DNA from: Escherichia coli
GTDB lineage: Bacteria > Pseudomonadota > Gammaproteobacteria > Enterobacterales > Enterobacteriaceae
NCBI RefSeq assembly: GCF_045037415.1
Contig: NZ_CP173438.1
Strand: one strand, 5' to 3'
Length of the DNA stretch: 64,000 bases
How positions within the stretch are numbered: the first letter of the stretch is position 1; the number at the start of each line of letters is the position of its first letter. The notes below the pieces were generated by a model. It was not told where the DNA came from and did not search any database. It saw only the letters and a program-made list of their open reading frames with translations. Position numbers and translations under genes: made by a program. This document shows, piece by piece, positions 1 to 64,000 of the stretch.

Positions 1-3920
<3,920 letters not shown>

Positions 3921-3921
3921 G

Positions 3922-4021
<100 letters not shown>

Positions 4022-4025
4022 TTGA

Positions 4026-4370
<345 letters not shown>

Positions 4371-4411
4371 AAAGATCGGATGGCGACGTCGTATCGCCAT
4401 CCGATTTGATA

Positions 4412-5926
<1,515 letters not shown>

Positions 5927-6132
5927 CTAACATTTGCTGTTATTTTGCACGGTTTTTGTCGGGTATGGATTTGATGATTGCTGCGCAAATGCACGCTTTC
6001 AGGGCAATAATTGCCTGATTTTTGGGCAAGATAATTAACGTTTTCGTATAGTAACAGAGTGAAAGTATTTTAAATCAAGGAATTAGATTTGTGCTTTAAT
6101 CGCAAATTGCGATCTAAATCAAATTAATTGGT

Positions 6133-6160
6133 TAAAGATAACCGCAGCGGGGCCGACATA
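6133..6160 (+). promoter_or_regulatory. Candidate sigma-28 (FliA) promoter for aer
   Basis: TAAAGATA-N11-GCCGACAT matches the flagellar class 3 consensus TAAAGTTT-N11-GCCGATAA, about 50 nt upstream of the aer ATG. Confidence 0.55.
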
Positions 6161-6208
6161 AACTCTGACAAGAAGTTAACAACCATATAACCTGCACAGG
6201 ACGCGAAC

Positions 6209-7729
6209 ATGTCTTCTCATCCGTATGTCACCCAGCAAAATACCCCGCTGGCGGACGACACCACTCTGATGTCCACTACCGATCTGCAAAGCTATATCAC
6301 TCATGCTAATGACACTTTTGTGCAGGTGAGCGGCTATACCTTGCAGGAGTTACAGGGGCAACCGCACAACATGGTGCGTCACCCGGATATGCCAAAAGCG
6401 GCGTTTGCGGATATGTGGTTCACCCTGAAAAAAGGGGAACCCTGGAGCGGCATCGTGAAAAATCGCCGCAAAAATGGCGACCATTATTGGGTGCGGGCCA
6501 ATGCGGTACCGATGGTGCGCGAGGGAAAAATCAGTGGCTATATGTCGATTCGTACCCGGGCGACGGATGAAGAGATCGCGGCGGTGGAGCCGCTGTACAA
6601 AGCGCTGAATGCCGGACGTACCGGTAAGCGTATTCATAAAGGCCTGGTGGTGCGTAAAGGCTGGCTGGGTAAACTGCCTTCATTACCGCTTCGCTGGCGG
6701 GCGCGTGGAGTGATGACCCTGATGTTTATCGTGCTGGCGGCCATGCTCTGGTTTGTTGCTGCCCCGGTGGTGACGTATATCTTCTGTGCATTAGTGATGT
6801 TGTTGGGAAATGCCTGTTTTGAATGGCAAATTGTACGTCCGATAGAAAATGTCGCCAGCCAGGCACTGAAAGTGGCGACCGGAGAACGTAATAGTGTTGA
6901 GCATCTGAAGCGCAGCGATGAGCTGGGGCTGACATTACGCGCGGTAGGGCAGCTTGGCCTGATGTGCCGTTGGCTAATTAATGATGTCTCAAGCCAGGTG
7001 TCCAGTGTCAGAAACGGCAGTGAGACGCTGGCGAAAGGCACCGATGAACTGAACGAACATACCCAGCAGACAGTTGATAACGTTCAGCAAACGGTGGCGA
7101 CCATGAACCAAATGGCGGCGTCGGTGAAACAGAACTCTGCCACGGCGTCGGCTGCCGATAAACTTTCTATCACCGCCAGTAATGCGGCAGTGCAGGGCGG
7201 GGAGGCGATGACTACGGTGATCAAGACAATGGACGATATTGCCGACAGTACCCAGCGCATTGGCACCATTACTTCGCTGATTAACGATATTGCGTTTCAG
7301 ACCAATATTCTGGCCCTGAATGCGGCGGTGGAAGCGGCGCGTGCCGGCGAACAGGGCAAAGGTTTTGCAGTGGTGGCGGGGGAAGTGCGTCATTTAGCCA
7401 GCCGCAGCGCCAATGCTGCCAACGATATTCGCAAGCTGATTGATGCCAGTGCTGATAAGGTGCAATCTGGTTCGCAGCAGGTACACGCCGCCGGACGGAC
7501 GATGGAAGATATTGTGGCGCAGGTAAAAAACGTCACCCAGTTGATAGCTCAGATTAGCCATTCAACGCTGGAACAGGCCGATGGGCTTTCCAGCCTGACC
7601 CGTGCAGTGGATGAGCTTAACCTGATCACCCAGAAAAACGCCGAGTTAGTGGAAGAGAGTGCGCAGGCGTCGGCGATGGTGAAACACCGCGCCAGCCGAC
7701 TGGAAGACGCGGTGACGGTGCTGCATTAA
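6209..7729 (+). CDS. aer: Aerotaxis receptor (PAS-FAD sensor fused to MCP signalling domain)
   Basis: 506 aa ORF; N-terminal PAS region, central hydrophobic hairpin, C-terminal methyl-accepting domain ([26 protein letters not shown]). Confidence 0.92.
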
Positions 7730-7734
7730 TCGGT

Positions 7735-7832
7735 ATGCCGGATCCGGCGGTTGGAGCACAATGCCTGATGCGATGCTGGCGCATCTTATCAGGCCTACGG
7801 GGTGTGTAGGGTACGCCGCATCCGGCAATCGG
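7735..7832. repeat. REP/BIME cluster (two inverted REP units) downstream of aer
   Basis: GCCTGATGCGATGCTGGCGCATCTTATCAGGCCTAC and GTAGGGTACGCCGCATCCGGCA palindromic units typical of enterobacterial REP elements. Confidence 0.7.
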
Positions 7833-7835
7833 TGA

Positions 7836-8459
7836 TTAATCCAGTTGGGTAATATCAAAAGCGGCGCGGTCGATCACCGCAATGATCTTTTTTATTTGTG
7901 CATCAGTGATATCGCTCTGGTTGACGCATAAATCCAGCACCGCTTTAAAATTATCCAGCGCCCGCTTCATTTGCGGGTTCTGGCGCAGCGCAGCGCCAAC
8001 GCAACGCGCTTTGATGCGTTCTTCAATCATCTCTACCTGTTCGCGGTTTTCTTCCAGCCACTGCGCGCCTTGTTCGGTCAGCGCAATCTGCTTCTTACCA
8101 CCTTCCTCTTCGCGGATGGTAATCAGCGACTGCTCCTGCAGAAAATCCAGCGTCGGGTAGATGACGCCCGGGCTTGGGGTGTAATTCCCCTGGGTCAGAT
8201 TTTCAATCGCTTTAATCAACTCGTAACCGTGGCTGTCATCGCGCGAGAGAATATCCAGAATCACCAGACGCAATTCACCGTGACCAAAGAAACGTTGCCG
8301 ACGACCGCCGCCGCGACCGTGGCGACCACCGCAGCATTGACCGTGTTCATGCTGGTGACCGTGTCCGCAGTGCTCGTGTTCTGACTTCTCACCTTTGCAG
8401 CAGCCCTCATGGCGTGGCTGGCCTTCATGTTTACAACACCCTTCGTGATGATGGCTCAT
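7836..8459 (-). CDS. yqjI: PadR-family metal-responsive repressor with His/Cys-rich N-terminal tail
   Basis: 207 aa ORF beginning MSHHHEGCCKHEGQPRHEGCCKGEKSEHEHCGHGHQHEHGQCCGG followed by a PadR-like winged helix region; divergent from yqjH. Confidence 0.85.
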   Translation of the reverse strand: MSHHHEGCCKHEGQPRHEGCCKGEKSEHEHCGHGHQHEHGQCCGGRHGRGGGRRQRFFGHGELRLVILDILSRDDSHGYELIKAIENLTQGNYTPSPGVIYPTLDFLQEQSLITIREEEGGKKQIALTEQGAQWLEENREQVEMIEERIKARCVGAALRQNPQMKRALDNFKAVLDLCVNQSDITDAQIKKIIAVIDRAAFDITQLD

Positions 8460-8479
8460 ATCAGCCTCCTTTTGCTTAA

Positions 8480-8723
8480 TTAGATATATCTAATTTATAT
8501 CTGATATGAGCATTACTGCAAGTACAAAAATGATTTTTAAACGCAGGTTTACTCAACATGTAGGCCGGATAAGGCGTTCACGCCGCATCCGGCATTGAGC
8601 AATGATGCTTGATAAGAGGTTGCGCGTCTTATCAGACTACAGATATATCAGTGCTACAAATCACTTGCATTTATCATGATTAACAATCATTATCATTTGT
8701 GGAATTTATTTAGATATATCTGA
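8480..8723. promoter_or_regulatory. Divergent yqjI/yqjH control region: three AGATATATC operator-like motifs, embedded REP unit, Fur box
   Basis: Perfect palindrome TTAGATATATCTAA near 8480-8493, related copies near 8639-8650 and 8710-8723; Fur-box-like ATGATTAACAATCATTATCATT near 8676-8697; REP sequence GTAGGCCGGATAAGGCGTTCACGCCGCATCCGGCA near 8560-8594. Confidence 0.6.
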
Positions 8724-8746
8724 TTACCATCACGAAGGCGATAACA

Positions 8747-9511
8747 ATGAATAACACCCCCCGCTACCCACAGCGCGTTCGCAATGATCTGCGCTTCCGT
8801 GAACTGACTGTGCTACGCGTTGAGCGCATCAGCGCCGGTTTTCAGCGCATTGTCCTCGGCGGCGAGGCGCTGGACGGTTTTACATCGCGCGGCTTTGACG
8901 ATCACAGCAAACTCTTCTTTCCTCAACCTGACGCTCACTTTGTGCCGCCAACGGTAACGGAAGAGGGCATCGTCTGGCCGGAAGGATCACGCCCACCGTC
9001 GCGTGACTATACGCCGCTGTATGACGAACTACGCCATGAACTGGCGATTGATTTTTTTATTCACGACGGTGGGGTCGCCAGCGGCTGGGCGATGCAGGCG
9101 AAACCGGGCGATAAACTTACGGTGGCAGGTCCGCGCGGTTCGCTGGTGGTGCCGGAAGATTACGCGTATCAGCTGTATGTCTGCGATGAATCCGGAATGC
9201 CCGCACTGCGCCGCCGCCTGGAAACGTTGAGCAAACTTGCTGTTAAACCGCAAGTTAGTGCGCTGGTTAGCGTGCGGGATAACGCCTGTCAGGATTATCT
9301 CGCGCACCTTGATGGTTTTAATATCGAATGGCTGGCACATGATGAGCAGGCGGTAGATGCGCGTCTGGCGCAGATGCAAATCCCTGCCGATGATTACTTC
9401 ATCTGGATAACCGGCGAAGGCAAAGTCGTTAAGAATTTAAGCCGCCGCTTTGAAACGGAACAGTATGACCCACAGCGGGTACGTGCGGCGGCTTACTGGC
9501 ACGCAAAGTAA
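8747..9511 (+). CDS. yqjH: Siderophore-interacting protein / NADPH-dependent ferric-chelate reductase
   Basis: 254 aa ORF with FAD-binding and NAD(P)-binding ferredoxin-reductase-like halves; preceded by a Fur box. Confidence 0.85.
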   Translation: MNNTPRYPQRVRNDLRFRELTVLRVERISAGFQRIVLGGEALDGFTSRGFDDHSKLFFPQPDAHFVPPTVTEEGIVWPEGSRPPSRDYTPLYDELRHELAIDFFIHDGGVASGWAMQAKPGDKLTVAGPRGSLVVPEDYAYQLYVCDESGMPALRRRLETLSKLAVKPQVSALVSVRDNACQDYLAHLDGFNIEWLAHDEQAVDARLAQMQIPADDYFIWITGEGKVVKNLSRRFETEQYDPQRVRAAAYWHAK

Positions 9512-9529
9512 CGGATATATAAAAAGAAA

Positions 9530-9558
9530 AAGGCTGACGATTTCTCGTCAGCCTTTGC
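9530..9558. terminator. Bidirectional intrinsic terminator between yqjH and ileX
   Basis: GGCTGACGA-TTTCT-CGTCAGCC hairpin flanked by A-run and T-run. Confidence 0.6.
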
Positions 9559-9564
9559 TATGTC

Positions 9565-9640
9565 TGGTGGCCCCTGCTGGACTTGAACCAGCGACCAAGC
9601 GATTATGAGTCGCCTGCTCTAACCACTGAGCTAAGGGGCC
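9565..9640 (-). tRNA. ileX: tRNA-Ile2 (anticodon CAU, lysidine-modified) or elongator-type tRNA with CAU
   Basis: Reverse complement GGCCCCTTAGCTCAGTGGTTAGAGCAGGCGACTCATAATCGCTTGGTCGCTGGTTCAAGTCCAGCAGGGGCCACCA folds as a cloverleaf with 7-bp acceptor stem, CAT anticodon loop, TTCAAGT T-loop and encoded CCA. Confidence 0.9.
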
Positions 9641-9764
9641 ATGGTAGCGGATTATAAAGTAACTCCGTGTCGCAATCCAGCCATTACCGCGCGCCTGCTG
9701 TTTTTATAAACAATGTATTTTCAATCCGTTATACTTTTCCTGGTGATGTTAGAAAGGAGTAAAT

Positions 9765-10271
9765 ATGGTTGAGGATATTTTGGCTCCAGGGTTACGGGTC
9801 GTGTTTTGCGGTATCAACCCTGGTCTTTCATCCGCCGGGACTGGTTTTCCCTTTGCTCATCCGGCAAATCGCTTCTGGAAGGTGATATATCAGGCCGGGT
9901 TTACCGACCGTCAGTTGAAGCCGCAGGAGGCACAGCATCTGCTGGATTATCGTTGTGGCGTCACCAAACTGGTAGACCGTCCAACGGTGCAAGCCAATGA
10001 AGTTTCAAAGCAGGAGCTACACGCAGGCGGGCGTAAGCTGATTGAAAAAATTGAAGATTATCAGCCGCAGGCGTTGGCGATTCTGGGCAAACAAGCATAT
10101 GAACAGGGATTCAGCCAGCGCGGTGCACAGTGGGGGAAACAAACGCTCACCATTGGTTCGACGCAGATTTGGGTGCTGCCAAATCCCAGCGGTTTAAGTC
10201 GCGTTTCACTGGAGAAACTGGTTGAAGCGTATCGCGAGCTGGACCAGGCGCTGGTGGTGCGTGGGCGATAA
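9765..10271 (+). CDS. mug: G/U mismatch-specific uracil DNA glycosylase
   Basis: 168 aa [23 protein letters not shown]... with the UDG-family GINPG motif. Confidence 0.9.
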
Positions 10272-10347
10272 AAACGCCACCGAAAAGGTGGCGTTTGTGC
10301 GGAGGGACTAGTGCCGGGTGCGGCGTAACACCTGATCCGGCCTACCG
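10272..10347. terminator. Convergent terminator hairpin plus REP unit between mug and rpoD
   Basis: AAAACGCCACC-GAAAA-GGTGGCGTTT perfect hairpin followed by REP-like GTGCCGGGTGCGGCGTAACACCTGATCCGGCCTAC. Confidence 0.65.
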
Positions 10348-10348
10348 A

Positions 10349-12190
10349 TTAATCGTCCAGGAAGCTACGCAGCACTTCAGAACGGCTCGGGTGACGCAGT
10401 TTGCGCAGCGCCTTCGCTTCGATCTGACGGATACGTTCGCGGGTAACGTCGAACTGTTTACCCACTTCTTCCAGCGTGTGGTCGGTGTTCATATCGATAC
10501 CGAAACGCATACGCAGAACTTTCGCTTCACGCGCGGTCAGGCCAGCCAGCACGTCGTGCGTTGCCGCACGCAGGCTTTCGGTGGTCGCAGAATCCAGCGG
10601 CAGCTCGAGGGTGGTATCCTCGATGAAATCCCCCAGATGCGAATCTTCATCATCACCGATCGGCGTTTCCATGGAGATTGGCTCTTTGGCGATCTTCAGC
10701 ACTTTGCGGATCTTGTCTTCCGGCATCAGCATGCGTTCAGCCAGTTCTTCCGGCGTTGGTTCACGGCCCATCTCTTGCAGCATCTGGCGAGAAATACGGT
10801 TGAGCTTGTTGATAGTCTCAATCATATGCACCGGAATACGGATGGTGCGCGCCTGATCCGCGATAGAGCGGGTGATCGCCTGACGGATCCACCAGGTAGC
10901 GTAGGTGGAGAACTTGTAACCACGGCGGTATTCGAATTTATCAACCGCTTTCATCAGGCCGATGTTACCTTCCTGAATCAGGTCAAGGAACTGCAAGCCA
11001 CGGTTGGTGTATTTCTTGGCGATAGAAATAACCAGACGTAAGTTCGCTTCAACCATCTCTTTCTTCGCACGGCGGGCTTTCGCTTCACCGATGGACATAC
11101 GACGGTTGATATCTTTAACCTGCTCGATGGTCAGGCCGGTTTCTTCTTCAATCTGCTGCAGTTTCTGCAGGGCGCGATGCACTTCTTCAGAGACATCATG
11201 CAGTTTTTCCGACCACGGCTTGTTCATCGCAATTGCCGCGTTGAACCAGGTATCGCTGGTTTCGTTGCCGGTAAACAGGGTAATGAAGTTTTTCTTCGGC
11301 ATTTTGCACTGCTCAACGCAGAGCTTCATGATCAGACGTTCTTGCGTACGAACGCGGTCCATCATGACGCGCATGCTGTTGACCAGGTAGTCAAACTGCT
11401 TCGGCACCAGGCGGAACTGTTTGAATACTTCAGACAGTTTCAGGATCTCTTCCTGAGCGGCAGCGTGACTGCGGCCTTTCGCTTTGATGGTGTCACGCGT
11501 TACAATGTACTGAGCGCGCAGTTCCGCAAATTTTTCGCGAGCCAGTTCCGGGTCGATGCTGTTGTCATCATCGGCGGTATCGTCGTCACCATCTTCTTCG
11601 TCTTCATCTTCGTCATCGTCCAGATCTTCCTGGGAAAGCTCAGAACCGACGTGAGTGGCGGTAGGTGCCAGATCTTCTTCTGCGTTCGGGTCAACAAAGC
11701 CGGTGATCAGATCGGACAGACGCGCTTCTTCTGCTTCAACACGATCGTACTGTTCCAGCAGATAGGTGATCGCTTCCGGATATTCAGCAACGGAGCATTG
11801 AACCTGGTTGATCCCGTCTTCAATACGCTTAGCGATGTCAATTTCGCCTTCGCGGGTCAACAGTTCAACGGTGCCCATTTCACGCATGTACATGCGTACC
11901 GGGTCAGTCGTGCGCCCGATTTCAGATTCCACGCTGGAAAGCACCTGCGCGGCGGCTTCGGCAGCATCTTCGTCCGCGGTGTTTTCAGCCAGCATCAGAT
12001 CATCGGCATCCGGTGCTTCTTCCATCACCTGAATGCCCATGTCGTTGATCATTTGGATGATGTCTTCGATCTGATCTGAATCGACGATATCTTCCGGCAG
12101 ATGGTCATTGACCTCGGCATAGGTCAGATAGCCTTGCTCCTTACCACGGGTGACAAGAAGTTTCAGCTGTGACTGCGGGTTTTGCTCCAT
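10349..12190 (-). CDS. rpoD: RNA polymerase sigma-70 factor
   Basis: 613 aa ORF with acidic region 1.1 spacer ([14 protein letters not shown]), regions 2-4 and C-terminal HTH. Confidence 0.97.
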
Positions 12191-12384
12191 AAGACGGTAT
12201 CCACACTTATTTCATGAGGTTGGTGTTGGGCGATTGACCCGATGTCCTTCAGCCGTTAACGCTGAAATCCAACGGTTGTTTACCGCCAACGATAATTACG
12301 AGGGCGTACTTATATATTTGCCGCTGCCTCTCAGTGCGGCTGTCGGGGGCTTCCCGATCGCTCTTCGGCACTTAAGCCGTTAAA

Positions 12385-14130
12385 TCACTTTTTCGCCAGC
12401 TCCTGGTTTAATGTCCAGAGCTCCAGGCGTTCTTCGTTGCTTAAACCATGCGTGCGCTCACGAGCGATTAACTCTTCCTGGCGCAGTTCAAGCAGCGAAT
12501 CAAACATATGGTTGAGTGAGTCGGTGAAGGTTTGCTCAGCAATATTCTTATCTGCTATATCGTCCCACATCGACAGTTTTTCAAGGGTGGCAGCATTATT
12601 TGTACCACGATAGTGCTCTAAAAGTTGCCCGGTGGTCAGACCTGGCTGGGAGAGACAAGTGTTGACCAGTTCTCTGAATAAGCCAAGTCCAGGGAGCTTA
12701 TTTTCATCCAGATTCTCAAGCGGCGGGACCAACGTCGCTAATTCTGGATTTTGCACCAGCAACCCTATAAGTATACGCATGGTCGTGCGTTTTAGCTGCG
12801 GAACAGGGCGAGAAACGCCGCTCTCTGCCGCTTTTGGCATTAATCGTTCAAGCTGGCTGTCATCAAGTATGCCTAATTTGTTGCCTAATTCCTGACGAAG
12901 ATATATTCGCAGCGTTTCGCCCGGCACTTGCGATATCAGTGGCAGTGCCAGCGTACTCAAACGTGCGCGCCCGTCAGGGGTACTCAGATCAACTTGCGGC
13001 ATCAGACTGTTAAACAGAAATGCGGAGAGTGGCATCGCCTGCTCCATCCGCGCTTCAAACGCTTCTTTACCTTCTTTTCGTACCAGCGTGTCAGGGTCTT
13101 CGCCATCCGGCAAAAACATAAAGCGTAGCTGACGACCGTCTGTCATGTAAGGCAACGCCGTTTCCAGCGCTCGCCAGGCGGCATCGCGGCCTGCACGGTC
13201 GCCGTCATAACAGCAAATGACATTGTTGGTCGCGCGGAACAACAGTTGTATGTGATCGGCGGTGGTTGACGTACCTAACGACGCAACGGCGTAATTAATG
13301 CCGTATTGCGCCAGCGCCACCACGTCCATATAGCCTTCGACCACAAGCAGACGATTGGGTTCAGCGTTATCCTGCTGCGCTTCATAAAGACCGTAAAGCT
13401 GGCGGCCTTTATGGAAAATGTCCGTTTCCGGCGAGTTCAGGTATTTGGGGGTATCGTTGCCCAGCACGCGTCCGCCAAAACCAATCACCCGACCGCGTTT
13501 ATCACGAATGGGGAACATCACCCGCTCGCGGAAACGATCGTAACTGCGCCCCTGATCGTTAGTGACCAACATGCCCGCATCAATCAATGACTGGCGATTT
13601 TCTGGATTGCCGCCAAACCGCTTCAGGACGTTGTCCCAGCCGGGGGGCGCAAAACCAATCGCAAAGCGAGCGATAACCTCGTGGCTTAATCCGCGTTTTT
13701 CCAGATACTGGCGCGCAGACATGGCAACAGGTTGTTGTAAAGATTGTTGGTAAAACGTATTCAGACCGTCCATCAACTGATAAAGCGTTTGCCTCTGATG
13801 GCGCTCGATCTGGCTGGGGCCGCTGCCTGCTTCAAATGGCACTTCAAGATTGTGCATTGCTGCCAGCTCTTCGACCGTTTCGACGAACTCGAGCTTGTCG
13901 TAGTTCATCAGGAAGTCGATCGCGTTGCCGTGCGCGCCACATCCAAAGCAGTGGTAAAACTGTTTCTCACCGTTAACGGTGAATGACGGGGTTTTCTCGT
14001 TGTGGAATGGACAACACGCGTGGAAATTCTTGCCCTGCTTTTTCAGCTTCACACGGGCATCGATCAGATCGACGATGTCAGTGCGTGCCAGCAGATCATT
14101 AATGAATACGCGTGGGATTCGTCCAGCCAT
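12385..14130 (-). CDS. dnaG: DNA primase
   Basis: 581 aa ORF with N-terminal CHC2 zinc finger (CCPFHNEKTPSF...HCFGCGAHGN), TOPRIM core and C-terminal DnaB-interaction domain. Confidence 0.96.
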   Translation of the reverse strand: MAGRIPRVFINDLLARTDIVDLIDARVKLKKQGKNFHACCPFHNEKTPSFTVNGEKQFYHCFGCGAHGNAIDFLMNYDKLEFVETVEELAAMHNLEVPFEAGSGPSQIERHQRQTLYQLMDGLNTFYQQSLQQPVAMSARQYLEKRGLSHEVIARFAIGFAPPGWDNVLKRFGGNPENRQSLIDAGMLVTNDQGRSYDRFRERVMFPIRDKRGRVIGFGGRVLGNDTPKYLNSPETDIFHKGRQLYGLYEAQQDNAEPNRLLVVEGYMDVVALAQYGINYAVASLGTSTTADHIQLLFRATNNVICCYDGDRAGRDAAWRALETALPYMTDGRQLRFMFLPDGEDPDTLVRKEGKEAFEARMEQAMPLSAFLFNSLMPQVDLSTPDGRARLSTLALPLISQVPGETLRIYLRQELGNKLGILDDSQLERLMPKAAESGVSRPVPQLKRTTMRILIGLLVQNPELATLVPPLENLDENKLPGLGLFRELVNTCLSQPGLTTGQLLEHYRGTNNAATLEKLSMWDDIADKNIAEQTFTDSLNHMFDSLLELRQEELIARERTHGLSNEERLELWTLNQELAKK

Positions 14131-14240
14131 AGGCCCCGATTTTTAGCAATTCATAAACGAAAATAAGCCGCGCATTCCTTTCGGAAGCACGGCCTTACAA
14201 CTACAACTCGGTCTGATCGGAGAGCAACGCTCTCGGGGAA

Positions 14241-14495
<255 letters not shown>

Positions 14496-14693
14496 TCAAC
14501 GCCAGCTTATTTCAAAATGGTGCGGAATTTTACTGCAATTGCTGCTGCTTTGTAAAGCACCGCGGCCTTTTTTGAAAGGGACTTTTATAAGGGTGAGGAG
14601 TATACACGAGGCTTTCTCCAGGGGCGAACAAAGTTTTACATCAACCCGCATTGGTCCTACACTGCGCGGTAATAAAGCGAGGTAAAACAAGTC

Positions 14694-15707
14694 ATGCGTG
14701 TACTGGGTATTGAAACTTCCTGCGATGAAACCGGCATCGCCATTTACGACGATGAAAAAGGTTTGTTAGCCAACCAATTGTATAGTCAGGTGAAATTGCA
14801 CGCTGACTACGGCGGCGTCGTGCCTGAACTGGCCTCCCGCGATCACGTGCGTAAAACCGTACCGTTGATCCAGGAGGCGCTAAAGGAGTCTGGTTTAACG
14901 GCAAAAGACATTGATGCTGTGGCCTATACCGCAGGCCCAGGATTAGTCGGCGCACTGCTGGTTGGCGCGACCGTGGGGCGTTCTCTGGCGTTTGCCTGGG
15001 ACGTTCCGGCAATCCCGGTACATCATATGGAAGGACATCTGTTAGCGCCGATGCTGGAAGATAACCCACCGGAATTTCCGTTTGTCGCGCTGCTGGTTTC
15101 CGGCGGTCATACGCAGTTAATCAGCGTGACTGGCATTGGTCAGTACGAGCTGCTCGGCGAGTCTATCGATGATGCTGCTGGTGAAGCGTTTGATAAAACC
15201 GCGAAGCTGCTGGGGCTGGATTATCCTGGCGGACCGTTACTGTCTAAAATGGCGGCTCAGGGTACTGCCGGGCGCTTTGTTTTCCCGCGTCCGATGACCG
15301 ACCGTCCGGGGCTGGATTTCAGCTTTTCTGGTCTGAAAACCTTCGCGGCAAATACCATACGTGACAACGGCACTGACGATCAGACGCGTGCCGATATCGC
15401 CCGCGCCTTTGAAGATGCAGTGGTCGATACGTTGATGATTAAGTGTAAGCGAGCACTGGATCAGACGGGCTTTAAGCGACTGGTCATGGCAGGCGGCGTG
15501 AGTGCTAACCGCACGTTGCGGGCGAAACTGGCGGAAATGATGAAAAAACGCCGTGGCGAAGTGTTCTACGCGCGTCCGGAATTTTGTACGGATAACGGTG
15601 CGATGATCGCCTATGCCGGAATGGTGCGGTTTAAAGCAGGCGCGACGGCGGATCTCGGCGTGAGTGTGCGTCCGCGCTGGCCACTGGCAGAGTTACCGGC
15701 CGCGTAA
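14694..15707 (+). CDS. tsaD: tRNA N6-adenosine threonylcarbamoyltransferase
   Basis: 337 aa [23 protein letters not shown]... of the Kae1/TsaD family with metal-binding HxxGH motif. Confidence 0.95.
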
Positions 15708-15714
15708 AACTATT

Positions 15715-15745
15715 GGGTGCCGGAGAGCAATTTCCGGCACCGTCC
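15715..15745. terminator. Bidirectional terminator between convergent tsaD and ttdT
   Basis: GGTGCCGGA-GAGCAATTT-CCGGCACC hairpin. Confidence 0.6.
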
Positions 15746-15749
15746 TCAC

Positions 15750-17213
15750 TTAAAGCAACACCACGGGCATCCACAGTAAGCCGGTAATCACCAGCAATAC
15801 GAGGAATATCAGCCCAAAAATCGCCCCCAGTCGCCAGTAATCCGCCGTTGGCAGATAACCACTGCCGTAGTAAATCGGACTGGGTCCGGTGGCGTATGGT
15901 GTAAGAATGCTCCCCAGACCAATTGCCGCACCAACCATCAGGCAGAACACCGGCAGCGGGATTTCCGGCATCGCCAGCGCGGCGGCAATCATCATCGGTG
16001 CGAGAGCGGAGGTATACGCTGTGGCGCTGGCAAAAAAGTAGCGCAGCAGATAAAAGACCACAATCAACGCCACCATCACTATCGTTGGCGAATAACCGCT
16101 TAAGCTGCCTGCTAACAGTTTGCCAAACCAGCTAATAAAACCGGTGTTGTTGAGTCCGGTAGCGAGGGTGATAAGCGAGGCCAGCCAGAAGAAAACGTTC
16201 CACGCCGCTTTATTACTGACAATGTCGTCCCAACTGATAATGCGCAGAAGCAGCATCAGCGCCACCACGCTGTAACCGACCATCGCGGCATCGATATAAT
16301 CACCGCCAAAAATCCACAACACCAGTGCGCCTACCATCAGCCCCAGCATCCGTTTTTCACGCGAACAGAGCGGGCCCATTGCCTGCAGTTCCGTCTCTGC
16401 CCAGCGCGGCACCTGATCGCCAGACTTCAGTACCGGCGGGTACAGCACGTAAGCCAGCCAGGGAACCAGCAAAACCAGTAAAATGCTGAGCGGCAACATC
16501 CCGAGGAACCAGTCGCCCCAGCTTAGCATGGCGTGAGATGCGCTTTTCATCAGTCCAATTAACAGCAAATTTGGAGCCATCGCCGTCAGGAAAATGGCGC
16601 TGGTCACGCAGTCGGCAACAATCCCCATCCACATGATGTACGAGCCAATGCTGCGCGAACTGCTGTCGTTTGGTTGTGATTGATAGAGCGGTGGCAGGTT
16701 ACGGATGATGGGATAGATAATCCCCGCACCACGCGCCGAGTTGGACGGTGTTACAGGCGCGAGTATCAGCTCGGAGAACATCACTGCATAGCCGAGAAAC
16801 AGCGTGCGATGCCCCATTTTTTTCACCAGAATCAGCGCGATGCGACGTCCAAGCCCGGTTTTTTCATAGCCCGTACCAAACATAAAGGCGGCGAAAATAA
16901 GCCAGATAACTGAATTAGAAAAACCAGAAACCGCCCAGGAGAGGGATTTGGCGGTGAACTTAAAACCTGGCTGGGCGAGCTGCTCCGGGCTAAACAGCAG
17001 CCACGGCGAAAGAATGGCGATGATGGATATACCCACCATCGCCACCACGGCACCCGGCACGGGTTCGAGGATCAGTCCAACGATCACGCCAGTAAAAACG
17101 GCAAAGTAGAGCCAGGTATGACTCTCCAGCCCTGCGGGAAGCGGAAGTAGAGCAATAATGGCGATGACCGCCAGCGGCGCAAGGTATCGCCACCATTCAG
17201 TGGAAGGTTTCAT
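15750..17213 (-). CDS. ttdT: L-tartrate/succinate antiporter (DASS family)
   Basis: 487 aa polytopic membrane ORF downstream of ttdAB on the same strand. Confidence 0.88.
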   Translation of the reverse strand: MKPSTEWWRYLAPLAVIAIIALLPLPAGLESHTWLYFAVFTGVIVGLILEPVPGAVVAMVGISIIAILSPWLLFSPEQLAQPGFKFTAKSLSWAVSGFSNSVIWLIFAAFMFGTGYEKTGLGRRIALILVKKMGHRTLFLGYAVMFSELILAPVTPSNSARGAGIIYPIIRNLPPLYQSQPNDSSSRSIGSYIMWMGIVADCVTSAIFLTAMAPNLLLIGLMKSASHAMLSWGDWFLGMLPLSILLVLLVPWLAYVLYPPVLKSGDQVPRWAETELQAMGPLCSREKRMLGLMVGALVLWIFGGDYIDAAMVGYSVVALMLLLRIISWDDIVSNKAAWNVFFWLASLITLATGLNNTGFISWFGKLLAGSLSGYSPTIVMVALIVVFYLLRYFFASATAYTSALAPMMIAAALAMPEIPLPVFCLMVGAAIGLGSILTPYATGPSPIYYGSGYLPTADYWRLGAIFGLIFLVLLVITGLLWMPVVLL

Positions 17214-17260
17214 CGTGTTATGCCTGCGAAAAAGGAGAGGGGCGAGCCTCTCCGTGAGGG

Positions 17261-17866
17261 TTATTTGATGTAGTGGACGTGCTCGCAGATCTCTTCCACG
17301 ATGGGATCGCGGCGTTCGGCGAACAGCTTTTTATTTTCGGCTATCAGGTTGTTGCCGTGGGTATCTATAGAGACAATCAGCGGGCCAAACTCTTTGACCC
17401 GGCAGACCCACAGCGACTCTGGCATCCCGAGTTCTGTCCAGTGCACTTCTTCAATCTCTTCCACTTGAGTTGCCGCCAGTACCGCACAGCCAGCCGGGAA
17501 AATCACATGCAGCGCCTTGAATTTCTGGCAGCCTTCTTCGGTCAGCGGCCCCATTCCGCCTTTGCCGACCACCAGTTTCACGCCGGTCTGCTCGATAAAT
17601 TCACGTTCAAAACTTTCCATACGCATACTGGTTGTCGGGCCGACGGATACCATCTCCCATTTGTCGCCGTTTTTGCGCACGATGGGGCCAGCGTGGAAAA
17701 TCGCTTTGCCGTTGAGATCGTAAGGGATCGGACGTTTCAGTTCGATCAAGCGACGGTGACAAACGTCACGGCAGGTCACCAGCGTACCGGTCAGGTAGAT
17801 CACATCGCCGACGCGAATATCTTGCAGATCTTCAGCTTTGATCGGGGTTGTCAGGATCTTTTTCAT
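17261..17866 (-). CDS. ttdB: L(+)-tartrate dehydratase beta subunit
   Basis: 201 aa ORF of the fumarate hydratase class I C-terminal type; 4-nt overlap with ttdA. Confidence 0.9.
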
Positions 17867-18774
17867 AACGCGCTCCGGGTGTGAGACAGATTTTCAAAGG
17901 TGAGATCGGCATGAACCAGCAGTGTGCCGCGACGATGCGCCCAGCAGCCGGTAGAAACAGCAACGCCGATGGTTGACGGATGGCGAGCGGCAGATTCGAT
18001 ATGCACGCCCATCACTGAACTGTTGCCAGTCAGCCCTTGTGGACCAATCCCCAAACGGTTGAGTCCTTCTTCCAGGCGTAGCTCCAGCTCTGCCGCTTTC
18101 GGATTGGGGTGGCGGCTGCCAATCGGGCGCAAAATGGCTTTTCGCGAGAGCACTGCGGCGGTTTCCACCGAGGTAGCGATGCCAACGCCCACCAGTACCG
18201 GCGGACAGGCGTTTACGGCGAGGGTGGAGATATTTTCGAAGACGAATTTCACTACGCCTTCGTAGCCTTCTGACGGCATTAACACTTTCGATCGGCCAGG
18301 TAGCGTGCAGCCGCCGCCTGCCATGTAAACTTCGATTTCCGCATCGTCACCGTCGGGGACGATATCCCAGGTGACCCACGGTACGCCGCTGCCGGTATTT
18401 TTGCCGGTGTTTACTTCGTCAAAAATTTCTACCGCATTGTGACGCAGTGGCGCTTTGACGGTTGCCTCTTCCACGGCTTGTTTGAGTATGCTTTGCAGCT
18501 CGCCAAGCAGTGGGAAACGGGAACCGACCTTAACAAAAAACATGATTTCGCCGGTGTCCTGACAGGCAGGACGATTCAGGTCGATCGCTTTTTGCATGTT
18601 ATCGAACATCGTGTGGTAGATGATTTTTCCCATCGACGATGTTTCGGCATCCTTTAGCTGTTTTAGTTTATCCACCACGTCATCAGGCATTCGGGTAGAA
18701 ATCATGGCGGTAAAGTTAGCGACAATCTCCGTCAACTTATTCACTGCCTGTTGCTTATTACTTTCGCTCATCAT
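17863..18774 (-). CDS. ttdA: L(+)-tartrate dehydratase alpha subunit (Fe-S hydrolyase)
   Basis: 303 aa ORF of the fumarate hydratase class I N-terminal type with conserved cysteines. Confidence 0.9.
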
Positions 18775-18980
18775 GGCAACTCCAGTTTATGTATTTGTCT
18801 GGAAAAATTCACCGCCACAAACTACCACTAAAAATGTGGTTTTATATTTTTTGCCACCGTGAATATGTAATTAACAGTTCGTGAATCAACGCGAAAATAA
18901 GAACGAATATTGCGCCAGAGCAGGGAATGGTAATGTTTTGCGAAATACACTGCGTTTATCAAAACTGCGGATATTTAACA

Positions 18981-19913
18981 ATGCTAAATAGCTGGCCTTT
19001 AGCCAAAGACTTGCAGGTACTGGTGGAAATCGTCCATAGCGGGAGTTTTAGTGCTGCAGCGGCGACGCTTGGGCAAACGCCTGCATTTGTCACCAAGCGG
19101 ATCCAAATCCTTGAAAATACGCTGGCAACAACGCTGCTGAACCGCTCCGCTCGCGGCGTGGCGCTGACTGAAAGTGGCCAACGTTGTTACGAACATGCGC
19201 TGGAAATCCTCACCCAATATCAGCGACTGGTCGATGACGTCACGCAAATCAAAACGCGCCCGGAGGGGATGATCCGCATTGGTTGCAGTTTTGGTTTTGG
19301 GCGCAGCCATATTGCGCCAGCTATTACCGAACTGATGCGCAATTATCCTGAGTTACAGGTGCATTTTGAATTGTTCGATCGACAAATTGATTTAGTGCAG
19401 GATAATATTGATCTGGATATTCGTATTAATGACGCAATTCCTGATTATTATATTGCGCATCTTTTGACAAAAAATAAAAGAATATTATGCGCAGCACCTG
19501 AGTATCTGCAAAAATATCCGCAGCCACAATCCTTACAGGAATTAAGTCGTCATGACTGCCTGGTGACCAAAGAGCGCGATATGACCCACGGAATATGGGA
19601 GTTGGGGAACGGTCAGGAGAAAAAATCGGTGAAGGTAAGCGGACATCTTTCCTCCAATAGCGGCGAGATTGTGTTGCAATGGGCGCTGGAGGGCAAAGGG
19701 ATTATGCTGCGTTCCGAGTGGGATGTGTTGCCGTTTCTGGAGAGTGGCAAACTGGTGCGAGTATTGCCGGAGTATGCACAAAGCGCCAATATCTGGGCTG
19801 TTTACCGGGAGCCGCTCTATCGCAGCATGAAATTACGTGTCTGTGTGGAATTTCTGGCGGCATGGTGCCAGCAACGGCTGGGCAAGCCCGACGAAGGCTA
19901 TCAGGTCATGTAG
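18981..19913 (+). CDS. ttdR: LysR-type activator of the ttd operon
   Basis: ORF track starts at 18927; the 310 aa form beginning [33 protein letters not shown] (LysR HTH) starts at codon 19, divergent from ttdA. Confidence 0.85.
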
Positions 19914-19925
19914 ATCCACCAGAAA

Positions 19926-20543
19926 TCACTCGGGATCCTTTTCGCGCTTTCTTTTGAATTTCGTCCAGATTTTTGTCTCCTGGCGACGCCACAGACGCTG
20001 GATGTTGTCATGATGACGCAGCAGGATCAGGCAAGAGAGCATCGAAACCGGGAAGGTGAATTGTGGCTTAAACCACCAGACATAAAACGGAGCAATCAGT
20101 GCACTGACAATCGCTCCCAGCGACGAGTAACCACTCAATAGCACGGTCAGTAACCAGGTTCCCGCCATTACTCCAGTGAGATCCCAGCCAATTGGTGCGA
20201 TGGCACCAAAAGCGGTAGCAACGCCTTTTCCTCCTTTAAAACCGAAGAAAACGGGCCAGATGTGTCCAAGACAGGCGGCGATGGCAATTAAGCCTAGCCA
20301 GAAGGGGCTGACACCTAATTCATACGCGCCCCAGACGGGCAACATTCCTTTCAGAACGTCGAAAATCAGTACTGCTACGGCTGCTCCCTTGCCACCGATA
20401 CGTAACACATTGGTTGCGCCTGGATTGCCGGAGCCGCTGGTTCGCGGATCGGGTAACCCACACAAGCGGCAAACCAGAATGGCACTGGAAATGGAGCCGC
20501 AGAGGTACGCGATGAGGATCATTCCAGGCGCGATTGCACTCAT
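19926..20543 (-). CDS. plsY: Glycerol-3-phosphate acyltransferase (acyl-phosphate dependent)
   Basis: 205 aa membrane [55 protein letters not shown]... Confidence 0.92.
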
Positions 20544-20647
20544 AAGCTGTTCCGTTTTGAAAATTCGTGTTCAACGATGAATCTGTGGATAATACGCACA
20601 TTTCGCCGGAAGTGGTATCCGGTTAGCCAAAAAGCAGGCAGGACGTG

Positions 20648-21016
20648 ATGGATATTGTATTTATAGAGCAACTTTCGGTAATCACCACTATTGGTGTTTA
20701 CGACTGGGAACAGACCATCGAACAGAAGTTAGTGTTCGATATCGAAATGGCGTGGGATAACCGTAAAGCGGCGAAAAGTGATGATGTGGCGGATTGCCTC
20801 AGTTACGCTGACATTGCAGAAACGGTGGTCAGCCACGTCGAGGGGGCGCGTTTTGCGCTGGTGGAACGCGTGGCTGAAGAGGTGGCGGAACTGCTGTTAG
20901 CACGCTTCAACTCGCCGTGGGTGCGTATCAAACTCAGCAAGCCAGGCGCAGTGGCGCGGGCGGCGAATGTTGGCGTAATCATTGAGCGTGGCAATAATCT
21001 GAAAGAAAATAATTAA
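20648..21016 (+). CDS. folB: Dihydroneopterin aldolase
   Basis: 122 aa from the second ATG (MDIVFIEQLSVITTIGVYDWEQ...). Confidence 0.92.
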   Translation: MDIVFIEQLSVITTIGVYDWEQTIEQKLVFDIEMAWDNRKAAKSDDVADCLSYADIAETVVSHVEGARFALVERVAEEVAELLLARFNSPWVRIKLSKPGAVARAANVGVIIERGNNLKENN

Positions 21017-21106
21017 TTTTACAGCTGTTAAACCAAACGATTATAACCTGGTCATACTGCAGTAGTTCGGACAAGCGTTACATTTTTATAATTTAGGGGT
21101 TTATTG

Positions 21107-21928
21107 ATGAGCGATATGCACTCGCTGCTGATAGCGGCAATATTGGGTGTGGTCGAAGGATTGACAGAATTTCTGCCGGTATCCAGCACGGGCCATATGA
21201 TTATTGTCGGTCACTTGTTGGGGTTTGAGGGCGACACGGCGAAAACCTTTGAAGTCGTGATCCAGTTAGGATCAATTCTGGCGGTAGTAGTGATGTTCTG
21301 GCGGCGTCTGTTTGGCCTGATTGGCATCCACTTTGGCCGCCCGTTGCAGCACGAAGGAGAAAACAAAGGTCGTTTAACGCTGATCCACATTTTGCTGGGG
21401 ATGATTCCGGCGGTGGTACTGGGGCTGTTGTTCCACGACACGATTAAATCATTGTTTAACCCGATAAATGTCATGTATGCACTGGTCGTTGGCGGTCTGT
21501 TGCTGATTGCTGCCGAATGCCTGAAGCCGAAAGAGCCGCGTGCGCCGGGTCTTGATGATATGACCTATCGTCAGGCGTTTATGATTGGCTGTTTCCAGTG
21601 TCTGGCGCTGTGGCCGGGTTTCTCCCGTTCCGGGGCGACCATTTCAGGTGGGATGCTGATGGGGGTGAGCCGTTACGCTGCTTCCGAGTTCTCGTTCCTG
21701 CTGGCGGTGCCGATGATGATGGGCGCAACGGCGCTCGATCTCTACAAAAGCTGGGGCTTCCTGACTACCGGCGATATCCCGATGTTTGCCGTTGGGTTTA
21801 TCACCGCTTTTGTGGTGGCGCTGATAGCGATTAAAACCTTCCTGCAATTGATTAAGCGCATTTCGTTTATCCCGTTCGCCATTTATCGCTTTATTGTGGC
21901 GGCTGCGGTGTACGTCGTGTTCTTTTGA
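21107..21928 (+). CDS. uppP: Undecaprenyl-diphosphate phosphatase
   Basis: 273 aa membrane ORF from the second ATG ([30 protein letters not shown]...); bacA family. Confidence 0.92.
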
Positions 21929-22007
21929 TTGAGAGATAGTGTCGGATATGACGCTTGTGCGTCTTATCCGACCTAAGGGATTTCTGCAATATACTGAATT
22001 TAAAAAG

Positions 22008-23246
22008 TTAATCAGGCTTTGGGCAACGTTGTTCCTTCCAGCTGGCTACCGCCGCAATCCGCCGTCGGGTCAGCTCCTCACGAATCTCCACACCTTTAAA
22101 TCCTGCTTCAACGACGGCTTTTGTCGGCACTGACTGCGCCACTTCCCAGGCTTCGCGCAACCAGCGGCCTTGCGGGTAGTCCGCTGATTCAAAACCGGTT
22201 CTGCCGCGCACGTCAGCCTCGCTGGTCAGCGCCAGTTGCTCGACACGCTGCGGTTTACGCCAGGCGTCAATGGAATCAAACAATTTAACAATGGTTTTCG
22301 GGTTCAGCATTGGAAAGGTGTGGATGAGATCGTGAAACTCAGCTACCAGTCTGGCTAAATCGCGAATTTCATTTGGCACGCGCAGACGCTGGCATAGTTG
22401 TTCCACTAACTTCACACCCGCCGGGCCATGACCATGATGACGTGGCCAAAGTTCTGGCGGCGTCAGTCCTTTACCGAGATCGTGGCATAACGTTGCGAAA
22501 CGAACATCGACCTGCGGACTCAGCATCGCCGCCATTGAGAGCGTCATTAAGGTATGAATACCCGTGTCGATTTCCGGGTGCCACCTGGCAGGGGCCGGAA
22601 CGCCAAACAGGGAGTCAATTTCCGGGAATAAAACGCGCAGTGCGCCGCAATCGCGCAGTACCTGGAAGAACACCTGGGGATTGCGGGTGGTGAGGGCGCT
22701 TTCCGTCTCTTTCCATACCCGTTCAGGCGTCAGGTGTTCCAGTTCACCCGCATGGGTCATCTCGCGCATCAGCGCCAGAGTTTCATCGGCAATACGGAAA
22801 CTGAGGTGGGCATAACGCGCAGCAAAACGCGCTACGCGCAACACGCGTAACGGATCTTCGCCAAAAGCGGGGGAAACATGGCGCAACAGACGATTTTGCA
22901 GATCGCCCAGACCGTTGTACGGGTCGATAATCTCGCCGTTATCGTCCTGGGCCAGCGCATTAATGGTCAGATCGCGACGCTTAAGATCATCTTCCAGCGA
23001 GACATCCGGTGCGGCATAGCAGGTAAAACCGGTGTAACCGGAACCAGATTTCCGTTCGGTACGTGCCAGTGCATACTCTTCATGCGTTTGCGGATGCAGA
23101 AACACAGGAAAATCGCGGCCTACCTGCTGGTAGCCCGCGTCGAGCATCTCCTGTGGCGTACTGCCGACCACCACCCAATCTCTGTCTTTGACCGGTAGCC
23201 CTAACAATGCATCCCGAACAGCACCACCGACCAGATAAATCTTCAC
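22008..23246 (-). CDS. cca: CCA-adding tRNA nucleotidyltransferase with HD phosphohydrolase domain
   Basis: 412 aa [31 protein letters not shown]... (polymerase beta-like head) plus HD domain. Confidence 0.93.
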
Positions 23247-23309
23247 GCCATCATCCCTTCGTCAAATACACAATTCCTAATAATAAGACAGTGCAACGAA
23301 GAAGGCGAT

Positions 23310-23930
23310 TTAGTTCATCCAGCGATCTTTGCGTTTGCGGCTTGGGATCAGGTGCGGCAGTACCAGACCAAGCAGCAAGCCAAGCCCCAGCACGCCACCG
23401 CCATACATAAACCACTGCATGATGATGGTGCGCTGTTTGTCATCCAACTGTACGCTGGCGGCATCGACCTTTTTCTGCGCGACAATCAGCTCGTTTTTCA
23501 GTTTCTGATTTTCTTCTTTTAACCTGTTGATCACGCTGTCACTCTGCGCCACTTTTTGCTGCATTTCTGCGGTGCGCTGATTCCAGGTGTTATCGATATT
23601 GGTGAGTTTATCGGTCAGAGTTTTGACCTGATTTTCCAGATCTGGCACACGGGAGCGCAGGCTTGGTTCAGTGCTAAGTTGTTTCAACGGGATCCAGGCA
23701 GTACGGCCAGAGCTGTCTTTCACCTGGGCATAATTGGTGTTGGCGTCAGTTTGTAATAAGGTCACTTCCTCGCCGGCGTTAACCGTGCCCACGAGGCGAT
23801 AATGATCTCCCGGACCGCTACGGACCCAGGTATTCAGTTCGTCGGAAACATAGCGCGTTTCTTCAGCGTGTGAGACGGCAGTCGCGCTAAGTGCGAGTAA
23901 AGTTAATCCGATCAGGCGTAATTTTGGCAT
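23310..23930 (-). CDS. ygiM: SH3-domain protein with signal peptide and C-terminal membrane anchor
   Basis: 206 aa ORF; signal peptide MPKLRLIGLTLLALSATAVSHA, central coiled coil, C-terminal TM segment. Confidence 0.82.
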   Translation of the reverse strand: MPKLRLIGLTLLALSATAVSHAEETRYVSDELNTWVRSGPGDHYRLVGTVNAGEEVTLLQTDANTNYAQVKDSSGRTAWIPLKQLSTEPSLRSRVPDLENQVKTLTDKLTNIDNTWNQRTAEMQQKVAQSDSVINRLKEENQKLKNELIVAQKKVDAASVQLDDKQRTIIMQWFMYGGGVLGLGLLLGLVLPHLIPSRKRKDRWMN

Positions 23931-24171
23931 CAGGCTGTCGTTATTGTCATGGAAAGTGGAACGATAGTAGTGGCATCAGTGTCGCTACGCAAAGCATTCG
24001 ACATCAATCGGAATCCTCTGTGTCAGGTCTTGCCACTGCTTCAAACTTTTACGCCCGTCAAATTGCCCGTTGCATGGCAATTTGGCGCAAAATACTATCT
24101 ACTGACAAAAAAGATCGCATTAAGTTCGCCGTTCATCGTCACTTATGTGACATAACCAGTAAGTAAAGGCC

Positions 24172-25473
24172 ATGGCTCAGGAAATCGAATTAAAGTTTAT
24201 TGTTAATCACAGTGCCGTTGAGGCGCTGCGTGACCATCTCAATACGCTGGGCGGCGAGCACCATGACCCCGTGCAGTTGCTGAATATTTACTACGAAACG
24301 CCGGATAATTGGCTGCGTGGGCACGACATGGGCTTGCGTATTCGTGGCGAAAACGGTCGCTATGAGATGACCATGAAAGTTGCAGGAAGAGTGACAGGCG
24401 GCTTACACCAGCGCCCGGAATATAACGTGGCGTTGAGCGAACCGACGCTCGACCTGGCGCAGTTACCGACGGAAGTCTGGCCGAACGGCGAATTGCCTAC
24501 CGATCTCGCTTCCCGCGTGCAGCCGCTGTTTAGCACCGATTTTTATCGCGAAAAATGGCTAGTAGAGGTCGATGGCAGCCGAATTGAAATCGCTCTCGAT
24601 CAGGGTGAGGTGAAAGCGGGTGAATTTGCTGAACCTATCTGTGAGCTGGAACTGGAACTGCTTAGCGGCGACATGCGTGCGGTGCTGAAACTGGCGAACC
24701 AACTGGTATCGCAAACCGGATTACGCCAGGGCAGCCTGAGCAAAGCAGCGCGTGGCTATCATCTGGCGCAGGGCAATCCGGCGCGTGAAATCAAACCGAC
24801 CACCATTTTGCATGTTGCGGCAAAAGCTGATGTGGAACAGGGGCTGGAAGCGGCGCTCGAGCTGGCGTTAGCGCAATGGCAGTATCATGAAGAACTGTGG
24901 GTACGCGGCAACGATGCGGCGAAAGAGCAGGTGCTGGCAGCCATTGGCCTGGTTCGTCATACACTGATGCTGTTCGGTGGCATTGTGCCGCGTAAAGCGA
25001 GCACTCACTTACGTGATCTGCTGACTCAATGCGAGGCGACCATTGCTTCTGCGGTTTCTGCCGTAACGGCGGTCTACTCTACCGAAACGGCAATGGCGAA
25101 GCTGGCGTTGACCGAATGGCTGGTAAGCAAAGCCTGGCAGCCGTTTTTAGATGCCAAAGCGCAGAGTAAAATGAGCGATTCCTTCAAACGCTTTGCCGAT
25201 ATCCATCTTTCCCGCCATGCCGCTGAACTGAAAAGCGTTTTCTGCCAGCCGTTAGGCGATCGCTACCGTGACCAATTGCCACGCCTGACGCGTGATATTG
25301 ACTCAATACTGTTGCTGGCGGGTTACTACGATCCTGTCGTCGCGCAAGACTGGCTGGAGAACTGGCAGGGGCTGCGTCACGCTATTGCGACCGGGCAACG
25401 CATTGAAATTGAACATTTCCGTAATGAGGCAAACAATCAGGAACCGTTCTGGTTGCACAGCGGAAAACGTTAA
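24172..25473 (+). CDS. ygiF: Inorganic triphosphatase (CYTH domain plus CHAD domain)
   Basis: 433 aa [26 protein letters not shown]... with the CYTH EIELK-type motif. Confidence 0.88.
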
Positions 25474-25495
25474 TCAGGCAAGGATAAAATCGCTT

Positions 25496-28336
25496 ATGAA
25501 GCCGCTCTCTTCACCGTTACAGCAGTACTGGCAGACCGTTGTTGAGCGGCTGCCAGAGCCTTTAGCCGAGGAATCACTTAGCGCACAGGCGAAGTCAGTA
25601 CTTACTTTCAGTGATTTTGTGCAGGACAGCGTGATTGCGCATCCAGAGTGGCTGACGGAACTGGAAAGCCAACCGCCGCAGGCCGACGAATGGCAGCATT
25701 ACGCTGCATGGTTGCAGGAGGCGCTCAGTAATGTGAGTGACGAGGCTGGGTTAATGCGCGAGCTGCGGCTATTCCGGCGGCGCATTATGGTGCGCATCGC
25801 CTGGGCGCAAACGCTGGCACTGGTTACTGAAGAGAGCATATTGCAGCAGCTCAGCCATCTGGCGGAGACGCTGATTGTTGCGGCGCGTGACTGGCTGTAT
25901 GACGCCTGCTGCCGCGAATGGGGAACGCCGTGCAATGCGCAGGGCGAAGCGCAACCGCTGCTGATTTTAGGCATGGGTAAGCTGGGCGGCGGGGAATTGA
26001 ATTTCTCCTCAGATATCGATCTGATTTTTGCCTGGCCGGAACATGGTTGTACCCAGGGCGGACGCCGGGAACTGGATAACGCGCAGTTTTTTACCCGCAT
26101 GGGGCAGCGGCTGATTAAAGTACTGGATCAACCAACGCAGGATGGCTTCGTCTATCGCGTGGATATGCGGCTGCGTCCGTTTGGGGAAAGTGGCCCGCTG
26201 GTGCTGAGCTTTGCGGCGCTGGAAGATTATTACCAGGAGCAGGGGCGCGACTGGGAGCGTTACGCGATGGTCAAGGCGCGGATTATGGGGGATAGCGACG
26301 GCGTCTATGCTAACGAGTTGCGTGCGTTGCTGCGCCCGTTTGTTTTCCGTCGTTACATCGATTTCAGCGTGATTCAGTCGCTGCGCAACATGAAAGGAAT
26401 GATTGCCCGTGAAGTGCGTCGACGCGGTTTGACCGACAACATCAAACTTGGCGCAGGCGGCATTCGCGAAATTGAATTTATCGTCCAGGTGTTCCAGCTC
26501 ATTCGCGGCGGGCGCGAACCGTCGCTGCAATCGCGCTCTTTACTGCCAACGCTCAGCGCCATTGCCGCGCTGCATCTGCTTTCTGAAAACGATGCTGAAC
26601 AATTGCGAGTGGCGTATCTGTTCCTGCGGCGTCTGGAAAACCTGCTGCAAAGCATTAACGACGAACAAACCCAGACGCTTCCTTCTGATGAGCTTAACCG
26701 TGCGCGGCTGGCGTGGGCGATGGACTTTGCTGACTGGCCGCAATTGACCGGGGTGCTGACCGCACATATGGCCAATGTGCGCCGGGTGTTTAATGAATTG
26801 ATTGGCGACGACGAAAGTGAAACTCAGGAAGAGTCGCTGTCGGAACAGTGGCGTGAGCTGTGGCAGGATGCGTTGCAGGAAGATGACACCACGCCAGTGC
26901 TGGCGCATCTTAGCGAGGATGATCGCAAACAGGTGCTAATGCTGATTGCTGATTTCCGCAAAGAGCTGGATAAGCGCACCATCGGGCCGCGAGGACGTCA
27001 GGTGCTCGACCATCTGATGCCACATCTGCTAAGTGATGTCTGTGCGCGTGAAGACGCTGCTGTCACGCTGTCGCGCATTACCGCCTTGCTGGTGGGGATT
27101 GTTACTCGCACCACTTATCTTGAGCTGCTTAGTGAATTCCCTGCGGCGCTTAAGCATTTGATTTCTCTGTGTGCTGCATCGCCGATGATTGCCAGCCAGC
27201 TAGCGCGTTATCCATTATTGCTGGATGAATTGCTCGATCCAAATACCCTCTACCAACCAACGGCGACGGATGCCTACCGTGATGAACTGCGCCAGTATTT
27301 GCTGCGCGTGCCGGAAGATGACGAAGAACAACAGCTTGAGGCGCTGCGTCAGTTCAAACAGGCGCAGCTGTTACGCATTGCGGCAGCGGATATCGCCGGT
27401 ACGCTACCGGTAATGAAAGTGAGCGATCACTTAACCTGGCTGGCAGAAGCCATGATTGATGCCGTCGTTCAGCAGGCGTGGGTTCAAATGGTTGCCCGCT
27501 ACGGTAAGCCAAATCACCTGAACGAACGCGAAGGGCGTGGTTTTGCGGTGGTCGGCTACGGCAAGCTGGGTGGCTGGGAGTTAGGCTACAGTTCCGATCT
27601 TGACCTGATCTTCCTCCATGATTGCCCAATGGATGCGATGACTGACGGCGAGCGGGAAATCGACGGGCGACAGTTTTATCTGCGTCTGGCGCAACGCATT
27701 ATGCATCTGTTCAGTACGCGAACCTCTTCCGGCATTTTGTATGAAGTGGATGCACGACTGCGTCCGTCCGGGGCGGCGGGAATGCTGGTGACATCCGCAG
27801 AAGCATTTGCTGATTATCAGAAAAACGAGGCCTGGACGTGGGAGCATCAGGCGCTGGTGCGTGCGCGTGTAGTGTACGGCGATCCGCAGCTCACCGCGCA
27901 CTTTGACGCAGTACGCCGGGAGATTATGACGCTGCCGCGCGAAGGCAAAACCCTGCAAACAGAAGTGCGGGAAATGCGCGAGAAAATGCGTGCCCATCTC
28001 GGCAATAAACATCGCGATCGCTTTGATATCAAAGCCGATGAAGGCGGAATTACCGATATCGAATTTATTACTCAATATCTGGTGTTGCGCTACGCTCACG
28101 AAAAACCGAAGTTAACGCGCTGGTCAGACAACGTGCGCATTCTGGAACTACTGGCGCAAAACGACATTATGGAAGAGCAGGAAGCGATGGCGCTGACCCG
28201 TGCTTACACGACGCTGCGCGATGAACTTCATCATCTGGCATTACAGGAATTGCCGGGCCATGTGTCGGAGGATTGCTTCACCGCAGAGCGTGAACTGGTG
28301 CGGGCAAGCTGGCAGAAGTGGCTGGTGGAAGAATGA
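25496..28336 (+). CDS. glnE: Bifunctional glutamine synthetase adenylyltransferase / adenylyl-removing enzyme
   Basis: ORF track starts at 25292 inside ygiF; the 946 aa form beginning [21 protein letters not shown] starts at codon 69; two nucleotidyltransferase domains. Confidence 0.92.
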
Positions 28337-28383
28337 AGTATGGTATTATCGCGCGCAAATTTTGAATCTCTCAGGAGACAGGA

Positions 28384-29817
28384 ATGAAAGTAACGCTGCC
28401 AGAGTTTGAACGTGCAGGAGTGATGGTGGTTGGTGATGTGATGCTGGATCGTTACTGGTACGGTCCCACCAGCCGTATCTCGCCGGAAGCGCCGGTACCC
28501 GTGGTTAAAGTGAATACCATCGAAGAACGTCCGGGCGGCGCGGCTAACGTGGCGATGAATATCGCTTCTCTCGGTGCTAATGCACGCCTGGTCGGGTTGA
28601 CGGGCATTGACGATGCGGCGCGCGCGCTCAGTAAATCTCTGGCCGACGTCAACGTTAAATGCGACTTTGTTTCTGTACCGACGCATCCGACTATCACCAA
28701 ATTACGGGTACTTTCCCGTAACCAACAGCTGATCCGTCTGGATTTCGAAGAAGGTTTCGAAGGGGTTGATCCGCAGCCGCTGCACGAGCGGATTAATCAG
28801 GCACTGAGTTCGATTGGCGCGCTGGTGCTTTCTGACTACGCCAAAGGTGCGCTGGCAAGCGTACAGCAGATGATCCAACTGGCGCGTAAAGCGGGTGTTC
28901 CGGTGCTGATTGATCCAAAAGGTACCGATTTTGAGCGCTACCGCGGCGCTACGCTGTTAACGCCGAATCTCTCGGAATTTGAAGCTGTTGTCGGTAAATG
29001 TAAGACCGAAGAAGAGATTGTTGAGCGCGGCATGAAACTGATTGCCGATTACGAACTCTCGGCTCTGTTAGTGACCCGTTCCGAACAGGGTATGTCGCTG
29101 CTGCAACCGGGTAAAGCGCCGCTGCATATGCCAACCCAGGCGCAGGAAGTGTATGACGTTACCGGTGCGGGCGACACGGTGATTGGCGTCCTGGCGGCAA
29201 CGCTGGCAGCGGGTAATTCGCTGGAAGAAGCCTGCTTCTTTGCCAATGCGGCGGCTGGTGTGGTGGTCGGCAAACTGGGGACATCCACGGTTTCGCCGAT
29301 CGAGCTGGAAAACGCAGTACGTGGACGTGCAGATACCGGCTTTGGTGTGATGACCGAAGAGGAACTGAAGCTTGCTGTAGCGGCAGCGCGTAAACGCGGT
29401 GAAAAAGTGGTGATGACCAACGGTGTCTTTGACATCCTGCACGCCGGGCACGTCTCTTATCTGGCAAATGCCCGTAAACTGGGTGACCGTTTGATTGTCG
29501 CTGTGAACAGCGATGCCTCCACCAAACGGCTGAAAGGGGATTCCCGCCCCGTTAACCCGCTCGAACAGCGTATGATTGTGCTGGGCGCACTGGAAGCGGT
29601 CGACTGGGTGGTGTCGTTTGAAGAGGACACACCGCAGCGCTTGATCGCCGGGATCTTGCCAGATCTGCTGGTGAAAGGCGGCGACTATAAACCAGAAGAG
29701 ATTGCCGGGAGTAAAGAAGTCTGGGCCAACGGTGGCGAAGTGCTGGTGCTCAACTTTGAAGACGGTTGCTCGACGACCAACATCATCAAGAAGATCCAAC
29801 TGGATAAAAAAGGCTAA
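28384..29817 (+). CDS. hldE: Bifunctional D-beta-D-heptose 7-phosphate kinase / heptose 1-phosphate adenylyltransferase (LPS core)
   Basis: 477 aa ORF with N-terminal ribokinase-like domain and C-terminal cytidylyltransferase-like domain. Confidence 0.95.
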
Positions 29818-29897
29818 CTGGAAAGCGGTTCACAGATCTCGCTTCGTAGCAGGCAGGTCTATTGACGCTGTTGTTTTTTCAACCTAAAGTAAAGGAA

Positions 29898-30045
29898 CAA
29901 GGGTAAGGGAGGATTTCTCCCCCCTCTGATGAGTTGTTAGTAAGTCGGGAAACTTAACAGTAACAACACAACCAGTATGATGACGAACTTCATCATAACC
30001 CTTTCCTTCTATAAGGCCCCTTCCTCGGGAGGGGCTTTCCCGTTT
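29898..30045 (+). ncRNA. sib: Sib-type antisense sRNA (type I antitoxin) overlapping ibs; boundaries approximate
   Basis: Located in the hldE-yqiK spacer, fully antisense to the ibs ORF; candidate promoter TTGACG-N17-TAAAGT upstream and GC hairpin plus T-run downstream. Confidence 0.5.
29937..29996 (-). CDS. ibs: Ibs-family type I toxin, 19 aa hydrophobic peptide
   Basis: Reverse strand ATGATGAAGTTCGTCATCATACTGGTTGTGTTGTTACTGTTAAGTTTCCCGACTTACTAA encodes MMKFVIILVVLLLLSFPTY preceded by an AGGAAAGG SD; matches the Ibs toxin pattern. Confidence 0.75.
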   Translation of the reverse strand: MMKFVIILVVLLLLSFPTY

Positions 30046-30235
30046 CAGCCCCTTGCTGACTCCCCGATTGTTGATGAGCGCCGGACCCCGCGCAACGCTT
30101 TCCCAGAGGCAGTTTTGCCTTCCCCGAGCAGTCACGCAAAATGCTGCAACAGCCTGATCATTTGCACCTTTTAGCGGAACGCAGATATAAAAAATCCCCG
30201 GCTTTTTGGGCCAGGGATTATTCATAGAAGAGGGT

Positions 30236-31897
30236 TTACTCTGCTTTTTCTTCGACGGGAGTTGTTGAGCTTAAGGATGAAGTCAATGCCGCCAGTGAGC
30301 CGCCTGAAACGCCAATTTCATTGAGCAAGGAGTCAATCAGCGGTGCCTGTGTGCGGTAAGAGAGTGCGGCTGATAACGCTTGTTCTGCCAGGTTTCCGCC
30401 CCCCACATTACCCGTGTTTGCATCACCCGTAGCGCCGCCACGATTCAGACCATCGACCTGAATAATTTTGATGCCGTCGATAGACTTCATAGGCTCAACG
30501 GATTTCTCAATTACCGCAGGCAGCGCCTGCAATAATGCCAGTTTGAATTTAAGGCTGGTTTGTTCATCAGAAAGTACGTTGATAGCATCGTTCAGCGCAC
30601 GTTGTGCTTCTGCTTCCGCCAGACCCTTTTTACGTGTAGCTTCGGCTAACTCAACGATAGCCGCCGCCTGCATTTCTGCGGCTTCTTTTTCTGCTTTCGC
30701 CCGCACGGTCAGTTCAACCGCTTTGGTTTCTGCATCCTGCGCTGCGGCGATCAACGCCACTTGTTTAGCACGATCGGCTTCGGCAGTCTGGCGAGTGGTT
30801 TCTACGTTTTGTTGGGCGCTTACTGCTTCTGCGAGTGCAAGGTTAGCACGCGCTTCTGCCTGGGACTGTTGTTCCGATTTGGCGGCAATAGCGATCGATT
30901 TCGTCTGGTTAGCGATTTCGGTGACCTGCTGCTGTTCGATCTCTTTAATGCGAACTTCACGTTCGGCCTCAACCTTTCTTGAGCGGACGGCCTGTTCGCG
31001 GTCGATTTCCGTTTCCTGAATCTGTCGTTCAGCCAGAATTCGCGTCTGCTCTGCTTCACGACGACGTTCAGCTTCAAAAGCCGCAATTTTCGCATTCTGC
31101 TCAGCGGTACGGGTTTTAACCTGCTGCTCCTGCTCAAGCGTCATAAACGCTTCTTGTTGTTCAATCTCCAACTTGCGCGAAAGTGCATCACGGTTTTTCT
31201 CACGCACTGCGACTTCCACATCCTGTTCAACTTCGTTACGTTCGCGACGACGGCGCTCCGTCTCCTGAGTCAGTTTGGTTAAACCTTCGGCGTCAAAGGC
31301 ATTGTTCGGATTGAAATGTTCTTTCGAGGTCTGGTTAAAGTTGGTAAGTGAAACGCTTTCCAGTTCCAGGCCATTTTTCGACAGATCTTCAGCTACGGTA
31401 TTTTGTACTCCCTGCACGAAGTTCTCGCGGGTATCCTGTAACTCATGCATGGTCATTTGTGCCGCTGTTGCACGGAGGGCATCGACAAATTTATCTTCCA
31501 CCAGCATACGTAAGTCTTCAGGCGACAGGGTGCGTTGCCCCAGCGTCTGGGCGGCGGTGGCAATCCCTTCTACTGAAGGTTTTACCCGCACAAAGAAAGC
31601 AACCACGACATCGACGCGCATACGATCTTTCGTAATCAGGCTATCAATGGTTGAGCGGCTGACTTCCAGCTTCAGGGTATTCATATTGATGGGAATTATT
31701 TCATGAAAGATCGGCATCACGATTGCGCCACCGCTCATCACCACTTTTTGCCCACTTAAACCAGTACGAACAAATGCTTGCTCTGCCGAAGCGCGACGAT
31801 AGAGCCTGGCGAAAATAATTCCAATAATAAACAGAATGCATACGGCGATAATCGCGGTAAACATCCAGGAGGGCACAGAATTAACGATATCATCCAT
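30236..31897 (-). CDS. yqiK: SPFH/band-7 (flotillin-like) membrane protein with long Ala/Glu/Gln-rich coiled coil
   Basis: 553 aa ORF; N-terminal TM helix, SPFH domain, extended low-complexity coiled-coil region. Confidence 0.88.
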   Translation of the reverse strand: MDDIVNSVPSWMFTAIIAVCILFIIGIIFARLYRRASAEQAFVRTGLSGQKVVMSGGAIVMPIFHEIIPINMNTLKLEVSRSTIDSLITKDRMRVDVVVAFFVRVKPSVEGIATAAQTLGQRTLSPEDLRMLVEDKFVDALRATAAQMTMHELQDTRENFVQGVQNTVAEDLSKNGLELESVSLTNFNQTSKEHFNPNNAFDAEGLTKLTQETERRRRERNEVEQDVEVAVREKNRDALSRKLEIEQQEAFMTLEQEQQVKTRTAEQNAKIAAFEAERRREAEQTRILAERQIQETEIDREQAVRSRKVEAEREVRIKEIEQQQVTEIANQTKSIAIAAKSEQQSQAEARANLALAEAVSAQQNVETTRQTAEADRAKQVALIAAAQDAETKAVELTVRAKAEKEAAEMQAAAIVELAEATRKKGLAEAEAQRALNDAINVLSDEQTSLKFKLALLQALPAVIEKSVEPMKSIDGIKIIQVDGLNRGGATGDANTGNVGGGNLAEQALSAALSYRTQAPLIDSLLNEIGVSGGSLAALTSSLSSTTPVEEKAE

Positions 31898-31923
31898 TAT
31901 TAAATTTCCTTTTGATTAATAAA

Positions 31924-32553
31924 TCACAATATCTGGGGCCAGGGATTATTTTCCGCCAAATATCGCGTTGCAGAAAGTCGGCAAATAATTAACACTTTGT
32001 CTCCTTTAGTGAAAGTTTTTCCTTCTTCAGGCTCCAGTAGCAAATAATGTATTTGGCCAAATTGATCGGTGAGTTTTCCTTCGCAGGGGTTACCTGAAGT
32101 GGCTTGATGGCCGGTAATTAATGCCATGCTACCAACATATTCTTCTTCTGTAATAGCTGAACTATGGTCGCGTGGAATCCAGGGTGCAACGACTTTACCG
32201 GTATAATGCACTGCAATAATTGTAAACAGTAAACTGACAGGAACCACGAACAGGTTGGGGAGTGGTGATTGCCAGAGCGTAACGCAGGCATGTTGCAACA
32301 GGATGCCAATAAGACCAAAAAAACCAGCGAGTAAGCAGAGGACGACGAGAGCTGGCAATCTTCCAATATTGAGATAATGAAGTGCCTGGCTAATATGACC
32401 TGTGGTTATGGAATCATAATGGTCAAGATGTGCATCAAGAGCACCGGAGAGCATGTGACCGCAGATAAGTGCAAAAATTTCTAAAAGGCCGATCAAGAGT
32501 ACAAAGGAAATAGCGAAAAGATAAGGGGTGTTATAGTCGGCGAATAAAATCAT
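31924..32553 (-). CDS. yqiJ: NfeD-like inner membrane protein (partner of the SPFH protein)
   Basis: 209 aa ORF with multiple TM helices and C-terminal OB-fold-like soluble region; immediately upstream of yqiK on the same strand. Confidence 0.85.
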
Positions 32554-32822
32554 ATGTCACTCCAATGTCCATTTAGTGACGCAATATTTACTTTGGAATA
32601 GTTTCCTTGATTACTTTTATCTTTGTTAATAATAACACATGTTTGAGAAGTTCTGGAAGAGAAAGTCTTTTAATATGGTTTTTTTATTTTTCACTAAAAA
32701 GTGTGATCGGGGACAATATATTTACGCACGTTATGTTTAAAGGCACTACACTAATTGGGGAATACTGAAATCAGAAAAAGCATATGGCCTTAAAAGGTAT
32801 GCAATAACCGGAGGATGTGCTT

Positions 32823-33023
32823 ATGGATCATAGTCTTAATTCTTTAAATAATTTCGATTTTCTCGCGCGTAGTTTTGCCAGAATGCACGCAGAAGGTCGC
32901 CCGGTCGATATTCTGGCCGTTACTGGTAACATGGATGAAGAACATAGAACCTGGTTTTGCGCACGTTATGCCTGGTATTGCCAACAGATGATGCAAACCA
33001 GAGAACTTGAATTAGAACACTGA
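32823..33023 (+). CDS. glgS: Small surface-composition regulator (formerly glycogen synthesis protein)
   Basis: 66 aa from the second ATG: [66 protein letters not shown]. Confidence 0.9.
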
Positions 33024-33057
33024 TATTACGGGCCGTCTGGCCCGTTTTTGTGGTGCT

Positions 33058-33357
33058 TTATTCTGCTTTATCAACTGGCGGGATAGCCGGAGGAGATTGA
33101 AGTTCTGCTGCCGGATTATTGCGCGCTTCCAGTTCGCTGATGCGCTGCTCCAGTAACGCCAGTTTTTCACGAGTCCGTAACAGGACTTGCGTCTGAACGT
33201 CGAATTCTTCGCGGCTTACCAGATCGAGACGCGTCAGCTGCGCTTGTAGGGTTTGGCGGATTTTTTTCTCCACATCTTCCCCGAACTCCCTGATTCCTTT
33301 AGGCATTGATTCGTGAACCTGGCGAGCGATTTGCTCAATTTTTTTCGGGTCAATCAT
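33058..33357 (-). CDS. ubiK: Ubiquinone biosynthesis accessory factor (BMFP/YqiC family coiled-coil protein)
   Basis: ORF track gives 119 aa; the conserved protein begins [35 protein letters not shown] at codon 21; start choice uncertain. Confidence 0.8.
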
Positions 33358-33477
33358 TGTAGTTTCCCTGTACTGATAGGTGTTGAGTGCCATTGTAGTG
33401 CGATAAGGGTAAGTCATAAACCAGAATTATGTGAAGCTATGCGTTGCTGGCGCTAATCATTAGCGTTATAGTGAATC

Positions 33478-33730
33478 CGCTTATTCTCAGGGCGGGGCGA
33501 AATTCCCCACCGGCGGTAAATCAACTCAGTTGAAAGCCCGCGAGCGCTTTGGGTGCGAACTCAAAGGACAGCAGATCCGGTGTAATTCCGGGGCCGACGG
33601 TTAGAGTCCGGATGGGAGAGAGTAACGATTCTGTCGGGCATGGACCCGCTCACGTTATTTTGGCTATATGCCGCCACTCCTAAGACTGCCCTGATTCTGG
33701 TAACCATAATTTTAGTGAGGTTTTTTTACC
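33478..33730 (+). ncRNA. sroG: FMN riboswitch (RFN element) in the ribB leader
   Basis: Conserved aptamer segments CAGGGCGGGGCGAAATTCCCCACCGGCGGTAAA ... CCGGGGCCGACGGTTAGAGTCCGGATGGGAGAGAGTAACG directly upstream of ribB. Confidence 0.88.
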
Positions 33731-34384
33731 ATGAATCAGACGCTACTTTCCTCTTTTGGTACGCCTTTCGAACGTGTTGAAAATGCACTGGCTGCGCTGC
33801 GTGAAGGACGCGGTGTGATGGTGCTTGATGATGAAGACCGTGAAAACGAAGGCGATATGATCTTCCCGGCAGAAACCATGACCGTTGAGCAGATGGCGCT
33901 GACCATTCGCCACGGGAGTGGTATTGTTTGCCTGTGCATTACTGACGATCGCCGTAAACAACTCGATCTGCCAATGATGGTAGAAAATAACACCAGCGCC
34001 TATGGCACCGGTTTTACCGTGACCATTGAAGCAGCTGAAGGTGTGACTACCGGTGTTTCTGCCGCTGACCGTATTACGACCGTTCGCGCAGCGATTGCCG
34101 ATGGCGCAAAACCTTCAGATCTGAATCGCCCAGGCCACGTTTTCCCACTTCGCGCGCAGGCAGGTGGTGTACTGACGCGTGGCGGTCATACTGAAGCGAC
34201 TATCGATCTGATGACGCTGGCAGGCTTTAAACCAGCTGGTGTGCTGTGTGAGCTGACTAATGACGATGGCACGATGGCGCGTGCACCAGAGTGCATTGAG
34301 TTTGCGAATAAACACAATATGGCGCTCGTGACTATTGAAGACCTGGTGGCATACCGTCAGGCACATGAGCGTAAAGCCAGCTAA
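33731..34384 (+). CDS. ribB: 3,4-dihydroxy-2-butanone 4-phosphate synthase
   Basis: 217 aa [51 protein letters not shown]... Confidence 0.95.
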
Positions 34385-34437
34385 TGACGTGAAATACTAA
34401 ATATGAAAATGCCGGGGTGTTCCCGGCATTTTGCTGT

Positions 34438-35487
34438 TCAGTTATAGTTTATTTTTACGATGAGATCTTTTTTGAAAGGCCCATAAACGAGAGTCTCCCC
34501 CGGTTTTTGTGAAAGTTCAGCCTGGTAATCACGGGTAACCATCGCTCCAGTCTGACCTGGAATATATGTGGTGAAGCGTTTGTACTTATTAAACTTAATG
34601 TCTTCTTGTGTTTTTTGATCAGTAATACGCATTAACAAACCATTACCCATTTCCAGATGCGTATCATCATGTAACGTATCTGTCGTATAAAAACTGGTGA
34701 CAACATCAAATTGCTCGGTACAGTCGGCAGCAACATCTTTTATAGTAGATACGCTAAATGCAGCTTTGGGTCGATAAGTAGCAATAGAGTTTGCAGAGAT
34801 TTGCCCGAAATTAACGATCTGGCTTTCTGGAAAAATACGGACATCGACACTACAATCAAGAAATAAAATATTATTTAATCCATCAATAATATAACGTAGA
34901 TTTTTATTATCTGCTGCTAAGTTAGCACCACCTTCACCATCAAATTGCAGAACATTTACCACGCCAAAATCCCAGGTTTGATCCACTGCTGGACGTGCTT
35001 TAAATTTCACATATGCGCGAAAACGGGCATTAAACGTGACATTTTTTTGTAGGGTGCTGCCATTACAAACTGGATCATGATAAATACCACCATAATACTG
35101 TTCATACTTATCCAGACAGGCGAAAGTATCAATTCCTACATCGCTATCTTCATAGTCCACACCATTATAGGTTACACCGAATGTCAGGTATGGGTTATTC
35201 AAAATGTCTGCACTATTTATAGCCGGCATTTTAATCCAGGCATAAATATTTTCTGCGGGATCATCAGCTCTCCATCCTGTCGCGTTATCACAATATACCG
35301 TAACATTAACGTCATCGCTTTCCCAAATTTTTTGTCCCGGCTGGGCGTTTTCTGGAATTCTGAAGGAAGGTAAAGTACCACGTATTTGTGTATTACCACC
35401 TCTTTGATCCTGATAGCAATTTACAGCATAAACTGAAACGTTATAAAAAAGGCAAAGAATCGCCAGTAAACGGAAAAGCGTAATCAT
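34438..35487 (-). CDS. yqiI: Fimbrial tip adhesin-like protein (chaperone-usher pathway)
   Basis: 349 aa ORF with signal peptide, last gene of a four-gene fimbrial operon; name assigned by position and family, not sequence-verified. Confidence 0.7.
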   Translation of the reverse strand: MITLFRLLAILCLFYNVSVYAVNCYQDQRGGNTQIRGTLPSFRIPENAQPGQKIWESDDVNVTVYCDNATGWRADDPAENIYAWIKMPAINSADILNNPYLTFGVTYNGVDYEDSDVGIDTFACLDKYEQYYGGIYHDPVCNGSTLQKNVTFNARFRAYVKFKARPAVDQTWDFGVVNVLQFDGEGGANLAADNKNLRYIIDGLNNILFLDCSVDVRIFPESQIVNFGQISANSIATYRPKAAFSVSTIKDVAADCTEQFDVVTSFYTTDTLHDDTHLEMGNGLLMRITDQKTQEDIKFNKYKRFTTYIPGQTGAMVTRDYQAELSQKPGETLVYGPFKKDLIVKINYN

Positions 35488-36233
35488 ATTTTTCCCTTCT
35501 TAGCAGGAGAGCTTTGGCAGAGGGATTGGACGGAATTACATTCGACTTTAAACATCTCCAGTCCACCATAGTCAGCAACAAAGCCTAACTGGAAAGTTGA
35601 GGGCAAGTTGTTCAAGTATTGAGTTGCAGAAGCAAACGGAGTCACCATAATGCTGTCTGCACCGGGCATCAGTGTCTTGCCGTTAGTACCGATATACCCG
35701 ACGGTGATGTGATAAGGCGTTGGATTATTGAGTGTCAGCCCTGCAGCGGTCCGTGTTATTGTGACTTTTTGTAAAGGCACCATCTGCCCTTCTTTTAATT
35801 CGATTGCTTTCGGACGCCAGAATAATTTCAGTCGACTCTGCATGGCGATTTGCATCACATTCTGTTCTTTAGTGCGAGGCGGAATTTCCCGCACGTTATA
35901 GTAGAACAGCGTTTCTCTGTCCTGCGGTAAGTTGTTTAATGAGGCCAGCGCCATCAGGCGAATTTGTACCTGTTCATCCGGCTCAATACGTTCCATCGGC
36001 GGCAGTGTTGATATGTAACCACGCGTTTTTTTACCGCTGGCATCTTCAATCCACGACTGAGCCAGATAGGGATCGATTTTACTTTGGTTAGTCAGACGGA
36101 CCGTTGCGCTTTTATTCGAAGCATTAAAAATGATACGTGTCCTGTCGGGGGAGACAGTCGCCTGGGCAAAATTGCAGATCCCCAGTAAACAAATCATTCC
36201 TGTTGTGATTAATGGTGATTTCATTATATTCAT
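35484..36233 (-). CDS. yqiH: Periplasmic fimbrial chaperone (PapD-like)
   Basis: 249 aa ORF with signal peptide and PapD-type N- and C-terminal domains; 4-nt overlap with downstream adhesin gene. Confidence 0.82.
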   Translation of the reverse strand: MNIMKSPLITTGMICLLGICNFAQATVSPDRTRIIFNASNKSATVRLTNQSKIDPYLAQSWIEDASGKKTRGYISTLPPMERIEPDEQVQIRLMALASLNNLPQDRETLFYYNVREIPPRTKEQNVMQIAMQSRLKLFWRPKAIELKEGQMVPLQKVTITRTAAGLTLNNPTPYHITVGYIGTNGKTLMPGADSIMVTPFASATQYLNNLPSTFQLGFVADYGGLEMFKVECNSVQSLCQSSPAKKGKI

Positions 36234-36239
36234 CCTGAA

Positions 36240-38777
36240 TTATTTGACTGTTTTACAAGGTAAAATTATTGCGCTTTCGCTAATGTTACTTTGGTTTGGC
36301 GGCGTGACTTCACAGGTATTATCACCCCAGGTTAAATGCAGAATACTGTTTTCCTGAATACCGCTGAGATAAACGAAGCCGTCTTCCGCGACCAGGCCCA
36401 CATCTTTACCTGTCGCTTTATCCGTGACATTCACACCTAGTGGAGGGAAGCGGCCATTTTCCTGACGAATAACGCCGACGATTTGGTATCCGGTGGTGGC
36501 ATTCAGTTTTGCGTAGCCGATGGCACCCTGGGTGAGCGTAGTACGAATAACCGAGTTTTCGACATCGACACCTTCTGGCAGATCGTTATTGTTCACCCGC
36601 AACATGGAGGTGGTGTAGTTCGATAACGAAGGTACAACGGCAATGCCCAGCCCGTTGGTAACAGTTCGGTTAGAGTTGATTTCAACGCCGGAGATGCCGT
36701 CGGTATCGACCATCATGCGGGCGTTATCAGCATAGCTATAATCGTGAAGGGCGACACCATGACGTGTAGCGGTAAGTGAACCGTACCAGCCTGCGGTAAC
36801 AGAATTGTACTGATTCGGCTGTACACTGCCGTTAATGTTCAGACGTCCCCACGGTGAATAGTGCTGGTAGCTGCCGCGCAGTGTTGGTTCGCCATCACGT
36901 ATATTGTCGTCCGTTGCCGACGCTGAAATATTCCAGATATTGTTGCGATCTGATGAATCGTACCAGGAAATCATCTGCGAAGTATTACTGCTTCCCGTAC
37001 GCTGCATACTGTAGGAGATGTTGCGGTTTTGTTGTAAAGGTAGAGAGAAAGAGAAGTAATATTGATTCTCTTCGTCGTCATCCCAGCGGATTCGACTTAC
37101 TGCCAGCGATGCAGAGATACCTTTGAAATCGCCAATATCAAAGTTTTTGCTTACAGATACGGAGTAGTTGGTATTGCTGGCGCTGTCCCAATAAGTATTG
37201 CGTGTAACGTTGAGATAAGAGTTTAATTCCAGTGTTTCAAAGTACTGGTTCAAGGAAATGACATAACTCTCTTTTTCATTATCAATTGACTCATCGCCAT
37301 TACGCGAGCTTAGGTACTCACTCATCGACACGTAATCTTTATCTGAGAAGCGATAACCCGCGAAGGTAATCTGACTACCTGTCGATTCGAAATGCTTTGC
37401 ATAGTTGAAGCGATAGCTGTAACCACGCAGATTGTCGCTATTTTGTTTCTGCAAAGACGCGTCTGCTCCGGTGACATCAAAAGAAAGCGAACCGAATTGG
37501 TTAAGATTAAAGCCAATACCGGTAGTGATAGCCTGATAATCATCAGCGGTGAACATGCCGCCACCATACAGCGACACATTGTTCAACCAGCCCCAGGAGG
37601 CTTCCGCCGTCCAGAAAAAGGGATTATTGATATCGTTATGCCCGACGGATGTCGGTTTTCCCAGCGACGTTTTATAGCGCACTTGCCCTTTACGGGTTAA
37701 ATAGGGAATGGATGCGGATCCAACCTGGAAGGTGCTGGTGCGGCCATCTTCTTCTTCCACTGTGACATCCAGCTGCCCCTGAAACGATTGCCCCAAATCA
37801 GAAATAGTAAAAGGGCCTGGCGCGACAGTGGTTTGATAAAGTACACGACCATTTTGTGCCACAGTTACTTTCGCGTTGGTCTGCGCGATGCCGGTAATTT
37901 GTGGCGCATAACCCTGTAAATCTGGCGGCAGCATGCTTTCATCACTTTCCAGCGATGCGCCAGTAAAGTGGAAGGTATCGTAAAGATTGGAGCTCAGGTC
38001 GTACTGGCCCATAGTGAATTTTGACGACCAGGAGGGGATAGGGCGAAACAGATAAGTTCGCGCAAATTCGCTGTCGCGGTTTACCGAGCGTCCATCAGCA
38101 AAATTCTGATTATATTGGTAATCGCTACGTAAGCGCCATGCGCCGAGGTTAAAGCCTAACGTACCATAGGAGCTGACGTTTTGGGTGCTGTCTCCATGAT
38201 GTGGGGCATATTGGCTGGCGTACACATTGTAATCAAGGATAAACCCGGCGATACCGGTATCCCAAAACTCTGGTGGCGTCCAGTTTGTTGCCTGGTATTT
38301 TAACCACGCCTGGGGAACACTTAGCGATAATATCATCGTAGCTTTATCAAGCCGTGTCGTTAACTCCTGACGTTGGCTTAAATCGAGACATTCTCTGCCA
38401 GCTATGGTTTGCAATGATTCAATAAATTCCGTATTAAGACCGAAACTAGTCAGATCTTCTTTGGTTAAGCAGAGTAACGAACCACTTTCATTATCGGCTT
38501 TTACCCATTCCAGTATTAACGCTTGTGGCAACATATTTTTATTTATTTGCACACGAGCGAGGTATCTGCCTGGGGGGATATAGCCTTTTTTCTCAAAACG
38601 AGAGATGTCGATATTCTCACGGTCTTCAACATCAATCATATCAACGTTGAATTCCACTGCATGGGCAGGTAAAACGAAGAGTAGCGAACACACTACGCCA
38701 GACAGGGCATTTTTAATTGCGTGGGATAATGTATCCCCGGTAAACGTGTTTTTATTGTTCATAAAAATCCATTTCAA
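36240..38777 (-). CDS. yqiG: Outer membrane fimbrial usher, intact
   Basis: 845 aa uninterrupted ORF with usher plug and beta-barrel character and C-terminal cysteine pair; no IS interruption. Confidence 0.85.
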   Translation of the reverse strand: MKWIFMNNKNTFTGDTLSHAIKNALSGVVCSLLFVLPAHAVEFNVDMIDVEDRENIDISRFEKKGYIPPGRYLARVQINKNMLPQALILEWVKADNESGSLLCLTKEDLTSFGLNTEFIESLQTIAGRECLDLSQRQELTTRLDKATMILSLSVPQAWLKYQATNWTPPEFWDTGIAGFILDYNVYASQYAPHHGDSTQNVSSYGTLGFNLGAWRLRSDYQYNQNFADGRSVNRDSEFARTYLFRPIPSWSSKFTMGQYDLSSNLYDTFHFTGASLESDESMLPPDLQGYAPQITGIAQTNAKVTVAQNGRVLYQTTVAPGPFTISDLGQSFQGQLDVTVEEEDGRTSTFQVGSASIPYLTRKGQVRYKTSLGKPTSVGHNDINNPFFWTAEASWGWLNNVSLYGGGMFTADDYQAITTGIGFNLNQFGSLSFDVTGADASLQKQNSDNLRGYSYRFNYAKHFESTGSQITFAGYRFSDKDYVSMSEYLSSRNGDESIDNEKESYVISLNQYFETLELNSYLNVTRNTYWDSASNTNYSVSVSKNFDIGDFKGISASLAVSRIRWDDDEENQYYFSFSLPLQQNRNISYSMQRTGSSNTSQMISWYDSSDRNNIWNISASATDDNIRDGEPTLRGSYQHYSPWGRLNINGSVQPNQYNSVTAGWYGSLTATRHGVALHDYSYADNARMMVDTDGISGVEINSNRTVTNGLGIAVVPSLSNYTTSMLRVNNNDLPEGVDVENSVIRTTLTQGAIGYAKLNATTGYQIVGVIRQENGRFPPLGVNVTDKATGKDVGLVAEDGFVYLSGIQENSILHLTWGDNTCEVTPPNQSNISESAIILPCKTVK

Positions 38778-38846
38778 AAAAGACCCAAAGTTGCCGATGA
38801 CATATCATCGGCTTTACCGTCTGACGTTGTGCGTATTAATTGCCGC

Positions 38847-49924: not shown

Positions 49925-50347
49925 ATGAAGCGTTACACACCTGACTTTCCTGAAATGATGCGCCTGTGCGAGATGAACTTTTCACAATTGCGCCGTTTGT
50001 TACCGCGCAATGACGCACCCGGCGAAACTGTAAGCTATCAGGTGGCAAACGCACAATATCGGCTGACGATTGTGGAATCGACCCGATACACTACCCTGGT
50101 GACAATAGAACAGACTGCGCCCGCGATCAGTTACTGGAGCCTTCCGTCAATGACGGTGCGTCTGTATCATGACGCGATGGTGGCTGAAGTGTGTTCAAGC
50201 CAGCAGATTTTTCGCTTCAAAGCGCGGTATGATTATCCTAATAAAAAGTTGCATCAACGCGACGAAAAGCATCAAATTAATCAGTTTTTAGCGGACTGGT
50301 TGCGATACTGTTTAGCACATGGAGCGATGGCGATTCCGGTTTATTAG
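49925..50347 (+). CDS. yqiB: DUF1249 family protein
   Basis: 140 aa ORF immediately following nudF (ATG overlaps the nudF stop). Confidence 0.85.
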
Positions 50348-50371
50348 CGTCGTGAAACCTAAGGACACCAT

Positions 50372-51199
50372 TTGGAAAGCCTGTTAACCCTTCCTCTGGC
50401 TGGTGAGGCCAGAGTCAGGATTTTACAAATTACCGACACTCACCTGTTTGCACAAAAGCACGAAGCCCTGTTAGGGGTAAACACCTGGGAAAGCTACCAG
50501 GCGGTGCTGGAGGCGATTCGGCCACACCAGCACGAATTCGACCTGATTGTCGCGACAGGTGATTTAGCGCAGGATCAATCCTCTGCGGCCTATCAGCATT
50601 TCGCTGAAGGCATCGCAAGTTTTCGTGCGCCCTGCGTCTGGCTGCCGGGCAACCACGATTTCCAGCCCGCGATGTACAGTGCGTTACAGGATGCGGGTAT
50701 CTCCCCGGCGAAGCGGGTGTTTATTGGTGAGCAATGGCAAATCCTGTTGCTGGATAGCCAGGTGTTTGGCGTGCCGCACGGTGAGCTGAGCGAGTTTCAG
50801 CTTGAGTGGCTGGAACGTAAACTGGCCGATGCGCCAGAACGCCATACGTTGCTGCTGCTGCATCATCATCCGCTACCTGCGGGTTGTAGTTGGCTTGATC
50901 AACACAGCCTGCGTAACGCGGGCGAACTGGATACCGTGCTGGCGAAGTTTCCGCACGTCAAATACTTGCTGTGCGGTCATATTCATCAGGAGCTGGATCT
51001 CGACTGGAACGGTCGCCGCCTGCTGGCAACGCCGTCGACCTGTGTGCAGTTTAAGCCGCACTGTTCCAACTTTACGCTGGATACCATCGCGCCCGGCTGG
51101 CGTACTCTTGAGTTACATGCTGATGGCACGCTGACCACCGAGGTGCATCGCCTGGCGGACGCACGCTTCCAACCTGATACCGCTTCAGAAGGCTACTGA
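50372..51199 (+). CDS. cpdA: 3',5'-cyclic AMP phosphodiesterase (calcineurin-like metallophosphoesterase)
   Basis: 275 aa ORF with metallophosphoesterase motifs (ITDTH, GDL, GNHD). Confidence 0.92.
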
Positions 51200-51780
51200 T
51201 GTCTACGCTTCTTTATTTACACGGTTTCAACAGCTCGCCGCGCTCTGCAAAAGCGAGCTTGTTAAAAAACTGGCTGGCGGAACATCACCCTGACGTTGAG
51301 ATGATCATTCCGCAGCTGCCGCCGTATCCTTCCGACGCGGCAGAACTGCTGGAATCCATTGTCCTGGAACATGGCGGCGATTCGCTGGGTATTGTCGGTT
51401 CGTCACTGGGGGGATATTACGCCACCTGGTTGTCGCAATGTTTTATGCTGCCCGCAGTGGTGGTCAACCCGGCGGTGCGCCCGTTTGAACTGCTGACGGA
51501 CTATCTCGGTCAGAACGAGAACCCCTACACCGGGCAGCAATATGTGCTAGAGTCACGCCATATTTACGATCTCAAAGTCATGCAGATTGACCCGCTGGAA
51601 GCGCCGGATTTGATCTGGCTGCTGCAACAGACGGGAGATGAAGTGCTGGATTACCGCCAGGCGGTGGCGTACTACGCTTCCTGCCGCCAGACTGTCATAG
51701 AAGGCGGCAACCACGCATTCACGGGCTTCGAAGATTATTTCAACCCGATCGTCGATTTTCTTGGTCTGCACCATCTCTGA
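51199..51780 (+). CDS. yqiA: Alpha/beta hydrolase-fold esterase
   Basis: 193 aa ORF with GSSLGG nucleophile elbow. Confidence 0.9.
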
Positions 51781-51805
51781 CGATCAACTCGAATTGCTAA
51801 CTTAA

Positions 51806-53701
<1,896 letters not shown>

Positions 53702-53729
53702 TAATCCTCCCGCCAGAAGAATAAAACAT

Positions 53730-53763
53730 AGCCCGGTATACAAGTGTATACCGGGCTTTTTTG
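53730..53763. terminator. Bidirectional terminator between parE and the TonB-dependent receptor gene
   Basis: GCCCGGTATAC-AAGTG-TATACCGGGC hairpin followed by TTTTTT. Confidence 0.7.
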
Positions 53764-53764
53764 A

Positions 53765-55906
53765 TCAAAATTCCATTTTCACCGTGAATTGCACTTCACG
53801 CGGATCGCCAATCTGATTCCCCAGATTATTTGTGGCGATGGAAGAGGTGTAATACGTTTTATCAAACAGGTTTTTGACGTTTAATTGCAGTGTGACCGGA
53901 TACTGCAATTTCATTTTGTATGCGGCGAAGGCATCGGCAACAAAATAGCCTGGCAGATAATAGTCAGCCCCATTGGTTGCCGAACGACGGCTTACACCAT
54001 GTCCACCACCGCCAAATGTCAGCGTATTATTGCCTGGCATGTTATGAATATCATAGGTCAGGAATAGCGAACCGGTATGACGAGGAACATTCGGCAATGG
54101 TTTCCCTGCATAATCAGGATCCTCCAGAACCTTAGCATCGGTATAGCCGTAGCTGGCAATGATATTAATGTTTTCAGTTAATGCTCCCGCAAGGTCGACT
54201 TCTACCCCTCTTGAACGAACACGGCCTGCCGTTTTGGCGATGGTTTCATCACCAATACTTTCGGTATACAACACATTACGTTTATGGATATCAAACAGCG
54301 CAATATCTGCGGTGATACCATCGAATAGCTCGAATTTTGCCCCGACTTCGTAAGCATTAGATGATTCCGGTGGAAGATCGCCAATGTAGCTGGCAATTGA
54401 CGACTGCGGCATAAATGTTTGCGAATAATTGGCAAATAAGGATACCGATGGCGTCAGTTTGTAGACCAACCCCAGTTTGGGAGTCCATTGTTCATCGCGG
54501 CTGTCAGTATTGACATTAAAAGGACGGCCTTTACCCGCATACTGCGTGTAATACTGATAGCGGATCCCGGCGACGGCAATCCAGTTATCGGTCAGATAGA
54601 GTGCGTCCTGTGCATACGCTGAGTAGCTCTCCTGTTTGATCGTCTGATCACTGTCCGACGCCGAAACCGTTGTACATTTGCTGGTATTACCATAAACAGG
54701 GTTGTAAATATTGAAATCTTTAGCTTTTTTACAGCGAATCATATCTGTACGCAGAAGATCATAATATTCATATGACACCCCACCCAGAATCTCATTATAG
54801 AATCCGGCAATATCAACATTCCCTTGCAGATCCGCACGAGTAGCATGCATACGCTGGGTAGAGCCCTGAGTTGCATCAACACGCCGTGTCAGTGTTCCTG
54901 TCGTTGCATCATATGCGGTAACACGCGCCTGATTATCGCTGTATTTATCCTGGCTGTAGCTGTAATCAAAGCGTGCTGTCCACTGGCTATTGAGATGATA
55001 TTCTGCGTTGAGTTGCGCCAGATCGGACTGACCATCTGTAATATTAAACGGTTCGTCAAAACGTATTTTTCGATCAACGTTTACGGGCTGTTTCGTCGTA
55101 AGGTCGAAAATCGTTCCACGATCGAACGGAGTTTTATAGTCCCGATGGGAATAGAGCATGGTTACTGTTGCATTATCACCAAACCATGTGAGTGACGGGG
55201 CAATAAATGTACTGCGCTCTTTACCGAAGTTTCGCCAGTAATCTTCATCCTGCACTTCCCCGGTAAGGCGATACGCCAGCTGAGTGCCTTCAATGGGACC
55301 TGTGATATCAAGTTGCCCAGTGCCGCCACCAAAACTGGAGGAGGTGGCTGAAACCGAACCATGGAATGTTTTTTCCGGGCGCTTGGTCACGACGTTAATC
55401 AGTCCGCCAGGATCGAGAATGCCATACAGCGTGGAGGCCGGGCCTTTTAGCACTTCCACACGTTCTGTGGCGGCGTTGAAACTGCGAGGAAGTACGGTTC
55501 GCAGACCGTTGGTCATGATGGAGCCATCCCGGTTTGCGCCAAACCCACGGCGTACAAAGGCGTCCTGAGTTCCGCCTAATGTATTGGTCTGTACCACGTT
55601 ACTGACGTTATAAAGCGCCTCATCCAGCGTTGTCGCATTCTGGTTTTCCAGAACCTGATCGCTAACCGTATTGACCACCTGCGGGATATCCAGCATCGGC
55701 ATATCGGTTAATGTCGCCGTAGAGGTGCTCAGAGGTTGATAACCATCGGTTGCCTCAGTTGCGGTATTTGCATCTGCTGTAACAGTGATTGTTTCGCCAT
55801 CTTTGGTCGTTACAGAGTCTGTTGCATGAATCATCGGTGCCGCAAAAAGCAGTGAAAAGAGCGCCCGACCTTTGAGTCCTGAGAATGAAGGTGTGAACAT
55901 AGCCAT
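53765..55906 (-). CDS. fitA: TonB-dependent outer membrane siderophore receptor (fit-like)
   Basis: 713 aa ORF with signal peptide, TonB-box-like ETITVTA, plug and 22-strand barrel character, terminal aromatic residue; symbol is a tentative family assignment. Confidence 0.8.
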   Translation of the reverse strand: MAMFTPSFSGLKGRALFSLLFAAPMIHATDSVTTKDGETITVTADANTATEATDGYQPLSTSTATLTDMPMLDIPQVVNTVSDQVLENQNATTLDEALYNVSNVVQTNTLGGTQDAFVRRGFGANRDGSIMTNGLRTVLPRSFNAATERVEVLKGPASTLYGILDPGGLINVVTKRPEKTFHGSVSATSSSFGGGTGQLDITGPIEGTQLAYRLTGEVQDEDYWRNFGKERSTFIAPSLTWFGDNATVTMLYSHRDYKTPFDRGTIFDLTTKQPVNVDRKIRFDEPFNITDGQSDLAQLNAEYHLNSQWTARFDYSYSQDKYSDNQARVTAYDATTGTLTRRVDATQGSTQRMHATRADLQGNVDIAGFYNEILGGVSYEYYDLLRTDMIRCKKAKDFNIYNPVYGNTSKCTTVSASDSDQTIKQESYSAYAQDALYLTDNWIAVAGIRYQYYTQYAGKGRPFNVNTDSRDEQWTPKLGLVYKLTPSVSLFANYSQTFMPQSSIASYIGDLPPESSNAYEVGAKFELFDGITADIALFDIHKRNVLYTESIGDETIAKTAGRVRSRGVEVDLAGALTENINIIASYGYTDAKVLEDPDYAGKPLPNVPRHTGSLFLTYDIHNMPGNNTLTFGGGGHGVSRRSATNGADYYLPGYFVADAFAAYKMKLQYPVTLQLNVKNLFDKTYYTSSIATNNLGNQIGDPREVQFTVKMEF

Positions 55907-56279
55907 TTAGTCTGTTATCCCAAAAACTCGCGGATTGTCGCGAGTGAAAATTGTTTCTTATTGCTCACTAAGCACTATCCGTTTGTTATTTCGCCATCGG
56001 ATATGTAATTGAGAATCATTCAATCACGCAGTAATGTAGTAGTAAATGAGAAATAACAAAAAATTGCTACATGTGTTTTTATGAAAGGTTTATACAATTT
56101 GATTGCTTTTAATTTATTGATATTTAATGTTTTTATTTTTATGTATAAAAATATTTTACCTGTTATTTACCTTGTTTTTGTGTGGCTTTTAACTGCTTGA
56201 CTACTACATTTTGTGGCGTCAAACTCTCAAAGGAGAATGAGTTTTATTTTTGTTTGTCTTTGATTAAGTTGGCGTACAC
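55907..56279. promoter_or_regulatory. AT-rich divergent promoter region of the iron-uptake locus with candidate Fur box
   Basis: Between divergent receptor and ABC transporter genes; AATTGAGAATCATTCAAT resembles the Fur consensus GATAATGATAATCATTATC. Confidence 0.4.
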
Positions 56280-57089
56280 GTGGCACATAACGCAAAAGGG
56301 CAGGGGCTGATCCTCGACAATGTTTCTGCCGGGTATCACAAGAAAATCATTGTTGATGGTGTTTCTTTCTCCGTTCCCACAGAAAAAATGACCGTTCTGG
56401 TTGGGGCAAACGGCTGTGGAAAGTCGACGTTGCTCAGCACCATTGCACGTATCTTGCAACCTATGGGCGGTTCGATATTGCTTGATGGCAAAGCGATTCA
56501 CGAGCAACCAACGAAAGCGTTATCCCGTAGACTTGGGATCTTGCCGCAGTCGCCATTATTGCCGGAGGGCTTAACCGTTTATGAACTGGTGTCGCGTGGG
56601 CGTTTTCCCTGGCAAAATTTCATACGTCAATGGAGCGACGCCGATGAGCAGGCGGTGGAAGAGGCCCTGAAATTAACCGGTACGCAGGAGTTTGCACATT
56701 TACCTGTTGAAAAACTCTCTGGTGGGCAGCGCCAGCGTTGCTGGATTGCGATGGTGTTGGCGCAAAAGACGCCTTATATCCTGCTGGATGAACCCACAAC
56801 CTGGCTTGATTTACGTTATCAGGTTGAAATTCTTGAGTTATTACATGATTTAACGCGTCATCACGGGCGTACAGTCGTCGTGGTGTTGCATGATCTGAAT
56901 TTTGCCGTCAATTATGGCGATACGTTGATATTTTTACGCCAGGGGAAAGTGGTGCGTGTGTTGAATGAGGGGGAGCATTGCACGCCTGAACTGGTAAAAG
57001 CTGTCTTTGACGTTGATGTTCACGCATCAATAAATCCTCTGACGGGAAAGCCGTTCTTCATGCCGTTTCGTGGTGTAGAAAAAGTATGA
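56280..57089 (+). CDS. ABC transporter ATP-binding protein (iron-siderophore type)
   Basis: 269 aa ORF, GTG start, Walker A GANGCGKST, ABC signature LSGGQRQR, Walker B ILLDEP. Confidence 0.85.
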   Translation: MAHNAKGQGLILDNVSAGYHKKIIVDGVSFSVPTEKMTVLVGANGCGKSTLLSTIARILQPMGGSILLDGKAIHEQPTKALSRRLGILPQSPLLPEGLTVYELVSRGRFPWQNFIRQWSDADEQAVEEALKLTGTQEFAHLPVEKLSGGQRQRCWIAMVLAQKTPYILLDEPTTWLDLRYQVEILELLHDLTRHHGRTVVVVLHDLNFAVNYGDTLIFLRQGKVVRVLNEGEHCTPELVKAVFDVDVHASINPLTGKPFFMPFRGVEKV

Positions 57090-58069
57090 TGCGCACAGGG
57101 CTGGTTACTGTAATTTTCCTCGCCTTACTGCTGGTGGGATGCGTGGTATATCCAGGGATTGGTGCCCGATTTATTGCACCACAAACGGTGTTGCAGGCAT
57201 TTCTTCATTTTGATCCGCAAAACTTCGATCACAACGTAATTGTAAGACTCCGTTTGCCGCGTTTAGCGGCAGCATTGCTTACCGGTGCTTCTCTTGGTGT
57301 TGCTGGTGCTTTGTTGCAGGCTGTCATTCGTAACCCATTGGGGGAACCACATATTTTAGGCTTAAATGCCGGAGCCGCTCTTGCTGTCGTTGCCGCCAGT
57401 GCGCTTGGACTGGCCTTTCCGGTTGGACGCCCACTGCTGGCATCTACGGGGGGCGCGTTATTGTTCCTGTTGATATTGCTGCTTTCCTCCGCAGGGCGTT
57501 CAGGGTTAACGCCAATGAAAGTTACTTTATGCGGCGTGGCGCTATCGGCGTTCGTGTCCTCAATAACGGCTGCAATCCTGATTCTTGACGAACAAACACT
57601 GCTGGCGATGCGGACATGGCTAGCAGGTGATTTAGCGGGGCAGGATTGGGCGACGCTGGGTACGTCCGCCTGGTTTTCTCTGGGGGGATTTGTGTTAGCC
57701 CTTTACCTTGCACCCTCCCTTAACATGTTGGCACTGGGCGATCGCATGGCGCAGGGGCTGGGCGTCTCTGTACTCCGCACGCGAACATTCACCCTGCTTG
57801 CGATCGCGTTGCTCTGTGGCGCAGCCGTATCGATTGCTGGCCCCATTGGTTTTGTCGGCCTGCTAGTACCGCAGATTGTCCGGCGTCTGGTATCAGCGGA
57901 TCTGCGCGTTCTGCTCCCTCTTTCAGCTTGTGTCGGCGCGCTTTTGTTATTACTGGCAGATATTATTGCCCGGACGCTTTTCACGCCCCATGAGTTAGCG
58001 ACCGGTGTCATGACGGCGTTAGTTGGTGCGCCTGTTTTTGTCATTATGGCGACGAGGATGTTCAAATGA
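57086..58069 (+). CDS. ABC transporter permease (FecCD family)
   Basis: 327 aa polytopic ORF; 4-nt overlap with the ATPase gene. Confidence 0.85.
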   Translation: MMRTGLVTVIFLALLLVGCVVYPGIGARFIAPQTVLQAFLHFDPQNFDHNVIVRLRLPRLAAALLTGASLGVAGALLQAVIRNPLGEPHILGLNAGAALAVVAASALGLAFPVGRPLLASTGGALLFLLILLLSSAGRSGLTPMKVTLCGVALSAFVSSITAAILILDEQTLLAMRTWLAGDLAGQDWATLGTSAWFSLGGFVLALYLAPSLNMLALGDRMAQGLGVSVLRTRTFTLLAIALLCGAAVSIAGPIGFVGLLVPQIVRRLVSADLRVLLPLSACVGALLLLLADIIARTLFTPHELATGVMTALVGAPVFVIMATRMFK

Positions 58070-59115
58070 GTCGGATAATGAACGTCGGGCTACGCCCACT
58101 ACGTGTTGGTAAGTTTTCGACACTGGTGCGCCCTAAAAATCTGCTGTTGCTTGGTGGGCTGTTCCTGCTTGCGGTTGGAATACTGATATTCGGTCTGATG
58201 CAGGGTTCTTTCTCTGTTCCGGCATCGGAAGTAGGACGAGCGTTGTTTGCTCCAGAAAACGTAAGCACAGACGCACGTTATATTGTGCAGGATATTCGCT
58301 TGCCGAGAGTCATCATGGCATTGCTATGCGGGGCCATGTTAGGTATGGCAGGGGCCGCAATGCAATCCATTGCACGTAACGGCCTTGCCGATCCTGGTTT
58401 AATCGGCGTCAAAGAAGGATGTAGCGTGGCTGTGCTGTGGCTGATTTTCCAGTTTCCAATGCTGGGAATGTTCTGGCGTCCAGTGGCTGGTCTTGCTGGT
58501 GGCCTGTTGGTGGCTTTAATCGTGATTTTTTGTGCGCGCGATATTTCCCGCCCGCGATTTGTTCTGATTGGTATTGGTGTTTCCTGGTTTTTCGCCGCCG
58601 GTATCGGTGTATTTATGACCACTGCAGATGTTCGAGATGTACAAACTGCATTGATGTGGTTATCGGGAAGCCTGCATGCAGCTAACTGGATGTTAGTCGG
58701 TATTTCAGCCTGTTGGATGTTGCCAGCCGCTCTTTTATTGCTGTTCACCGCCAGGACTGCGGATATCGCTCTGCTTGGTCATCAGGTTGCAACCGGGTTA
58801 GGGGTGAATAGTTCTCGTCTGGCGTTGTTACGTGTCGCCGCACCCATAATCCTGACAGCCGTCTGCGTTTCGTGTGTTGGTAACATCGGTTTTGTCGGAT
58901 TGATAGCACCCCATATATCACGTTTTATTCTACGTGGCGGGCAGACGACATTACTGCTGGGGAGCGCGGTATCGGGGGCGTTGTTAGTTATTCTGGCGGA
59001 TAGCATTGGTCGTTTGGCTTTTTTGCCTTTGCAACTGCCTGCCGGAATCATTATCTCACTGATTGGTGGACCATTTTTTTTACTACTGCTCTGGCAGCGC
59101 AGGAACAGTTTTTAA
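58066..59115 (+). CDS. ABC transporter permease (FecCD family)
   Basis: 349 aa polytopic ORF; 4-nt overlap with the preceding permease gene. Confidence 0.85.
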   Translation: MSRIMNVGLRPLRVGKFSTLVRPKNLLLLGGLFLLAVGILIFGLMQGSFSVPASEVGRALFAPENVSTDARYIVQDIRLPRVIMALLCGAMLGMAGAAMQSIARNGLADPGLIGVKEGCSVAVLWLIFQFPMLGMFWRPVAGLAGGLLVALIVIFCARDISRPRFVLIGIGVSWFFAAGIGVFMTTADVRDVQTALMWLSGSLHAANWMLVGISACWMLPAALLLLFTARTADIALLGHQVATGLGVNSSRLALLRVAAPIILTAVCVSCVGNIGFVGLIAPHISRFILRGGQTTLLLGSAVSGALLVILADSIGRLAFLPLQLPAGIIISLIGGPFFLLLLWQRRNSF

Positions 59116-59125
59116 CGGGAGTTAT

Positions 59126-60073
59126 ATGCGTTTATTTTTTTCTCTGCTGATACTGTTGTCATTTTTTTCCCGTGCAACAGAACCTGTTCAGGTATTTACT
59201 GATGATTTAGGGCGCAAAGTCACTGTTCCTGCTCATCCAAAGAGAATTGTCTCTTTACACGATCTTGATATCACTATTCCTCTGATTGAGCTCGGTGTAC
59301 CTCCTGTCGCCAGCCACGGGCGAACTCGGCCTGACGGTAGCCATTTCATTCGATCTGGCGCGTTATTGACAGGTGTCGACTTTGATAATTCATCGATCGC
59401 CTTTATTGGTACCGCTGATATTGATATTGAAGCGATTGTGGCGGCAAAGCCTGACTTGATCATCACAGAACCGACCCGTAATACGCCCATTGAACAACTT
59501 GAAAAAATTGCGCCCACGGTGAGCATTGATCATCTCAAAGGGGGCGCGCCAGAAATCTATCGCAAGCTGGCAGAACTTACAGGAACGCAGTCGCAGCTGG
59601 CGATACTTGAACGCCGCTATCAGGCACAAATCAATGCGCTGAAGGCGACGCTGGACAGCCAAAAAATAACGGTATCGGTGATTCAGGCAAACCAGGGAAA
59701 AATTAATGTGATGCATAGCTATCATTCGCTGGGACGGGTATTACGCGATGCTGGTTTTCGTTTTCCGCCGCTGATTGAGAGCATTCCTGAAGGTGGGCGA
59801 ATGGATGTGAGCGCGGAGCGTTTACCTGAACTGGATGCCGATTTTGTTTTTGCAACCTGGCGCGGTGACACCGGTGGTAAACCTCAGGATGAGCTGGCAG
59901 CAATGGAAAAAGTCATGCCGGGATGGTGTCAGTTTCTGACTGCCTGTCGTTCCGGGCGTTATGTGCTGATTTCTCGTGAAGAGGCAATTTCTAACTCCTT
60001 TGCATCTCTGGGGCTGATGGCTGCGCAGATACAATCACAAATTGCAGGGCGACCTCTACCGGAGGCTAAATGA
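59126..60073 (+). CDS. Periplasmic siderophore-binding protein (class III substrate-binding protein)
   Basis: Track ORF starts at 59063; signal peptide MRLFFSLLILLSFFSRA begins at codon 22, preceded by an SD. Confidence 0.8.
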   Translation: MRLFFSLLILLSFFSRATEPVQVFTDDLGRKVTVPAHPKRIVSLHDLDITIPLIELGVPPVASHGRTRPDGSHFIRSGALLTGVDFDNSSIAFIGTADIDIEAIVAAKPDLIITEPTRNTPIEQLEKIAPTVSIDHLKGGAPEIYRKLAELTGTQSQLAILERRYQAQINALKATLDSQKITVSVIQANQGKINVMHSYHSLGRVLRDAGFRFPPLIESIPEGGRMDVSAERLPELDADFVFATWRGDTGGKPQDELAAMEKVMPGWCQFLTACRSGRYVLISREEAISNSFASLGLMAAQIQSQIAGRPLPEAK

Positions 60074-60957
60074 TCCAGAAAGATAAAGTGCGGGTTGATA
60101 TTTTTGGTGAGCGTTTTCGCACTCGCGCGAGTCAGTTAACGCCTGGGTTAAGAGTTGTCGCCAGCTACATTAATGAGCATCGTGAAGTGGTACTCGAGCA
60201 AACGGCGATGGAAATTGCGGCCACGTTGAACACTTCCGATGCCACAGTTATCAGGGCTATACAGGCCCTGGGGTTTGCCGGGCTGCGTGATCTGAAACGC
60301 ACTCTGGAACAGTGGCTTGGTCCAGCCCTTAGTTCCAGCGAAAAGATGTCTACGACGGTGAGTAACTTGACGAGCGATGTTAACACCGCAATCGACTTTG
60401 TTCTTGAAGGGCATTTGTATACCTGTAATGTCCTGTCAGAGCCTGAAAACCGCCACGCGCTTGCGCAAGCTGTAGCGTTGTTGGTGCAGGCACGGCAAGT
60501 CGCAATTTTTGGCATTGGCGCTTCGGGTATTCTGGCGGACTATACCGCACGACTATTCAACCGCATAGGTTTGCCTGCCACGGCACTAAACCGTACGGGT
60601 ATTGGCCTTGCCGAGCAACTGATCGCGCTTCAACGTGGCGATGTTCTGATCATGATGGCGCAAAAATCTGCGCACCGGGAAGGGCTGACAACGCTTCGTG
60701 AGGCGAGGCGGCTGGGGATCCCTGTTATTTTGCTGACAAACGCGCTGGATTCACGTTTTAGCAAAGACGCCAGTATCGTGATTCATGTTCCGCGCGGGGA
60801 TGAAAAAGGGAAAACGCCGCTACATGGTACGGTATTGTTGTGTCTGGAAATGATTGTCTGGTCGGTAGCTTCCGCAGTGCCGCAGCGTGCGGTTAAAACC
60901 ATTAAGCGAATTAACGATTTCCATCGAGGACTGAAAACGGGAAGAAAGAATGGCTAA
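60070..60957 (+). CDS. fitR: RpiR-family transcriptional regulator (N-terminal HTH plus SIS sugar-phosphate-binding domain)
   Basis: 295 aa ORF; HTH_6-like N-terminus and SIS-type GIGASG fold; start overlaps the binding-protein gene stop; symbol is a tentative family assignment. Confidence 0.8.
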   Translation: MIQKDKVRVDIFGERFRTRASQLTPGLRVVASYINEHREVVLEQTAMEIAATLNTSDATVIRAIQALGFAGLRDLKRTLEQWLGPALSSSEKMSTTVSNLTSDVNTAIDFVLEGHLYTCNVLSEPENRHALAQAVALLVQARQVAIFGIGASGILADYTARLFNRIGLPATALNRTGIGLAEQLIALQRGDVLIMMAQKSAHREGLTTLREARRLGIPVILLTNALDSRFSKDASIVIHVPRGDEKGKTPLHGTVLLCLEMIVWSVASAVPQRAVKTIKRINDFHRGLKTGRKNG

Positions 60958-60967
60958 TCTGGGCTGA

Positions 60968-60995
60968 GACCGGTAGCAGCACCGGCCTCTTTTTA
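60968..60995. terminator. Terminator between the regulator gene and ygiN
   Basis: GACCGGT-AGCAGC-ACCGGCC hairpin followed by TCTTTTT. Confidence 0.55.
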
Positions 60996-61001
60996 GAAAT
61001 G

Positions 61002-61316
61002 TCAAAGCCCCGGCTGCAGGATACGAATATTCATCTCCAGCACGTCACCTTTTACGGCTTCGCTATATGCTTTCATGTGCGGGGTTTGCAGATGCGCTTC
61101 AAGATGCGCGATGCTTTCCCACTGCTCAATCATCACGATAGAATCCGGTGCCATAGACTGGAAACTCACGCCAGCAGCGCAATCCACCATTGGCGCATAG
61201 CCGTGGCAACCTTCTTCTTTCAGTACGGTTGGAACGATTTTAGCAAACTGATCCAACACTGCCTGACGGTGATGTTGACCAGGACGAGTACGAATTTCTG
61301 CGATTACTGTAATCAT
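61002..61316 (-). CDS. ygiN: Quinol monooxygenase (ActVA-Orf6/ABM family)
   Basis: 104 aa ORF MITVIAEIRTRPGQHHRQAVLDQFAKIVPTVLKEEGCHGYAPMVD... Confidence 0.9.
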   Translation of the reverse strand: MITVIAEIRTRPGQHHRQAVLDQFAKIVPTVLKEEGCHGYAPMVDCAAGVSFQSMAPDSIVMIEQWESIAHLEAHLQTPHMKAYSEAVKGDVLEMNIRILQPGL

Positions 61317-61346
61317 GGTTAACTCCTTCTAAAGCCAGAGCTCTAG

Positions 61347-61928
61347 TTAACCAAAAATTTCCACAAGATGCTTGCGATATTCTTCAGTATAGCGGGGAAC
61401 ATCAGGCATTTTTATCACGTCATTAGCGATAAATGTCGGCAGCGGTTCCATGCCAAGGAATTGGTTTGCTTTATGGAACGGCAGGTACACACCGTCAACA
61501 CCAACGCCGTGGAAGAACTGATCTTTTTCGGTGAAGGCTTCCATTGGTGCGTTCCAGGTCAGAGAAAGCATATATTTTTTGCCCTGTACCAGGCCGCCGG
61601 AACCGTATTTTTTTGATGGATCTTTGCGGGTACGACCATCGCTGGCATACAGAGTCCCGTGACCTTCGGTGAATACATCATCAATATATTTTTTCACTGT
61701 CCACGGCGCGCCCATCCACCAGCCAGGCATCTGCCAGATCACCACATCAGCCCAGAGAAAGTTTTGTACTTCCGCTTTGACATCGTAGTCGCTGTCGGCG
61801 CGAACAATGCGGACATCATGCCCGAGGTCGCGCAGTGTGCCATCCGCGACTTCGGTCAGGGTGTCGTTCAGTTGACCATTGGAGTGGGCGAATTTTTTCG
61901 CGCCGTTGATAATCAGGATGTTGCTCAT
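61347..61928 (-). CDS. mdaB: NADPH:quinone oxidoreductase (flavodoxin-like)
   Basis: 193 aa form starting MSNILIINGAKKFAHSNGQLN (codon 53 of the track ORF). Confidence 0.9.
   Translation of the reverse strand: MSNILIINGAKKFAHSNGQLNDTLTEVADGTLRDLGHDVRIVRADSDYDVKAEVQNFLWADVVIWQMPGWWMGAPWTVKKYIDDVFTEGHGTLYASDGRTRKDPSKKYGSGGLVQGKKYMLSLTWNAPMEAFTEKDQFFHGVGVDGVYLPFHKANQFLGMEPLPTFIANDVIKMPDVPRYTEEYRKHLVEIFG

Positions 61929-64000: not shown

Follow-up and report, generated by a model that had tools for sequence, protein, structure and literature searches.

The DNA between patA (ygjG) and aer in Escherichia coli raises the question of which form of RNA polymerase transcribes aer, the gene of the aerotaxis receptor, and from how many promoters. 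The window, by which we mean the whole stretch of 64,000 nucleotides that was analysed, had been given an initial annotation in which a flagellar sigma-28 (FliA) promoter was placed ahead of aer, assigning the gene to the late flagellar regulon, and in which a second promoter of the sigma-70 type was suggested for a long AT-rich leader. The element in the window is almost certainly a single, experimentally defined, CRP-activated sigma-28 promoter of E. coli aer. This promoter is already known, and has been published and mapped experimentally in detail.

The aer locus

The DNA around the promoter is E. coli chromosome, with the gene order ebgA-ebgR-ygjH-ygjG(patA) on one side of the intergenic region and aer-nfeR-nfeF-tRNA-Ile-mug-rpoD on the other (RefSeq annotation). 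A 411-bp query (5850-6260) found a match in 5421 of 5426 complete E. coli genomes, with 100% identity in strain SK1144 and others, and the aer gene is likewise present in 5421 of the 5426. The product of 6209-7729 contains PAS, HAMP and MCPsignal domains (Pfam).

The DNA between patA and aer, delimited by the RefSeq start of patA (window 5791, minus strand), spans 5792-6208, which is 417 bp with 40% GC, compared with 50% GC for the window. The strain is not K-12; 10 of the 417 positions differ from a K-12-size strain, none of them in a promoter element, and over 6100-6170 position 6129 alone differs, and it belongs to the linker that joins the CRP site to the -35 element. The features of the aer promoter and transcript are:

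6105..6126, + strand: CRP DNA site, 22-mer AATTGCGATCTAAATCAAATTA, 17 of 22 positions as in the ideal site
6108-6123, + strand: 16-bp core of the CRP site, TGCGATCTAAATCAAA, TGCGA-N6-TCAAA, with its centre at 6115.5, which is -49.5
6133..6140, + strand: -35 octamer TAAAGATA, positions -32 to -25
6141..6151, + strand: spacer ACCGCAGCGGG, 11 nt, conserved in length and not in sequence, 82% GC in E. coli
6152..6159, + strand: -10 octamer GCCGACAT, with CGA at -11 to -9
6165, + strand: aer transcription start (+1), from the published numbering mapped on the window
6165..6208, + strand: aer 5' untranslated region, 44 nt from start site to ATG, with the Shine-Dalgarno sequence AGGA at 6199-6202
6209..7729, + strand: aer coding sequence, an open reading frame of 506 amino acids named aer in RefSeq

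The sigma-28 motif and its statistical weight

The initial annotation had the sequence of the motif and its N11 spacing exactly right, but its description as a close match to the FliA consensus is too strong. Each octamer agrees with the consensus TAAAGTTT-N11-GCCGATAA at six of eight positions (12 of 16 in total, four mismatches), a score that is at chance level in the window. The features of sigma-28 promoters that the motif does carry are intact TAAA and CGA cores and a spacer of exactly 11 nt. It lies on the + strand and closely precedes a chemotaxis receptor gene, the end of the -10 octamer being 50 nt from the aer ATG (6209).

A consensus search that allowed at most three mismatches missed the aer site and found one intragenic match instead. 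With up to four mismatches there were six matches in the window, against 5.7 ± 2.2 expected in first-order Markov sequences. Weight matrices that excluded aer were derived from the FliA ChIP-seq sites in the literature, using either all 51 sites or the 24 strong sites. The aer site ranked seventh in the window with the 51-site matrix and second with the 24-site matrix, and shuffled 64 kb windows held 2.1 and 0.7 equally good matches, respectively. By itself, the sigma-28 motif of aer does not exceed chance across the window. Within the 120 nt ahead of one chosen gene, a match of this kind has a probability of ~0.001-0.005, calculated from the window rates. The motif is credible from sequence because of its position and orientation, together with the intact TAAAG and CCGA cores and the conservation in other genera.

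Two other matches to the FliA matrix, at 38774-38801 (+ strand) and 46452-46425 (- strand), outscore the aer site. One is located between fimbrial usher and fimbrial-like genes, in antisense orientation, and the other within ygiC, in sense orientation. The FliA ChIP-seq table, with its 52 motifs, was found to contain neither sequence, and motif score alone is therefore no predictor of FliA promoters.

Conservation of the promoter architecture

When representative genomes were scanned with the Aer protein, 80 loci were retrieved. The pattern TAAAG-N14-GCCGA is found in 17 of 17 Enterobacteriaceae aer orthologues, which include a divergent E. coli strain and members of Citrobacter, Enterobacter, Pseudescherichia, Phytobacter, Pluralibacter, Cedecea and Pseudocitrobacter, and its first T is 69-82 nt ahead of the ATG. 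When 18 Enterobacteriaceae sequences are aligned, the invariant columns are TG[C/T]GA and ATC in the half-sites for CRP, TAAAG, and CCGA. There are no insertions or deletions from the CRP site through the -10 element, so the spacing of CRP site, -35 and -10 is fixed and the whole architecture is conserved across Enterobacteriaceae. The sequence of the spacer diverges, from GC-rich in E. coli to AT-rich in other genera.

Among 61 more distant homologues, five are preceded within 250 nt by a loose sigma-28 pattern (four in Pantoea/Erwinia and one in an unclassified Enterobacteriaceae MAG), against a background of 0.0026 per 270 nt. Such patterns are absent upstream of the aer homologues in Burkholderia, Hydrogenophaga and similar genera. 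Conservation of the promoter is therefore established for Enterobacteriaceae, with a few further instances in Pantoea and Erwinia.

In 5420 E. coli genomes the 71-bp core occurs at 95% identity or more, and the two variant strains examined depart from it only in the linker that separates the CRP site from -35, at 6129/6130. Position 6 of the -10 octamer (window 6157) is A or C in all 17 orthologues (L002-L018; GCCGA[A/C]AT) and never the consensus T. This conserved non-consensus base would fit a deliberately weak promoter that depends on an activator.

A single start site and sigma-28 specificity

Published experiments have shown the elements of the aer promoter, its start site, its sigma specificity, its requirement for CRP and the position dependence of that requirement, and the occupancy of the site by FliA in vivo. 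Hollands, Lee, Lloyd and Busby (Mol Microbiol 2010) gave the promoter as TAAAGATA-n11-GCCGACAT, the same as in the window (PMC2859248). In the FliA ChIP-seq data of Fitzgerald et al. (PLoS Genet 2014), the motif given for aer is the 28-mer TAAAGATAACCGCAGCGGGGCCGACATA, and its fold-above-threshold (FAT) score is 21 (PMC4183435). This 28-mer is unchanged in the window at 6133-6160, and the window sequence is identical to the one studied.

Primer extension gave a single product, with +1 located six bp downstream of the -10 octamer (PMC2859248). In the published numbering, the -35 element begins with T at -32, CGA occupies -11 to -9, and the CRP site is centred at -49.5 (PMC2859248); these three anchors agree in placing the start at 6165. 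The result of a single promoter was obtained with a fragment from -91 to +65, which corresponds to window 6074-6229 when mapped from the primers, in LB-grown cultures. For genome-wide start sites, no entry for aer was found in the text of Kim et al. (2012). The PdhR paper does not mention aer.

Changing CGA to GCT lowered expression of aer::lacZ from 223 to 12 Miller units, the level found in a fliA deletion, and the single changes T-32C, A-30T and G-28A lowered it from 223 to 23-50 Miller units (PMC2859248). In fliA and crp deletions, aer::lacZ stayed basal through the whole of growth (PMC2859248). With purified sigma-28 polymerase there was one transcript, and the DNA reacted with KMnO4 from -10 to +4; sigma-70 polymerase produced neither (PMC2859248). 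RNA-seq gave normalised values for aer of 225 in motile MG1655 and of 12 without fliA, a significant difference (PMC4183435), which amounts to a drop of ~19-fold in chromosomal aer RNA without FliA, with ~5% remaining. A microarray study had also listed aer among the sigma-F-dependent genes (Zhao et al., 2007; PMC1935009).

The assignment of aer to the late flagellar regulon is thus borne out by Hollands et al. (2010), by Fitzgerald et al. (2014) and by the 17 orthologues. Start-site mapping and expression in a fliA mutant, which the initial annotation had proposed as checks, both exist in the literature for K-12: the one mapped start lies downstream of the motif, and without FliA both the lacZ fusion and the chromosomal RNA fall to the levels given above.

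It could be argued that the motif is a chance resemblance and that aer is activated directly by FlhDC or by another factor, since matches of this quality arise by chance ~6 times in the window and aer appears among the FlhDC targets of an older study (cited in PMC4183435). This reading is refuted by the published mutational and ChIP data, and we consider its probability negligible. Point mutations in the motif abolish activity, in vitro transcription of aer is specific for sigma-28 (PMC2859248), FliA occupies the site in vivo (PMC4183435), and no orthologue among the 17 has lost the motif. Fitzgerald et al. stated that FliA transcribes aer, and they took the earlier FlhDC assignment as an example of direct and indirect regulation not being told apart (PMC4183435).

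Activation by CRP

Co-dependence on CRP is the most distinctive feature of the aer promoter, and it was overlooked in the initial annotation. The CRP site has its centre 17.5 bp ahead of the T that opens the -35 element. Its core has two mismatches, and a match of this quality is no better than chance would give across the window. The site at -49.5 is required for activation of aer (PMC2859248), and this centre falls between the positions usual for Class I (-61.5) and Class II (-41.5). The dependence on CRP persists when FliA is supplied from a CRP-independent promoter, and in vitro, at low polymerase concentration, transcription of aer requires CRP (PMC2859248).

The position of the site is critical. 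Shifting it to -41.5, -44.5 or -54.5 brought activity down to the basal level seen without CRP, and with the site at -61.5 the residual activity was no longer dependent on sigma-28 (PMC2859248). Mapping with FeBABE showed that the alpha subunits' C-terminal domains flank CRP on both sides, and the authors proposed recruitment via activating region 1, with domain 4 of sigma-28 placed unlike domain 4 of sigma-70 (PMC2859248).

A natural variant of this arrangement was seen in E. coli 20Ec-P-124, a pig isolate from Japan, in which ISApl1 (IS30 family) is inserted directly upstream of the -35 element, at window ~6130 (positions 2440-2510 of locus L084). The insertion splits the CRP site from the promoter, and activation of aer by CRP should therefore be lost in this strain, as judged from the published spacing experiments.

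These observations are best explained by the following mechanism. Both octamers are off consensus, and the promoter is therefore weak on its own. When polymerase is limiting, aer needs cAMP-CRP bound at 6108-6123, centred at -49.5, and CRP is proposed to recruit polymerase via activating region 1, with the alpha C-terminal domains on its two sides. Expression of aer, as a late (class 3) gene, is therefore on only when two conditions hold together, namely release of FliA by the flagellar cascade and activity of cAMP-CRP. The detailed arrangement of the ternary complex is inferred, as is the physiological purpose of this double control.

The upstream intergenic DNA

The long AT-rich leader of the initial annotation does not exist as such, the 5' untranslated region being only 44 nt. 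The AT-rich DNA lies upstream of the aer start, at 5792-6164, as untranscribed regulatory DNA common to aer and the divergent patA/ygjG. On the patA side it contains a further element:

5853-5838, - strand: sigma-54-like element TGGCGCAATCCCTGCA, 47-62 nt ahead of the patA ATG (5791)

This element is kept in nine aligned syntenic sequences with at most one substitution. An NtrC ChIP-seq peak has been assigned to ygjG (PMC4066584), and it is located at ~5808-5888, adjoining TGGCGCAATCCCTGCA, if its coordinates share the genome version used by Fitzgerald et al. Together, the sigma-54-type element and the NtrC peak fit the known nitrogen-regulated promoter of patA. The longest open reading frame for patA (4412-5902, - strand) has its ATG at 5902 and encodes 496 amino acids, and the RefSeq form, which starts at 5791, has 459. 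The location of the sigma-54-like element inside the 5' extension of the longer form argues for the shorter, annotated one.

A second, FliA-independent promoter of aer (sigma-70 or other), located further upstream in the patA-aer region and active under some condition, would have a candidate in the sigma-70-like sequence TGGGCA-18-TATAGT at 6023-6052 (+ strand). It matches at 9 of 12 positions, faces aer and lies outside the tested fragment 6074-6229; its -10-like hexamer is an acceptable -10 in six of nine aligned genera, and the 12 units of aer RNA left in the fliA deletion (PMC4183435) could be ascribed to such a promoter. However, the scan of 5700-6400 for TTGACA-16..18-TATAAT that yielded this match gave one hit against 1.3 in shuffles, and neither sigma-70 promoters nor terminators exceeded chance in that interval. 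The ~19-fold fall of chromosomal aer RNA without FliA (PMC4183435) means that any FliA-independent promoter accounts for no more than ~5% of expression in those conditions. On the -91 to +65 fragment, polymerase with sigma-70 neither transcribed nor melted the DNA, and primer extension detected one product only (PMC2859248). The conservation and AT-richness of the upstream DNA are explained by the conserved regulatory region of patA, with its sigma-54-like site and NtrC peak, and do not call for a second aer promoter. The sigma-70 promoter proposed in the initial annotation is thus unsupported, and we regard an upstream FliA-independent promoter of any kind as quite improbable.

A block at 6060-6087, GAAAGTATTTTAAATCAAGGAATTAGA, which corresponds to -105 to -78 relative to the start of aer, shows conservation in E. 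coli, Citrobacter, Phytobacter and related genera. It holds a perfect match to the IHF consensus WATCAANNNNTTR (6073-6085), of which the window contains seven against 2.7 expected. Most of the block is outside the published aer200 test fragment (6074-6229), and the literature, searched for IHF in connection with ygjG and aer, yielded nothing. We speculate that, beyond its two known promoters, the 417-bp region might contain an architectural site at 6060-6087 that couples or insulates the NtrC/sigma-54 promoter of patA and the CRP/sigma-28 promoter of aer, or else an upstream FliA-independent promoter of aer that works under other conditions; taken together these options have a slim chance of being correct.

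The 5' untranslated region

An RNA element in the aer leader was considered and rejected, because a search of 5600-6500 against Rfam gave zero matches and the predicted fold of the 5' untranslated region with the early coding region was no better than that of shuffled sequences (z = 0.55). Two blocks in the untranslated region are kept across genera, TTAACA (6176-6181) and ATAACCTGCACAGGA (6188-6202), and the latter contains ACAGGA at the ribosome-binding site. This ACAGGA resembles a GGA motif of the CsrA type.

Comparison with known systems

Historically, the aer promoter provided the first case of a sigma-28 promoter activated directly by CRP, which acts from the unusual position -49.5. This work was published in 2007-2010, and genome-wide confirmation followed in 2014. 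The present analysis makes small additions, namely that the spacing of CRP site, -35 and -10 and the non-consensus base in the -10 octamer are conserved across genera of Enterobacteriaceae. The sequence match by itself would not convince statistically.

The closest known system is the aer promoter of E. coli K-12, which is the same locus, with an identical 28-mer, CRP site and neighbourhood (patA/ygjG divergent, nfeR downstream) (PMC2859248; PMC4183435). The strain background alone differs, with the 10 substitutions in the 417-bp intergenic region. The E. coli trg promoter, which belongs to a different gene outside the window, has a spacing of CRP site, -35 and -10 identical to that of aer, and shows the same co-dependence on FliA and CRP (PMC2859248). 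The class 3 flagellar promoters (fliC, tar, motA, flgM and tsr) share with aer the sigma factor, the spacing of the elements and the TAAA and CCGA cores. From their consensus aer differs at 4 of 16 positions, including position 6 of the -10 octamer, where aer has C and T is usual. Furthermore, aer needs an activator, whereas CRP did not bind clearly to fragments of fliC/fliD, flgMN, flgKL, motA or tar (PMC2859248).

Follow-up and report, generated by a model that had tools for sequence, protein, structure and literature searches.

NfeR, the product of nfeR (formerly yqjI), is a PadR-family repressor of Escherichia coli whose reference studies are those of Wang, Wu and Outten (J Bacteriol 193:563, 2011), of Wang et al. 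(J Bacteriol 196:3199, 2014) and of Blahut et al. 2018. According to PMC7981267, which cites the first two of these, NfeR acts in E. coli as a repressor of nfeF, and the repression is lifted by nickel in excess. The same publication gives an expression of nfeF that is raised 85-fold upon deletion of nfeR in Klebsiella pneumoniae, as well as a lower virulence of the Klebsiella nfeR mutant in wax-moth larvae (PMC7981267). The name stands for "Nickel-responsive Fe-uptake Regulator", and the gene is induced under nickel stress (PMC9508795). NfeR connects nickel stress to the release of iron from siderophores.

The N-terminal tail of this protein, which is the subject of the present analysis, and its interpretation as a nickel sensor have reportedly been in print since 2011. 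The work of Wang and colleagues from that year is said to have found that YqjI binds inverted repeats in both promoters and that the binding of nickel or iron lowers its DNA binding in vitro, and Wang, Wu and Outten reportedly described its N-terminal extension as "similar to the Ni2+-binding C-terminal tail of SlyD". The primary papers reportedly regard the tail as the metal-binding part of YqjI, and conserved Cys residues are said, in the 2018 article of Blahut and colleagues from the same laboratory (J Inorg Biochem), to be needed for the nickel response. NikR and RcnR of E. coli respond to cellular nickel as well, and control metal homeostasis genes.

The nfeR locus and the fold of its product

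The following features define the locus in the window, that is, in the whole stretch of 64,000 nucleotides of E. coli DNA that was analysed:

7836..8459, minus strand: nfeR (yqjI) coding sequence, 207 aa, PadR-family repressor (open reading frame, 100% identity and annotation)
8465..8471, minus strand: strong ribosome-binding site AAGGAGG, 5 nt upstream of the nfeR ATG, read directly from the sequence
8747..9511, plus strand: nfeF (yqjH), NADPH-dependent ferric-chelate reductase, the regulated target (Pfam FAD_binding_9 and SIP, RefSeq annotation)

The initial annotation had taken the open reading frame at 7836-8459 for YqjI, an identification that is borne out by the 100% identity of its product to a protein named NfeR from Escherichia coli, by the nfeR annotation and by the divergent nfeF/yqjH gene. 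In current nomenclature yqjI is nfeR and yqjH is nfeF, and the RefSeq product names are "DNA-binding transcriptional regulator NfeR" and "NADPH-dependent ferric chelate reductase NfeF". Since AAGGAGG lies 5 nt before the ATG and the RefSeq nfeR entry, WP_000017999.1, has the same start codon as our reading frame, the tail is translated as part of NfeR. Transcribed divergently from nfeR, nfeF provides in the window the SIP-family neighbour by which the NfeR group is recognised. About 1.9 kb around nfeR match several E. coli chromosomes at 100% DNA identity, in which the annotated gene order is aer, nfeR, nfeF, a tRNA, mug and rpoD; the same 1.9-kb stretch, tail included, was found in 5422 of 5426 complete E. 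coli genomes.

Two neighbours of this pair deserve a brief mention. The aerotaxis receptor gene aer (6209-7729, plus strand), which encodes PAS, HAMP and MCP signalling domains, runs convergently to nfeR and shows no obvious connection with the tail described here. The tRNA gene at 9565-9640 (minus strand) is called tRNA-Met by ARAGORN, on account of its anticodon CAT, and tRNA-Ile by RefSeq, which is compatible with a tRNA of the ileX type, where the CAU anticodon undergoes modification to read AUA.

Downstream of the tail, the protein is divided as follows:

8280..8318, minus strand: Gly/Arg-rich junction GRGGGRRQRFFGH, residues 48-60, nearly invariant
8079..8279, minus strand: PadR winged helix-turn-helix, residues 61-127 (PF03551, E 2.5e-15; AlphaFold2 pLDDT 94-98; Foldseek)
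7845..8075, minus strand: C-terminal helical region, residues 129-205 (AlphaFold2 helices 129-137, 139-159, 162-181 and 186-205; pLDDT 85-98)

In the AlphaFold2 model of NfeR, a monomer built on 60 homologues, residues 1-55 have a pLDDT of 45-52 and no secondary structure, so that the tail is predicted to be disordered. Residues 57-207 are modelled with a pLDDT of 88-98 as three helices and a two-stranded wing followed by four helices, the winged helix being composed of helices 60-73, 78-88 and 97-109 and strands 113-117 and 123-127. The model thereby includes the C-terminal helices (129-205) through which PadR-family proteins dimerise. The Pfam match to PF03551 on residues 67-136 scores 56.6 bits against a gathering cut-off of 27. 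Nearly all of the top 50 Foldseek hits are PadR/LmrR structures, which match the winged-helix part only. The PDB holds no structure of NfeR itself, and the best sequence match there, the PadR protein 9qbc (E 6e-9), is confined to residues 61-140.

The His/Cys-rich tail and its variation among orthologues

The tail and its motifs are placed as follows:

8319..8459, minus strand: His/Cys-rich N-terminal tail, residues 1-47, with 12 His and 7 Cys (composition, motif positions and AlphaFold2 disorder)
8430..8447, minus strand: first HEGCCK unit, residues 5-10, containing Cys8-Cys9
8394..8411, minus strand: second HEGCCK unit, residues 17-22, containing Cys20-Cys21
8343..8378, minus strand: HxH run HEHCGHGHQHEH, residues 28-39, containing Cys31
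8331..8336, minus strand: Cys42-Cys43 pair, of which Cys43 matches the Cys that is most conserved in the tails of orthologues

Translated from the minus-strand reading frame, NfeR begins with MSHHHEGCCKHEGQPRHEGCCKGEKSEHEHCGHGHQHEHGQCCGGRHGRGGGRRQRFFGHGE. The initial annotation had described a His/Cys-rich N-terminus with repeated Cys-Cys pairs and HxH units ahead of the PadR fold and had quoted two strings from it, and this description is confirmed. The quoted strings occupy residues 3-13 (HHHEGCCKHEG) and 17-45 (HEGCCKGEKSEHEHCGHGHQHEHGQCCGG); His and Cys make up 40% of residues 1-47; there are three Cys-Cys pairs (8-9, 20-21 and 42-43, with a single Cys at 31) and HxH units at 3-5 and 28-39; and the PF03551 match starts after the tail. 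By residue, the 47 positions contain 26% His, 15% Cys and 19% Gly, while the remaining 147 residues that we counted include 1 His and 2 Cys. On a background of about 3.4% His+Cys, finding at least 19 such residues among 47 has a binomial probability of about 4e-16. Among the 54 open reading frames of at least 150 aa in the window, the NfeR tail has the highest His+Cys count in any 47 residues, 19 versus 11 for the next best.

The two 8-codon repeats that carry HEGCCK have 16 of 24 nucleotides in common, and the six HEGCCK codons differ solely at synonymous sites, which indicates that the duplication is old and has been maintained at the peptide level. Tandem Repeats Finder detected no repeat in the tail DNA. 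Recent slippage was considered as the origin of the E. coli repeat and rejected, as the copies have diverged at the DNA level.

A side observation concerns five database homologues that start with MKA and are rich in Ala, Thr and Val. They correspond to the tail DNA read in another frame (8261-8428, minus strand) and joined downstream to the normal frame. They seem to result from frameshifts in the assemblies or from mistaken gene calls and do not appear to be real variants.

We compared the tail with the C-terminal tail of SlyD, the sequence of which was confirmed by exact look-up as that of SLYD_ECOLI. The local alignment of NfeR residues 1-47 with SlyD residues 146-196 (His 29%, Cys 12%, Gly 31%) scores 95, versus 65 +/- 10 for composition-preserving shuffles, 9 of 2000 of which reach that score. 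At the sequence level, the likeness of the two tails therefore appears to exceed modestly what their shared composition would give, and it may reflect convergence rather than common descent. When phmmer was run with the tail alone against PDB sequences, no match was obtained even at E = 10, and literature searches for passages that discuss the tail, or that mention SlyD together with YqjI, returned nothing further.

Considering this likeness, the tail might be regarded as a metal buffer, store or chaperone in the manner of the His-rich regions of SlyD, HypB or Hpn, holding or delivering nickel without any switching. Both the composition and the local alignment resemble the SlyD C-terminal tail, and several ions could bind to the 19 potential ligands. 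However, the abundance of a transcription factor is normally too low for the buffering of a metal pool, which counts against such a role. Furthermore, in the 85 distinct tails that we obtained from the 120 closest cluster representatives, the length up to the Arg pair ranges from about 9 to 90 residues, and this approximately ten-fold spread in length and ligand number is more in keeping with a sensor that can be tuned than with a fixed store. The tail is also part of a DNA-binding repressor, and nickel derepresses the target of this repressor (PMC7981267). Altogether, we consider a buffering or storage role highly improbable.

The same set of 85 tails bears on the function of the Cys residues. 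Cys-Cys pairs occur in 44 tails (Escherichia, Citrobacter and Salmonella) and isolated Cys only in 21 (Kluyvera, Phytobacter and Pseudocitrobacter), and 20 tails have no Cys at all (Leclercia, Lelliottia and relatives), those of Leclercia and Lelliottia being His-only. When the tails are anchored on the right, 44 of 85 have a Cys at position -7 relative to the Gly/Arg junction; this is Cys43 of E. coli, the most persistent Cys. Within Citrobacter, 2 to 5 units of the HEGCCKGEGH type are found depending on the species, in tails of up to 100 residues, one of which contains 25 His and 10 Cys, and the tail of Escherichia marmotae has one additional His-Glu.

Seven Cys in 47 residues, in the regulator of an iron-mobilising reductase, might also be taken to mean that the Cys-Cys pairs sense redox conditions or hold an Fe-S cluster, the response being to oxidative stress or iron-sulfur status and not to nickel directly. 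Iron, too, reportedly lowered DNA binding in vitro in the 2011 work of Wang et al. A meta-analysis has yqjI among the genes induced by several stresses (PMC9501238). We nevertheless give this explanation very little credit, because nearly a quarter of the orthologue tails (the 20 above) lack Cys and only one Cys position is frequent among the tails (44 of 85), because the E. coli tail, itself predicted to be disordered, shows neither the CxxC nor the CxxxC spacing that cluster ligands typically have, and because the inducer reported in vivo is nickel.

Further away, we compared 149 representatives at 30-45% identity. A tail of at least 15 residues is present in 142 of them and at least 4 His in the tail in 99, but only 20 have at least 2 Cys and only 9 a Cys-Cys pair. 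These distant tails are rich in Gly, Arg and His and differ greatly in make-up. Since 20 of the 85 closer tails lack Cys, and one orthologue with a tail of 19 residues and 3 His nevertheless has the reductase gene beside it, the Cys-Cys pairs are specific to certain lineages, and nickel sensing may not be universal. The junction behaves differently from the tail: GGGRRQRFFGHGE is kept in almost all of the 120 close homologues, R56 does not vary at all, and for R53, F58 and G61 the conservation stays at 90% or more down to about 35% identity. A low-complexity region that drifts and serves no specific function, attached to a junction and a PadR core that alone matter, would account for this variability in length and sequence and for a near-tailless orthologue that keeps its reductase neighbour, yet it is a most unlikely explanation considering that His enrichment persists in the distant representatives, that the synonymous-only differences between the HEGCCK units indicate selection on the peptide, that 4460 of 5422 E. 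coli genomes have tail DNA with an identity of 99% or more and that a nickel response has been reported in the literature.

Candidate operators and the reductase neighbour

The nfeR-nfeF intergenic region contains the following elements, none of which is assigned to a strand:

8479..8494: palindrome ATTAGATATATCTAAT, candidate NfeR operator adjoining the nfeR start (pattern search)
8640..8651: CAGATATATCAG, a degenerate copy that departs from the 10-nt core at one position, inverted repeat I6, candidate middle site
8672..8700: Fur-box-like AT-rich stretch (ATCATGATTAACAATCATTATCATTTGT), between the candidate operators
8709..8724: palindrome TTTAGATATATCTGAT, located upstream of nfeF at about 25 nt from its start, candidate NfeR operator

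The pattern TAGATATATCTRAT, to which the sites at 8479-8494 and 8709-8724 conform, has 5 matches in the window where 0.39 would be expected, and 4 of the 5 lie in this intergenic region. Its 10-nt core, AGATATATCT, is present with at most one mismatch in all ten loci that we fetched, and in each of them it is found only 30-230 nt upstream of the regulator gene, distant homologues without a reductase neighbour included. This distribution supports AGATATATCT as a candidate operator of the whole subfamily and a putative site of autoregulation. A short way upstream of the distant tail-bearing PadR homologues at 35-44% identity, the palindrome lies at 3913-3976 in L002, 3957-3966 in L004, 187-234 in L006 and 718-727 in L010. 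The neighbours there are not reductases: in L002, for example, a DUF2798 gene follows directly downstream, and L010 has a DUF3861 gene.

A divergent SIP reductase gene adjoins the regulator gene in three of the fetched loci, namely that of the His-only Lelliottia orthologue (L007), that of an orthologue whose tail has 19 residues with 3 His and no Cys (L008) and that of a 54%-identical homologue (L009). Since orthologues without Cys-Cys pairs keep both the reductase neighbour and the operator, these pairs would not be required for repression itself. In the neighbourhoods examined, the reductase gene is absent beside three homologues at 35-44% identity. The proposition that all tail-bearing homologues regulate a reductase was consequently rejected: the three distant homologues have as neighbours DUF2798, glyoxalase, and small multidrug-resistance-type and DUF3861 genes.

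Regarding iron control, yqjH has been described as a member of the Fur regulon (PMC9501238, PMC9508795). In E. coli, the best match to the 19-nt Fur consensus within 8672-8700 deviates from it at 6 positions, a score that 20 sites in the window attain, so that the match is not significant alone; at 3 mismatches or fewer, the consensus had no match. As the E. coli site is thus no better than background, the case for Fur control of yqjH comes entirely from the literature. Both L007 and L008 have AAATGATAATGATTGC at the place that corresponds to the E. coli Fur-like stretch. In these Lelliottia-like loci, the Fur-box-like sequence upstream of the SIP gene, AAATGATAATGATTGCTAA, is much clearer than in E. 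coli.

A sigma-70 promoter scan of 7700-8800 gave no consensus match. REP-like GC-rich hairpins (GCCGGATAAGGCGT/ACGCCGCATCCGGC) are present at 8564-8593 and 7730-7835, the former inside the nfeR-nfeF regulatory region between the candidate operators and the others between aer and the 3' end of nfeR.

Taking tails and loci together, one may ask whether the metal-sensing tail is a fast-evolving modular region whose ligand set has been reshaped from genus to genus. Escherichia, Citrobacter and Salmonella tails have 2 to 5 HEGCCK-type units, those of Leclercia and Lelliottia only His, and in some orthologues there is hardly any tail. We advance this idea tentatively and consider it possible but rather doubtful. 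Its constant parts would be RRQRFF and the AGATATATCT operator, both common to a wider PadR subfamily that is unlinked to iron reductases. If the ligand set has been reshaped in this manner, the metal selectivity or sensitivity of the nfeF switch would differ between enteric genera, and the natural tail variants are candidates for swaps that probe metal selectivity. To our knowledge, this comparative picture has not been drawn before, with the reservation that the 2018 paper might cover part of it.

Proposed mechanism and relation to known systems

We conclude that NfeR is most probably (roughly 85%) a PadR-family repressor whose disordered His/Cys-rich N-terminal extension acts as a metal sensor, mainly for nickel. 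The extreme composition, the predicted disorder and the modest likeness to SlyD, which come from the sequence and from a structural model, agree with metal sensing by the tail, albeit not as proof of it. The initial annotation had proposed that direct sensing of nickel or iron by the tail could relieve repression of yqjH, and published work shows such relief by excess nickel (PMC7981267). Its observation of the tail is correct and its interpretation supported, the tail being an ordinary feature of a characterised regulator.

In the mechanism that we favour, NfeR without metal would bind the AGATATATCT-type palindromes of the nfeR-nfeF intergenic region and repress nfeR itself as well as nfeF, the divergently transcribed gene for the ferric-siderophore reductase. 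As cellular nickel rises, the tail would bind the metal through His imidazoles and Cys thiolates, as it would also bind iron in vitro, and metal-loaded NfeR would have a weaker hold on the DNA, which would lead to the derepression of nfeR and nfeF. Fur would add iron control to nfeF. The step from the tail to the DNA may involve the Arg-rich junction: located beside helix 1, RRQRFF may couple the metal state of the tail to the DNA contact, and it could link the metal-loaded tail to the DNA, for example by reaching like an arm into the operator's AT-rich centre. Both suggestions are our own.

The NfeR tail would represent a compact case of a metal sensor that is disordered, offers multiple ligands and is joined to a PadR repressor. 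What the present analysis adds is comparative and modest, in that it separates the constant elements of the system (the Arg-rich junction, the operator and the reductase neighbour) from the variable ones (the number of Cys and the length of the tail).

With respect to the characterised E. coli NfeR/YqjI, the locus in the window has the same protein sequence, the divergent nfeF/yqjH and, presumably, the intergenic inverted repeats; we see no difference apart from its belonging to another strain. B. subtilis PadR, L. lactis LmrR and the Brachyspira PadR 9qbc have the winged helix-turn-helix core in common with NfeR. However, these proteins lack a His/Cys-rich N-terminal extension, and the pocket in which they sense phenolic acids or drugs lies at the dimer interface, whereas NfeR has in addition about 55 residues of disordered tail and a C-terminal helical region of greater length. 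The nickel regulators NikR (ribbon-helix-helix and ACT domain) and RcnR (four-helix bundle) have folds unrelated to that of NfeR, and each has a defined, structured metal site in place of a disordered multi-ligand tail. The C-terminal nickel-binding tail of SlyD is rich in His, Cys and Gly like the NfeR tail and has GCCGG and HGHxHEHG-type stretches in common with it. The two tails differ in that SlyD has Asp and Gly where NfeR has Glu and Lys, and in their location, which is C-terminal on a prolyl isomerase/chaperone in SlyD and N-terminal on a DNA-binding repressor in NfeR.

Follow-up and report, generated by a model that had tools for sequence, protein, structure and literature searches.

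We found that positions 8460-8746 of the window, a stretch of 64,000 nucleotides of E. coli DNA, are very likely the control region between the divergent genes nfeR (yqjI) and nfeF (yqjH), a region under NfeR and Fur that has already been characterised. The genes and their start signals are the following.

Positions 8460-8746: spacer between the divergent genes yqjI/nfeR and yqjH/nfeF, fitting the ends of the open reading frames exactly
Positions 7836-8459, minus strand: yqjI/nfeR, PadR-family repressor with a Cys/His-rich N-terminal extension (open reading frame, PF03551, RefSeq name NfeR)
Positions 8747-9511, plus strand: yqjH/nfeF, NADPH-dependent ferric-chelate reductase (open reading frame, RefSeq annotation)
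Positions 8465-8471, minus strand: yqjI Shine-Dalgarno AAGGAGG, read from the sequence, 5 nt before the ATG at 8459
Positions 8734-8738, plus strand: yqjH Shine-Dalgarno GAAGG, inside the conserved block CACGAAGGC

The gene identities and the divergent layout proposed in the initial annotation were borne out by the open reading frames and by the RefSeq names nfeR and nfeF. Its description of YqjI as a PadR-type regulator agrees with the PadR domain found in the protein (Pfam PF03551, E 4.3e-15), and a search of NCBIfam found no NfeR- or NfeF-specific model. The gene aer lies upstream of the pair, and tRNA-Ile, mug and rpoD lie downstream. The segment 8400-8800 is 100% identical to several RefSeq E. 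coli chromosomes, and the region was found in 5,421 of 5,426 complete E. coli genomes. Compared with K-12, the yqjI-yqjH spacer region showed 92.5% identity over 401 bp; REP or binding-site features are absent from the spacer annotation in the MG1655 RefSeq record.

The His/Cys-rich N-terminal extension of YqjI is visible in the homologue alignment, and its length varies among genera. Lengths run from about 10 to about 70 residues, with the longest extensions in Citrobacter and Salmonella, and the DNA-binding core of NfeR and the operators are near-constant across genera despite this variation.

The repression by NfeR, its relief by nickel, the control by Fur and the communication between sites are taken from the literature and not from the window sequence. 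NfeR represses nfeF and nickel relieves the repression; in K. pneumoniae, deletion of nfeR raises nfeF 85-fold, and nfeR affects virulence in Galleria (PMC7981267). Furthermore, nickel induces nfeR, and nfeF belongs to the Fur regulon (PMC9508795). Going by their titles, one published study concerns the control of this spacer by Fur and YqjI (Wang, Wu and Outten 2011, J Bacteriol 193:563) and another the communication between the YqjI sites (Wang et al. 2014, J Bacteriol 196:3199). The region couples nickel stress to iron release from siderophores. Its regulation in K-12 has already been dissected, and the finding itself adds nothing new.

We compared 80 loci with YqjI relatives, taking one genome per species. 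In 76 of these Enterobacteriaceae loci yqjH lies beside yqjI in the divergent nfeR-nfeF layout. Conservation was assessed by ungapped anchoring and MAFFT alignment, with 77 loci compared. A few conserved blocks stand within an otherwise freely drifting AT-rich spacer: site II, gCAAg, the central TAAnnnnnTGATTTTnA, the middle cTATATCAAAAAA, CTTGCA, the core CAATCATTATCATT and site I. The most conserved blocks of the spacer in the 76 other species are the two palindromes, at sites II and I, together with the Fur core CAATCATTATCATT. In 11 Escherichia alleles, little or nothing changes in site I, site II, CTTGCA and the Fur core, and the remaining spacer diverges. Sites II and I are the operator candidates.

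Positions 8480-8505: site II, composite operator candidate made of TTAGATATATCTAA (8480-8493) and the direct-repeat half-site TTTATATCTGAT (8494-8505)
Positions 8710-8723: site I, candidate operator TTAGATATATCTGA, located at the predicted yqjH transcription start or immediately after it

The perfect palindrome that had been noted beside the yqjI start was confirmed as TTAGATATATCTAA, 21 nt from the yqjI ATG. The motif copy noted beside the yqjH start was likewise found, within the palindrome TTAGATATATCTGA, which lies 24 nt before the yqjH ATG. In site II a second half-site, TATATCTGAT at 8496-8505, follows the first at a distance of 11 bp (one helical turn), and the consensus of the site across loci is TTnGATATATCTAATTTATATCTAA. 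The site II 22-mer GATATATCTAATTTATATCTAA is exact in 46 of the 77 loci and carries at most two mismatches in 69 of them; among the 11 Escherichia alleles the site is invariant or nearly so. The site I block TTAGATATATC is exact in 65/77 loci and within one mismatch in 76/77. Its sole variable position in the 11 Escherichia alleles is position 13, which changes from G to A in STEC308.

Of 76 other species, 71 have exactly two copies of the palindromic core GATATATC in the spacer and four have three. Specifically, the spacers hold 155 copies in 20.6 kb, compared with 2 copies in 387 kb of flanking DNA. For a two-operator system, this distribution is about as strong as sequence-only evidence gets, and it supports the proposal that the palindromes are candidate YqjI operators. 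The two candidate sites are separated, one per promoter, and each overlaps a predicted promoter or start, as would be expected for operators of NfeR, a PadR-family protein.

The AT-rich repeats might instead be promoter elements (a -10-like TATA and an UP-like tract) of two sigma-70 promoters that face apart, and not operators at all. Two observations favour this: the predicted -10 TATAAA is part of the second site II repeat, and other genera have AAAAAARNR, a fit to the proximal UP-element consensus, after the middle element. However, a promoter needs just about six conserved bases, and here a palindromic block of 11 to 22 nt is conserved at both ends. The identical 8-mer is present exactly twice per spacer in 71/76 species and almost nowhere else, and the better-conserved yqjH -35/-10 pair lies before site I. 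We consider the promoter-element explanation very improbable and retain the two palindromes as candidate operators.

The motif AGATATATC, on which the initial annotation was built, occurs in the spacer at 8482-8490, 8641-8649 and 8712-8720, with one further copy at 45141 in the 64-kb window. Counting both strands of the window, we found 6 matches compared with 0.27 expected per 64 kb, and none of 100 shuffles reached 6. The count of three spacer copies holds in the window strain and fails in K-12, E04 and O157, where the middle copy reads AGACATATC. The fourth copy was rejected as an operator, its context AAGGAGATATATCCATG being that of a ribosome-binding site. It sits in the ribosome-binding site of a 598-aa open reading frame (43343-45139, minus strand; no NCBIfam match), and a 14/19 match to the Fur consensus lies just upstream of this frame, at 45168-45186.

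Compared with the K-12 yqjH-yqjI region, the window holds the same locus and the same genes, and sites I and II, the Fur region and the Y-type REP unit are identical or nearly so. The window allele differs in its exact third AGATATATC, and the other differences lie mainly in the REP flanks. YqjI reportedly leaves a footprint at site I in the yqjH promoter and an extended footprint at site II in the yqjI promoter, which we take to be sites I and II of the window. The composite nature of site II would explain the extended footprint. Full repression of either promoter is said to require both sites; a shorter spacer reportedly disrupts the regulation, and mutation of the REP is said to affect it.

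NfeR shares several features with PadR at padC and LmrR at lmrCD: a winged-helix PadR domain, a palindromic operator over the target promoter, an adjacent target gene and autoregulation. It differs from them in its Cys/His-rich N-terminal metal-sensing extension and in having two distant sites. Its palindrome consists of the abutting half-sites TTAGATA and TATCTAA, unlike the PadR and LmrR operators, which are of the ATGT-N8-ACAT type.

Two promoters facing away from each other were predicted in the spacer.

Positions 8494-8521, minus strand: predicted yqjI promoter, from sequence, with -35 TTGCAG (8521-8516), a 16-nt spacer and -10 TATAAA (8499-8494)
Positions 8664-8693, plus strand: predicted yqjH promoter, with -35 (C)TTGCAT (8665-8670), a 17-nt spacer and -10 CATTAT (8688-8693)

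A strict consensus scan of 8400-8800 for promoters and terminators found none, with thresholds that exclude TTGCAN -35 hexamers, and the promoters were therefore inferred from conservation and from a K-12 report (PMC3946193). That report gives the K-12 yqjI promoter as TTGCAA-16-TATAAA, and the gCAAg block conserved across genera is the yqjI -35 on the minus strand. Of the predicted yqjI elements, the -10 falls within the second site II repeat and the start, at about 8487, within the palindrome. This placement would fit autorepression by occlusion. Site II overlaps the yqjI hexamers given for K-12 (PMC3946193), which we count in favour of the NfeR/Fur model.

For yqjH, the K-12 report offers an alternative promoter, TTAACA-18-TTTTAT (PMC3946193), which maps to window positions 8680-8685 and 8704-8709. 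Two assignments are thus possible. In 76 of 77 loci the Fur core follows CTTGCA at exactly 20 nt, and conservation favours TTGCAT-17-CATTAT as the yqjH promoter. Whichever of the two is right, the core promoter is overlapped by the Fur region, and the predicted start falls at site I or just before it.

Two perfect inverted repeats of 11 nt were also seen, both specific to E. coli, both without compensating changes among alleles and both possibly coincidental. The first (8454-8464 and 8501-8511) brackets site II and includes the yqjI ATG. An RNA hairpin that would hide the yqjI start through this repeat was rejected, because its 5' arm lies upstream of the predicted start (about 8487) and because the repeat is confined to E. 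coli, where the alleles CTGATGTGAGC and CTGATATAAGC lack a compensating change. The second (8440-8450 and 8728-8738) joins yqjI codons 3-6 (His-His-Glu-Gly) to the conserved yqjH ribosome-binding region; its alleles vary on one side only, and we regard it as coincidental or unexplained.

The predicted yqjH promoter is overlain by the Fur region.

Positions 8671-8700: Fur-box region over the yqjH promoter, two overlapping 13/19 matches offset by 6 bp

A search for the Fur 19-mer with at most three mismatches found no match, and the region was rescored by counting matches. The best matches to GATAATGATAATCATTATC were 13/19, at 8676-8694 (plus strand) and 8682-8700 (minus strand), a level reached 20 times in the 64-kb window. 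In the 7-1-7 form, we found a 12/14 match at 8681-8695 plus an 11/14 match, with 5 matches in the window compared with 2.96 expected. Seventy of 77 loci share the Fur core CAATCATTATCATT (8684-8697) exactly, it is invariant in Escherichia, and yqjH has been listed as Fur-regulated several times (PMC9501238, PMC9508795, PMC3212961). Because of this near-absolute conservation of the core and the repeated listings, we consider the Fur assignment safe despite the moderate consensus match. A strong Fur box had been proposed before yqjH. The position of the site and its conserved core stand, and the word strong does not, with a consensus match of only 13/19.

Site II also resembles the Fur consensus, since 8483-8501 (GATATATCTAATTTATATC) scores 12/19 against the Fur 19-mer. 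On this ground it could be argued that site II is itself, or is also, a Fur site, that Fur and not NfeR controls yqjI, and that the GATATATC repeats are degenerate arrays of Fur hexamers. However, 12/19 matches number 118 in the window, and the AT-richness of site II probably accounts for its score. What is conserved in site II, TATATCTAA repeated at an 11-bp interval, is unlike the conserved Fur core CAATCATTATCATT before yqjH. Moreover, nickel was found to induce nfeR while Fur-regulated iron-import genes were repressed in the same experiment (PMC9508795). We therefore give control of yqjI by Fur at site II hardly any credence and keep site II as a candidate NfeR operator.

In the proposed mechanism, NfeR would bind the two GATATATC-centred operators. 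At site II (8480-8505) it would cover the -10 and the start of its own promoter, leading to autorepression, and at site I (8710-8723) it would lie at the start of the yqjH transcript. Fur-Fe2+ would bind the conserved box at 8671-8700 over the yqjH promoter. Under this arrangement yqjH would be made only at low iron, with Fur off, and/or when nickel inactivates NfeR. The 230 bp of DNA between the NfeR sites may form the arm of a loop or wrap, which in Escherichia would include the REP pair. The exact promoter positions, the looping and the roles of the middle motif and the REP pair are those that we infer.

The distance between the two operator candidates was then considered across the loci. 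Measured from start to start, site II and site I are 183-185 bp apart in 34 of 77 loci, 96-97 bp apart in the Enterobacter/Leclercia group, 217 bp apart in E. albertii and 230 bp apart in the window strain and K-12. Spacings among genera thus include 96-97, 120, about 184 and 217-230 bp, and a common helical phase is absent. Any looping would therefore have to accept very different arm lengths. The compact spacers of 96-97 bp, in which the central region is absent, occur in Enterobacter, Leclercia, Lelliottia and Silvania; they indicate that the two-operator module functions over very different distances.

Between the operators, near the yqjI promoter, lies a further conserved block.

Positions 8523-8543: central AT-rich block AAAAATGATTTTTAAA, counterpart of TAAnnnnnTGATTTTnA in other genera

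The reverse complement of TAAnnnnnTGATTTTnA fits the IHF consensus WATCAANNNNTTR, with exact matches at a fixed position in 21 of 77 loci compared with 0.9 in shuffles. The window copy (8523-8535, minus strand) departs from the consensus WATCAANNNNTTR by 2 mismatches, and the central block is invariant among E. coli alleles. Beside this block, E. coli seems to be about 20 bp shorter than C. youngae, as judged by eye in one comparison. In genomic SELEX, the nfeF/nfeR spacer was the single target of PepA, a DNA-wrapping aminopeptidase (PMC8249747), and this status could bear on communication between the operators.

The layout resembles gal with HU and the IHF-assisted loops, where two like operators also lie about 100-230 bp apart at divergent promoters. 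Further points in common are the interdependence of the sites, as reported in the title of Wang et al. 2014, and a conserved central block whose sequence, in many genera, agrees with the IHF consensus. Unlike in those systems, looping here is only inferred, the E. coli central block carries 2 IHF mismatches, and the spacing lacks a shared helical phase among genera.

In E. coli, the DNA between the operators also contains repetitive extragenic elements, which would form a pair.

Positions 8560-8594, minus strand: Y-type REP palindromic unit, recognised as an inverted repeat and by its fold; the plus strand reads GTAGGCCGGATAAGGCGTTCACGCCGCATCCGGCA
Positions 8607-8640, plus strand: degenerate Z2-type REP unit GCTTGATAAGAGGTTGCGCGTCTTATCAGACTAC, separated by a 12-nt linker from the Y unit, which it faces, and ending in CTAC

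The Y unit is a palindrome with 14-nt arms and a DNA fold of -13.6 kcal/mol (z -3.7), and it matches the Y consensus in full. The REP part of the query has a median of at least 38 places per E. coli genome, and the window copy is intergenic. The claim that a REP palindrome sits between the two promoters is well supported by these results. What had been described as one embedded REP would be a BIME-2-like pair, in which the Y unit and the degenerate Z2 unit stand in inverse orientation. The Z2-type unit aligns end to end with a Z-type REP at 7764-7799 and with the Z2 consensus, at a score that none of 2000 shuffles reached.

The 91-nt stretch of the REP pair folds as two DNA hairpins (z -5.7). 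The Rfam model naRNA4 (RF02564), which describes a two-hairpin unit of Z2 and Y, matches 8563-8638 over model positions 1-77 of 77, with 56.4 bits against a gathering threshold of 59.5 and E 6e-9. Apart from this naRNA4-like pair, no known RNA family was found in the spacer. With BIME-2/naRNA4 (RF02564, derived from REP325), the window pair has in common two GC-rich inverse hairpins, GTAG/CTAC ends and a match to naRNA4 over its full length. It differs in scoring 3 bits below the gathering threshold and in its degenerate Z2 unit. Unlike REPs in 3'-untranslated regions, it lies between divergent promoters and, judging by the predicted promoters, is probably untranscribed.

Placement between divergent genes is reported for about 1% of E. 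coli REPs (bioRxiv 10.64898/2026.03.23.713779), so it is indeed unusual, as had been suggested. The further suggestion that the REP insulates the divergent transcripts is improbable at the level of RNA, since each predicted promoter is directed away from it. For the same reason the REP should not be transcribed, and any role would be exerted at the DNA level. The usual roles of REPs in RNA, as terminator or as block to decay, should therefore not apply.

The REP pair was found in spacers of Escherichia only and is absent from 74 of 74 spacers outside the genus; with it, the operators stand 217-230 bp apart instead of about 184 bp. Two forms of the spacer exist within E. coli. The long alleles (the window, K-12, O157 and EPEC) carry the Z2-like unit. 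The short alleles are 11 bp shorter; their right half has decayed further, the outer stem of the Y unit is broken in some of them, and they make up about 30% of genomes as estimated from identity bands. The Z2-type unit is thus degenerate and allele-dependent: the short alleles and E. albertii, which they resemble, either lack it or show it in decay. Compared with K-12, identity falls to 70.6% in the left REP flank and 82.6% in the linker and Z2 unit, against 98.2-98.4% in the coding regions.

These data bear on whether the REP pair does anything at all. It may be selectively neutral junk that landed between the promoters and matters, if at all, as spacer length. Its absence from all 74 spacers outside Escherichia fits this explanation, and Enterobacter and Leclercia manage with a spacing of 96-97 bp and the whole central region missing. 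The differing decay of the Z2 unit from allele to allele, the broken outer stem of some Y units and the hypervariable flanks point the same way. On the other hand, conservation of the Y unit reaches 97-100% in most E. coli alleles, the unit was in place before E. coli and E. albertii split and has been kept since, and mutation of the REP reportedly disturbed YqjI regulation. We regard neutrality as a serious contender that falls somewhat short of an even chance.

The end of the Z2 unit runs directly into the middle copy of the motif.

Positions 8641-8649, plus strand: middle AGATATATC copy, directly adjoining the CTAC end of the Z2 unit; counterpart of cTATATCAAAAAA upstream of the yqjH -35

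The K-12, E04 and O157 alleles, which read AGACATATC at this place, fall in the 90-95% identity band that holds about 48% of genomes. In most loci of other genera, cTATATCA lies 15-17 nt before CTTGCA, compared with 21 nt in E. coli. The middle element of genera other than Escherichia reads cTATATCAAAAAA(RNR), just upstream of CTTGCA, and its A-tract is replaced in E. coli. The element of the other genera would fit a half-operator fused to an UP-like tract (AAAAAARNR).

We give nearly an even chance to the possibility that the middle AGATATATC is a functionless by-product of the REP insertion junction and that only two operators exist. The copy abuts the CTAC tail, it is altered in an identity band of about 48% of genomes, and exactly two GATATATC copies are present in 71 of 76 other species. 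However, most genera lacking the REP have a conserved cTATATCA at 15-17 nt upstream of the yqjH -35, and the middle element shares the TATATC half-site of the operators. The conservation in genera without the REP suggests that the middle position is older than the REP insertion. The middle motif could be a third NfeR half-site that would compete with the alpha subunit of RNA polymerase or simply part of an UP-like region, with about equal probability.

A bolder explanation combines these elements: insertion of the Y and Z2 units would have remodelled, in the Escherichia lineage, an ancestral two-operator NfeR module with about 184 bp between its sites, a central IHF-like site and an UP-like tract, degrading the central site, possibly with an accompanying deletion of about 20 bp. 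The pair would now allow the operators to communicate, for example as a target for gyrase, HU or PepA or as a cruciform. We hold this combination to be unlikely. If it is true, the responsiveness of nfeF to nickel and iron would differ measurably among E. coli lineages according to the allele they carry (long or short form, T or C in the middle motif). The locus offers a natural test of whether promoter architecture can recruit a mobile repeat. Taken together, the REP polymorphism, the central block and the selection by PepA suggest an architectural story, and the classification of the region is unchanged by it. The comparative value is modest and lies in the definition of the operators across 76 species, the polymorphic REP pair found only in Escherichia and the central block conserved elsewhere.

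A separate REP cluster was seen at 7737-7826, between aer and yqjI, consisting of the Z-type unit at 7763-7799 and partial units. The aer-yqjI spacer carries an indel relative to K-12.

Follow-up and report, generated by a model that had tools for sequence, protein, structure and literature searches.

For the K-12 family of Ibs peptides, toxicity on overproduction, in the form of membrane depolarisation or growth arrest, has been reported. The peptides are hydrophobic toxins of 18-19 residues, and it has been shown for the K-12 paralogs that an abundant Sib RNA of about 140 nt represses the cognate ibs mRNA via two independent recognition domains, TRD1, which targets the open reading frame, and TRD2, which targets the translation initiation region, after which pairing spreads and the ibs mRNA (about 160 nt) is degraded (Han 2010; PMC2943612). 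A 2025 preprint reports inhibition of the FoF1 ATP synthase by Salmonella IbsA (10.1101/2025.05.26.656083). Fozo et al. (2010; PMC2887945) reported that the number of ibs genes varies widely among strains and species, EDL933 having 6, S. dysenteriae 3 and S. boydii 7, for example, and that these genes have undergone duplications as well as losses. One example of a described arrangement is that of Escherichia coli K-12 MG1655, in which the 794-bp spacer between hldE and yqiK holds two tandem units, ibsE/sibE (b4666/b4611) beside hldE and its paralog ibsD/sibD (b4664/b4447), 375 bp apart and about 91% identical over 358 bp. Another example is strain NRG857c (B2), where the sole ibs recorded between these genes by Bustamante et al. 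(2020; PMC7232551) is "Ibs-4, homologous to ibsE", the missing ibsD receiving no comment. The ibsA/B-sibA/B and ldrABC-rdlABC loci likewise combine a small hydrophobic toxin with a cis-antisense RNA in tandem arrays of strain-variable copy number, Ldr/Rdl being a family unrelated to Ibs/Sib, and two of the three ldr copies are missing in NRG857c (PMC7232551).

The locus considered here lies in a window of 64 kb of E. coli DNA, by which we mean the whole stretch that was analysed. It is flanked by hldE (28384..29817, plus strand) and by yqiK, of the flotillin family (30236..31897, minus strand), both recognized from the list of open reading frames and from the RefSeq annotation of an identical region, and the spacer between the end of hldE at 29817 and the end of yqiK at 30236 measures 418 bp. 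The tandem array of the K-12 type, with two units about 375 bp apart, is absent from the window, which has one unit. The Rfam model SIB_RNA (RF00113) matches the plus strand at 29862..30011 with 142.2 bits (E 2.2e-29, against a gathering score of 56) and over model positions 1-147 of 147, this being the sole Sib match in the 64-kb window; the strand assignment is clear, as the opposite strand of the locus gave only 29.9 bits in a permissive Sib scan of the spacer. With this 142-bit match, with an RNA 97.2% identical to K-12 SibE, a peptide agreeing with K-12 IbsE at 18 of 19 residues, a RefSeq locus of 100% identity and the hldE/yqiK synteny, there is hardly any room for doubt that we are dealing with a single, intact type I toxin-antitoxin module, ibsE/sibE. 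The explanation taken as a whole, namely an intact ibsE/sibE module that acts by the mechanism of its family and stands alone through collapse of a tandem pair, we would give a probability of roughly 0.9. These results bear out each element of the interpretation that a sequence-only reading of this DNA had given: a hydrophobic peptide of 19 residues with a Shine-Dalgarno sequence on the reverse strand, a Sib RNA antisense to it with a plausible promoter and terminator, hldE and yqiK as the flanking genes, two tandem copies in K-12, and one copy in a spacer of about 420 bp; the covariance-model search that it had proposed as a check returned the full-length match just described.

The toxin gene occupies 29996..29937 on the minus strand (19 codons plus stop) and translates to MMKFVIILVVLLLLSFPTY, and its Shine-Dalgarno sequence, AAGGAAAGGG, is found directly upstream of the start codon, at 30008..29999 on the same strand. 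Compared with IbsA-D and IbsE, the peptide fits the pattern of the family (18-19 hydrophobic residues, MMK...IIL..LL..SF..Y). It has one difference, L4F, from K-12 IbsE (MMKLVIILVVLLLLSFPTY), and it differs from K-12 IbsD at five of 19 positions. The same peptide is annotated in RefSeq as WP_001387082.1, gene ibsE, "type I toxin-antitoxin system Ibs family toxin", in the form of a 60-nt CDS at the RefSeq locus that is 100% identical to the window locus. Among 34 units compared, from Escherichia, Citrobacter, Kluyvera, Phytobacter, Salmonella diarizonae and one other enterobacterium, the reading frame is intact and of equal length in all 34, and the Shine-Dalgarno sequence is invariant in all of them. 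The gene had also been said to be easily missed by ORF callers, and this is true for the list used here, whose minimum is 20 aa and from which the 19-codon frame is therefore absent, but not for the NCBI annotation pipeline, which does call it. A search with the NCBIfam HMMs gave no match for the peptide, which was very short and was padded to 20 aa. A toxin gene of 19 codons and an antisense RNA do escape generic lists of open reading frames, while the curated models, those of Rfam and of the NCBI annotation pipeline, recover ibs/sib reliably.

The ibs mRNA, of about 162 nt, is placed at 30060 to 29899 on the minus strand by homology to the published primers for the ibsD mRNA. This mRNA was made in vitro by Han (2010), with primers that follow the 5' end mapped by these authors (5', GTCAGCAGGGGGCTG; 3', complement of AAGGGTGAGGGAGG; PMC2943612), and the counterparts of these primers in the window are GTCAGCAAGGGGCTG, starting at 30060 on the minus strand, and AAGGGTAAGGGAGG, at 29899. 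With its ends so assigned, the mRNA is fully complementary to Sib across 29899-30040. A candidate promoter is found at 30095..30067 (minus strand), with the -35 element TTGCGC (30095-30090), a 17-bp spacer and the -10 element AACAAT (30072-30067). It is a weak one (3/6 and 4/6 matches), read by eye and below the criteria of the promoter scan, and its -10 element is situated seven nucleotides upstream of the presumed start at 30060, which is the right spacing; for ibsC and ibsD, Han (2010; PMC2943612) reports upstream promoter elements that are conserved.

On the plus strand, the sib promoter is located at 29862..29890, consisting of the -35 element TTGACG (29862-29867), a 17-bp spacer and the -10 element TAAAGT (29885-29890); it has 9 of 12 matches in the promoter scan, and its positions are included in the Rfam SIB model. 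The SibE-type antitoxin RNA is predicted to extend over 29897..30040 (144 nt, plus strand), its 5' end being an A seven nucleotides downstream of the -10 hexamer, as follows from mapping the ends of K-12 sibE via the ibsE coding sequence (in the curated MG1655 annotation, sibE is 3195240..3195097, 144 nt, overlapping ibsE at 3195141..3195200 and lying on the hldE strand). The intrinsic terminator of Sib is a hairpin at 30013..30038 (plus strand), present in both the MFE and the centroid folds and followed by UUUCCCGUUU up to 30046. It was overlooked by a simple terminator scan because its T run is interrupted, and 28 distinct units, drawn from several genera, show conservation of the hairpin. 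The predicted fold of the RNA has an energy of -51.8 kcal/mol (z -3.84), and canonical pairs occupy 98.5% of cells across the same 28 units, with stems nearly invariant and a compensatory change in one of 41 pairs. The ibs reading frame (29937-29996) and its Shine-Dalgarno sequence (29999-30008) are wholly contained within Sib (29897-30040) on the opposite strand, the Shine-Dalgarno sequence sitting within the target of TRD2. With both promoters included, the functional module spans approximately 29862-30095; the extent of 29880-30060 that had been proposed earlier covers both transcripts but cuts off both promoters.

A separate observation concerns a second, stronger promoter-like site on the plus strand, TTAACA-16-TATGAT at 29954-29981 (10 of 12 matches), that lies inside the sib gene and the ibs reading frame. 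If active, this site would start transcription near 29988 and give a short transcript of about 55 nt on the plus strand, limited to the TRD2/anti-Shine-Dalgarno stretch and the terminator, and its TATGAT may simply be dictated by the ibs codons.

When compared to the described systems, the window unit is closest to ibsE/sibE of K-12, with which it shares the position beside hldE, the strand arrangement, the -35 element of the promoter, the terminator stem and the Shine-Dalgarno sequence. The 144-nt RNA, at 97.2% identity with K-12 SibE, has an identical TRD1 region, while two substitutions are found in the TRD2/J1-7 stretch (CUAU in the window, AUAC in K-12) and one in the terminator loop. Owing to the cis-encoding of the pair, a change in the TRD2/J1-7 stretch is also a change in the ibs leader. 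The -10 element of K-12 sibE is TAGAGT, whereas that of the window is TAAAGT, as in K-12 sibD, and K-12 has the sibD/ibsD neighbour that the window lacks. K-12 ibsD/sibD is like the window unit in architecture, but SibD is only 89.7% identical to the window RNA and differs from it in TRD1; the D-side of the K-12 array corresponds to the right-hand part of the window spacer and to the yqiK flank, the D unit itself being absent from the window. The SibA/B/C RNAs, encoded at different loci, are 67-72% identical to the window RNA. The single ibs of NRG857c presents the same arrangement and the same protein, WP_001387082.1, in a spacer that differs at two of 418 positions, and over 851 bp that include the spacer, the window matches strains such as SK1144 at 100% identity, with the RefSeq gene name ibsE.

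Judged by sequence, every element needed for the Ibs/Sib mechanism is present and intact here. By this mechanism, the minus strand would produce the ibs mRNA of about 162 nt, encoding a hydrophobic membrane toxin of 19 residues, and the plus strand the 144-nt Sib RNA, perfectly complementary to it; Sib would first contact the mRNA at TRD1, inside the reading frame, and at TRD2, in the ribosome-binding region, and pairing would then spread, with translation blocked and the mRNA degraded, so that the toxin would normally not be made. We infer, by analogy with the K-12 paralogs, that expression, repression and toxicity of the window allele resemble theirs.

The arrangement with one unit is not rare. 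The complete E. coli genomes searched numbered 5,426; in 1,325 of them a spacer collinear with the single-copy spacer of the window is present (at least 80% of the query covered), in 887 of these cases at 99% identity or more, and 4,286 of the 5,426 cover a query that spans the junction between units. The junction-based census overcounts slightly, some pieces having been joined that are not collinear, and the frequency is given as a range, single-copy genomes making up about 21-24% of the complete E. coli genomes. The novelty of a single copy, implied by the sequence-only reading, is thus lost: the single-copy ibsE/sibE state is already known, being common, annotated in RefSeq as ibsE and tabulated in the literature for NRG857c. 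The difference in copy number from K-12 is a common and previously recorded polymorphism, and it matters little beyond correct annotation.

Could the single copy have been created by an assembler that collapsed a tandem repeat? Tandem units of about 375 bp that share about 91% of their sequence are in principle collapsible in short-read assemblies, but the genomes counted above as collinear with the single-copy spacer are complete-level RefSeq genomes, the independent strains S88, NRG857c and SK1144 have the same arrangement, and the window spacer falls short of that of K-12 by exactly one period (418 versus 794 bp) with both unique flanks intact, all of which makes such an artefact extremely improbable. 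A different doubt concerns not the number of units but their activity, as the locus may be viewed as an inactive relic, recognisable by its sequence but no longer expressed or toxic. The weak match of the ibs promoter and the L4F replacement relative to K-12 IbsE would favour this view. However, F4 is the commoner E-type allele at this residue and is also present in E. albertii; the sib promoter, the terminator, the reading frame and the Shine-Dalgarno sequence are all intact; the unit is 99.6% identical to the slot-1 units of two-copy genomes; and the ibs reading frame has been maintained across genera. A relic is thus very unlikely, if somewhat less so than an error of assembly.

As to the origin of the single copy, it may also be read as the original, never-duplicated state, kept in this lineage, with the two copies of K-12 being derived. 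Species-representative genomes were scanned once with a conserved 18-mer for syntenic Sib loci, and one unit was found in the hldE-yqiK spacer of four species of Citrobacter, of Kluyvera sichuanensis, of two Phytobacter species and of one other enterobacterium, and probably in Salmonella diarizonae, whose locus shows only the hldE side, a distribution that agrees with an undivided descent from a single-unit ancestor. In the same direction points the absence of a close two-copy parent of the window haplotype among the nine two-copy spacers sampled (seven of E. coli, one of E. albertii and one of Escherichia sp. E1V33), the best hybrid of slot 1 and slot 2 leaving 17 or more mismatches over the 418 bp; all occurrences of the window-type haplotype were single-copy, its best two-copy match being 96.8%. 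Against the never-duplicated reading, however, the spacers of E. albertii and Escherichia sp. E1V33 hold two units each. In a neighbour-joining tree of a 234-bp core of the units, in which all the Escherichia units group together (100% bootstrap), the window unit is not basal to the E and D types but nested within an E clade with the hldE-proximal unit of E. albertii (80% bootstrap); the other E. albertii unit falls into the D clade (49% bootstrap). The two peptides of E. albertii match the E and D types separately, the yqiK-proximal one having exactly the sequence of K-12 IbsD and the hldE-proximal one ending in LLSFPTY, typical of E. The divergence between units, of about 7-9%, is well above the 0.4-3% that separates E-type alleles within E. 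coli, and the single-copy spacers carry three different unit types, again at odds with a state that was never duplicated. The unit tree and the peptides therefore suggest that the duplication most likely occurred within Escherichia, before the split of E. coli and E. albertii. While persistence of an original single copy is unlikely in our estimate, it is probable that the single copy of the window arose secondarily, when a tandem pair older than E. coli collapsed. In such an event, unequal recombination between the units of about 375 bp would have collapsed the older pair, keeping the hldE-proximal, E-type unit; it would have removed a toxin along with its own antitoxin, with no addiction penalty.

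Inter-strain recombination blurs the history of the spacer. A breakpoint from E-type to D-type sequence, placed at 30108-30112 from K-12 alone, was rejected as not robust, since with other references (six two-copy E. coli spacers, E. albertii and Escherichia sp. E1V33) the switch moves within 29871-30220.

Variation in the spacer extends to the types of units as well as to their number. A single unit of the E type is found in this window and in CDE6306 and KY178, a single unit of the D type in 82.0311 and SC455, and a single unit of a third type, here "T", with a peptide ending in ...SFQAY, in GPEC1354, the D-type and T-type single copies occupying the same 418-bp frame as the E-type ones. The presence of different unit types in this frame fits independent collapses. 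Among the two-unit spacers, the order [E, D] is that of K-12 and of most of the two-copy genomes sampled, while [D, T] is found in Eco_23-3511 and [E, D-variant] in CM2. The third unit type encodes the peptide MMKLVIILIVLLLVSFQAY and has an RNA that shares 93% identity with SibD and 90% with SibE; this type is present in some E. coli and in Escherichia sp. E1V33 (L006 1339-1398; L010 1016-1075; L051 4117-4727) and absent from K-12. An import from sibA/B/C was considered as its source and rejected, identity being only 70-72%. In Eco_23-3511, the hldE-proximal slot is occupied by a D-type unit encoding the K-12 IbsD protein (L010 639-698) and the yqiK-proximal slot by the third type, and therefore slot position and unit type are not fixed with respect to each other. 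RefSeq gene names are inconsistent with unit type, the name ibsE being absent on the slot 1 D-type unit of this strain. A three-unit array was not seen among the best 25 matches to a synthetic E-D-T query, all of which were two-unit loci of 1230 bp, overlapping two-copy pieces outranking any divergent three-copy locus in such a search.

We offer, as a speculation that we would ourselves bet against, that the hldE-yqiK spacer may be a small recombining cassette array, in which E, D and T units are shuffled between the observed slots, two at most, and are repeatedly collapsed, so that three or more separate events, each sparing a different unit, would have led to the single-copy state. If real and undescribed, such an array would present a natural experiment on the diversification of cognate specificity (TRD1, TRD2) and on the dispensability of paralogs. 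As a variable array in which three types of unit occur, singly or in pairs, with a duplication placed before the split of E. coli and E. albertii, the spacer could serve studies of the evolution of type I paralogs.

Two further genomes may be mentioned. The genome named "E. coli" SCPM-O-B-8794, with an hldE of 92% identity, represents a divergent Escherichia lineage and carries a single E-type unit (L031 814-1047), possibly a further independent collapse. Pseudocitrobacter faecalis has two Sib-like units 276 bp apart (L032 8715-9165), with no hldE or yqiK flank detected, apparently a tandem array of separate origin in a different genus.

The spacer also contains the intrinsic terminator of yqiK, found by the terminator scan at 30219..30193 on the minus strand, a stem of 10 bp followed by TTTTATATCT, and the ibs promoter is therefore insulated from yqiK read-through. 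The terminator stretch lies within the unit that is duplicated in two-copy genomes: the duplicated unit of about 375 bp includes this sequence (30170-30218 in the window; L001 2088-2118 and 2463-2495), so that K-12 has a second copy of the terminator between its units, and the stretch 30170-30218 is invariant in all the E. coli units compared. On the other side, the terminator scan returned no terminator-like site between the stop codon of hldE and the sib promoter (29818-29861, plus strand). Read-through from hldE would traverse sib, adding antisense RNA against ibs, and would end at the Sib terminator (30013-30046), which, since no other plus-strand terminator was found, probably also serves to end hldE transcripts that read through. 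A search of 29700-30400 for repeats of at least 14 bp, direct or inverted, found none, and self-BLAST was likewise empty; a degenerate second unit in 30047-30235 was considered and rejected, with neither a repeat nor a weak Sib match there. Elsewhere in the window, ordinary RNA elements were recognized, namely an FMN riboswitch (Rfam RF00050) at 33479-33627 on the plus strand (120.9 bits), a known element, and a tRNA gene with the CAU anticodon at 9568-9640 on the minus strand (73.1 bits).

Follow-up and report, generated by a model that had tools for sequence, protein, structure and literature searches.

Human flotillin-1 and flotillin-2 form a 44-mer cage (PDB 9BQ2, 9L3G; PMC11260169), and in Escherichia coli the SPFH protein QmcA assembles with YbbJ into a 26-mer cage (PDB 8Z5G) according to the two papers that report on that work (Tan et al., 2024, cited in PMC12478178 and PMC13086221). 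In Staphylococcus aureus, a direct interaction of FloA with NfeD and a stabilization of the oligomer have been shown (PMC11222466). In the S. aureus NfeD-FloA pair, in the YuaF (NfeD2)-FloT (YuaG) pair of Bacillus subtilis, and in yqiJ-yqiK of E. coli alike, the NfeD-type gene is situated directly upstream of the flotillin-type gene, whereas eukaryotic flotillins have no such operon partner (PMC11222466). The NfeD2-SPFH2 operon was described by Hinderhofer et al. (2009; PMC2636767), together with NMR data on the C-terminus of YqiJ. Phenotypes known for Gram-positive flotillins are not reproduced in E. coli (PMC10434171).

The window analyzed here, i.e., the whole stretch of 64,000 nucleotides of E. 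coli DNA, very probably contains just this known chromosomal yqiJ-yqiK operon (NfeD2/SPFH2, bacterial flotillin type). Two ORFs on the minus strand, separated by 26 nt and each preceded by a ribosome binding site, occupy exactly positions 30236-32553 (Table 1), and RefSeq names yqiK (flotillin family protein) and yqiJ on the matching stretch, in agreement with the genes proposed in the initial annotation. A consensus scan places a hairpin 3' of yqiK, with a 10-bp stem containing 6 GC pairs and followed by TTTTATATCT, which is a pattern match only. Neighbors of the operon are hldE, a Sib RNA, glgS, ubiK, and an FMN riboswitch upstream of ribB. The locus is the same as that of the NfeD2a-SPFH2a operon of E. 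coli K-12 (Hinderhofer et al., 2009; PMC2636767), with the same gene order (hldE - Sib/Ibs - yqiK - yqiJ - glgS - ubiK - ribB), protein lengths (553 and 209 aa), and RefSeq names. It differs from the K-12 locus in carrying the B2/ST131-type allele, which shares 93-95% DNA identity with alleles of other lineages, and in having a single adjoining Sib/Ibs module where K-12 has two. The DNA of the window matches ST131-type chromosomes at 100%, the operon is present in all but two (5424/5426) of the complete E. coli genomes, and the exact YqiK protein occurs on at least 1000 public contigs, where it is named flotillin family protein or YqiK. The presence of yqiJ-yqiK in the window is therefore ordinary, the operon having been described already and being annotated in every E. 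coli genome. In one ST131 strain, yqiJ is split by an IS1 insertion. Queries with the wide operon detect extra places per genome, including 31 on plasmids, and a query with the helix only detects 15 extra places, one of which is plasmid-borne.

Table 1. Features of the yqiJ-yqiK locus, with positions in the window.
Feature	Positions	Strand	Basis
yqiJ CDS, 209 aa, NfeD2-type membrane partner of flotillin	31924..32553	-	ORF; Pfam; RefSeq yqiJ; AlphaFold2 pLDDT 90.9
YqiJ membrane region, residues 6-125, three hydrophobic helices and inserted helical loop	32179..32538	-	AlphaFold2; hydrophobicity
YqiJ C-terminal OB-fold domain, residues 139-202	31948..32139	-	
yqiK CDS, 553 aa + stop, flotillin-family SPFH protein	30236..31897	-	ORF; Pfam Band_7 + Flot; RefSeq yqiK
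YqiK N-terminal membrane anchor, residues 4-36	31790..31888	-	hydrophobic segment 4-36; AlphaFold2 helix 10-32
YqiK SPFH / Band 7 domain, residues 44-192	31322..31768	-	Pfam PF01145; homologue profile vs PDB
YqiK long Ala/Glu/Gln/Arg/Lys-rich helix, residues 200-441	30575..31300	-	AlphaFold2/DSSP; composition; indels; dN/dS
(GAGCAG)2 hexanucleotide micro-repeat encoding EQEQ, residues 255-258	31124..31135	-	sequence
39-nt unit AERRREAEQTRIL, residues 276-288, flanked by 8-nt direct repeat GCTGAACG	31025..31072	-	sequence
15-nt unit encoding AEKEA, residues 402-406, doubled or tripled in some strains	30680..30694	-	indel alleles
YqiK Pfam Flotillin domain, residues 406-530, including Gly-rich disordered stretch 473-502	30308..30682	-	PF15975
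Terminator-like hairpin and T-run, 17 nt past yqiK stop codon	30193..30219	-	consensus scan
Antisense ORF, 183 aa	30468..31019	+	ORF list; non-coding by-product
Further antisense ORFs	31275-31706, 31348-31635, 30761-30982	+	ORF list; non-coding by-products

By its sequence, YqiK is a member of the SPFH (Band 7) superfamily. Pfam Band_7 (PF01145) matches residues 44-192 with an E value of 4.1e-18 (66.5 bits against a cut-off of 23.6), which confirms by HMM the SPFH domain that had been proposed for the flotillin-like protein, and Flot (PF15975) matches residues 406-530 with an E value of 2.8e-41 (140.9 bits against a cut-off of 27). The AlphaFold2 model has a pLDDT of 79, falling below 50 at residues 473-502. 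An arginine cluster (R31/R34/R35) directly after the membrane anchor suggests that the body of the protein is cytoplasmic, in agreement with PMC10434171. Although phmmer searches of the PDB with the single sequences of YqiK and YqiJ gave no match, a profile of 70 YqiK homologues matched flotillin-1 (9bq2_B, 9l3g_A) with an E value of 4.6e-15 and stomatin at 7e-4. In a Foldseek search with the YqiK model, chains of the flotillin complex (9l3g, 9bq2) occupy ranks 1-4 (E 2e-15 to 3e-13, spanning 458-501 alignment columns), whereas prohibitin, HflK/C, stomatin, erlin, and QmcA-YbbJ (8z5g, rank 27) follow at lower ranks; SPFH domains 1win and 4fvj are among the matches as well. The closest solved relatives of YqiK are thus the subunits of the human flotillin-1/2 cage and not stomatin, prohibitin, or HflK/C. 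Both share a plan in which the SPFH domain is followed by a long Ala/Glu-rich helix without heptads and by a C-terminal domain that forms the cap and is recognized by Pfam Flot. However, YqiK is anchored by a transmembrane helix, whereas the human flotillins are held by lipidation and a hydrophobic SPFH1 surface. QmcA is of the stomatin type (SPFH1) with a much shorter helix, and FloA of S. aureus is also much shorter than YqiK. With the NCBIfam equivalog model for FloT (NF058507) YqiK scores 89.6 bits, far below the cut-off of 700, which rules it out as an equivalog of Bacillus FloT.

For YqiJ, Pfam recognizes YqiJ_N (residues 8-115) and YqiJ_OB (residues 139-198). In the AlphaFold2 model, helices cover residues 6-30, 35-47, 53-60, 68-94, and 100-125, with hydrophobic segments at 8-39, 57-94, and 96-119, so that YqiJ has both the N-terminal region of about three hydrophobic helices and the C-terminal five-stranded OB fold that are typical for NfeD proteins. 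In comparison to short NfeD proteins of 140-150 aa (PMC2636767), an additional helical loop is present at residues 35-60. The first fold-search matches of the OB domain are solved NfeD domains. However, YqiJ does not match Pfam NfeD (PF01957) even at an E value of 10; this model matches none of 64 YqiJ homologues at E 0.01, whereas YqiJ_N and YqiJ_OB are recognized in every one of the 64 aligned partners, and a profile of YqiJ homologues finds nothing among PDB sequences even at E 10. YqiJ thus belongs to a Pfam family other than NfeD, and the term "NfeD-like" given to the partner initially is justified solely by its fold and its synteny. As regards synteny, a search for related loci with an alignment of 13 sequences led to a survey of 80 species, and in 74 of the 80 loci a YqiJ homologue is encoded directly upstream of the yqiK homologue on the same strand; two of the six loci without partner lack upstream sequence. 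The gene pair is kept across Entero-, Beta-, Alpha-, and Deltaproteobacteria. The pairing of an NfeD-type and a flotillin-type protein in a membrane-scaffold operon, as proposed at the outset, is therefore conserved, in accordance with the fold match and with the earlier description (PMC2636767).

The DSSP assignment of the model shows YqiK residues 200-441 as one continuous helix of 242 residues with a patch of low confidence at 341-350. It contains no proline and two glycines, and the content of A, E, Q, K, and R amounts to 55-70% over residues 200-440 approximately, compared to 20-40% elsewhere. This segment had been called unusually long. However, the A/E/Q/K/R-rich segment of YqiK measures 262 aa, whereas the median in the family is 313, and it is exceeded in 83% of the 121 full-length representatives; only in comparison to the human flotillins, which have a wall helix of 186 residues and share about 20% identity, is the YqiK helix long (PMC11260169). 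The repeated EAE, AKA, and AEQ units described in the same annotation reflect a compositional bias. EAE occurs four times, AKA once, and AEQ four times, two of the latter outside the segment; Tandem Repeats Finder reported nothing at a minimum score of 30, and the longest direct DNA repeats are of 12-15 nt in two or three copies, some of which later proved to be deletion end-points.

The segment had also been called a coiled coil, and one might imagine that it zips dimers or trimers together by classical heptads instead of forming a cage wall. Such a role would suit one long unbroken helix rich in A, E, Q, K, and R, this region of flotillins is named coiled coil in the older literature (PMC2636767), and a study on FloA observed dimers and proposed the coiled-coil region as driver of multimerization (PMC11222466). 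However, Fourier analysis of hydrophobicity along the helix shows no periodicity of 3.5 or 3.67 residues, the power being below that of shuffled sequences. Also, the indels described below prefer neither multiples of 7 (4/56) nor of 11 (2/56), and the closest solved relatives employ the helix in a single-layer parallel barrel without heptads (PMC11260169). The absence of heptad periodicity, as reported for the flotillin wall helix, speaks against the initial term, and we consider the zipper improbable. The biased helix of YqiK is the predicted wall element, normal for the flotillin family, and not a degenerate spacer.

Four ORFs of 183, 143, 95, and 73 aa are located opposite yqiK, and the suggestion that they are spurious is supported by a codon-shuffle null. 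The longest observed antisense run of 185 codons compares to 148 +/- 43 when codons of the whole gene are shuffled and to 175 +/- 33 when only the helix is shuffled, and it is reached by 17.6-30% of the shuffles, as expected for a by-product of codon composition. That one of these frames, e.g., 30468-31019, is a real overlapping gene might be argued from an open frame of 183-185 codons opposite a coding region that is still open in three other alleles (176-228 codons), but the predicted product is of low complexity (Ala/Ser/Cys/Leu) and mirrors the sense codons, RefSeq annotates nothing there, and a consensus scan found no promoter-like site upstream. With equally long frames so frequent among shuffled genes, we give this possibility practically no credence.

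Length alleles of YqiK span 518-566 aa in E. coli, with lengths of up to 575 aa in Salmonella. Among 60 distinct in-frame indel events, drawn from cluster representatives, which over-represent indel variants, 56 map to the helix (residues 200-441; binomial p 4e-16), with the rest of YqiK serving as internal control for position; SPFH and C-terminal parts are avoided. In the control HldE, only 23 close indel variants were found, most of them confined to a single metagenome contig each. Perfect or near-perfect tandem duplications account for 18 of 21 insertions, and deletions show a mean microhomology of 2.9 nt, compared to 1.0 in the null, with microhomologies of at least 5 nt in 23% of deletions versus 2.7%. 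Identical events recur on differing backbones. The 39-nt unit is duplicated exactly in tandem in P0035 and P0044 and deleted exactly in P0064, P0065, P0088, and P0093, with a microhomology of 8 nt. The only true micro-repeat of the segment is (GAGCAG)2, and alleles with one, three, four, or five EQ units are known from E. coli, Shigella, and Salmonella, with as many as 45 residue differences between the backbones. The indels probably arise by replication slippage from short direct repeats and this hexanucleotide micro-repeat.

Such alleles are rare. In a spread sample of 59 genomes, 57 carry exactly the canonical length; by sampling, variant lengths occur in fewer than about 5% of genomes and each allele in 0-0.17%. 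The commonest variant, the AEKEA duplication, is present in 9 of 5426 complete genomes (0.17%), and one exact protein with this duplication is found on 280 contigs. Junction-specific megablast against the 5426 genomes detected no full-length match for the 9-aa deletion and none for (EQ)3; the counts for all three alleles are lower bounds, as the 28-nt seed is interrupted by any SNP in the flank. The AEKEA junction query was clean. The query for the 9-aa deletion gave 2064 partial (67%) matches, many strains carrying a 9-nt instead of an 8-nt repeat, and with the (EQ)3 query only the (EQ)5 strain matched, partially. The prediction that the repetitive segment could be prone to length variation thus holds for the many in-frame indel alleles concentrated in the helix, but the variants are rare and canonical length and sequence are strongly conserved. 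Neither an invariant length nor the lack of an SPFH domain by HMM, which would have spoken against the initial description, was encountered, indel alleles being present and Band_7 being found.

Many in-frame length alleles, a ladder of (EQ)n with n = 1-5, and identical events on differing backbones could also be signs of a contingency-type hypervariable locus with a length switched adaptively between strains. However, this reading is already largely refuted and seems extremely improbable. Apart from (GAGCAG)2 there is no DNA tandem array according to Tandem Repeats Finder, all but two of the 59 genomes sampled evenly are canonical in length, the commonest variant reaches 0.17% with two others at 0/5426, and purifying selection on the sequence is very strong. 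Furthermore, no diversifying pressure is obvious for a body predicted to be cytoplasmic. The rarity of the indels fits a mutation-selection balance on a length that matters.

In YqiK, dN/dS values are 0.002-0.04 for the helix, 0.008-0.03 for the part comprising the transmembrane and SPFH regions, and 0.05-0.16 for the C-terminal part; in YqiJ they are 0.03-0.17. Judged from these substitution ratios, the helix is the most sequence-constrained part of YqiK, more so than the SPFH domain. The idea of a sloppy, register-tolerant spacer was rejected on the same values.

On the other hand, yqiK is frameshifted in 204 of 5426 complete genomes (about 4%), and any function of YqiK is conditional or dispensable. 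Deletion of yqiK caused no phenotype, either alone or in a quadruple SPFH mutant, and at native level no YqiK-GFP could be detected (PMC10434171); YqiK was also undetected in detergent-resistant membranes (PMC6788730). Together with very low native expression (PMC10434171, PMC6788730, PMC2636767) and the IS1 element in yqiJ of one ST131 strain, these observations might suggest that yqiJ-yqiK is a decaying, functionless remnant in which indels reflect relaxed constraint. Such decay is highly improbable, as dN/dS is 0.002-0.04 across most of YqiK and low in YqiJ as well, more than 95% of genomes carry an intact yqiK of canonical length, indels spare the SPFH and C-terminal parts, and the pair is conserved in four groups of Proteobacteria.

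By analogy to its relatives, YqiK probably forms a large cytoplasm-facing cage on the inner membrane. Its SPFH domains would constitute a membrane-proximal ring, the long helices would stand side by side as cage wall, held by charge-charge contacts and not by knobs-into-holes packing, and the C-terminal region would close the cage as a cap. YqiJ probably resides in the enclosed membrane patch, where its OB domain would bind or stabilize the oligomer, a role modeled on YbbJ for QmcA and NfeD for FloA. The cage and the contact with YqiJ are derived from solved relatives sharing only about 20% identity. QmcA-YbbJ of the same organism follows the same logic of a cytoplasm-facing, transmembrane-anchored SPFH protein adjoining an NfeD-type membrane protein with an OB domain, although the gene order is reversed, with qmcA upstream of ybbJ (PMC10434171). 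As YqiK is a single paralogue, any assembly would be a homo-oligomer, unlike that of human flotillin-1/2.

For SPFH complexes, a regression relates the number of subunits to helix length (subunits = 0.1782 x CC1 length + 10.22; PMC12624060). From this, about 53 subunits are expected for the 242-residue helix of YqiK, or about 35 if the helix is broken at residues 341-350, with one subunit gained or lost per 5.6 residues. Natural alleles of yqiK differ from the canonical length by -35 to +13 residues in E. coli, and in Salmonella by as much as +16; for the +5 (AEKEA duplication), -13 (residues 276-288), and -35 (residues 275-309) alleles, the regression would give shifts of roughly 1, 2, and 6 subunits. 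One may speculate, though we regard it as rather doubtful, that the rare alleles are a series of wall-helix lengths forming cages of differing height and subunit number. If this were true, the effect of helix length on cage geometry could be studied in YqiK as a natural test bed, and the conserved canonical length would reflect selection on cage size.

As reported, the operon finding itself matters little. Beyond annotation, three small points emerge, i.e., a constrained helix, a slippage hotspot, and a fixed pseudogene in some genomes. The constraint on an apparently low-complexity helix speaks against regarding segments of this kind as spacers, and agrees with the specific charge networks known from solved flotillin cages. 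In-frame slippage nevertheless makes the helix a mutational hotspot, with indels kept rare by selection, and public genomes therefore hold a ready-made series of length variants, which could be used for testing the proposed link of helix length to cage stoichiometry. Finally, a fixed pseudogene in about 4% of genomes fits the lack of a laboratory phenotype and could help to identify the conditions under which E. coli needs yqiK.

The initial annotation of the two genes as yqiJ and yqiK is borne out by existing annotation, domain hits and neighbours, and the pair is an already known, ordinary object. The two ORFs are 26 nt apart, with a Shine-Dalgarno-like motif ahead of both. ORF and Pfam content places glnE and hldE upstream, glgS and ubiK also adjoin the locus, and this gene content fits the yqiJ-yqiK locus. 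By megablast, the stretch 30100-32700 is found in 5424 of 5426 complete E. coli genomes, ST131/O25:H4-type chromosomes with annotated yqiK and yqiJ matching it at 100%, and the exact YqiK protein of the window is on record in at least 1000 contigs. Some genomes hold two to three places matching this query and 31 places lie on plasmids; a query with only the helix-coding DNA (see table) yields just 15 additional places, of which one is plasmid-borne. In one O25:H4 strain otherwise 100% identical to the window (NZ_AP022326.1), an IS1 insertion splits yqiJ, and an IS1 transposase is annotated between two OB-fold-protein fragments.

Features of the yqiJ-yqiK region (window coordinates) and of the YqiK model (residues)
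Feature	Position	Strand	Basis or remark
yqiJ ORF, 209 aa	31924-32553	-	ORF call, RefSeq annotation
yqiK ORF, 553 aa	30236-31897	-	ORF call, annotated flotillin family protein
Terminator-like hairpin after yqiK	30193-30219	-	sequence pattern
YqiK helix	residues 10-32		AlphaFold2
YqiK alpha/beta SPFH domain	up to residue 189		AlphaFold2
YqiK single continuous helix	residues 200-441 (30575-31300)	-	AlphaFold2; low-confidence patch 341-350
YqiK additional helix	residues 444-471		AlphaFold2
YqiK disordered Gly-rich stretch	residues 473-502		AlphaFold2
YqiK small C-terminal helices	C-terminal part		AlphaFold2
(GAGCAG)2 hexanucleotide	31124-31135	-	EQ ladder, 1 to 5 units
39-nt unit, flanked by GCTGAACG	31034-31072	-	both duplicated and deleted alleles
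AEKEA unit	30680-30694	-	duplicated or triplicated
Sib RNA	29862-30011	+	Rfam SIB_RNA, 142 bits
Ibs toxin ORF, 19 aa, MMKFVIILVVLLLLSFPTY	29937-29996	-	opposite strand to Sib RNA
113-aa ORF	29884-30225	-	most likely spurious
ubiK mechanical ORF, 119 aa	33058-33417	-	true start probably downstream
FMN riboswitch	33479-33627	+	121 bits, upstream of ribB (33731-34384)
tRNA gene	9568-9640	-	

YqiK matches the Pfam families Band_7 (residues 44-192), which confirms the SPFH domain proposed initially, and Flot (residues 406-530). Its AlphaFold2 model, built from 70 diverse homologues (mean pLDDT 79), retrieves chains of the flotillin complexes 9l3g and 9bq2 at the top of a Foldseek search against the PDB (E 2e-15 to 3e-13), followed by prohibitin, HflK/C, stomatin, erlin and the E. 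coli QmcA-YbbJ complex 8z5g. The ranking is unchanged when a sequence profile is used (Flotillin-1, E 4.6e-15). An assignment of YqiK as equivalog of Bacillus FloT was rejected (89.6 bits vs a cut-off of 700 bits).

The long helix had been described as an unusually long coiled coil of repeated units, a description that does not hold. Among the best 150 representatives clustered at 50% identity, the 121 full-length proteins have a median of 573 aa and 77% exceed 553 aa; the A/E/Q/K/R-rich segment comprises 262 aa in YqiK, the median for the family being 313 aa and the longest 671 aa, and giant SPFH2 proteins of 800-1000 aa have been described (Hinderhofer et al., 2009; PMC2636767). Over residues ~200-440, A/E/Q/K/R content is 55-70%, and EAE, AKA and AEQ occur only 4, 1 and 4 times in YqiK; no DNA tandem repeat was found in the biased segment and its direct DNA repeats are 15 nt or shorter. 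The helix contains two glycines and zero prolines and lacks a hydrophobic periodicity of 3.5 residues, resembling in its lack of heptads the 186-residue wall helix of flotillin, in which neighbouring parallel helices make charge-charge contacts (PMC11260169).

For YqiJ, the proposed NfeD-like character rests on predicted fold and synteny but not on the sequence model. YqiJ matches Pfam YqiJ_N and YqiJ_OB, whereas the Pfam NfeD model matches neither YqiJ, even at E 10, nor any of 64 YqiJ homologues at E 0.01. In the YqiJ model (pLDDT 90.9), helices span 6-30, 68-94 and 100-125, a helical loop is inserted, and residues 143-202 fold into a beta domain of five strands. In 74 of 80 loci encoding a YqiK relative, one per different species, a YqiJ homologue lies directly upstream on the same strand, and two of the remaining six lack upstream sequence. 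By model topology and this co-orientation YqiJ is NfeD-like, and the pairing with a flotillin was correctly recognized. It reproduces the NfeD2-SPFH2 operon type that Hinderhofer et al. (2009; PMC2636767) described, who also reported NMR shifts for the YqiJ C-terminus.

The 120 cluster representatives closest to the window's YqiK (identity 90% or higher) range from 518 to 575 aa in length, and almost all carry one in-frame indel in pairwise alignment with the window protein. Of 60 distinct events, 56 map to residues 200-441 (binomial p 4e-16). Insertions duplicate the adjoining sequence in tandem (18/21 perfect or near-perfect), and deletions are flanked by microhomology averaging 2.9 nt vs 1.0 nt for random in-frame deletions, with 5 nt or more in 23% vs 2.7%. 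The same events occur on backbones differing by up to 13-45 residues, Salmonella included, so they are recurrent. Multiples of 7 or 11 are not favoured among the indel lengths. For the neighbouring protein HldE, taken as control, just 23 close representatives differ by an internal indel, mostly on single metagenome contigs, before its list passes to other genera.

Such a representative list over-samples indel variants; canonical sequences merge into a single 13238-member cluster, and every variant forms its own. In an even sample of 60 from 5423 genomes matching the helix DNA, 57 have the exact canonical span, two a 1-nt deletion and one a truncation. With junction-specific queries, 9 of 5426 genomes prove to carry the AEKEA duplication, and neither the 9-aa deletion nor (EQ)3 is detected in any of the 5426. 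Against other E. coli alleles, E. albertii, Citrobacter, Phytobacter and Pseudocitrobacter, dN/dS is 0.002-0.04 for the helix, below that of the globular SPFH domain (0.008-0.03 for TM plus SPFH, residues 1-199), 0.05-0.16 for the C-terminal 112 residues (442-553), which evolve several times faster, and 0.03-0.17 for YqiJ. The amino acid sequence of the helix is thus very strongly constrained. The anticipated proneness to length variation applies to mutation but not to the population, and the best reading is that the helix DNA is prone to slippage while selection keeps its length and sequence.

A 1-nt deletion in codon 241 (about 31175-31177, outside any homopolymer) makes yqiK a frameshifted pseudogene in NZ_CP123024.1 (1174-2834), and searching with 44 nt across the junction detects the same deletion in 204 of 5426 complete E. 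coli genomes; since all 204 matches are 100% identical, this is probably one lineage. The longest antisense open run in yqiK, 185 codons, is reached in 17.6% of whole-gene codon shuffles (148 ± 43) and 30% of helix-codon-only shuffles (175 ± 33). Antisense ORFs are therefore expected by-products of codon composition, and were rightly called spurious.

Between hldE and yqiK, the window has a single Sib/Ibs type I toxin-antitoxin module; many other E. coli have two tandem copies there (~375 bp extra), as seen from two-piece matches in four genomes (H5-H8) and two Ibs genes in four comparison loci (L002, L003, L005, L007). The 113-aa ORF overlaps this module and the yqiK terminator hairpin and has no Pfam hit. 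In ubiK, the UbiK and BMFP models begin at residue 21 and other strains (L001, L002) have a 99-aa call; translation probably starts ~20 codons past the first ATG. The FMN riboswitch and the tRNA gene are ordinary for this chromosomal region. DNA identity of yqiJ plus yqiK to two other E. coli alleles (L002, L005) is 93-95%, that of the ubiK, glgS and hldE flanking segments 94.5-98%, and the 90-95% band of the 30100-32700 search holds 2462 genomes; judged against these flanking genes only, yqiJ-yqiK seems to have diverged somewhat more than they have.

Our analysis establishes domain order, folds, operon conservation, constraint and indel pattern. By analogy with solved relatives, YqiK probably forms a cytoplasm-facing cage in which the SPFH domains make a ring at the membrane, the long helices build the wall and the C-terminal region closes the cap; YqiJ probably sits in the enclosed membrane and binds via its OB domain. 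Precedents are QmcA-YbbJ, for which 26 heterodimers are given where PMC12478178 and PMC13086221 cite it, and FloA-NfeD, with direct interaction and oligomer stabilisation (PMC11222466). Extrapolating the published regression that relates subunit number to CC1 length (y = 0.1782x + 10.22; PMC12624060) would give ~53 YqiK subunits at 242 residues, or ~35 should a break near residue 341 interrupt the helix. Deletion mutants have no phenotype and YqiK-GFP at native level is undetectable (PMC10434171); tagged YqiK is barely seen in membranes and not in detergent-resistant fractions (PMC6788730). To this known locus our study adds minor new points, i.e., a rare in-frame indel hotspot, a low-complexity helix with very low dN/dS, and a lineage-fixed pseudogene.

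Follow-up and report, generated by a model that had tools for sequence, protein, structure and literature searches.

The FMN riboswitch, a textbook element, is targeted by antibiotics (roseoflavin, ribocil) and serves as a model of Rho-coupled riboswitch control. In Escherichia coli K-12 it has been described in the leader of ribB, which also gives rise to the small RNA SroG (Gelfand, 1999; Vitreschak, 2002; Winkler, 2002; Vogel, 2003; Hollands, 2012; Pedrolli, 2015; PMC11571811). The model in this literature is translational sequestration together with Rho-dependent termination, and a direct, ligand-dependent exposure of a rut site has been proposed for ribB, in place of a termination that only follows blocked translation. 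The Bacillus subtilis ribD (ribDEAHT) riboswitch belongs to the same RF00050 family and shares with ribB the ligand, the OFF logic over riboflavin biosynthesis and the pause-assisted kinetic sensing. Its platform is an intrinsic terminator/antiterminator, whereas E. coli ribB has no terminator hairpin and uses AUG/SD sequestration and Rho. The E. coli thiM/thiC TPP and lysC riboswitches (Bastet, 2017, PMC5499598) likewise combine sequestration with Rho and have a regulatory pause near the start codon, but their ligands and aptamers are different from those of ribB. In the Salmonella mgtA Mg2+ leader, as outlined in Hollands (2012), the conformation of the leader decides on Rho access as it does in ribB, although the RNA and the signal are unrelated.

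We analysed a stretch of 64,000 nucleotides of E. coli DNA (the window), in which ribB is preceded by a leader of this type. The K-12 ribB riboswitch has the same promoter, aptamer, anti*-P1 strand, sequestering helix, pauses and 3' ends as that of the window. K-12 differs at base 33450 and in the neighbourhood: ygiL-yqiGHI lies between ubiK and glgS in K-12, whereas in the window glgS is next to ubiK and a fimbrial operon follows ribB. The ribB FMN riboswitch of the window is thus already known, and nothing in it departs from published knowledge. The value of the present check is corrective, as it assigns the control to start-codon sequestration and Rho, and separates the predicted ubiK promoter from the riboswitch transcript.

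The ubiK-ribB spacer and the ribB promoter

The genes that border the spacer and the signals of ribB transcription are the following:

33058-33357, minus strand: ubiK (yqiC) coding sequence, 99 aa with the start MIDPKK (RefSeq; Pfam BMFP, PF04380, 96.2 bits from residue 1)
33731-34384, plus strand: ribB coding sequence, 3,4-dihydroxy-2-butanone-4-phosphate synthase (Pfam DHBP_synthase, 279.9 bits; RefSeq)
33444-33472, plus strand: ribB sigma-70 promoter, with -35 TTGCTG (33444-33449), 17 bp and -10 TATAGT (33467-33472)
33479, plus strand: ribB transcription start, +1 of the published numbering, to which published positions map exactly

For comparison we collected RibB relatives at one genome per species, which gave 80 loci, all from Enterobacteriaceae save one from Pantoea. 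Structures were tested on an alignment of 73 distinct leaders, and the conservation of promoters and spacer was followed in 72 orthologous spacers. ubiK is located divergently upstream of ribB in 79 of the 80 loci; for the remaining one the contig is too short for a decision.

The spacer between ubiK (minus) and ribB (plus) occupies 33358-33730 (373 bp). The initial annotation had begun it at 33420, which has to be corrected since ubiK starts at 33357. Probably the spacer had been opened there because the longest ubiK reading frame starts at 33417. We rejected this longer frame: the RefSeq start is 33357, the Pfam match begins with the first residue of MIDPKK, and the extension to 33417 is not conserved, since about half of the 72 orthologous spacers have an in-frame stop in it within 18 codons.

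Of 5426 complete E. coli genomes, 5425 contain the spacer at ≥95% identity (100% in many of them), and RefSeq labels the matching spacers 'riboswitch' in the same place as our RF00050 match. The RefSeq gene order of strain ATCC 11775, i.e., yqiK, yqiJ, glgS, ubiK (minus), 'FMN riboswitch', ribB (plus) and a fimbrial operon, is the order of the window (the identity of GlgS is also backed by Pfam), and the region 32700-34700 reads as E. coli chromosome. Relative to K-12 MG1655 the spacer differs at one base, position 33450 (G here, C in MG1655), which is part of the ribB promoter spacer. From +1 to the ATG, the ribB leader (33479-33730) does not differ from that of MG1655, so the published K-12 results apply to it base for base. 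With +1 at 33479, the published residues G149, C175, G176 and U181 correspond to 33627, 33653, 33654 and 33659, and the 282-nt construct made of the leader and 10 codons (Eschbach, 2024, PMC11571811) corresponds to 33479-33760. Among the promoter-like matches on the plus strand that of ribB ranks first; it ends 7 nt before the published +1, and both TTGC and TATAGT are conserved in it.

Several minor features of the locus were noted. A perfect 7+1+7 inverted repeat, CGCTAAT-C-ATTAGCG (33451-33465), exactly fills the spacer between the ribB -35 and -10 hexamers, an operator-like position. Its right arm is conserved in Enterobacteriaceae and the outer part of its left arm (CGC) is not; the repeat may be due to chance. 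The matches to the spacer in the E. coli collection numbered 5428, one of them on a plasmid, and at least one genome carries two copies. One complete E. coli genome had no spacer match. As ribB is considered essential, faulty assembly or a divergent allele may account for this genome. The 3' third of ubiK (33058-33160) is strongly diverged from K-12 (99 vs. 96 aa, with dozens of substitutions and indels). Next to it, glgS (32823-33023) abuts ubiK, and fimbrial genes (34438-36233) lie beyond ribB. The divergence and the altered neighbourhood suggest a putative recombination or insertion breakpoint inside the end of ubiK.

The FMN aptamer and the expression platform

The elements of the leader are listed below, all on the plus strand and with transcript positions (nt) counted from +1:

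33479-33627, plus strand: FMN (RFN) aptamer, helices P1-P6 (RF00050, full model; pairing conserved in orthologues)
33633-33649, plus strand: hairpin H1, nt 155-171 (MFE fold; 5 of 5 pairs compensatory and 96.1% of cells paired in 73 orthologues)
33653-33661, plus strand: 3' strand of anti*-P1, nt 175-183, which pairs with nt 141-149 (PMC11571811; MFE fold)
33676-33694, plus strand: C-rich block ACUCCUAAGACUGCCCUGA, nt 198-216, single-stranded and almost invariant in 73 leaders
33691-33703, plus strand: 5' strand of the sequestering helix, nt 213-225 (MFE and aptamer-constrained folds; FMN-protected probe 218-227)
33726-33739, plus strand: 3' strand of the sequestering helix, nt 248-261, which covers the AUG (33731-33733) and codons 2-3
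33717-33720, plus strand: ribB Shine-Dalgarno sequence GAGG, in the loop enclosed by the sequestering helix and invariant in the alignment
33721-33727, plus strand: U7 tract between SD and AUG, the last two U being in the sequestering helix (pairs 224:249 and 225:248)

An Rfam scan of the whole window gave three matches above the gathering score, FMN among them. RF00050 was matched over model positions 1-138 of 138 with 120.9 bits (gathering score 66.2, E = 1.1e-27). The initial annotation had seen a complete RFN aptamer in the ribB leader of a divergent ubiK-ribB spacer and had named an Rfam scan as the check; the strong full-length match bears this out. The aptamer ends 103 nt before the ribB ATG (33731) on the same strand, and its P1 is formed by nt 3-10 and 140-147 (33481-33488 and 33618-33625).

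All 80 related loci have the aptamer in the 5' UTR of ribB and on its strand, and the RF00050 gathering score was reached in 18 of the 20 that were scanned. Its helices were 99.6-100% paired across the 73 orthologous leaders, and 2 pairs of distal P3 as well as 5 of P4 have changed in a compensatory manner; P1, P2, P5 and P6 are invariant or show one-sided changes only. When aptamer, H1 and sequestering helix were taken together, 96.6% of the cells were paired in the 73 leaders vs. 38-50% with the partners slid by 1-3 columns, and 13 pairs (distal P3, P4, H1) showed changes on both sides. For the identical sequence, Kswitch values for FMN of 176 ± 19 nM at P1 and 206 ± 28 nM at the sequestering stem have been published, and FMN protects probes 137 and 218 (218-227) (PMC11571811).

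The P3 loop varies in length among the relatives. Two loci, L023 (Pseudocitrobacter, 1124-1385) and L030 (Kluyvera genomosp. 3, 1171-1386), carry an insertion of ∼120 nt there, because of which their Rfam FMN scores (48.7 and 56.9 bits, respectively) are below the threshold. We take this insertion to resemble an ERIC/IRU repeat. Insertions of ∼55 nt in the same loop were seen in L013, L017, L019 and L036 (Salmonella arizonae, diarizonae, Citrobacter sedlakii and Kluyvera), which still score 106-110 bits.

Downstream of the aptamer, H1 precedes the published nt 181 pause by ∼10 nt. The anti*-P1 helix was 95.6% paired in the orthologues and lacks compensatory changes; pauses have been published at nt 175 and 181 (33653 and 33659) and at nt 247-249, inside the U7 tract (PMC11571811). 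The block ACUCCUAAGACUGCCCUGA holds the ON-state partners of two aptamer segments, namely CUCCU (nt 199-203) for GGGAG (136-140) and GCCCUGA (210-216) for UCAGGGC (9-15), and both of these alternative helices are 99-100% pairable in the 73 leaders. The 13-bp sequestering helix was 100% paired in the 73 orthologues, and 12 of its 13 pairs never vary. Only one position of the platform varies; there, A216G (a one-sided change) leaves both alternative helices paired. Since the platform helices are almost invariant, they offer little covariation evidence, and the sequestering helix is conserved rather than proven by covariation.

In the folding models, forcing the aptamer keeps the sequestering helix, and the MFE fold of a 247-nt transcript forms 9-15:210-216 instead. 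The latter fold agrees with published work in which FMN affinity is lost at the pause at nt 247. The constrained folds thus switch states, as predicted for a platform that sequesters AUG and SD and is mutually exclusive with the alternative pairings of the P1 strands. The MFE of the full 282-nt RNA was no lower than that of shuffled sequences (z = -0.19); this is as expected of a bistable RNA, and folding energy alone proves nothing here. The published papers themselves leave open how nt 150-210 are structured.

The U-rich tract just before the SD, at which the initial annotation had let the platform end, does exist as a U4 run (33710-33713) directly preceding the SD, but the platform runs on to 33739.

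Two other candidates in the leader were rejected. An anti-SD helix of CUCCUAAGA (nt 199-207) with the SD region (nt 232-241), considered as the main OFF helix, is only 83% pairable, has its central pair C202:G237 in 14 of 73 leaders and crosses the better-supported sequestering helix. A 46-aa reading frame in the leader (33640-33780), considered as a uORF, has its ATG, a non-conserved one, in the variable H1 loop and has no SD. The short hairpin that follows anti*-P1 (nt 184-194; 33662-33675) is represented by a different GCCG...CGGC hairpin in most genera and is wholly deleted in ∼16 leaders (Buttiauxella, Cedecea and others), which indicates that this part of the platform is dispensable.

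Transcript 3' ends, Rho and the short leader RNA

Published Term-seq data of MG1655 were converted to window positions as 3218197 minus the coordinate. Two features were taken from them:

33479-33631, plus strand: short, SroG-like leader RNA with a very abundant 3' end at nt 153 among the Term-seq rows of the locus
33747, plus strand: 3' end at nt 269 (MG1655 3184450, minus strand), 39,467 reads in the same rows, in ribB codon 6 and 8 nt past the sequestering helix

In the Term-seq rows that cover the locus, the end at nt 153 (MG1655 3184566 = 33631) has 1.35 million reads and was marked as a riboswitch by the authors. The same rows give it a Rho score of 1.80, 'Yes' for significance of the region of Rho termination, and a score of 1.13 as an intrinsic terminator vs. 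a cut-off of 3.0. The end at nt 269 would be a product of Rho termination or of trimming. A weaker end at nt 41 (33519; 76,112 reads in these rows) falls in the P3 loop region of the aptamer and may be a decay intermediate.

We considered whether the leader ends in an intrinsic terminator of the Bacillus type with its U tail next to the SD, as the initial annotation had implied for the U-rich tract. The leader does contain U runs (nt 177-183, 232-235 and 243-249), the run at nt 247-249 is a real pause site, and Pedrolli (2015) is cited as reporting a transcriptional component. However, a terminator scan of 33479-33730 returned no site, and the same scan did detect the nearby terminators of glgS and downstream of ribB. 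When the best structure ending within 2 nt of each U run was sought, no compact GC-rich hairpin was found abutting any run of the leader: the best candidates were irregular folds of 44-45 nt with -3.8 to -8.3 kcal/mol, while the glgS and ribB terminators are compact hairpins of -13.3 and -16.9 kcal/mol. The main 3' end scores below the intrinsic-terminator cut-off in the Term-seq rows consulted, the U7 run comes after the SD and within the sequestering helix, and in RNAP ChIP a rho mutant no longer controlled ribB at the level of transcription (Rho termination score 3.1). We give almost no credence to a terminator platform of this kind. The leader is without an intrinsic terminator, and what its U7 run provides is a pause and part of a helix rather than the tail of a terminator.

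The base composition of nt 161-230 (30-35% C, 17-20% G) is consistent with control by Rho, and the C-rich, G-poor zone around ACUCCUAAGACUGCCCUGA is likely to be the Rho-loading site. We consider it nearly certain that the element is the E. coli ribB FMN riboswitch working by translational sequestration and Rho, and that its leader is also the source of SroG. The identity of the aptamer, the conservation of the helices, the absence of a terminator and the promoter-like elements come from the present analysis; FMN binding, sequestration, Rho dependence, pauses and 3' ends come from published work on the identical sequence.

The proposed course of events is as follows. Transcription from the sigma-70 promoter at 33444-33472 starts at 33479, and the first 149 nt fold into the six-helix aptamer. 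With FMN bound, P1 (3-10:140-147) would be locked, which would leave nt 213-225 free for nt 248-261; this pairing would bury the AUG, enclose the SD and block initiation by ribosomes. On the untranslated C-rich and G-poor platform, Rho would terminate transcription in and just past the platform, and 3' trimming to the stable aptamer would probably yield the abundant ∼153-nt RNA. When FMN is scarce, 141-149 would pair with 175-183 (anti*-P1), GGGAG 136-140 with CUCCU 199-203, and 9-15 with 210-216. This alternative pairing of the P1 strands would break the sequestering helix, and ribB would be translated and fully transcribed. The pauses at nt 175/181 and 247-249 (in U7) would set the time window for FMN sensing. 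Upstream of the ribB start, a separate promoter lying back-to-back with that of ribB would drive ubiK the other way.

SroG has been recognised as a discrete RNA derived from the ribB leader, and its function 'remains unknown' (PMC7456131). A function of its own, e.g., as a trans-acting RNA or as a sponge that buffers FMN, could be imagined for the ∼153-nt aptamer RNA, given that its 3' end is among the strongest signals in the Term-seq rows listed and that other riboswitch-derived RNAs with roles in trans are cited in the literature. We regard this as unlikely: the literature reports no target or phenotype, the sequence analysis gives no pointer to a target, and the abundance is simply explained by the stability of the FMN-bound aptamer after termination and 3' trimming. 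The ∼153-nt RNA probably arises by trimming back to the stable aptamer.

The predicted ubiK promoter and other features of the window

On the ubiK side of the spacer two candidate signals were found:

33364-33369, minus strand: putative ubiK Shine-Dalgarno sequence AGGGAA, a block that is conserved in Enterobacteriaceae alignments and precedes the ubiK ATG by 6 nt
33392-33420, minus strand: predicted ubiK sigma-70 promoter, with -35 TTTATG (33420-33415), 17 bp and -10 TACAAT (33397-33392)

TTTATG-17-TACAAT is the best promoter-like match on the minus strand, and at least 90% of the 72 orthologous spacers share TACAAT and GGTTTAT. The ubiK transcript is predicted to start near 33384-33386. No experimental start site of ubiK was found in the supplements of PMC4782308 (Cappable-seq), PMC3415461 (Kim, 2012), PMC10301672 (ROSE), PMC11092163 (Rend-seq annotation) and PMC10469882 (EDL933 TSS). 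The predicted promoter is 59-87 bp upstream of the ribB +1; ∼94 bp separate the predicted ubiK start (∼33385) from that of ribB (33479), with 23 bp between the two -35 hexamers. The two promoters would form a back-to-back divergent pair, the ubiK member being a predicted one. Second minus-strand promoters inside the riboswitch were looked for and rejected as weak matches (7 of 12), and an extra ubiK promoter within the riboswitch DNA is unlikely.

It had been expected that the spacer would also hold the ubiK promoter and that the riboswitch termination products might overlap it or interfere with it. A ubiK promoter is indeed predicted in the spacer, but almost wholly outside the interval 33420-33730 first assigned to it. 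From their start at 33479 the leader RNAs extend in the direction opposite to ubiK, and they cannot overlap a promoter predicted upstream of that start; the expected overlap with termination products is not supported. That short terminated RNAs or leader transcription overlap the ubiK promoter and interfere with ubiK expression is extremely improbable in our judgement. The 373-bp spacer is common to both genes, 79 of 80 Enterobacteriaceae loci have retained the arrangement and the predicted RNAP footprints would touch at their upstream edges (∼33424-33440), all of which would favour some interference. However, the sole conserved promoter-like element on the minus strand (33420-33392) is upstream of the ribB +1, and the minus-strand candidates within the leader score lower (7 of 12) and occur in sequence constrained by the riboswitch. 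Among the Term-seq rows retrieved around the locus there was no ubiK-strand 3' end within the spacer. With the back-to-back geometry, any coupling of the two genes would act only through the shared upstream DNA.

A conserved AATTCTGGTTTAT block is present between the ubiK and ribB promoters. The aerobic Ubi hydroxylases are flavoproteins. The promoter pair might provide a shared control that couples flavin supply (RibB) to ubiquinone synthesis, and/or the 153-nt SroG might act in trans, for which the synteny and the abundance of the RNA, respectively, are what can be adduced; we think both very unlikely.

In one relative (Enterobacteriaceae bacterium RIT714, locus L055, ∼1001-1244), an insertion of ∼120 bp that looks ERIC-like by eye is found between the predicted ubiK -10 and -35. 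If the promoter prediction is true, this insertion would disrupt or replace the promoter in RIT714.

Elsewhere in the window, a full-length SIB RNA was detected at 29862-30011 on the plus strand (RF00113, 142.2 bits); it adjoins yqiK and is the RNA antitoxin in a type I toxin-antitoxin locus of the Sib/Ibs kind. A homologue is also located upstream in the Salmonella diarizonae locus L019 (104-251). A tRNA gene at 9568-9640 on the minus strand (73.1 bits) has a CAU anticodon loop (CUCAUAA), and its sequence looks like that of E. coli ileX (tRNA-Ile2), which is a frequent integration site.

Follow-up and report, generated by a model that had tools for sequence, protein, structure and literature searches.

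Between parE and ygiN, the window analysed here, a stretch of Escherichia coli DNA of 64,000 nucleotides, carries at positions 53765-60957 a block of six genes in which a TonB-dependent receptor gene stands divergent from the five others, which encode an ATPase, a pair of permeases, a binding protein and a regulator of the RpiR/SIS type. The left core flank is parE, encoding topoisomerase IV subunit B (51809-53701, plus strand; TIGR01055, 1249 bits, cut-off 723), and the call agrees with the RefSeq annotation of related genomes; the right core flank is ygiN (61002-61316, minus strand), encoding a putative quinol monooxygenase and annotated by RefSeq at the homologous position. Protein families were assigned to the ORFs with NCBIfam and Pfam profiles. 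On the minus strand, fitA (53765-55906) encodes an outer-membrane TonB-dependent siderophore receptor of 713 amino acids, and on the far side of a divergent promoter region (55907-56279, GC 0.30) five genes follow on the plus strand. These are fitB (56280-57089), an ABC transporter ATPase with FecE, FepC and FhuC as its best NCBIfam matches and a GTG start shared with RefSeq; fitC (57086-58069) and fitD (58078-59115 with the RefSeq start), a first and a second FecCD-family permease identified by NCBIfam and by published primers; fitE (59126-60073), a periplasmic class III siderophore-binding protein; and fitR (60070-60957), an RpiR-family auto-repressor identified by Pfam and by a cloning primer. 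The left junction (53702-53764) holds a bidirectional terminator hairpin with a 12-bp stem (53730-53757), common to parE and fitA, which a terminator scan finds on both strands and which also shows up as an inverted repeat; the right junction (60958-61001) has a terminator hairpin of its own at 60970-60985, with a T-tract behind it. The spacer between parE and ygiN measures only 47 bp in strains K-12 MG1655 and HS, and in the place of the K-12 spacer the window has a segment of 7,300 bp (53702-61001), confirming the statement in the preliminary description that the two core genes are adjacent in K-12.

The same description took overlaps of start and stop codons along the operon as a sign of translational coupling, and the overlaps are real in part. 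At the fitB/fitC and fitE/fitR junctions, the start of the downstream gene overlaps the stop of the upstream one (ATGA in both cases), and fitD could also overlap the fitC stop if it began at the ATG at 58066, but the RefSeq start at 58078 leaves a gap of 8 nt instead. The fitD/fitE overlap, seen with an ORF beginning at 59063, is spurious, the ORF having been opened at a TTG; the true start of fitE is the ATG at 59126, 10 nt past the fitD stop, which has a GGGAG Shine-Dalgarno sequence upstream and opens a reading frame with an encoded signal peptide (MRLFFSLLILLSFFSRA).

The locus had been described as a TonB-dependent siderophore-type uptake system resembling fit; the ORFs and profile matches bear out the first part, and on the second one can go further, as the block is the published fit locus itself (fitA and, divergently, fitBCDE-fitR), first reported for strain i484 in two papers by Ouyang and Isaacson (Infect Immun 2006; Open Microbiol J 2008, PMC2593036). 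Every one of the 18 published fit primers (PMC2593036) falls in the gene and on the strand where it should, 17 exactly and one with a single mismatch, and control primers for fepA, gst and polA found no site by the same mapping. The fitA qPCR primers fall at 55086-55162, the 'fit promoter' primers at 55928-55949 and 56263-56286, the fitB primers at 56437-56523 and the fitE primers at 59673-59744; the fitR cloning primer begins exactly at 60070, and both the start and the stop of fitR coincide with cloning primers. When ORFs and family assignments are compared with the published description, the order, content and orientation of the six genes are the same, and the single primer mismatch, a strain-level variation, is the only difference of note from the system of i484. 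The span of the block also equals the 7,193 bp given in a 2026 genome paper for region GR22 of strain BEN2908, a "fit operon" region absent from MG1655. The locus is thus one already known, carried by many strains and missing in K-12.

FitA scores 374.1 bits against TIGR01783, the model for TonB-dependent siderophore receptors (cut-off 223.5). Its signal peptide ends in MIHA and is followed by the TonB box ETITVTA, which is similar to the box of FhuA; a FecA-type N-terminal signalling domain is absent. In the NCBIfam profile search, FitA stays below every equivalog cut-off, with 230 bits against 803 for FhuA, 166 against 1300 for FoxA, 161 against 666 for FhuE, 65 against 493 for the FepA family, 153 against 686 for Fiu and 42 against 745 for CirA. 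Orthology with FhuA, FepA, FoxA or FhuE is rejected by these scores, and the view that the receptor is none of the core ones stands. The profile ranking is headed by a generic subfamily and the unnamed receptor model NF010651, followed by FhuA and ferrioxamine receptors, and the nearest solved structures, at 150-170 bits, are FoxA, CntO, FptA-like receptors and FhuA. FitE matches PDB 3BE5/3BE6, the solved structure of FitE, with E = 2.2e-195 across residues 19-315 of 315, and its nearest solved relatives besides FitE itself are YfiY and FhuD-type hydroxamate binders.

FitR has the architecture of the RpiR/MurR family, with an N-terminal HTH_6 domain (residues 15-81, E = 1.9e-9) and a C-terminal SIS domain (138-247, E = 1.3e-13), and matches solved RpiR-family structures with E = 3e-15. 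Its recognition helix, TSDATV(I/V)RA, hardly varies. Of two SIS loops, the first (GIGASG) is conserved, and the second reads AQKS(A/P)HREG in all orthologues examined, differing from the SQSGRS of a HexR-like structure. In strain i484, FitR binds a fitA-fitB intergenic fragment in EMSA, and both directions of fit are repressed by Fur and, independently, by FitR (PMC2593036). Within this spacer, the motif TTKACTACTACAT occurs in two inverted copies, the only ones in the 64 kb window, where 0.09 would be expected. Copy 1, TTTACTACTACAT (56034-56046, minus strand), lies over the putative -35 of fitA (TTTACT), and copy 2, TTGACTACTACAT (56197-56209, plus strand), over the putative -35 of fitB (TTGACT), which 17 nt separate from the -10 downstream, CAAACT, at 56220-56225; these promoters were read from the sequence and its alignment, and a generic sigma-70 scan did not report them. 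Both motif copies are invariant in an alignment of 15 taxa from about 11 genera, in which the mean column identity of the region is 46%, and the motif is present in 37 of the 47 fit loci compared, other genera included, always in the fitA-fitB spacer. Beside the copies lie two Fur-box-like blocks. One, TGTAATTGAGAATCATTCAATCA (56004-56026), overlaps the putative extended -10 of fitA (TGnTTGAAT), is invariant over the 15 taxa and shares 12 of 19 positions with the Fur consensus; the other, GGAGAATGAGTTTTATTTTTG (56232-56252), is downstream of the putative fitB -10, is nearly invariant in the same alignment and matches the consensus at 12-13 of 19 positions. These blocks are putative Fur sites, and we infer that the inverted pair, each half-site over one -35, is a candidate FitR operator. 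Alternatively, the motif could belong to the promoters as a conserved element, or some other factor could bind it.

In the mechanism that we propose, part of which is established and part deduced, iron limitation would lift the repression of fit by Fur, and FitR, an RpiR/SIS-type repressor acting on the shared intergenic region, would repress as a second layer that does not depend on Fur. FitA, whose TonB box is ETITVTA, would import a ferric chelate through the outer membrane with energy from TonB; FitE, a periplasmic protein of solved structure, would hand the chelate to the FitC/FitD permease, and the FitB ATPase would power the permease. The transport role is assigned by family membership and should be read as predicted. 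Among characterised systems, Fhu/FoxA hydroxamate uptake provides the nearest sequence relatives and shares with Fit the gated TonB-dependent barrel, the class III binding protein, the FecCD-type permease and the ATPase; however, FitA is a distant paralogue far under the equivalog cut-offs, the permease is encoded by two separate genes in place of the fused FhuB, and fit, unlike Fhu/FoxA, carries its own cytoplasmic repressor. The ferric-citrate system Fec (FecA, FecIR) likewise takes up iron in E. coli and has a regulator of its own besides Fur, a comparison already made in PMC2593036, but there FecA signals from the cell surface through an N-terminal extension that acts on an ECF sigma factor, whereas fit has an RpiR/SIS repressor and FitA has no such extension, its alignment with FoxA beginning past the signalling domain of the latter. 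FitR itself resembles the phosphosugar-responsive repressors RpiR, MurR and HexR in its two domains and first SIS loop; its second loop sets it apart, as does its target, which is an operon for iron uptake and not sugar metabolism.

The preliminary description left the route of acquisition unclear and implied an acquired island, which probably has matters the wrong way round. Among 5,425 genomes, the parE/ygiN site is empty in 3,268, holds fit in 1,870 and holds an 8.3 kb carbohydrate cassette in 409; in a fourth allele, found in strain MS 200-1, fit and the cassette stand in tandem, and this allele also has the fitA-proximal hairpin of 53730-53757. The ygiN-proximal terminator is intact in all three cargo-bearing alleles, and because the cassette-only allele has the same hairpin as the window, the hairpin at 60970-60985 belongs to the ygiN flank. 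The 47-bp spacer of K-12 holds a truncated copy of this terminator that looks like a deletion scar, with a likeness to the junctions of the other alleles that rests on stretches of 13-17 nt only. In agreement with the earlier remark on the borders, a tRNA search found none in the block, no direct or inverted repeats flank it, and no IS or integrase appears among its ORFs or in its annotation; its GC, 0.491, is ordinary beside the 0.502 of the window. Between the window and O157:H7, dS ranges from 0.06 to 0.14 for fit and from 0.04 to 0.16 for the flanking genes, and between the window and a cryptic Escherichia lineage whose fit junction has the same sequence, the ranges are 0.16-0.37 for fit and 0.08-0.44 for the flanks; among B2-like, O157:H7 and cryptic-clade Escherichia, fit is free of indels. 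In Enterobacter, Lelliottia and a related MAG (six loci), the order parE, fitA to fitR and ygiN-mdaB is kept, and against Enterobacter/Lelliottia, pS in fit is saturated at 0.65-0.83, the flanks being at 0.48-0.63.

With neither integrase or transposase nor tRNA or border repeats, and with ordinary GC and flank-like dS, the block does not belong to the class of mobile genomic islands. That fit is nevertheless a recently acquired island, whose mobile-element marks have since been lost, is very improbable: only 1,870 of 5,426 complete genomes carry it, K-12 and HS being among those that do not, and it is enriched in pathogenic B2 strains (PMC9409007; PMC5907654), but the congruent dS of fit and flanks across Escherichia, together with the same genes at the same site and at saturation in Enterobacter and Lelliottia, speaks against recent arrival, and the sole match in the plasmid collection is a record of 4.9 Mb, evidently a chromosome. 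An older arrival deserves more weight, though we still think it unlikely. The empty site would then be ancestral, and an Enterobacter-like donor would have passed fit to an early Escherichia lineage through homologous recombination in parE and ygiN/mdaB, with later spread between phylogroups by the same route. FitA of E. coli is 89-90% identical to that of Enterobacter and 82-83% to that of Citrobacter, an order unexpected under the species tree, and the parE/ygiN location is common only to the Enterobacter group; E. albertii, E. fergusonii, Salmonella and Klebsiella, each searched through its representative genome, gave no FitA match, so vertical descent from an ancestor of Escherichia and Enterobacter needs several independent losses. 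The site, having four alleles, clearly exchanges cargo, and between fit-positive strains the junction-side parE is unusually divergent, with a dS of 0.158 against 0.037 for yqiA. Against such a donor, fit is saturated at synonymous sites in the comparison of E. coli with Enterobacter and has diverged at least as far as the flanks, which would make any transfer roughly the age of the genera; the cryptic lineage has fit at the same junction with flank-like dS, and the truncated terminator of K-12 resembles the remnant of a deletion. An ancient transfer via recombination in the flanks is conceivable. Fit is an old resident of the parE/ygiN site and not a recent mobile island, which explains the missing integrase, IS and tRNA. 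As the locus is old at the site and common to other genera at the same position, loss is the more likely origin of the empty site in K-12, and the presence and absence of fit in E. coli form a long-standing polymorphism, which spreads as the core genes on either side recombine homologously. The overall reading, a chromosomal fit locus for TonB-dependent uptake under the control of Fur and FitR, long resident between parE and ygiN and most likely lost in K-12, is one that we hold with high confidence.

As to the iron compound that fit imports, the label "ferrichrome-type" given to the locus earlier draws on homology and is unproven, and that fit might be a second ferrichrome or hydroxamate uptake system, redundant with FhuA-FhuBCD, seems to us rather doubtful. 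The FhuA and ferrioxamine profiles and the FoxA and FhuA structures near FitA, the FhuA-like TonB box and the hydroxamate binders next to FitE would all suit such a system, as would foxA adjoining fit in Citrobacter; yet the profile scores for FhuA, FoxA and FhuE fall far short, the Fhu system has no dedicated RpiR/SIS repressor, and ferrichrome reportedly did not prove to be a substrate in the 2006 fit paper. In the literature, PMC9409007 ascribes ferrichrome-receptor domains to FitA, and PMC5907654 states the substrate to be unknown. Since the characterised relatives closest to FitA and FitE act on hydroxamate or carboxylate siderophores, and no siderophore biosynthesis genes stand beside fit in any genus examined, the ligand is most likely a siderophore made by other organisms. 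It is decidedly less probable that the ligand is something other than a classical siderophore, namely iron chelated by a compound that is phosphorylated or derived from a sugar and that FitR senses in the cytoplasm. The SIS pocket of FitR is atypical yet strictly conserved; in Erwinia and Pantoea, variants of the operon also encode a PepSY_TM reductase-like protein along with two PstS-like proteins of the phosphate-binding fold, which would suit a phosphorylated ligand. The new point of our analysis is a small one, the candidate FitR operator formed by the inverted TTKACTACTACAT pair over both putative -35 regions. Were the ligand such a sugar-derived or phosphorylated chelate, this pair would be a ligand-gated operator, placing substrate induction on top of the control by Fur.

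The block between parE and ygiN is the published fit locus itself, beyond the Fit-like organisation that the preliminary description had recognised. In the 2008 study by Ouyang and Isaacson (PMC2593036), the receptor gene fitA is divergent from five others: fitB for the ATPase, fitC and fitD for permeases, fitE for the binding protein and fitR for a regulator with HTH and SIS domains. The study gives a primer list for the fit genes; all 18 of the published fit primers map to the window, 17 exactly and one with a single mismatch, and for every one both gene and orientation are as expected. The first base of the fitR cloning primer falls exactly on 60070, and the promoter primers flank the fitA-fitB spacer (55928-56286); the fepA, gst and polA primers, used as controls, have no site in the window. 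FitE matches the crystallised protein (PDB 3BE5/3BE6) over the entire mature chain with E = 2.2e-195, which, together with the primers, bears out the resemblance to the E. coli fit system noticed earlier. The block at 53765-60957 measures 7,193 bp, equal to the length of the "fit operon" region that a comparative-genomics study of 2026 finds common to ExPEC and AIEC and missing from MG1655 (PMC12928451). The genetics, regulation, structure and epidemiology of fit are all in print, so the locus was known before this analysis, which confirms the observation and supports its interpretation. What we add is small: candidate operator and Fur sites, cross-genus synteny and a description of the site as four alleles.

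In the ORF list, the 713-aa receptor gene fitA occupies 53765-55906 on the minus strand and is followed, after an AT-rich spacer of 373 bp (GC 0.30) between 55906 and fitB, by five ORFs on the plus strand, the last ending at 60957. FitA is a TonB-dependent siderophore receptor in NCBIfam (TIGR01783, 374 bits vs a cut-off of 223.5), and NCBIfam and Pfam make FitB a FecE/FepC/FhuC-like ATPase, FitC and FitD both FecCD-family permeases, FitE a siderophore-type periplasmic binding protein and FitR an RpiR-family regulator with HTH_6 and SIS domains; all six ORFs and their families match the initial reading of a receptor divergent from an ATPase, two permeases, a binding protein and a regulator. 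The start/stop overlaps reported between the genes hold in part: fitB/fitC and fitE/fitR do overlap (ATGA), fitC/fitD possibly so, and the overlap of fitD/fitE is only apparent, a product of a TTG ORF start, the true fitE start being the ATG at 59126, which has GGGAG as its ribosome-binding site and is followed by a signal peptide. On one side the block borders parE (TIGR01055, 1249 bits), on the other ygiN, then mdaB. The initial statement that parE and ygiN are adjacent in K-12 was correct: in MG1655, as in HS, the two genes are convergent with only 47 bp between them, and the fit locus is not at this junction in K-12. In the window, those 47 bp are swapped for 7,300 bp (53702-61001). Annotation, tRNA and repeat searches agree with the earlier remark that no integrase, IS element or tRNA marks the borders; ARAGORN found no tRNA, an Rfam search of 53000-64000 gave no match, and no border repeats were found around the fit block.

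FitA is not the orthologue of a core receptor, scoring below every equivalog cut-off checked in NCBIfam: FhuA (230 bits, cut-off 803), FoxA (166 bits, cut-off 1300), FhuE (161 bits, cut-off 666), the FepA family (65 bits, cut-off 493), Fiu (153 bits, cut-off 686) and CirA (42 bits, cut-off 745). Among solved structures, those nearest to FitA are FoxA, CntO, an enantio-pyochelin receptor and FhuA, at only 150-170 bits. On all testable features, the locus belongs to the fit system. The protein has a signal peptide (...MIHA, before TD) and then a TonB box (ETITVTA), and lacks a FecA-type N-terminal signalling domain, a combination that leads us to predict a TonB-energised gated channel that would pass a ferric chelate to FitE; FitE would then dock on a FitC/FitD heterodimer powered by FitB. 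Fit works like uptake of the Fhu and FoxA types, though it is an orthologue of neither, and differs from Fec in having no surface-signalling domain and in using a cytoplasmic RpiR/SIS repressor.

The label "ferrichrome-type", however, finds no support in the literature examined: PMC5907654 states the substrate as unknown and rules out enterobactin, PMC9409007 goes no further than ferrichrome-receptor-like domains in FitA, and PMC12928451 restates the 2006 fit paper as uptake of Fe2+/Co2+/Cd2+. A full-text literature search for fit with ferrichrome returned unrelated papers only, and two matches to fitA proved to be an author's surname and an entry in a table. Ferrichrome was reportedly not found to be a substrate in the 2006 paper. 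Homology leans towards a hydroxamate or carboxylate-hydroxamate ligand, since FitA is near FoxA and FhuA and FitE near YfiY and FhuD. No siderophore biosynthesis genes lie beside fit in any genus inspected, the Citrobacter and Kluyvera neighbours included, and the ligand is most likely a siderophore of other organisms' making. In Citrobacter (L018-L020), the fit cluster sits elsewhere than parE/ygiN and adjoins a bona fide foxA (about 12958-15066; NF047944, 1403 bits vs a cut-off of 1300). In E. coli MS 200-1 (L047), fitE (23256-24203) is annotated as a pseudogene and has an internal stop, so that fit is probably non-functional in this strain.

The regulation of the locus is described in PMC2593036: iron depletion induces both divergent promoters, a fur mutant de-represses both (fitA 23-fold), over-expression of FitR represses and knockout of fitR de-represses both, EMSA shows purified FitR binding to the intergenic fragment, and Fur and FitR act independently (52-fold in the double mutant), the exact sites of the two being given as not known. 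We aligned the fitA-fitB spacer of 15 taxa, from Escherichia to Erwinia and Affinibrenneria, and found four blocks that are invariant or nearly so against a mean column identity of 46%. The outer two are Fur-box-like, TGTAATTGAGAATCATTCAATCA at 56004-56026 (12/19 of the Fur consensus) and GGAGAATGAGTTTTATTTTTG at 56232-56252 (12-13/19); the inner two are copies, in mutually inverted orientation, of the motif TTKACTACTACAT, namely TTTACTACTACAT at 56034-56046 on the minus strand and TTGACTACTACAT at 56197-56209 on the plus strand. The 64 kb window has no other match to the motif, against an expectation of 0.09 matches, and the motif occurs in the fitA-fitB spacer of 37 of the 47 loci examined and nowhere else in those loci. 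As read from the alignment, each motif copy holds the -35 hexamer of a putative promoter: TTGACT, followed by a 17-nt spacer and CAAACT, for fitB, and TTTACT, followed by a 17-nt spacer ending in TGn and TTGAAT, for fitA; the region between fitA and fitB gave no promoter in a generic sigma-70 scan. We propose the pair as a candidate FitR operator that would cover both -35 regions, because the motif is conserved at both and the recognition helix of FitR hardly varies among the genera of the alignment. The outer blocks are candidate Fur sites, assigned for their cross-genus invariance and not for their score, as matches of 12-13 to the 19-bp consensus are common in the window and 27 sites score 13 or more.

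The first SIS loop of FitR (gene at 60070-60957) is canonical, GIGASG, whereas the second, at residues 196-204, reads AQKS(A/P)HREG in every orthologue (L005-L043), compared with SQSGRS in a solved HexR-like regulator. Being atypical yet strictly conserved, the second loop suggests that the effector pocket may be family-specific. That the pocket senses a sugar-derived or phosphorylated ligand, and that Fit imports a non-classical iron chelate, seems to us a long shot. In an Erwinia sp. (L032), about 3 kb between fitE and fitR (2600-5666) hold three extra genes, for a PepSY_TM membrane protein and two PstS-like PBP-fold proteins; a like gap of ~3 kb is present in L034 and L042 (Affinibrenneria, Pantoea coffeiphila), the gene content being that read in L032 only. 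PepSY_TM proteins are known elsewhere as ferric-siderophore reductases. The Erwinia/Pantoea variant may bear on iron release or on the nature of the ligand, and its PepSY_TM and PstS-like genes hint at a non-classical chelate.

We rejected the reading of fit as a recent island on its composition, its divergence within Escherichia, the presence of other genera's copies at the same site and the existence of several alleles; the same conclusion explains the missing integrase, IS and tRNA. The GC content is 0.491 in the fit block and 0.502 in the window. Between this strain and O157:H7, the fit region is collinear with zero indels, and dS is 0.06-0.14 in the fit genes and 0.04-0.16 in the flanks; against the cryptic Escherichia MOD1-EC7003, the ranges are 0.16-0.37 and 0.08-0.44. 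A FitA scan of species-representative genomes gave 39 loci, and the entire six-gene cluster is found in Enterobacter, Lelliottia, Silvania, Huaxiibacter, Citrobacter, Kosakonia, Kluyvera, Yokenella, Erwinia, Pantoea and Affinibrenneria. The Enterobacter/Lelliottia group keeps the order parE / fitA...fitR / ygiN-mdaB (L009, L010, L025, L028, L037, L038), and there the synonymous sites of fit are saturated (pS 0.65-0.83 vs 0.48-0.63 in the flanks). The one match in a PLSDB search for fit, NZ_CP134663.1 (H68), is 4.9 Mb in size and evidently a chromosome filed among plasmids.

Among about 5,425 complete E. coli genomes, the junction is empty and of K-12 type in 3,268, fit is present in 1,870 and an 8.3 kb cassette unrelated to fit in 409, with about 120 genomes, by inclusion-exclusion, carrying cassette and fit in tandem, as strain MS 200-1 does. 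The cassette codes for DUF2608, a KdgM-family porin, a phytase-like protein/esterase, a carbohydrate kinase, a SIS protein, an ADP-ribosylglycohydrolase, a GntR regulator and an MFS transporter, and lies at parE/ygiN in other E. coli loci (L044, 3693-12022; L045, 9077-17407; L047, 9501-17787); in one strain (L046) it is reduced to an IS1-truncated remnant. Identical ParE and YgiN proteins flank fit alone in clone D i2 and the tandem in MS 200-1, and a second ParE/YgiN pair is found both at the empty site of HS and around the cassette alone; by these flank haplotypes, the fit and cassette modules segregate independently.

We think it likely that the site is a recombination hotspot with a long-standing polymorphism, whose alleles travel by homologous recombination in the core genes on either side, the empty state of K-12 most likely being a deletion. 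The ygiN-proximal terminator is intact in all cargo-bearing alleles and present as a truncated copy in the K-12 spacer, which also matches the start of the fitA-proximal terminator at 13/14 nt, and this 47-bp spacer is a probable deletion scar. A one-step deletion of the fit-only allele was rejected as its source, the predicted junction matching no further than GCCCGGT; the spacer is similar in parts to each of two different alleles, and further small indels would be needed. Alternatively, though less probably, fit may have come in long ago from an Enterobacter-like donor through recombination in the flanks: E. coli FitA is nearer to that of Enterobacter (89-90%) than to that of Citrobacter (82-83%), and the FitA scan had zero matches in the genomes that represent E. 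albertii, E. fergusonii and Salmonella.

Beside the variable site, parE (51809-53701) has a dS of 0.158 vs O157:H7, and the upstream yqiA and cpdA 0.037 and 0.059; the high parE value between fit-positive strains (the window against L004 and L006) is what recombination tracts that end close to the hotspot could produce. Enterobacter parE-fitA spacers (L007, L009, L011, L013, L014, L039) contain REP-like palindromes such as CCCTCTCCCCAAAGGGGAGAGGG, and three species (L008, L012, L035) have another 3.6-6.9 kb inserted between fitA and parE, so the junction is variable outside E. coli too. Another small insertion that varies between strains lies about 1 kb from fit, a low-GC block of two genes between mdaB and ygiZ (62179-63371, plus strand; GC 0.33-0.34, GC3 0.26-0.27). 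One gene codes for an orphan Hcp/TssD type VI secretion tube protein (TIGR03344, 199 bits), and the second product, of 245 aa, has no family match. The block is also found in clone D i2 and MS 200-1 and is absent from HS and K-12; O157:H7 lacks both the block and ygiZ.

Fit is known as an accessory system for iron uptake and is enriched among extraintestinal and adherent-invasive E. coli, strains for which fitA has been put forward as a marker gene; its correct annotation is therefore useful and not news. A conserved candidate operator and a comparison across genera provide concrete handles on what Fit imports and what FitR senses, and the parE/ygiN site, with its four alleles, is an example of accessory modules without mobility genes that persist and move through recombination in their flanks.

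Follow-up and report, generated by a model that had tools for sequence, protein, structure and literature searches.

How is a divergent iron-uptake promoter regulated when the Fur box first noticed in it matches the consensus only in part? The question is raised by an AT-rich spacer between a TonB-dependent receptor gene and an ABC transporter operon, in a 64-kb window of DNA (the whole stretch analysed here). An earlier note, made from the sequence alone, had proposed that this spacer drives both transcription units, had singled out AATTGAGAATCATTCAAT (56007-56024) as a weak Fur-box candidate that left iron control plausible but not evident, and had suggested that operators for the RpiR-type regulator of the operon might also lie here. 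The analysis reported below confirms that this observation was real and supports its interpretation, for a feature that was already known. What it adds is a map of the spacer at the level of individual operators, which we infer from published Fur binding data and from the comparison of orthologous loci.

Identity and published regulation of the locus

The window is Escherichia coli chromosome. When 3.5 kb around the spacer are used as query, 1870 of the 5426 complete E. coli genomes match at 95-100% identity, the best match being 100%. RefSeq annotation and Pfam architecture agree on a fitA gene divergent from fitB-fitC-fitD-fitE-fitR, with the gene content of the published fit locus, in an island located between parE and ygiN. 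In that locus, fitA encodes the receptor, fitBCDE the ABC transporter and fitR a repressor (PMC2593036), and the corresponding CFT073 genes c3775 and c3774-c3770 carry the name Fit pathway in PMC7157518. The spacer, bounded by the fitA ATG (55906, minus strand) and the fitB GTG (56280, plus strand), is 99% identical to the c3775/c3774 spacer of CFT073, with two differing positions and zero indels. Positions 55907-56279 are the already published bidirectional promoter of the fit iron-uptake genes, and the features discussed in this work are collected in Table 1.

Table 1. Genes, established elements and candidate elements of the fit locus, in window coordinates
Feature	Position	Strand	Basis or remark
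fitA, TonB-dependent receptor	53765-55906	-	ORF and Pfam
fitA-fitB spacer, bidirectional fit promoter/operator	55907-56279		373 bp, 30% G+C
fitB, ABC ATPase	56280-57089	+	ORF and Pfam
fitC and fitD (two FecCD permeases), then fitE (Peripla_BP_2 binding protein)	after fitB		Pfam
fitR, RpiR-family regulator (HTH_6+SIS)	60070-60957		Pfam
Putative fitA 5' leader, ~105 nt	55907-56011	-	from predicted start
Hairpin P2	55926-55945	-	just ahead of ribosome-binding region
Single-stranded motif GUGAGCAAU (E. coli) / GGGCAAUGA (most genera)	55960-55968	-	conserved
Hairpin P1	55976-56003	-	covarying pairs
TGTAAT, half-site-like, inside A1	56004-56009	+	offset -31 from TGTAGT; present in 36/40
Fur box A1, core GAGAATCATTC	56005-56023		overlaps predicted fitA -10 and start; ChIP, conservation
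Predicted fitA start	~56011	-	
Predicted fitA -10 TTGAAT	56023-56018	-	geometry and conservation
Predicted fitA extended -10 TG	56026-56025	-	geometry and conservation
Predicted fitA -35 TTTACT	56046-56041	-	17-bp spacer to -10; geometry and conservation
A2 TGTAGTAGTAAA	56035-56046	+	candidate FitR half-site TGTAGT (56035-56040) fused to fitA -35; 0 mismatches in 40/40
GCTACA, degenerate inverted half-site	56066-56071	+	31 bp downstream of TGTAGT
Conserved central element TAATTTATTGATATTTAATG...	56110-56134		weak Fur site, IHF-like bend site, or both
B1 TTGACTACTACA	56197-56208	+	fitB -35 fused to inverted candidate half-site ACTACA (56203-56208); 0 mismatches in 40/40
Predicted fitB -35 TTGACT	56197-56202	+	
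Predicted fitB -10 CAAACT (CAwnAT in other genera)	56220-56225	+	17 bp after TTGACT
Predicted fitB start	~56232	+	
Fur box B2 (AAGGAGAATGAGTTTTATTTTTGTT)	56230-56254		at and just past predicted fitB start; highest Fur matrix score of the spacer

Much of the regulation of this promoter has been described. Ouyang and Isaacson (2008) placed the spacer before lacZ both ways and found that iron starvation raises each fusion approximately 3- to 4-fold (PMC2593036). The two orientations are active and iron-repressed, which bears out the proposal that a single spacer serves both directions. Expression of fitA increased 23-fold in a fur mutant, 2.2-fold upon mutation of fitR and 52-fold when both fur and fitR were mutated, while both lacZ fusions were repressed by FitR overexpression and derepressed by fitR knockout, the FitR repression being modest, at 2- to 5-fold (PMC2593036). 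In electrophoretic mobility shift assays, purified FitR shifted a 347-bp intergenic fragment with specific competition, a result obtained for the whole fragment only, and the 2008 authors stated that they had not pinned down where exactly Fur and FitR bind (PMC2593036). The suggested RpiR-type operator in the spacer is borne out by this shift and by FitR repression of both directions. In addition, RNA-seq of a CFT073 fur mutant showed c3775 up 7.0-fold and c3774 up 5.7-fold (Banerjee et al. 2020).

Conserved architecture of the spacer

A FitA scan, using one genome per species, recovered 39 orthologous loci, all with a divergent fitB, in Escherichia, Enterobacter, Lelliottia, Silvania, Huaxiibacter, Citrobacter, Kosakonia, Kluyvera, Yokenella, Erwinia, Pantoea and Affinibrenneria. 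Across genera the spacer is mostly unalignable, with a few essentially invariant blocks, designated A1 and A2 on the fitA side and B1 and B2 on the fitB side. The gap between A1 and A2 is 11 bp in all cases. Distances at the two ends vary freely, from 98 to 250 bp between the fitA ATG and A1 and from 27 to 92 bp between B2 and the fitB start. The distance from A2 to B1 falls into two classes, measuring 149-151 bp in Escherichia, Enterobacter and Lelliottia and 171-173 bp in every other genus, and this spacing is held although the intervening DNA cannot be aligned. The length lock, together with a difference of about two helical turns between the classes, suggests joint action of the two promoter halves in a single complex. 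A loop bridged by FitR between the halves would be the most attractive reading of this geometry, albeit one that we regard as tentative and, on balance, doubtful.

Fur occupancy in vivo and the two Fur boxes

Published chromatin immunoprecipitation data place Fur on the spacer in living cells. In CFT073, the ChIP-seq of Banerjee et al. (2020) gives summits at 3607979 (height 2720, c3775) and 3607777 (height 2545, c3774), on a scale where fepA reaches 3285, cirA 3050 and fhuF 5300. The Fur ChIP-exo of Gao et al. (2023) reports peaks at 3607758-70 and 3607968-80 in CFT073, at 3539587-99, 3539695-707 and 3539800-12 in strain 042, and two peaks with 211 bp between them in Sakai. The CFT073 and 042 spacers, both of 373 bp and with zero indels relative to the window, were mapped onto it linearly; for Sakai only the separation of the peaks was used, its coordinates being in disagreement with NC_002695.2, presumably through a difference in assembly version.

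In window coordinates, ChIP-seq places its CFT073 summits at 56017 and 56219, and ChIP-exo places its peaks at 56016-56028 and 56226-56238 in CFT073 and at 56016-56028, 56121-56133 and 56229-56241 in strain 042. The peaks on the A1 and B2 sides are similar in height and lie 200-213 bp apart; the distance from summit to site has a median of about 10 bp in the 17 peaks used for training the Fur matrix described below. The positions occupied by Fur in vivo are the candidate box of the earlier note, A1, and a second box, B2. No CFT073 ChIP-seq peaks are listed at the other matrix matches of the window, although the linear mapping probably fails that far from fit. Iron control, at first only plausible, is established by the fur-mutant data, the lacZ fusions and ChIP, and an absence of iron-dependent expression and of Fur binding is contradicted by the published iron repression and the Fur peaks.

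Judged by sequence match, A1 would attract little attention. It agrees with the consensus GATAATGATAATCATTATC at 12 of 19 positions, and it was scored with a Fur matrix trained de novo on the 60 bp to each side of 17 strong CFT073 ChIP-seq summits, with fit left out. This matrix gives back the classical box (AATGATAATTATTATCATT, 20 bits), its training sites score 17-30 bits, and the nfeF/nfeR region of the same window, taken as a positive control, reaches 22.9 bits at 8679-8697. A1 scores 2.9-4.6 bits, in two registers 6 bp apart (56002 and 56008). Among shuffled AT-rich spacers, at least 12/19 matches occur in 73% and at least 4 bits in 86%, so that A1 is no better than chance by this measure, and 'partial' was an apt description of the match. 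The CFT073 ChIP-seq summit at 56017 is nonetheless the central C of the GAATCATTC palindrome within the sequence first proposed, and AATTGAGAATCATTCAA (56007-56023) is found with 0 mismatches in 35 of the 39 orthologous loci, drawn from ten genera. Its identity in so many orthologs and its position under both ChIP-seq and ChIP-exo peaks show that A1 is functional: a strongly occupied, deeply conserved Fur site despite its chance-level matrix score. A1 thus illustrates that a Fur operator may score at chance on a matrix while being strongly bound and conserved, and that any motif scan would miss it.

The second box, B2, which lies beside fitB and was overlooked in the earlier note, is conserved just as well as A1 and comes closer to the consensus, with 13 of 19 positions matched. 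It scores 14.1 bits at 56230-56248 on the minus strand, rank 4 in the 64-kb window, and 10.0 bits at 56236-56254 on the plus strand, shifted by 6 bp. Among shuffled spacers, 5% attain 14.1 bits, a score that falls short of the training-site range. The Fur matrix scan that had been suggested as a check on the spacer has its top match here, at B2, and gives the box originally proposed less than 5 bits. The block GAGAATGAGTTTTATTT (56233-56249) shows 0-4 mismatches among orthologs, and the matrix scores 13-22 bits in all 39 of them. B2 coincides with the Fur peaks on the fitB side (ChIP-exo 56226-56241; ChIP-seq summit 56219).

A mini-ORF overlapping this region (MSFIFVCL, 56237-56263, behind AAGGAG) was considered as a leader peptide and rejected. 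Its Shine-Dalgarno-like sequence stands only 1 nt from the ATG and would be cut by the predicted fitB start (~56232), its length is 8, 6 or 4 codons depending on the genus, and its conservation is accounted for by B2.

Predicted promoters beneath the Fur boxes

The promoters were placed from conservation only, because a scan of 55850-56350 for consensus promoters and terminators found nothing. The bases assigned to the fitA promoter are invariant across 40 sequences, and GCAAAnTC is conserved around the putative fitB -10. Both promoters appear weak, the fitA hexamers matching the consensus at 8 of 12 positions and the fitB -10 reading CAAACT, and weak promoters would fit the modest expression that has been reported. 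With these assignments, A1 would lie over the fitA -10 and start, and B2 over the fitB start region.

This overlap matters for the interpretation of A1, whose conservation might be explained in other ways. That A1 is a chance resemblance in AT-rich DNA, without function, is hardly credible; the frequency of equally good matches in shuffled spacers would allow it, but the 17-mer is identical in 35/39 loci whose flanks are unalignable and carries Fur ChIP peaks in two mapped strains (CFT073 and 042), and these conservation and ChIP data rule it out. A subtler proposal is that A1 is not a primary Fur operator and is conserved for the fitA -10, extended -10 and start and for a FitR-type TGTAAT half-site, the ChIP signal being indirect, through cooperative spreading or through looping and cross-linking to Fur at B2 or at the centre of the spacer. 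In favour of this proposal, A1 scores at chance level as a Fur box, TGTAAT inside A1 is exactly 31 bp from the TGTAGT of A2, and the near-perfect invariance of A1 differs from the behaviour of B2, which drifts by 0-4 mismatches yet stays Fur-like. We nevertheless consider it improbable. A separate peak, about as high as that of B2, lies within ~10 bp of A1 in independent ChIP-seq and ChIP-exo sets, and the resolution of ChIP-exo speaks against simple bleed-through. Moreover, GAGAAT-C-ATTC in A1 is a recognisable Fur core, and registers 6 bp apart are typical of hexamer arrays. A1 is accordingly retained as a Fur operator in what follows.

Candidate FitR operators and the central element

Blocks A2 and B1 are 12-mers that are reverse complements of each other save for one base, and they are the sole matches to TTKACTACTACA in the 64-kb window. 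Each combines a predicted -35 hexamer with TGTAGT or its inverse, ACTACA. In the 40 spacers compared (16.8 kb), exact TGTAGT/ACTACA occurs 111 times vs about 8 expected. A further inverted copy, nCTACA, is found at +30/+31 from A2 in 29 of the 40 sequences, in 15 of them as exact ACTACA, and is absent at that offset in Kluyvera, Yokenella, Erwinia and Pantoea. The regulator gene, fitR (HTH_6+SIS), also closes the operon in Erwinia, Affinibrenneria and Kluyvera, and FitR is encoded in every operon checked.

A precedent for this motif is found in the literature on RccR, a Pseudomonas RpiR-family repressor that acts as a tetramer and binds TGTAGT/ACTACA at spacings of 3 or 16 bp. Of the relatives of FitR with solved structures, RccR (8JU9) counts among the nearest, though the relationship is distant (E ~1e-15, about the same as that of NanR). 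Operators of the RccR/HexR type (TGTAGT-N3-ACTACA or TGTAGT-N16-ACTACA) have the same hexamer pair as fit and a regulator of the same HTH_6+SIS architecture, and the aceA site of P. aeruginosa RccR has TGTAGTAGT in common with fit. RccR tolerates two half-site spacings, 3 and 16 bp, whereas the inverted half-sites of fit are 25 bp (56041-56065) or ~156/178 bp apart. With spacings of 25 bp or ~156 bp in place of 3 or 16 bp, the fit spacer is not classed as an RccR-type site, only as sharing its half-site. Since TGTAGT/ACTACA is the RccR hexamer, occurs at fixed offsets and in excess, and accompanies fitR in the operons, A2, B1 and the sites at +/-31 bp are, by this analogy, likely FitR operators.

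The middle of the spacer holds another conserved stretch, TTTAAnnnnTTGAAAAT (56108-56124). Within it, TAATTTATTGATA (56110-56122) agrees exactly, as reverse complement, with the IHF consensus WATCAANNNNTTR. A match to this consensus with at most one mismatch occurs at a near-constant offset (~-6 bp, within a few bp) from the A2/B1 midpoint in ~30 of 40 sequences and in both length classes, and the arms around this centre differ between the classes by +10 and +12 bp, as measured between the window and one Citrobacter locus. The Fur matrix scores 9.1 bits at 56116-56134, where strain 042 has its ChIP-exo peak P110 (56121-56133); a central Fur peak is reported in this strain only. At this element Fur may have a third site, IHF may bend the DNA, or both may hold.

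Two assignments in this part of the map have to be weighed against competing ones. The 12-mers might be promoter elements and nothing else, the -35 together with adjacent spacer, or they might be bound by another regulator, for instance a housekeeping member of the RpiR family like HexR. A good -35 hexamer does stand at one end of each 12-mer (TTGACT or TTTACT), the link from the RccR half-site to FitR is one of family resemblance only, and the published FitR binding is at the level of the whole fragment. A -35 alone, however, needs no six extra invariant bases across ten genera, and those six bases are exactly TGTAGT/ACTACA, inverted at the two promoters, with additional copies at fixed +/-31 bp and in an excess more than tenfold above expectation; FitR, for its part, is encoded in every operon checked and binds the 347-bp fragment. 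On this evidence the promoter-only or HexR reading is unlikely, and FitR operators remain the preferred assignment. The alternative for the central element is narrower, namely that it serves as a site for IHF, and not for Fur, with a bend in the spacer bringing the promoter halves together. The exact WATCAANNNNTTR match at a near-constant offset in ~30/40 orthologs speaks for it, as do arm changes that amount to roughly one helical turn each. Against it stands the sole experimental datum at the centre, which is the Fur ChIP-exo peak of strain 042, along with Fur-like matrix matches of 9-19 bits that overlap the element in several genera. Matches to the IHF consensus also turn up often where DNA is AT-rich, and the majority of orthologs read TTGAA, not TTGAT. 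An IHF-only centre is therefore conceivable but not favoured, and for the model below the element is left as a third Fur site, an IHF-type bend, or both.

A predicted structured fitA leader and a possible RyhB input

The predicted fitA transcript would begin with a structured leader. Hairpin P1 is backed by covariation, with double-sided changes at four pairs in 10, 4, 9 and 2 sequences (for example, AU:16/GC:10 and CG:17/UA:9). Hairpin P2 is found in nearly every ortholog with stem sequences unrelated between genera, and G55930A/C55941T form a compensatory pair in strain 042. Mean folding z-scores over 39 leaders are -1.6 for P1 and -1.4 for P2. The MAFFT/RNAalifold alignment recovers only P1, P2 being misaligned because its sequence differs by genus, and P2 was assessed by per-sequence folding and z-scores. 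An Rfam scan of the spacer gave no credible family, its lone sub-threshold match to a plant microRNA being taken as noise. An intrinsic terminator at P2 was considered and set aside: UUUUUGGG follows P2 in E. coli, but the U-run is missing in Erwinia and Pantoea, and a terminator scan of 55850-56350 reports none in the fitA leader.

Between the hairpins, the conserved single-stranded GUGAGCAAU is perfectly complementary to AUUGCUCAC, the seed of the small RNA RyhB, and in other genera GGGCAAUG pairs with CAUUGCUC. Post-transcriptional iron input through RyhB is known for cirA. In CFT073, the 7.0-fold increase of c3775 in the fur mutant falls to 4.0-fold once ryhB is deleted, a decrease comparable to the one seen for cirA, a known target. 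The energy of the RyhB-leader duplex is no better than that of dinucleotide shuffles (p ~0.25) or of 3194 background windows. Pairing of RyhB with the fitA leader is a speculative lead, not a finding.

A model of the fit promoter and comparison with known systems

Taken as a whole, the evidence makes it highly probable that this is a Fur-repressed bidirectional fit promoter with a second, weaker repression by FitR, two Fur boxes, and the 12-mers as likely FitR operators. In this model, two weak sigma-70 promoters would stand back to back with their -35 hexamers 150 bp apart, fitA being transcribed leftward and fitBCDE-fitR rightward. Each Fur box would cover the -10/start region of one promoter, so that RNA polymerase would be blocked at the two of them by Fur-Fe2+. 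As FitR operators, TGTAGTAGTAAA and TTGACTACTACA would overlap the two -35 hexamers; FitR itself represses both directions independently of Fur and more weakly, as published experiments have shown. Iron repression would depend on GAGAATCATTC (A1) in one direction and on GAGAATGAG in the other, and changing GAGAATCATTC to GAGCCTCAGGC would be expected to abolish it in one direction. The fixed spacing and the central element, be it an IHF-type bend or one more Fur site, would join the two halves into one nucleoprotein complex, possibly a FitR-bridged loop.

In its fullest form, the model would describe an ancient, length-locked repression complex in place of two promoters acting independently, in which tetrameric FitR bridges the inverted TGTAGT operators while Fur caps the transcription starts, with a fitA leader paired to RyhB in addition. 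This extended version is possible, though we would not bet on it. If it holds true, a bridge over the central bend or Fur site would shut both promoters together, and RyhB would add a post-transcriptional iron input. The practical outcome is a testable map at base level, consisting of two Fur operators, half-sites proposed for FitR, a spacer locked in phase and a predicted leader structure on the fitA transcript. About one in three complete E. coli genomes carries the fit island, with uropathogenic, enteroaggregative and O157 strains among them, and the island represents one among several redundant iron-uptake systems.

Compared with known systems, the closest is E. coli fit itself (Ouyang & Isaacson 2006, 2008; CFT073 c3770-c3775), which is the same locus in gene content, gene order and place beside parE. 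Its repression by both Fur and FitR and its occupancy by Fur in living cells are published, and the feature itself shows no difference; what is new is the operator-level map, which we infer. The kind of system is likewise unchanged, a Fur-repressed siderophore-uptake promoter with an extra local repressor, whose regulation was already published. The divergent promoters fepA-fes, fepDGC-entS and chuA-chuT resemble fit in their AT-rich spacers, each set between a TonB-dependent receptor gene or transport operon and its divergent partner, in Fur boxes over the promoter cores, which in fit are predicted ones, and in strong ChIP peaks. The fit boxes are weaker matches (<5 and 14 bits) than those of the classical divergent siderophore promoters (17-30 bits), derepression in fur mutants is ~6- to 23-fold for fit vs hundreds-fold for ent, and fit, unlike these classical promoters, has a second, locus-specific repressor on top. 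The nfeF(yqjH)/nfeR(yqjI) pair of the same window is, like fit, iron-related and divergent, and Fur and a local repressor jointly control it; its Fur box is a strong one. That repressor belongs to another family and answers to another signal than FitR, and nfeF/nfeR is a core-genome locus, whereas fit resides on an island.

Fur matrix matches across the window

The matrix, trained on CFT073 Fur summits with fit excluded, gave its top match of the whole window in the neighbourhood annotated aer / ygjG / nfeF (yqjH) / nfeR (yqjI) / mug. This match served as its positive control, and the published ChIP-exo tables list a yqjH Fur peak for all three strains (Gao et al. 2023). The iroN summit was excluded from the training set: it is listed at 1198978 (PMC7157518 Table S5), approximately 800 bp within the RefSeq iroN coding region (1198162-1200339), which is due to a typographical error or else marks a genuine site within the gene. 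The remaining summits checked from that table all lie upstream of their genes.

Another match sits about 80 bp into the 5' part of hcp, an Hcp-family type VI secretion gene adjoining mdaB, and may mean that a type VI secretion cluster is under Fur control. CFT073 ChIP-seq contains no matching peak at the mapped coordinate, where the coordinate mapping may itself fail.

Within the fitA coding region, an intragenic Fur ChIP-exo peak is reproducible between strains, with CFT073 peak P125 and strain 042 peak P112 both mapping to approximately 54411-54424 of the window. A separate matrix match lies in the same coding region.

Features of the window and of comparison loci
Feature	Coordinates	Fur matrix score (bits)	Details
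Match, nfeF/nfeR	8679-8697	22.9	ATTAACAATCATTATCATT
Match, hcp	62257-62275 (- strand)	19.0	TTTGATATTTATTACCAAT
hcp gene	62179-62658
Match, aer / ygjG region	5916-5934	16.7	AATGCTATTTGCTAACATT
Match, fitA coding region	54754-54772	11.4
ChIP-exo peak, fitA coding region	54412-54424
P2, second hairpin of fitA leader	55926-55945		CUCGCG/CGCGAG
Mini-ORF over Fur box B2	56237-56263		ATG AGT TTT ATT TTT GTT TGT CTT TGA
fitB start region	56265-56282		GTG
Additional fit genes, Erwinia sp. JUb26	10885-13951 (L055)
Additional fit genes, Affinibrenneria salicis	10913-14033 (L056)

Leader regions of fitB and fitA

A mini-ORF encoding MSFIFVCL overlaps Fur box B2 on the fitB side of the spacer and is immediately preceded by AAGGAG. 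A leader peptide reading is disfavoured by the spacing of just 1 nt from this motif and by the length of the frame, which differs by genus (8, 6 or 4 codons); the mini-ORF looks like a by-product of the Fur box.

Between the window and the fitB upstream regions of L029-L053, the start of fitB itself differs by genus: it is GTG, with no clear Shine-Dalgarno sequence, in E. coli and Enterobacter. Its orthologues in Citrobacter, Kosakonia, Erwinia and Pantoea start with ATG preceded by GGAG, and carry an additional GC-rich, hairpin-prone 5' UTR segment of 30-60 nt, which the Escherichia group has lost.

On the fitA side, the P2 stem differs within E. coli by a compensatory double change, G55930A and C55941T, giving CUCACG/CGUGAG in strain 042; the same change occurs in Escherichia sp. 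MOD1-EC7003.

fit operon content in other genera

E. coli and Kluyvera carry a short form of the operon. In Erwinia sp. JUb26 and Affinibrenneria salicis, three additional genes lie between the binding-protein gene and fitR: one encodes a PepSY_TM protein resembling siderophore reductases, and the other two encode PBP_like_2 proteins. These genes may hint at the fit substrate or the signal of the repressor FitR.
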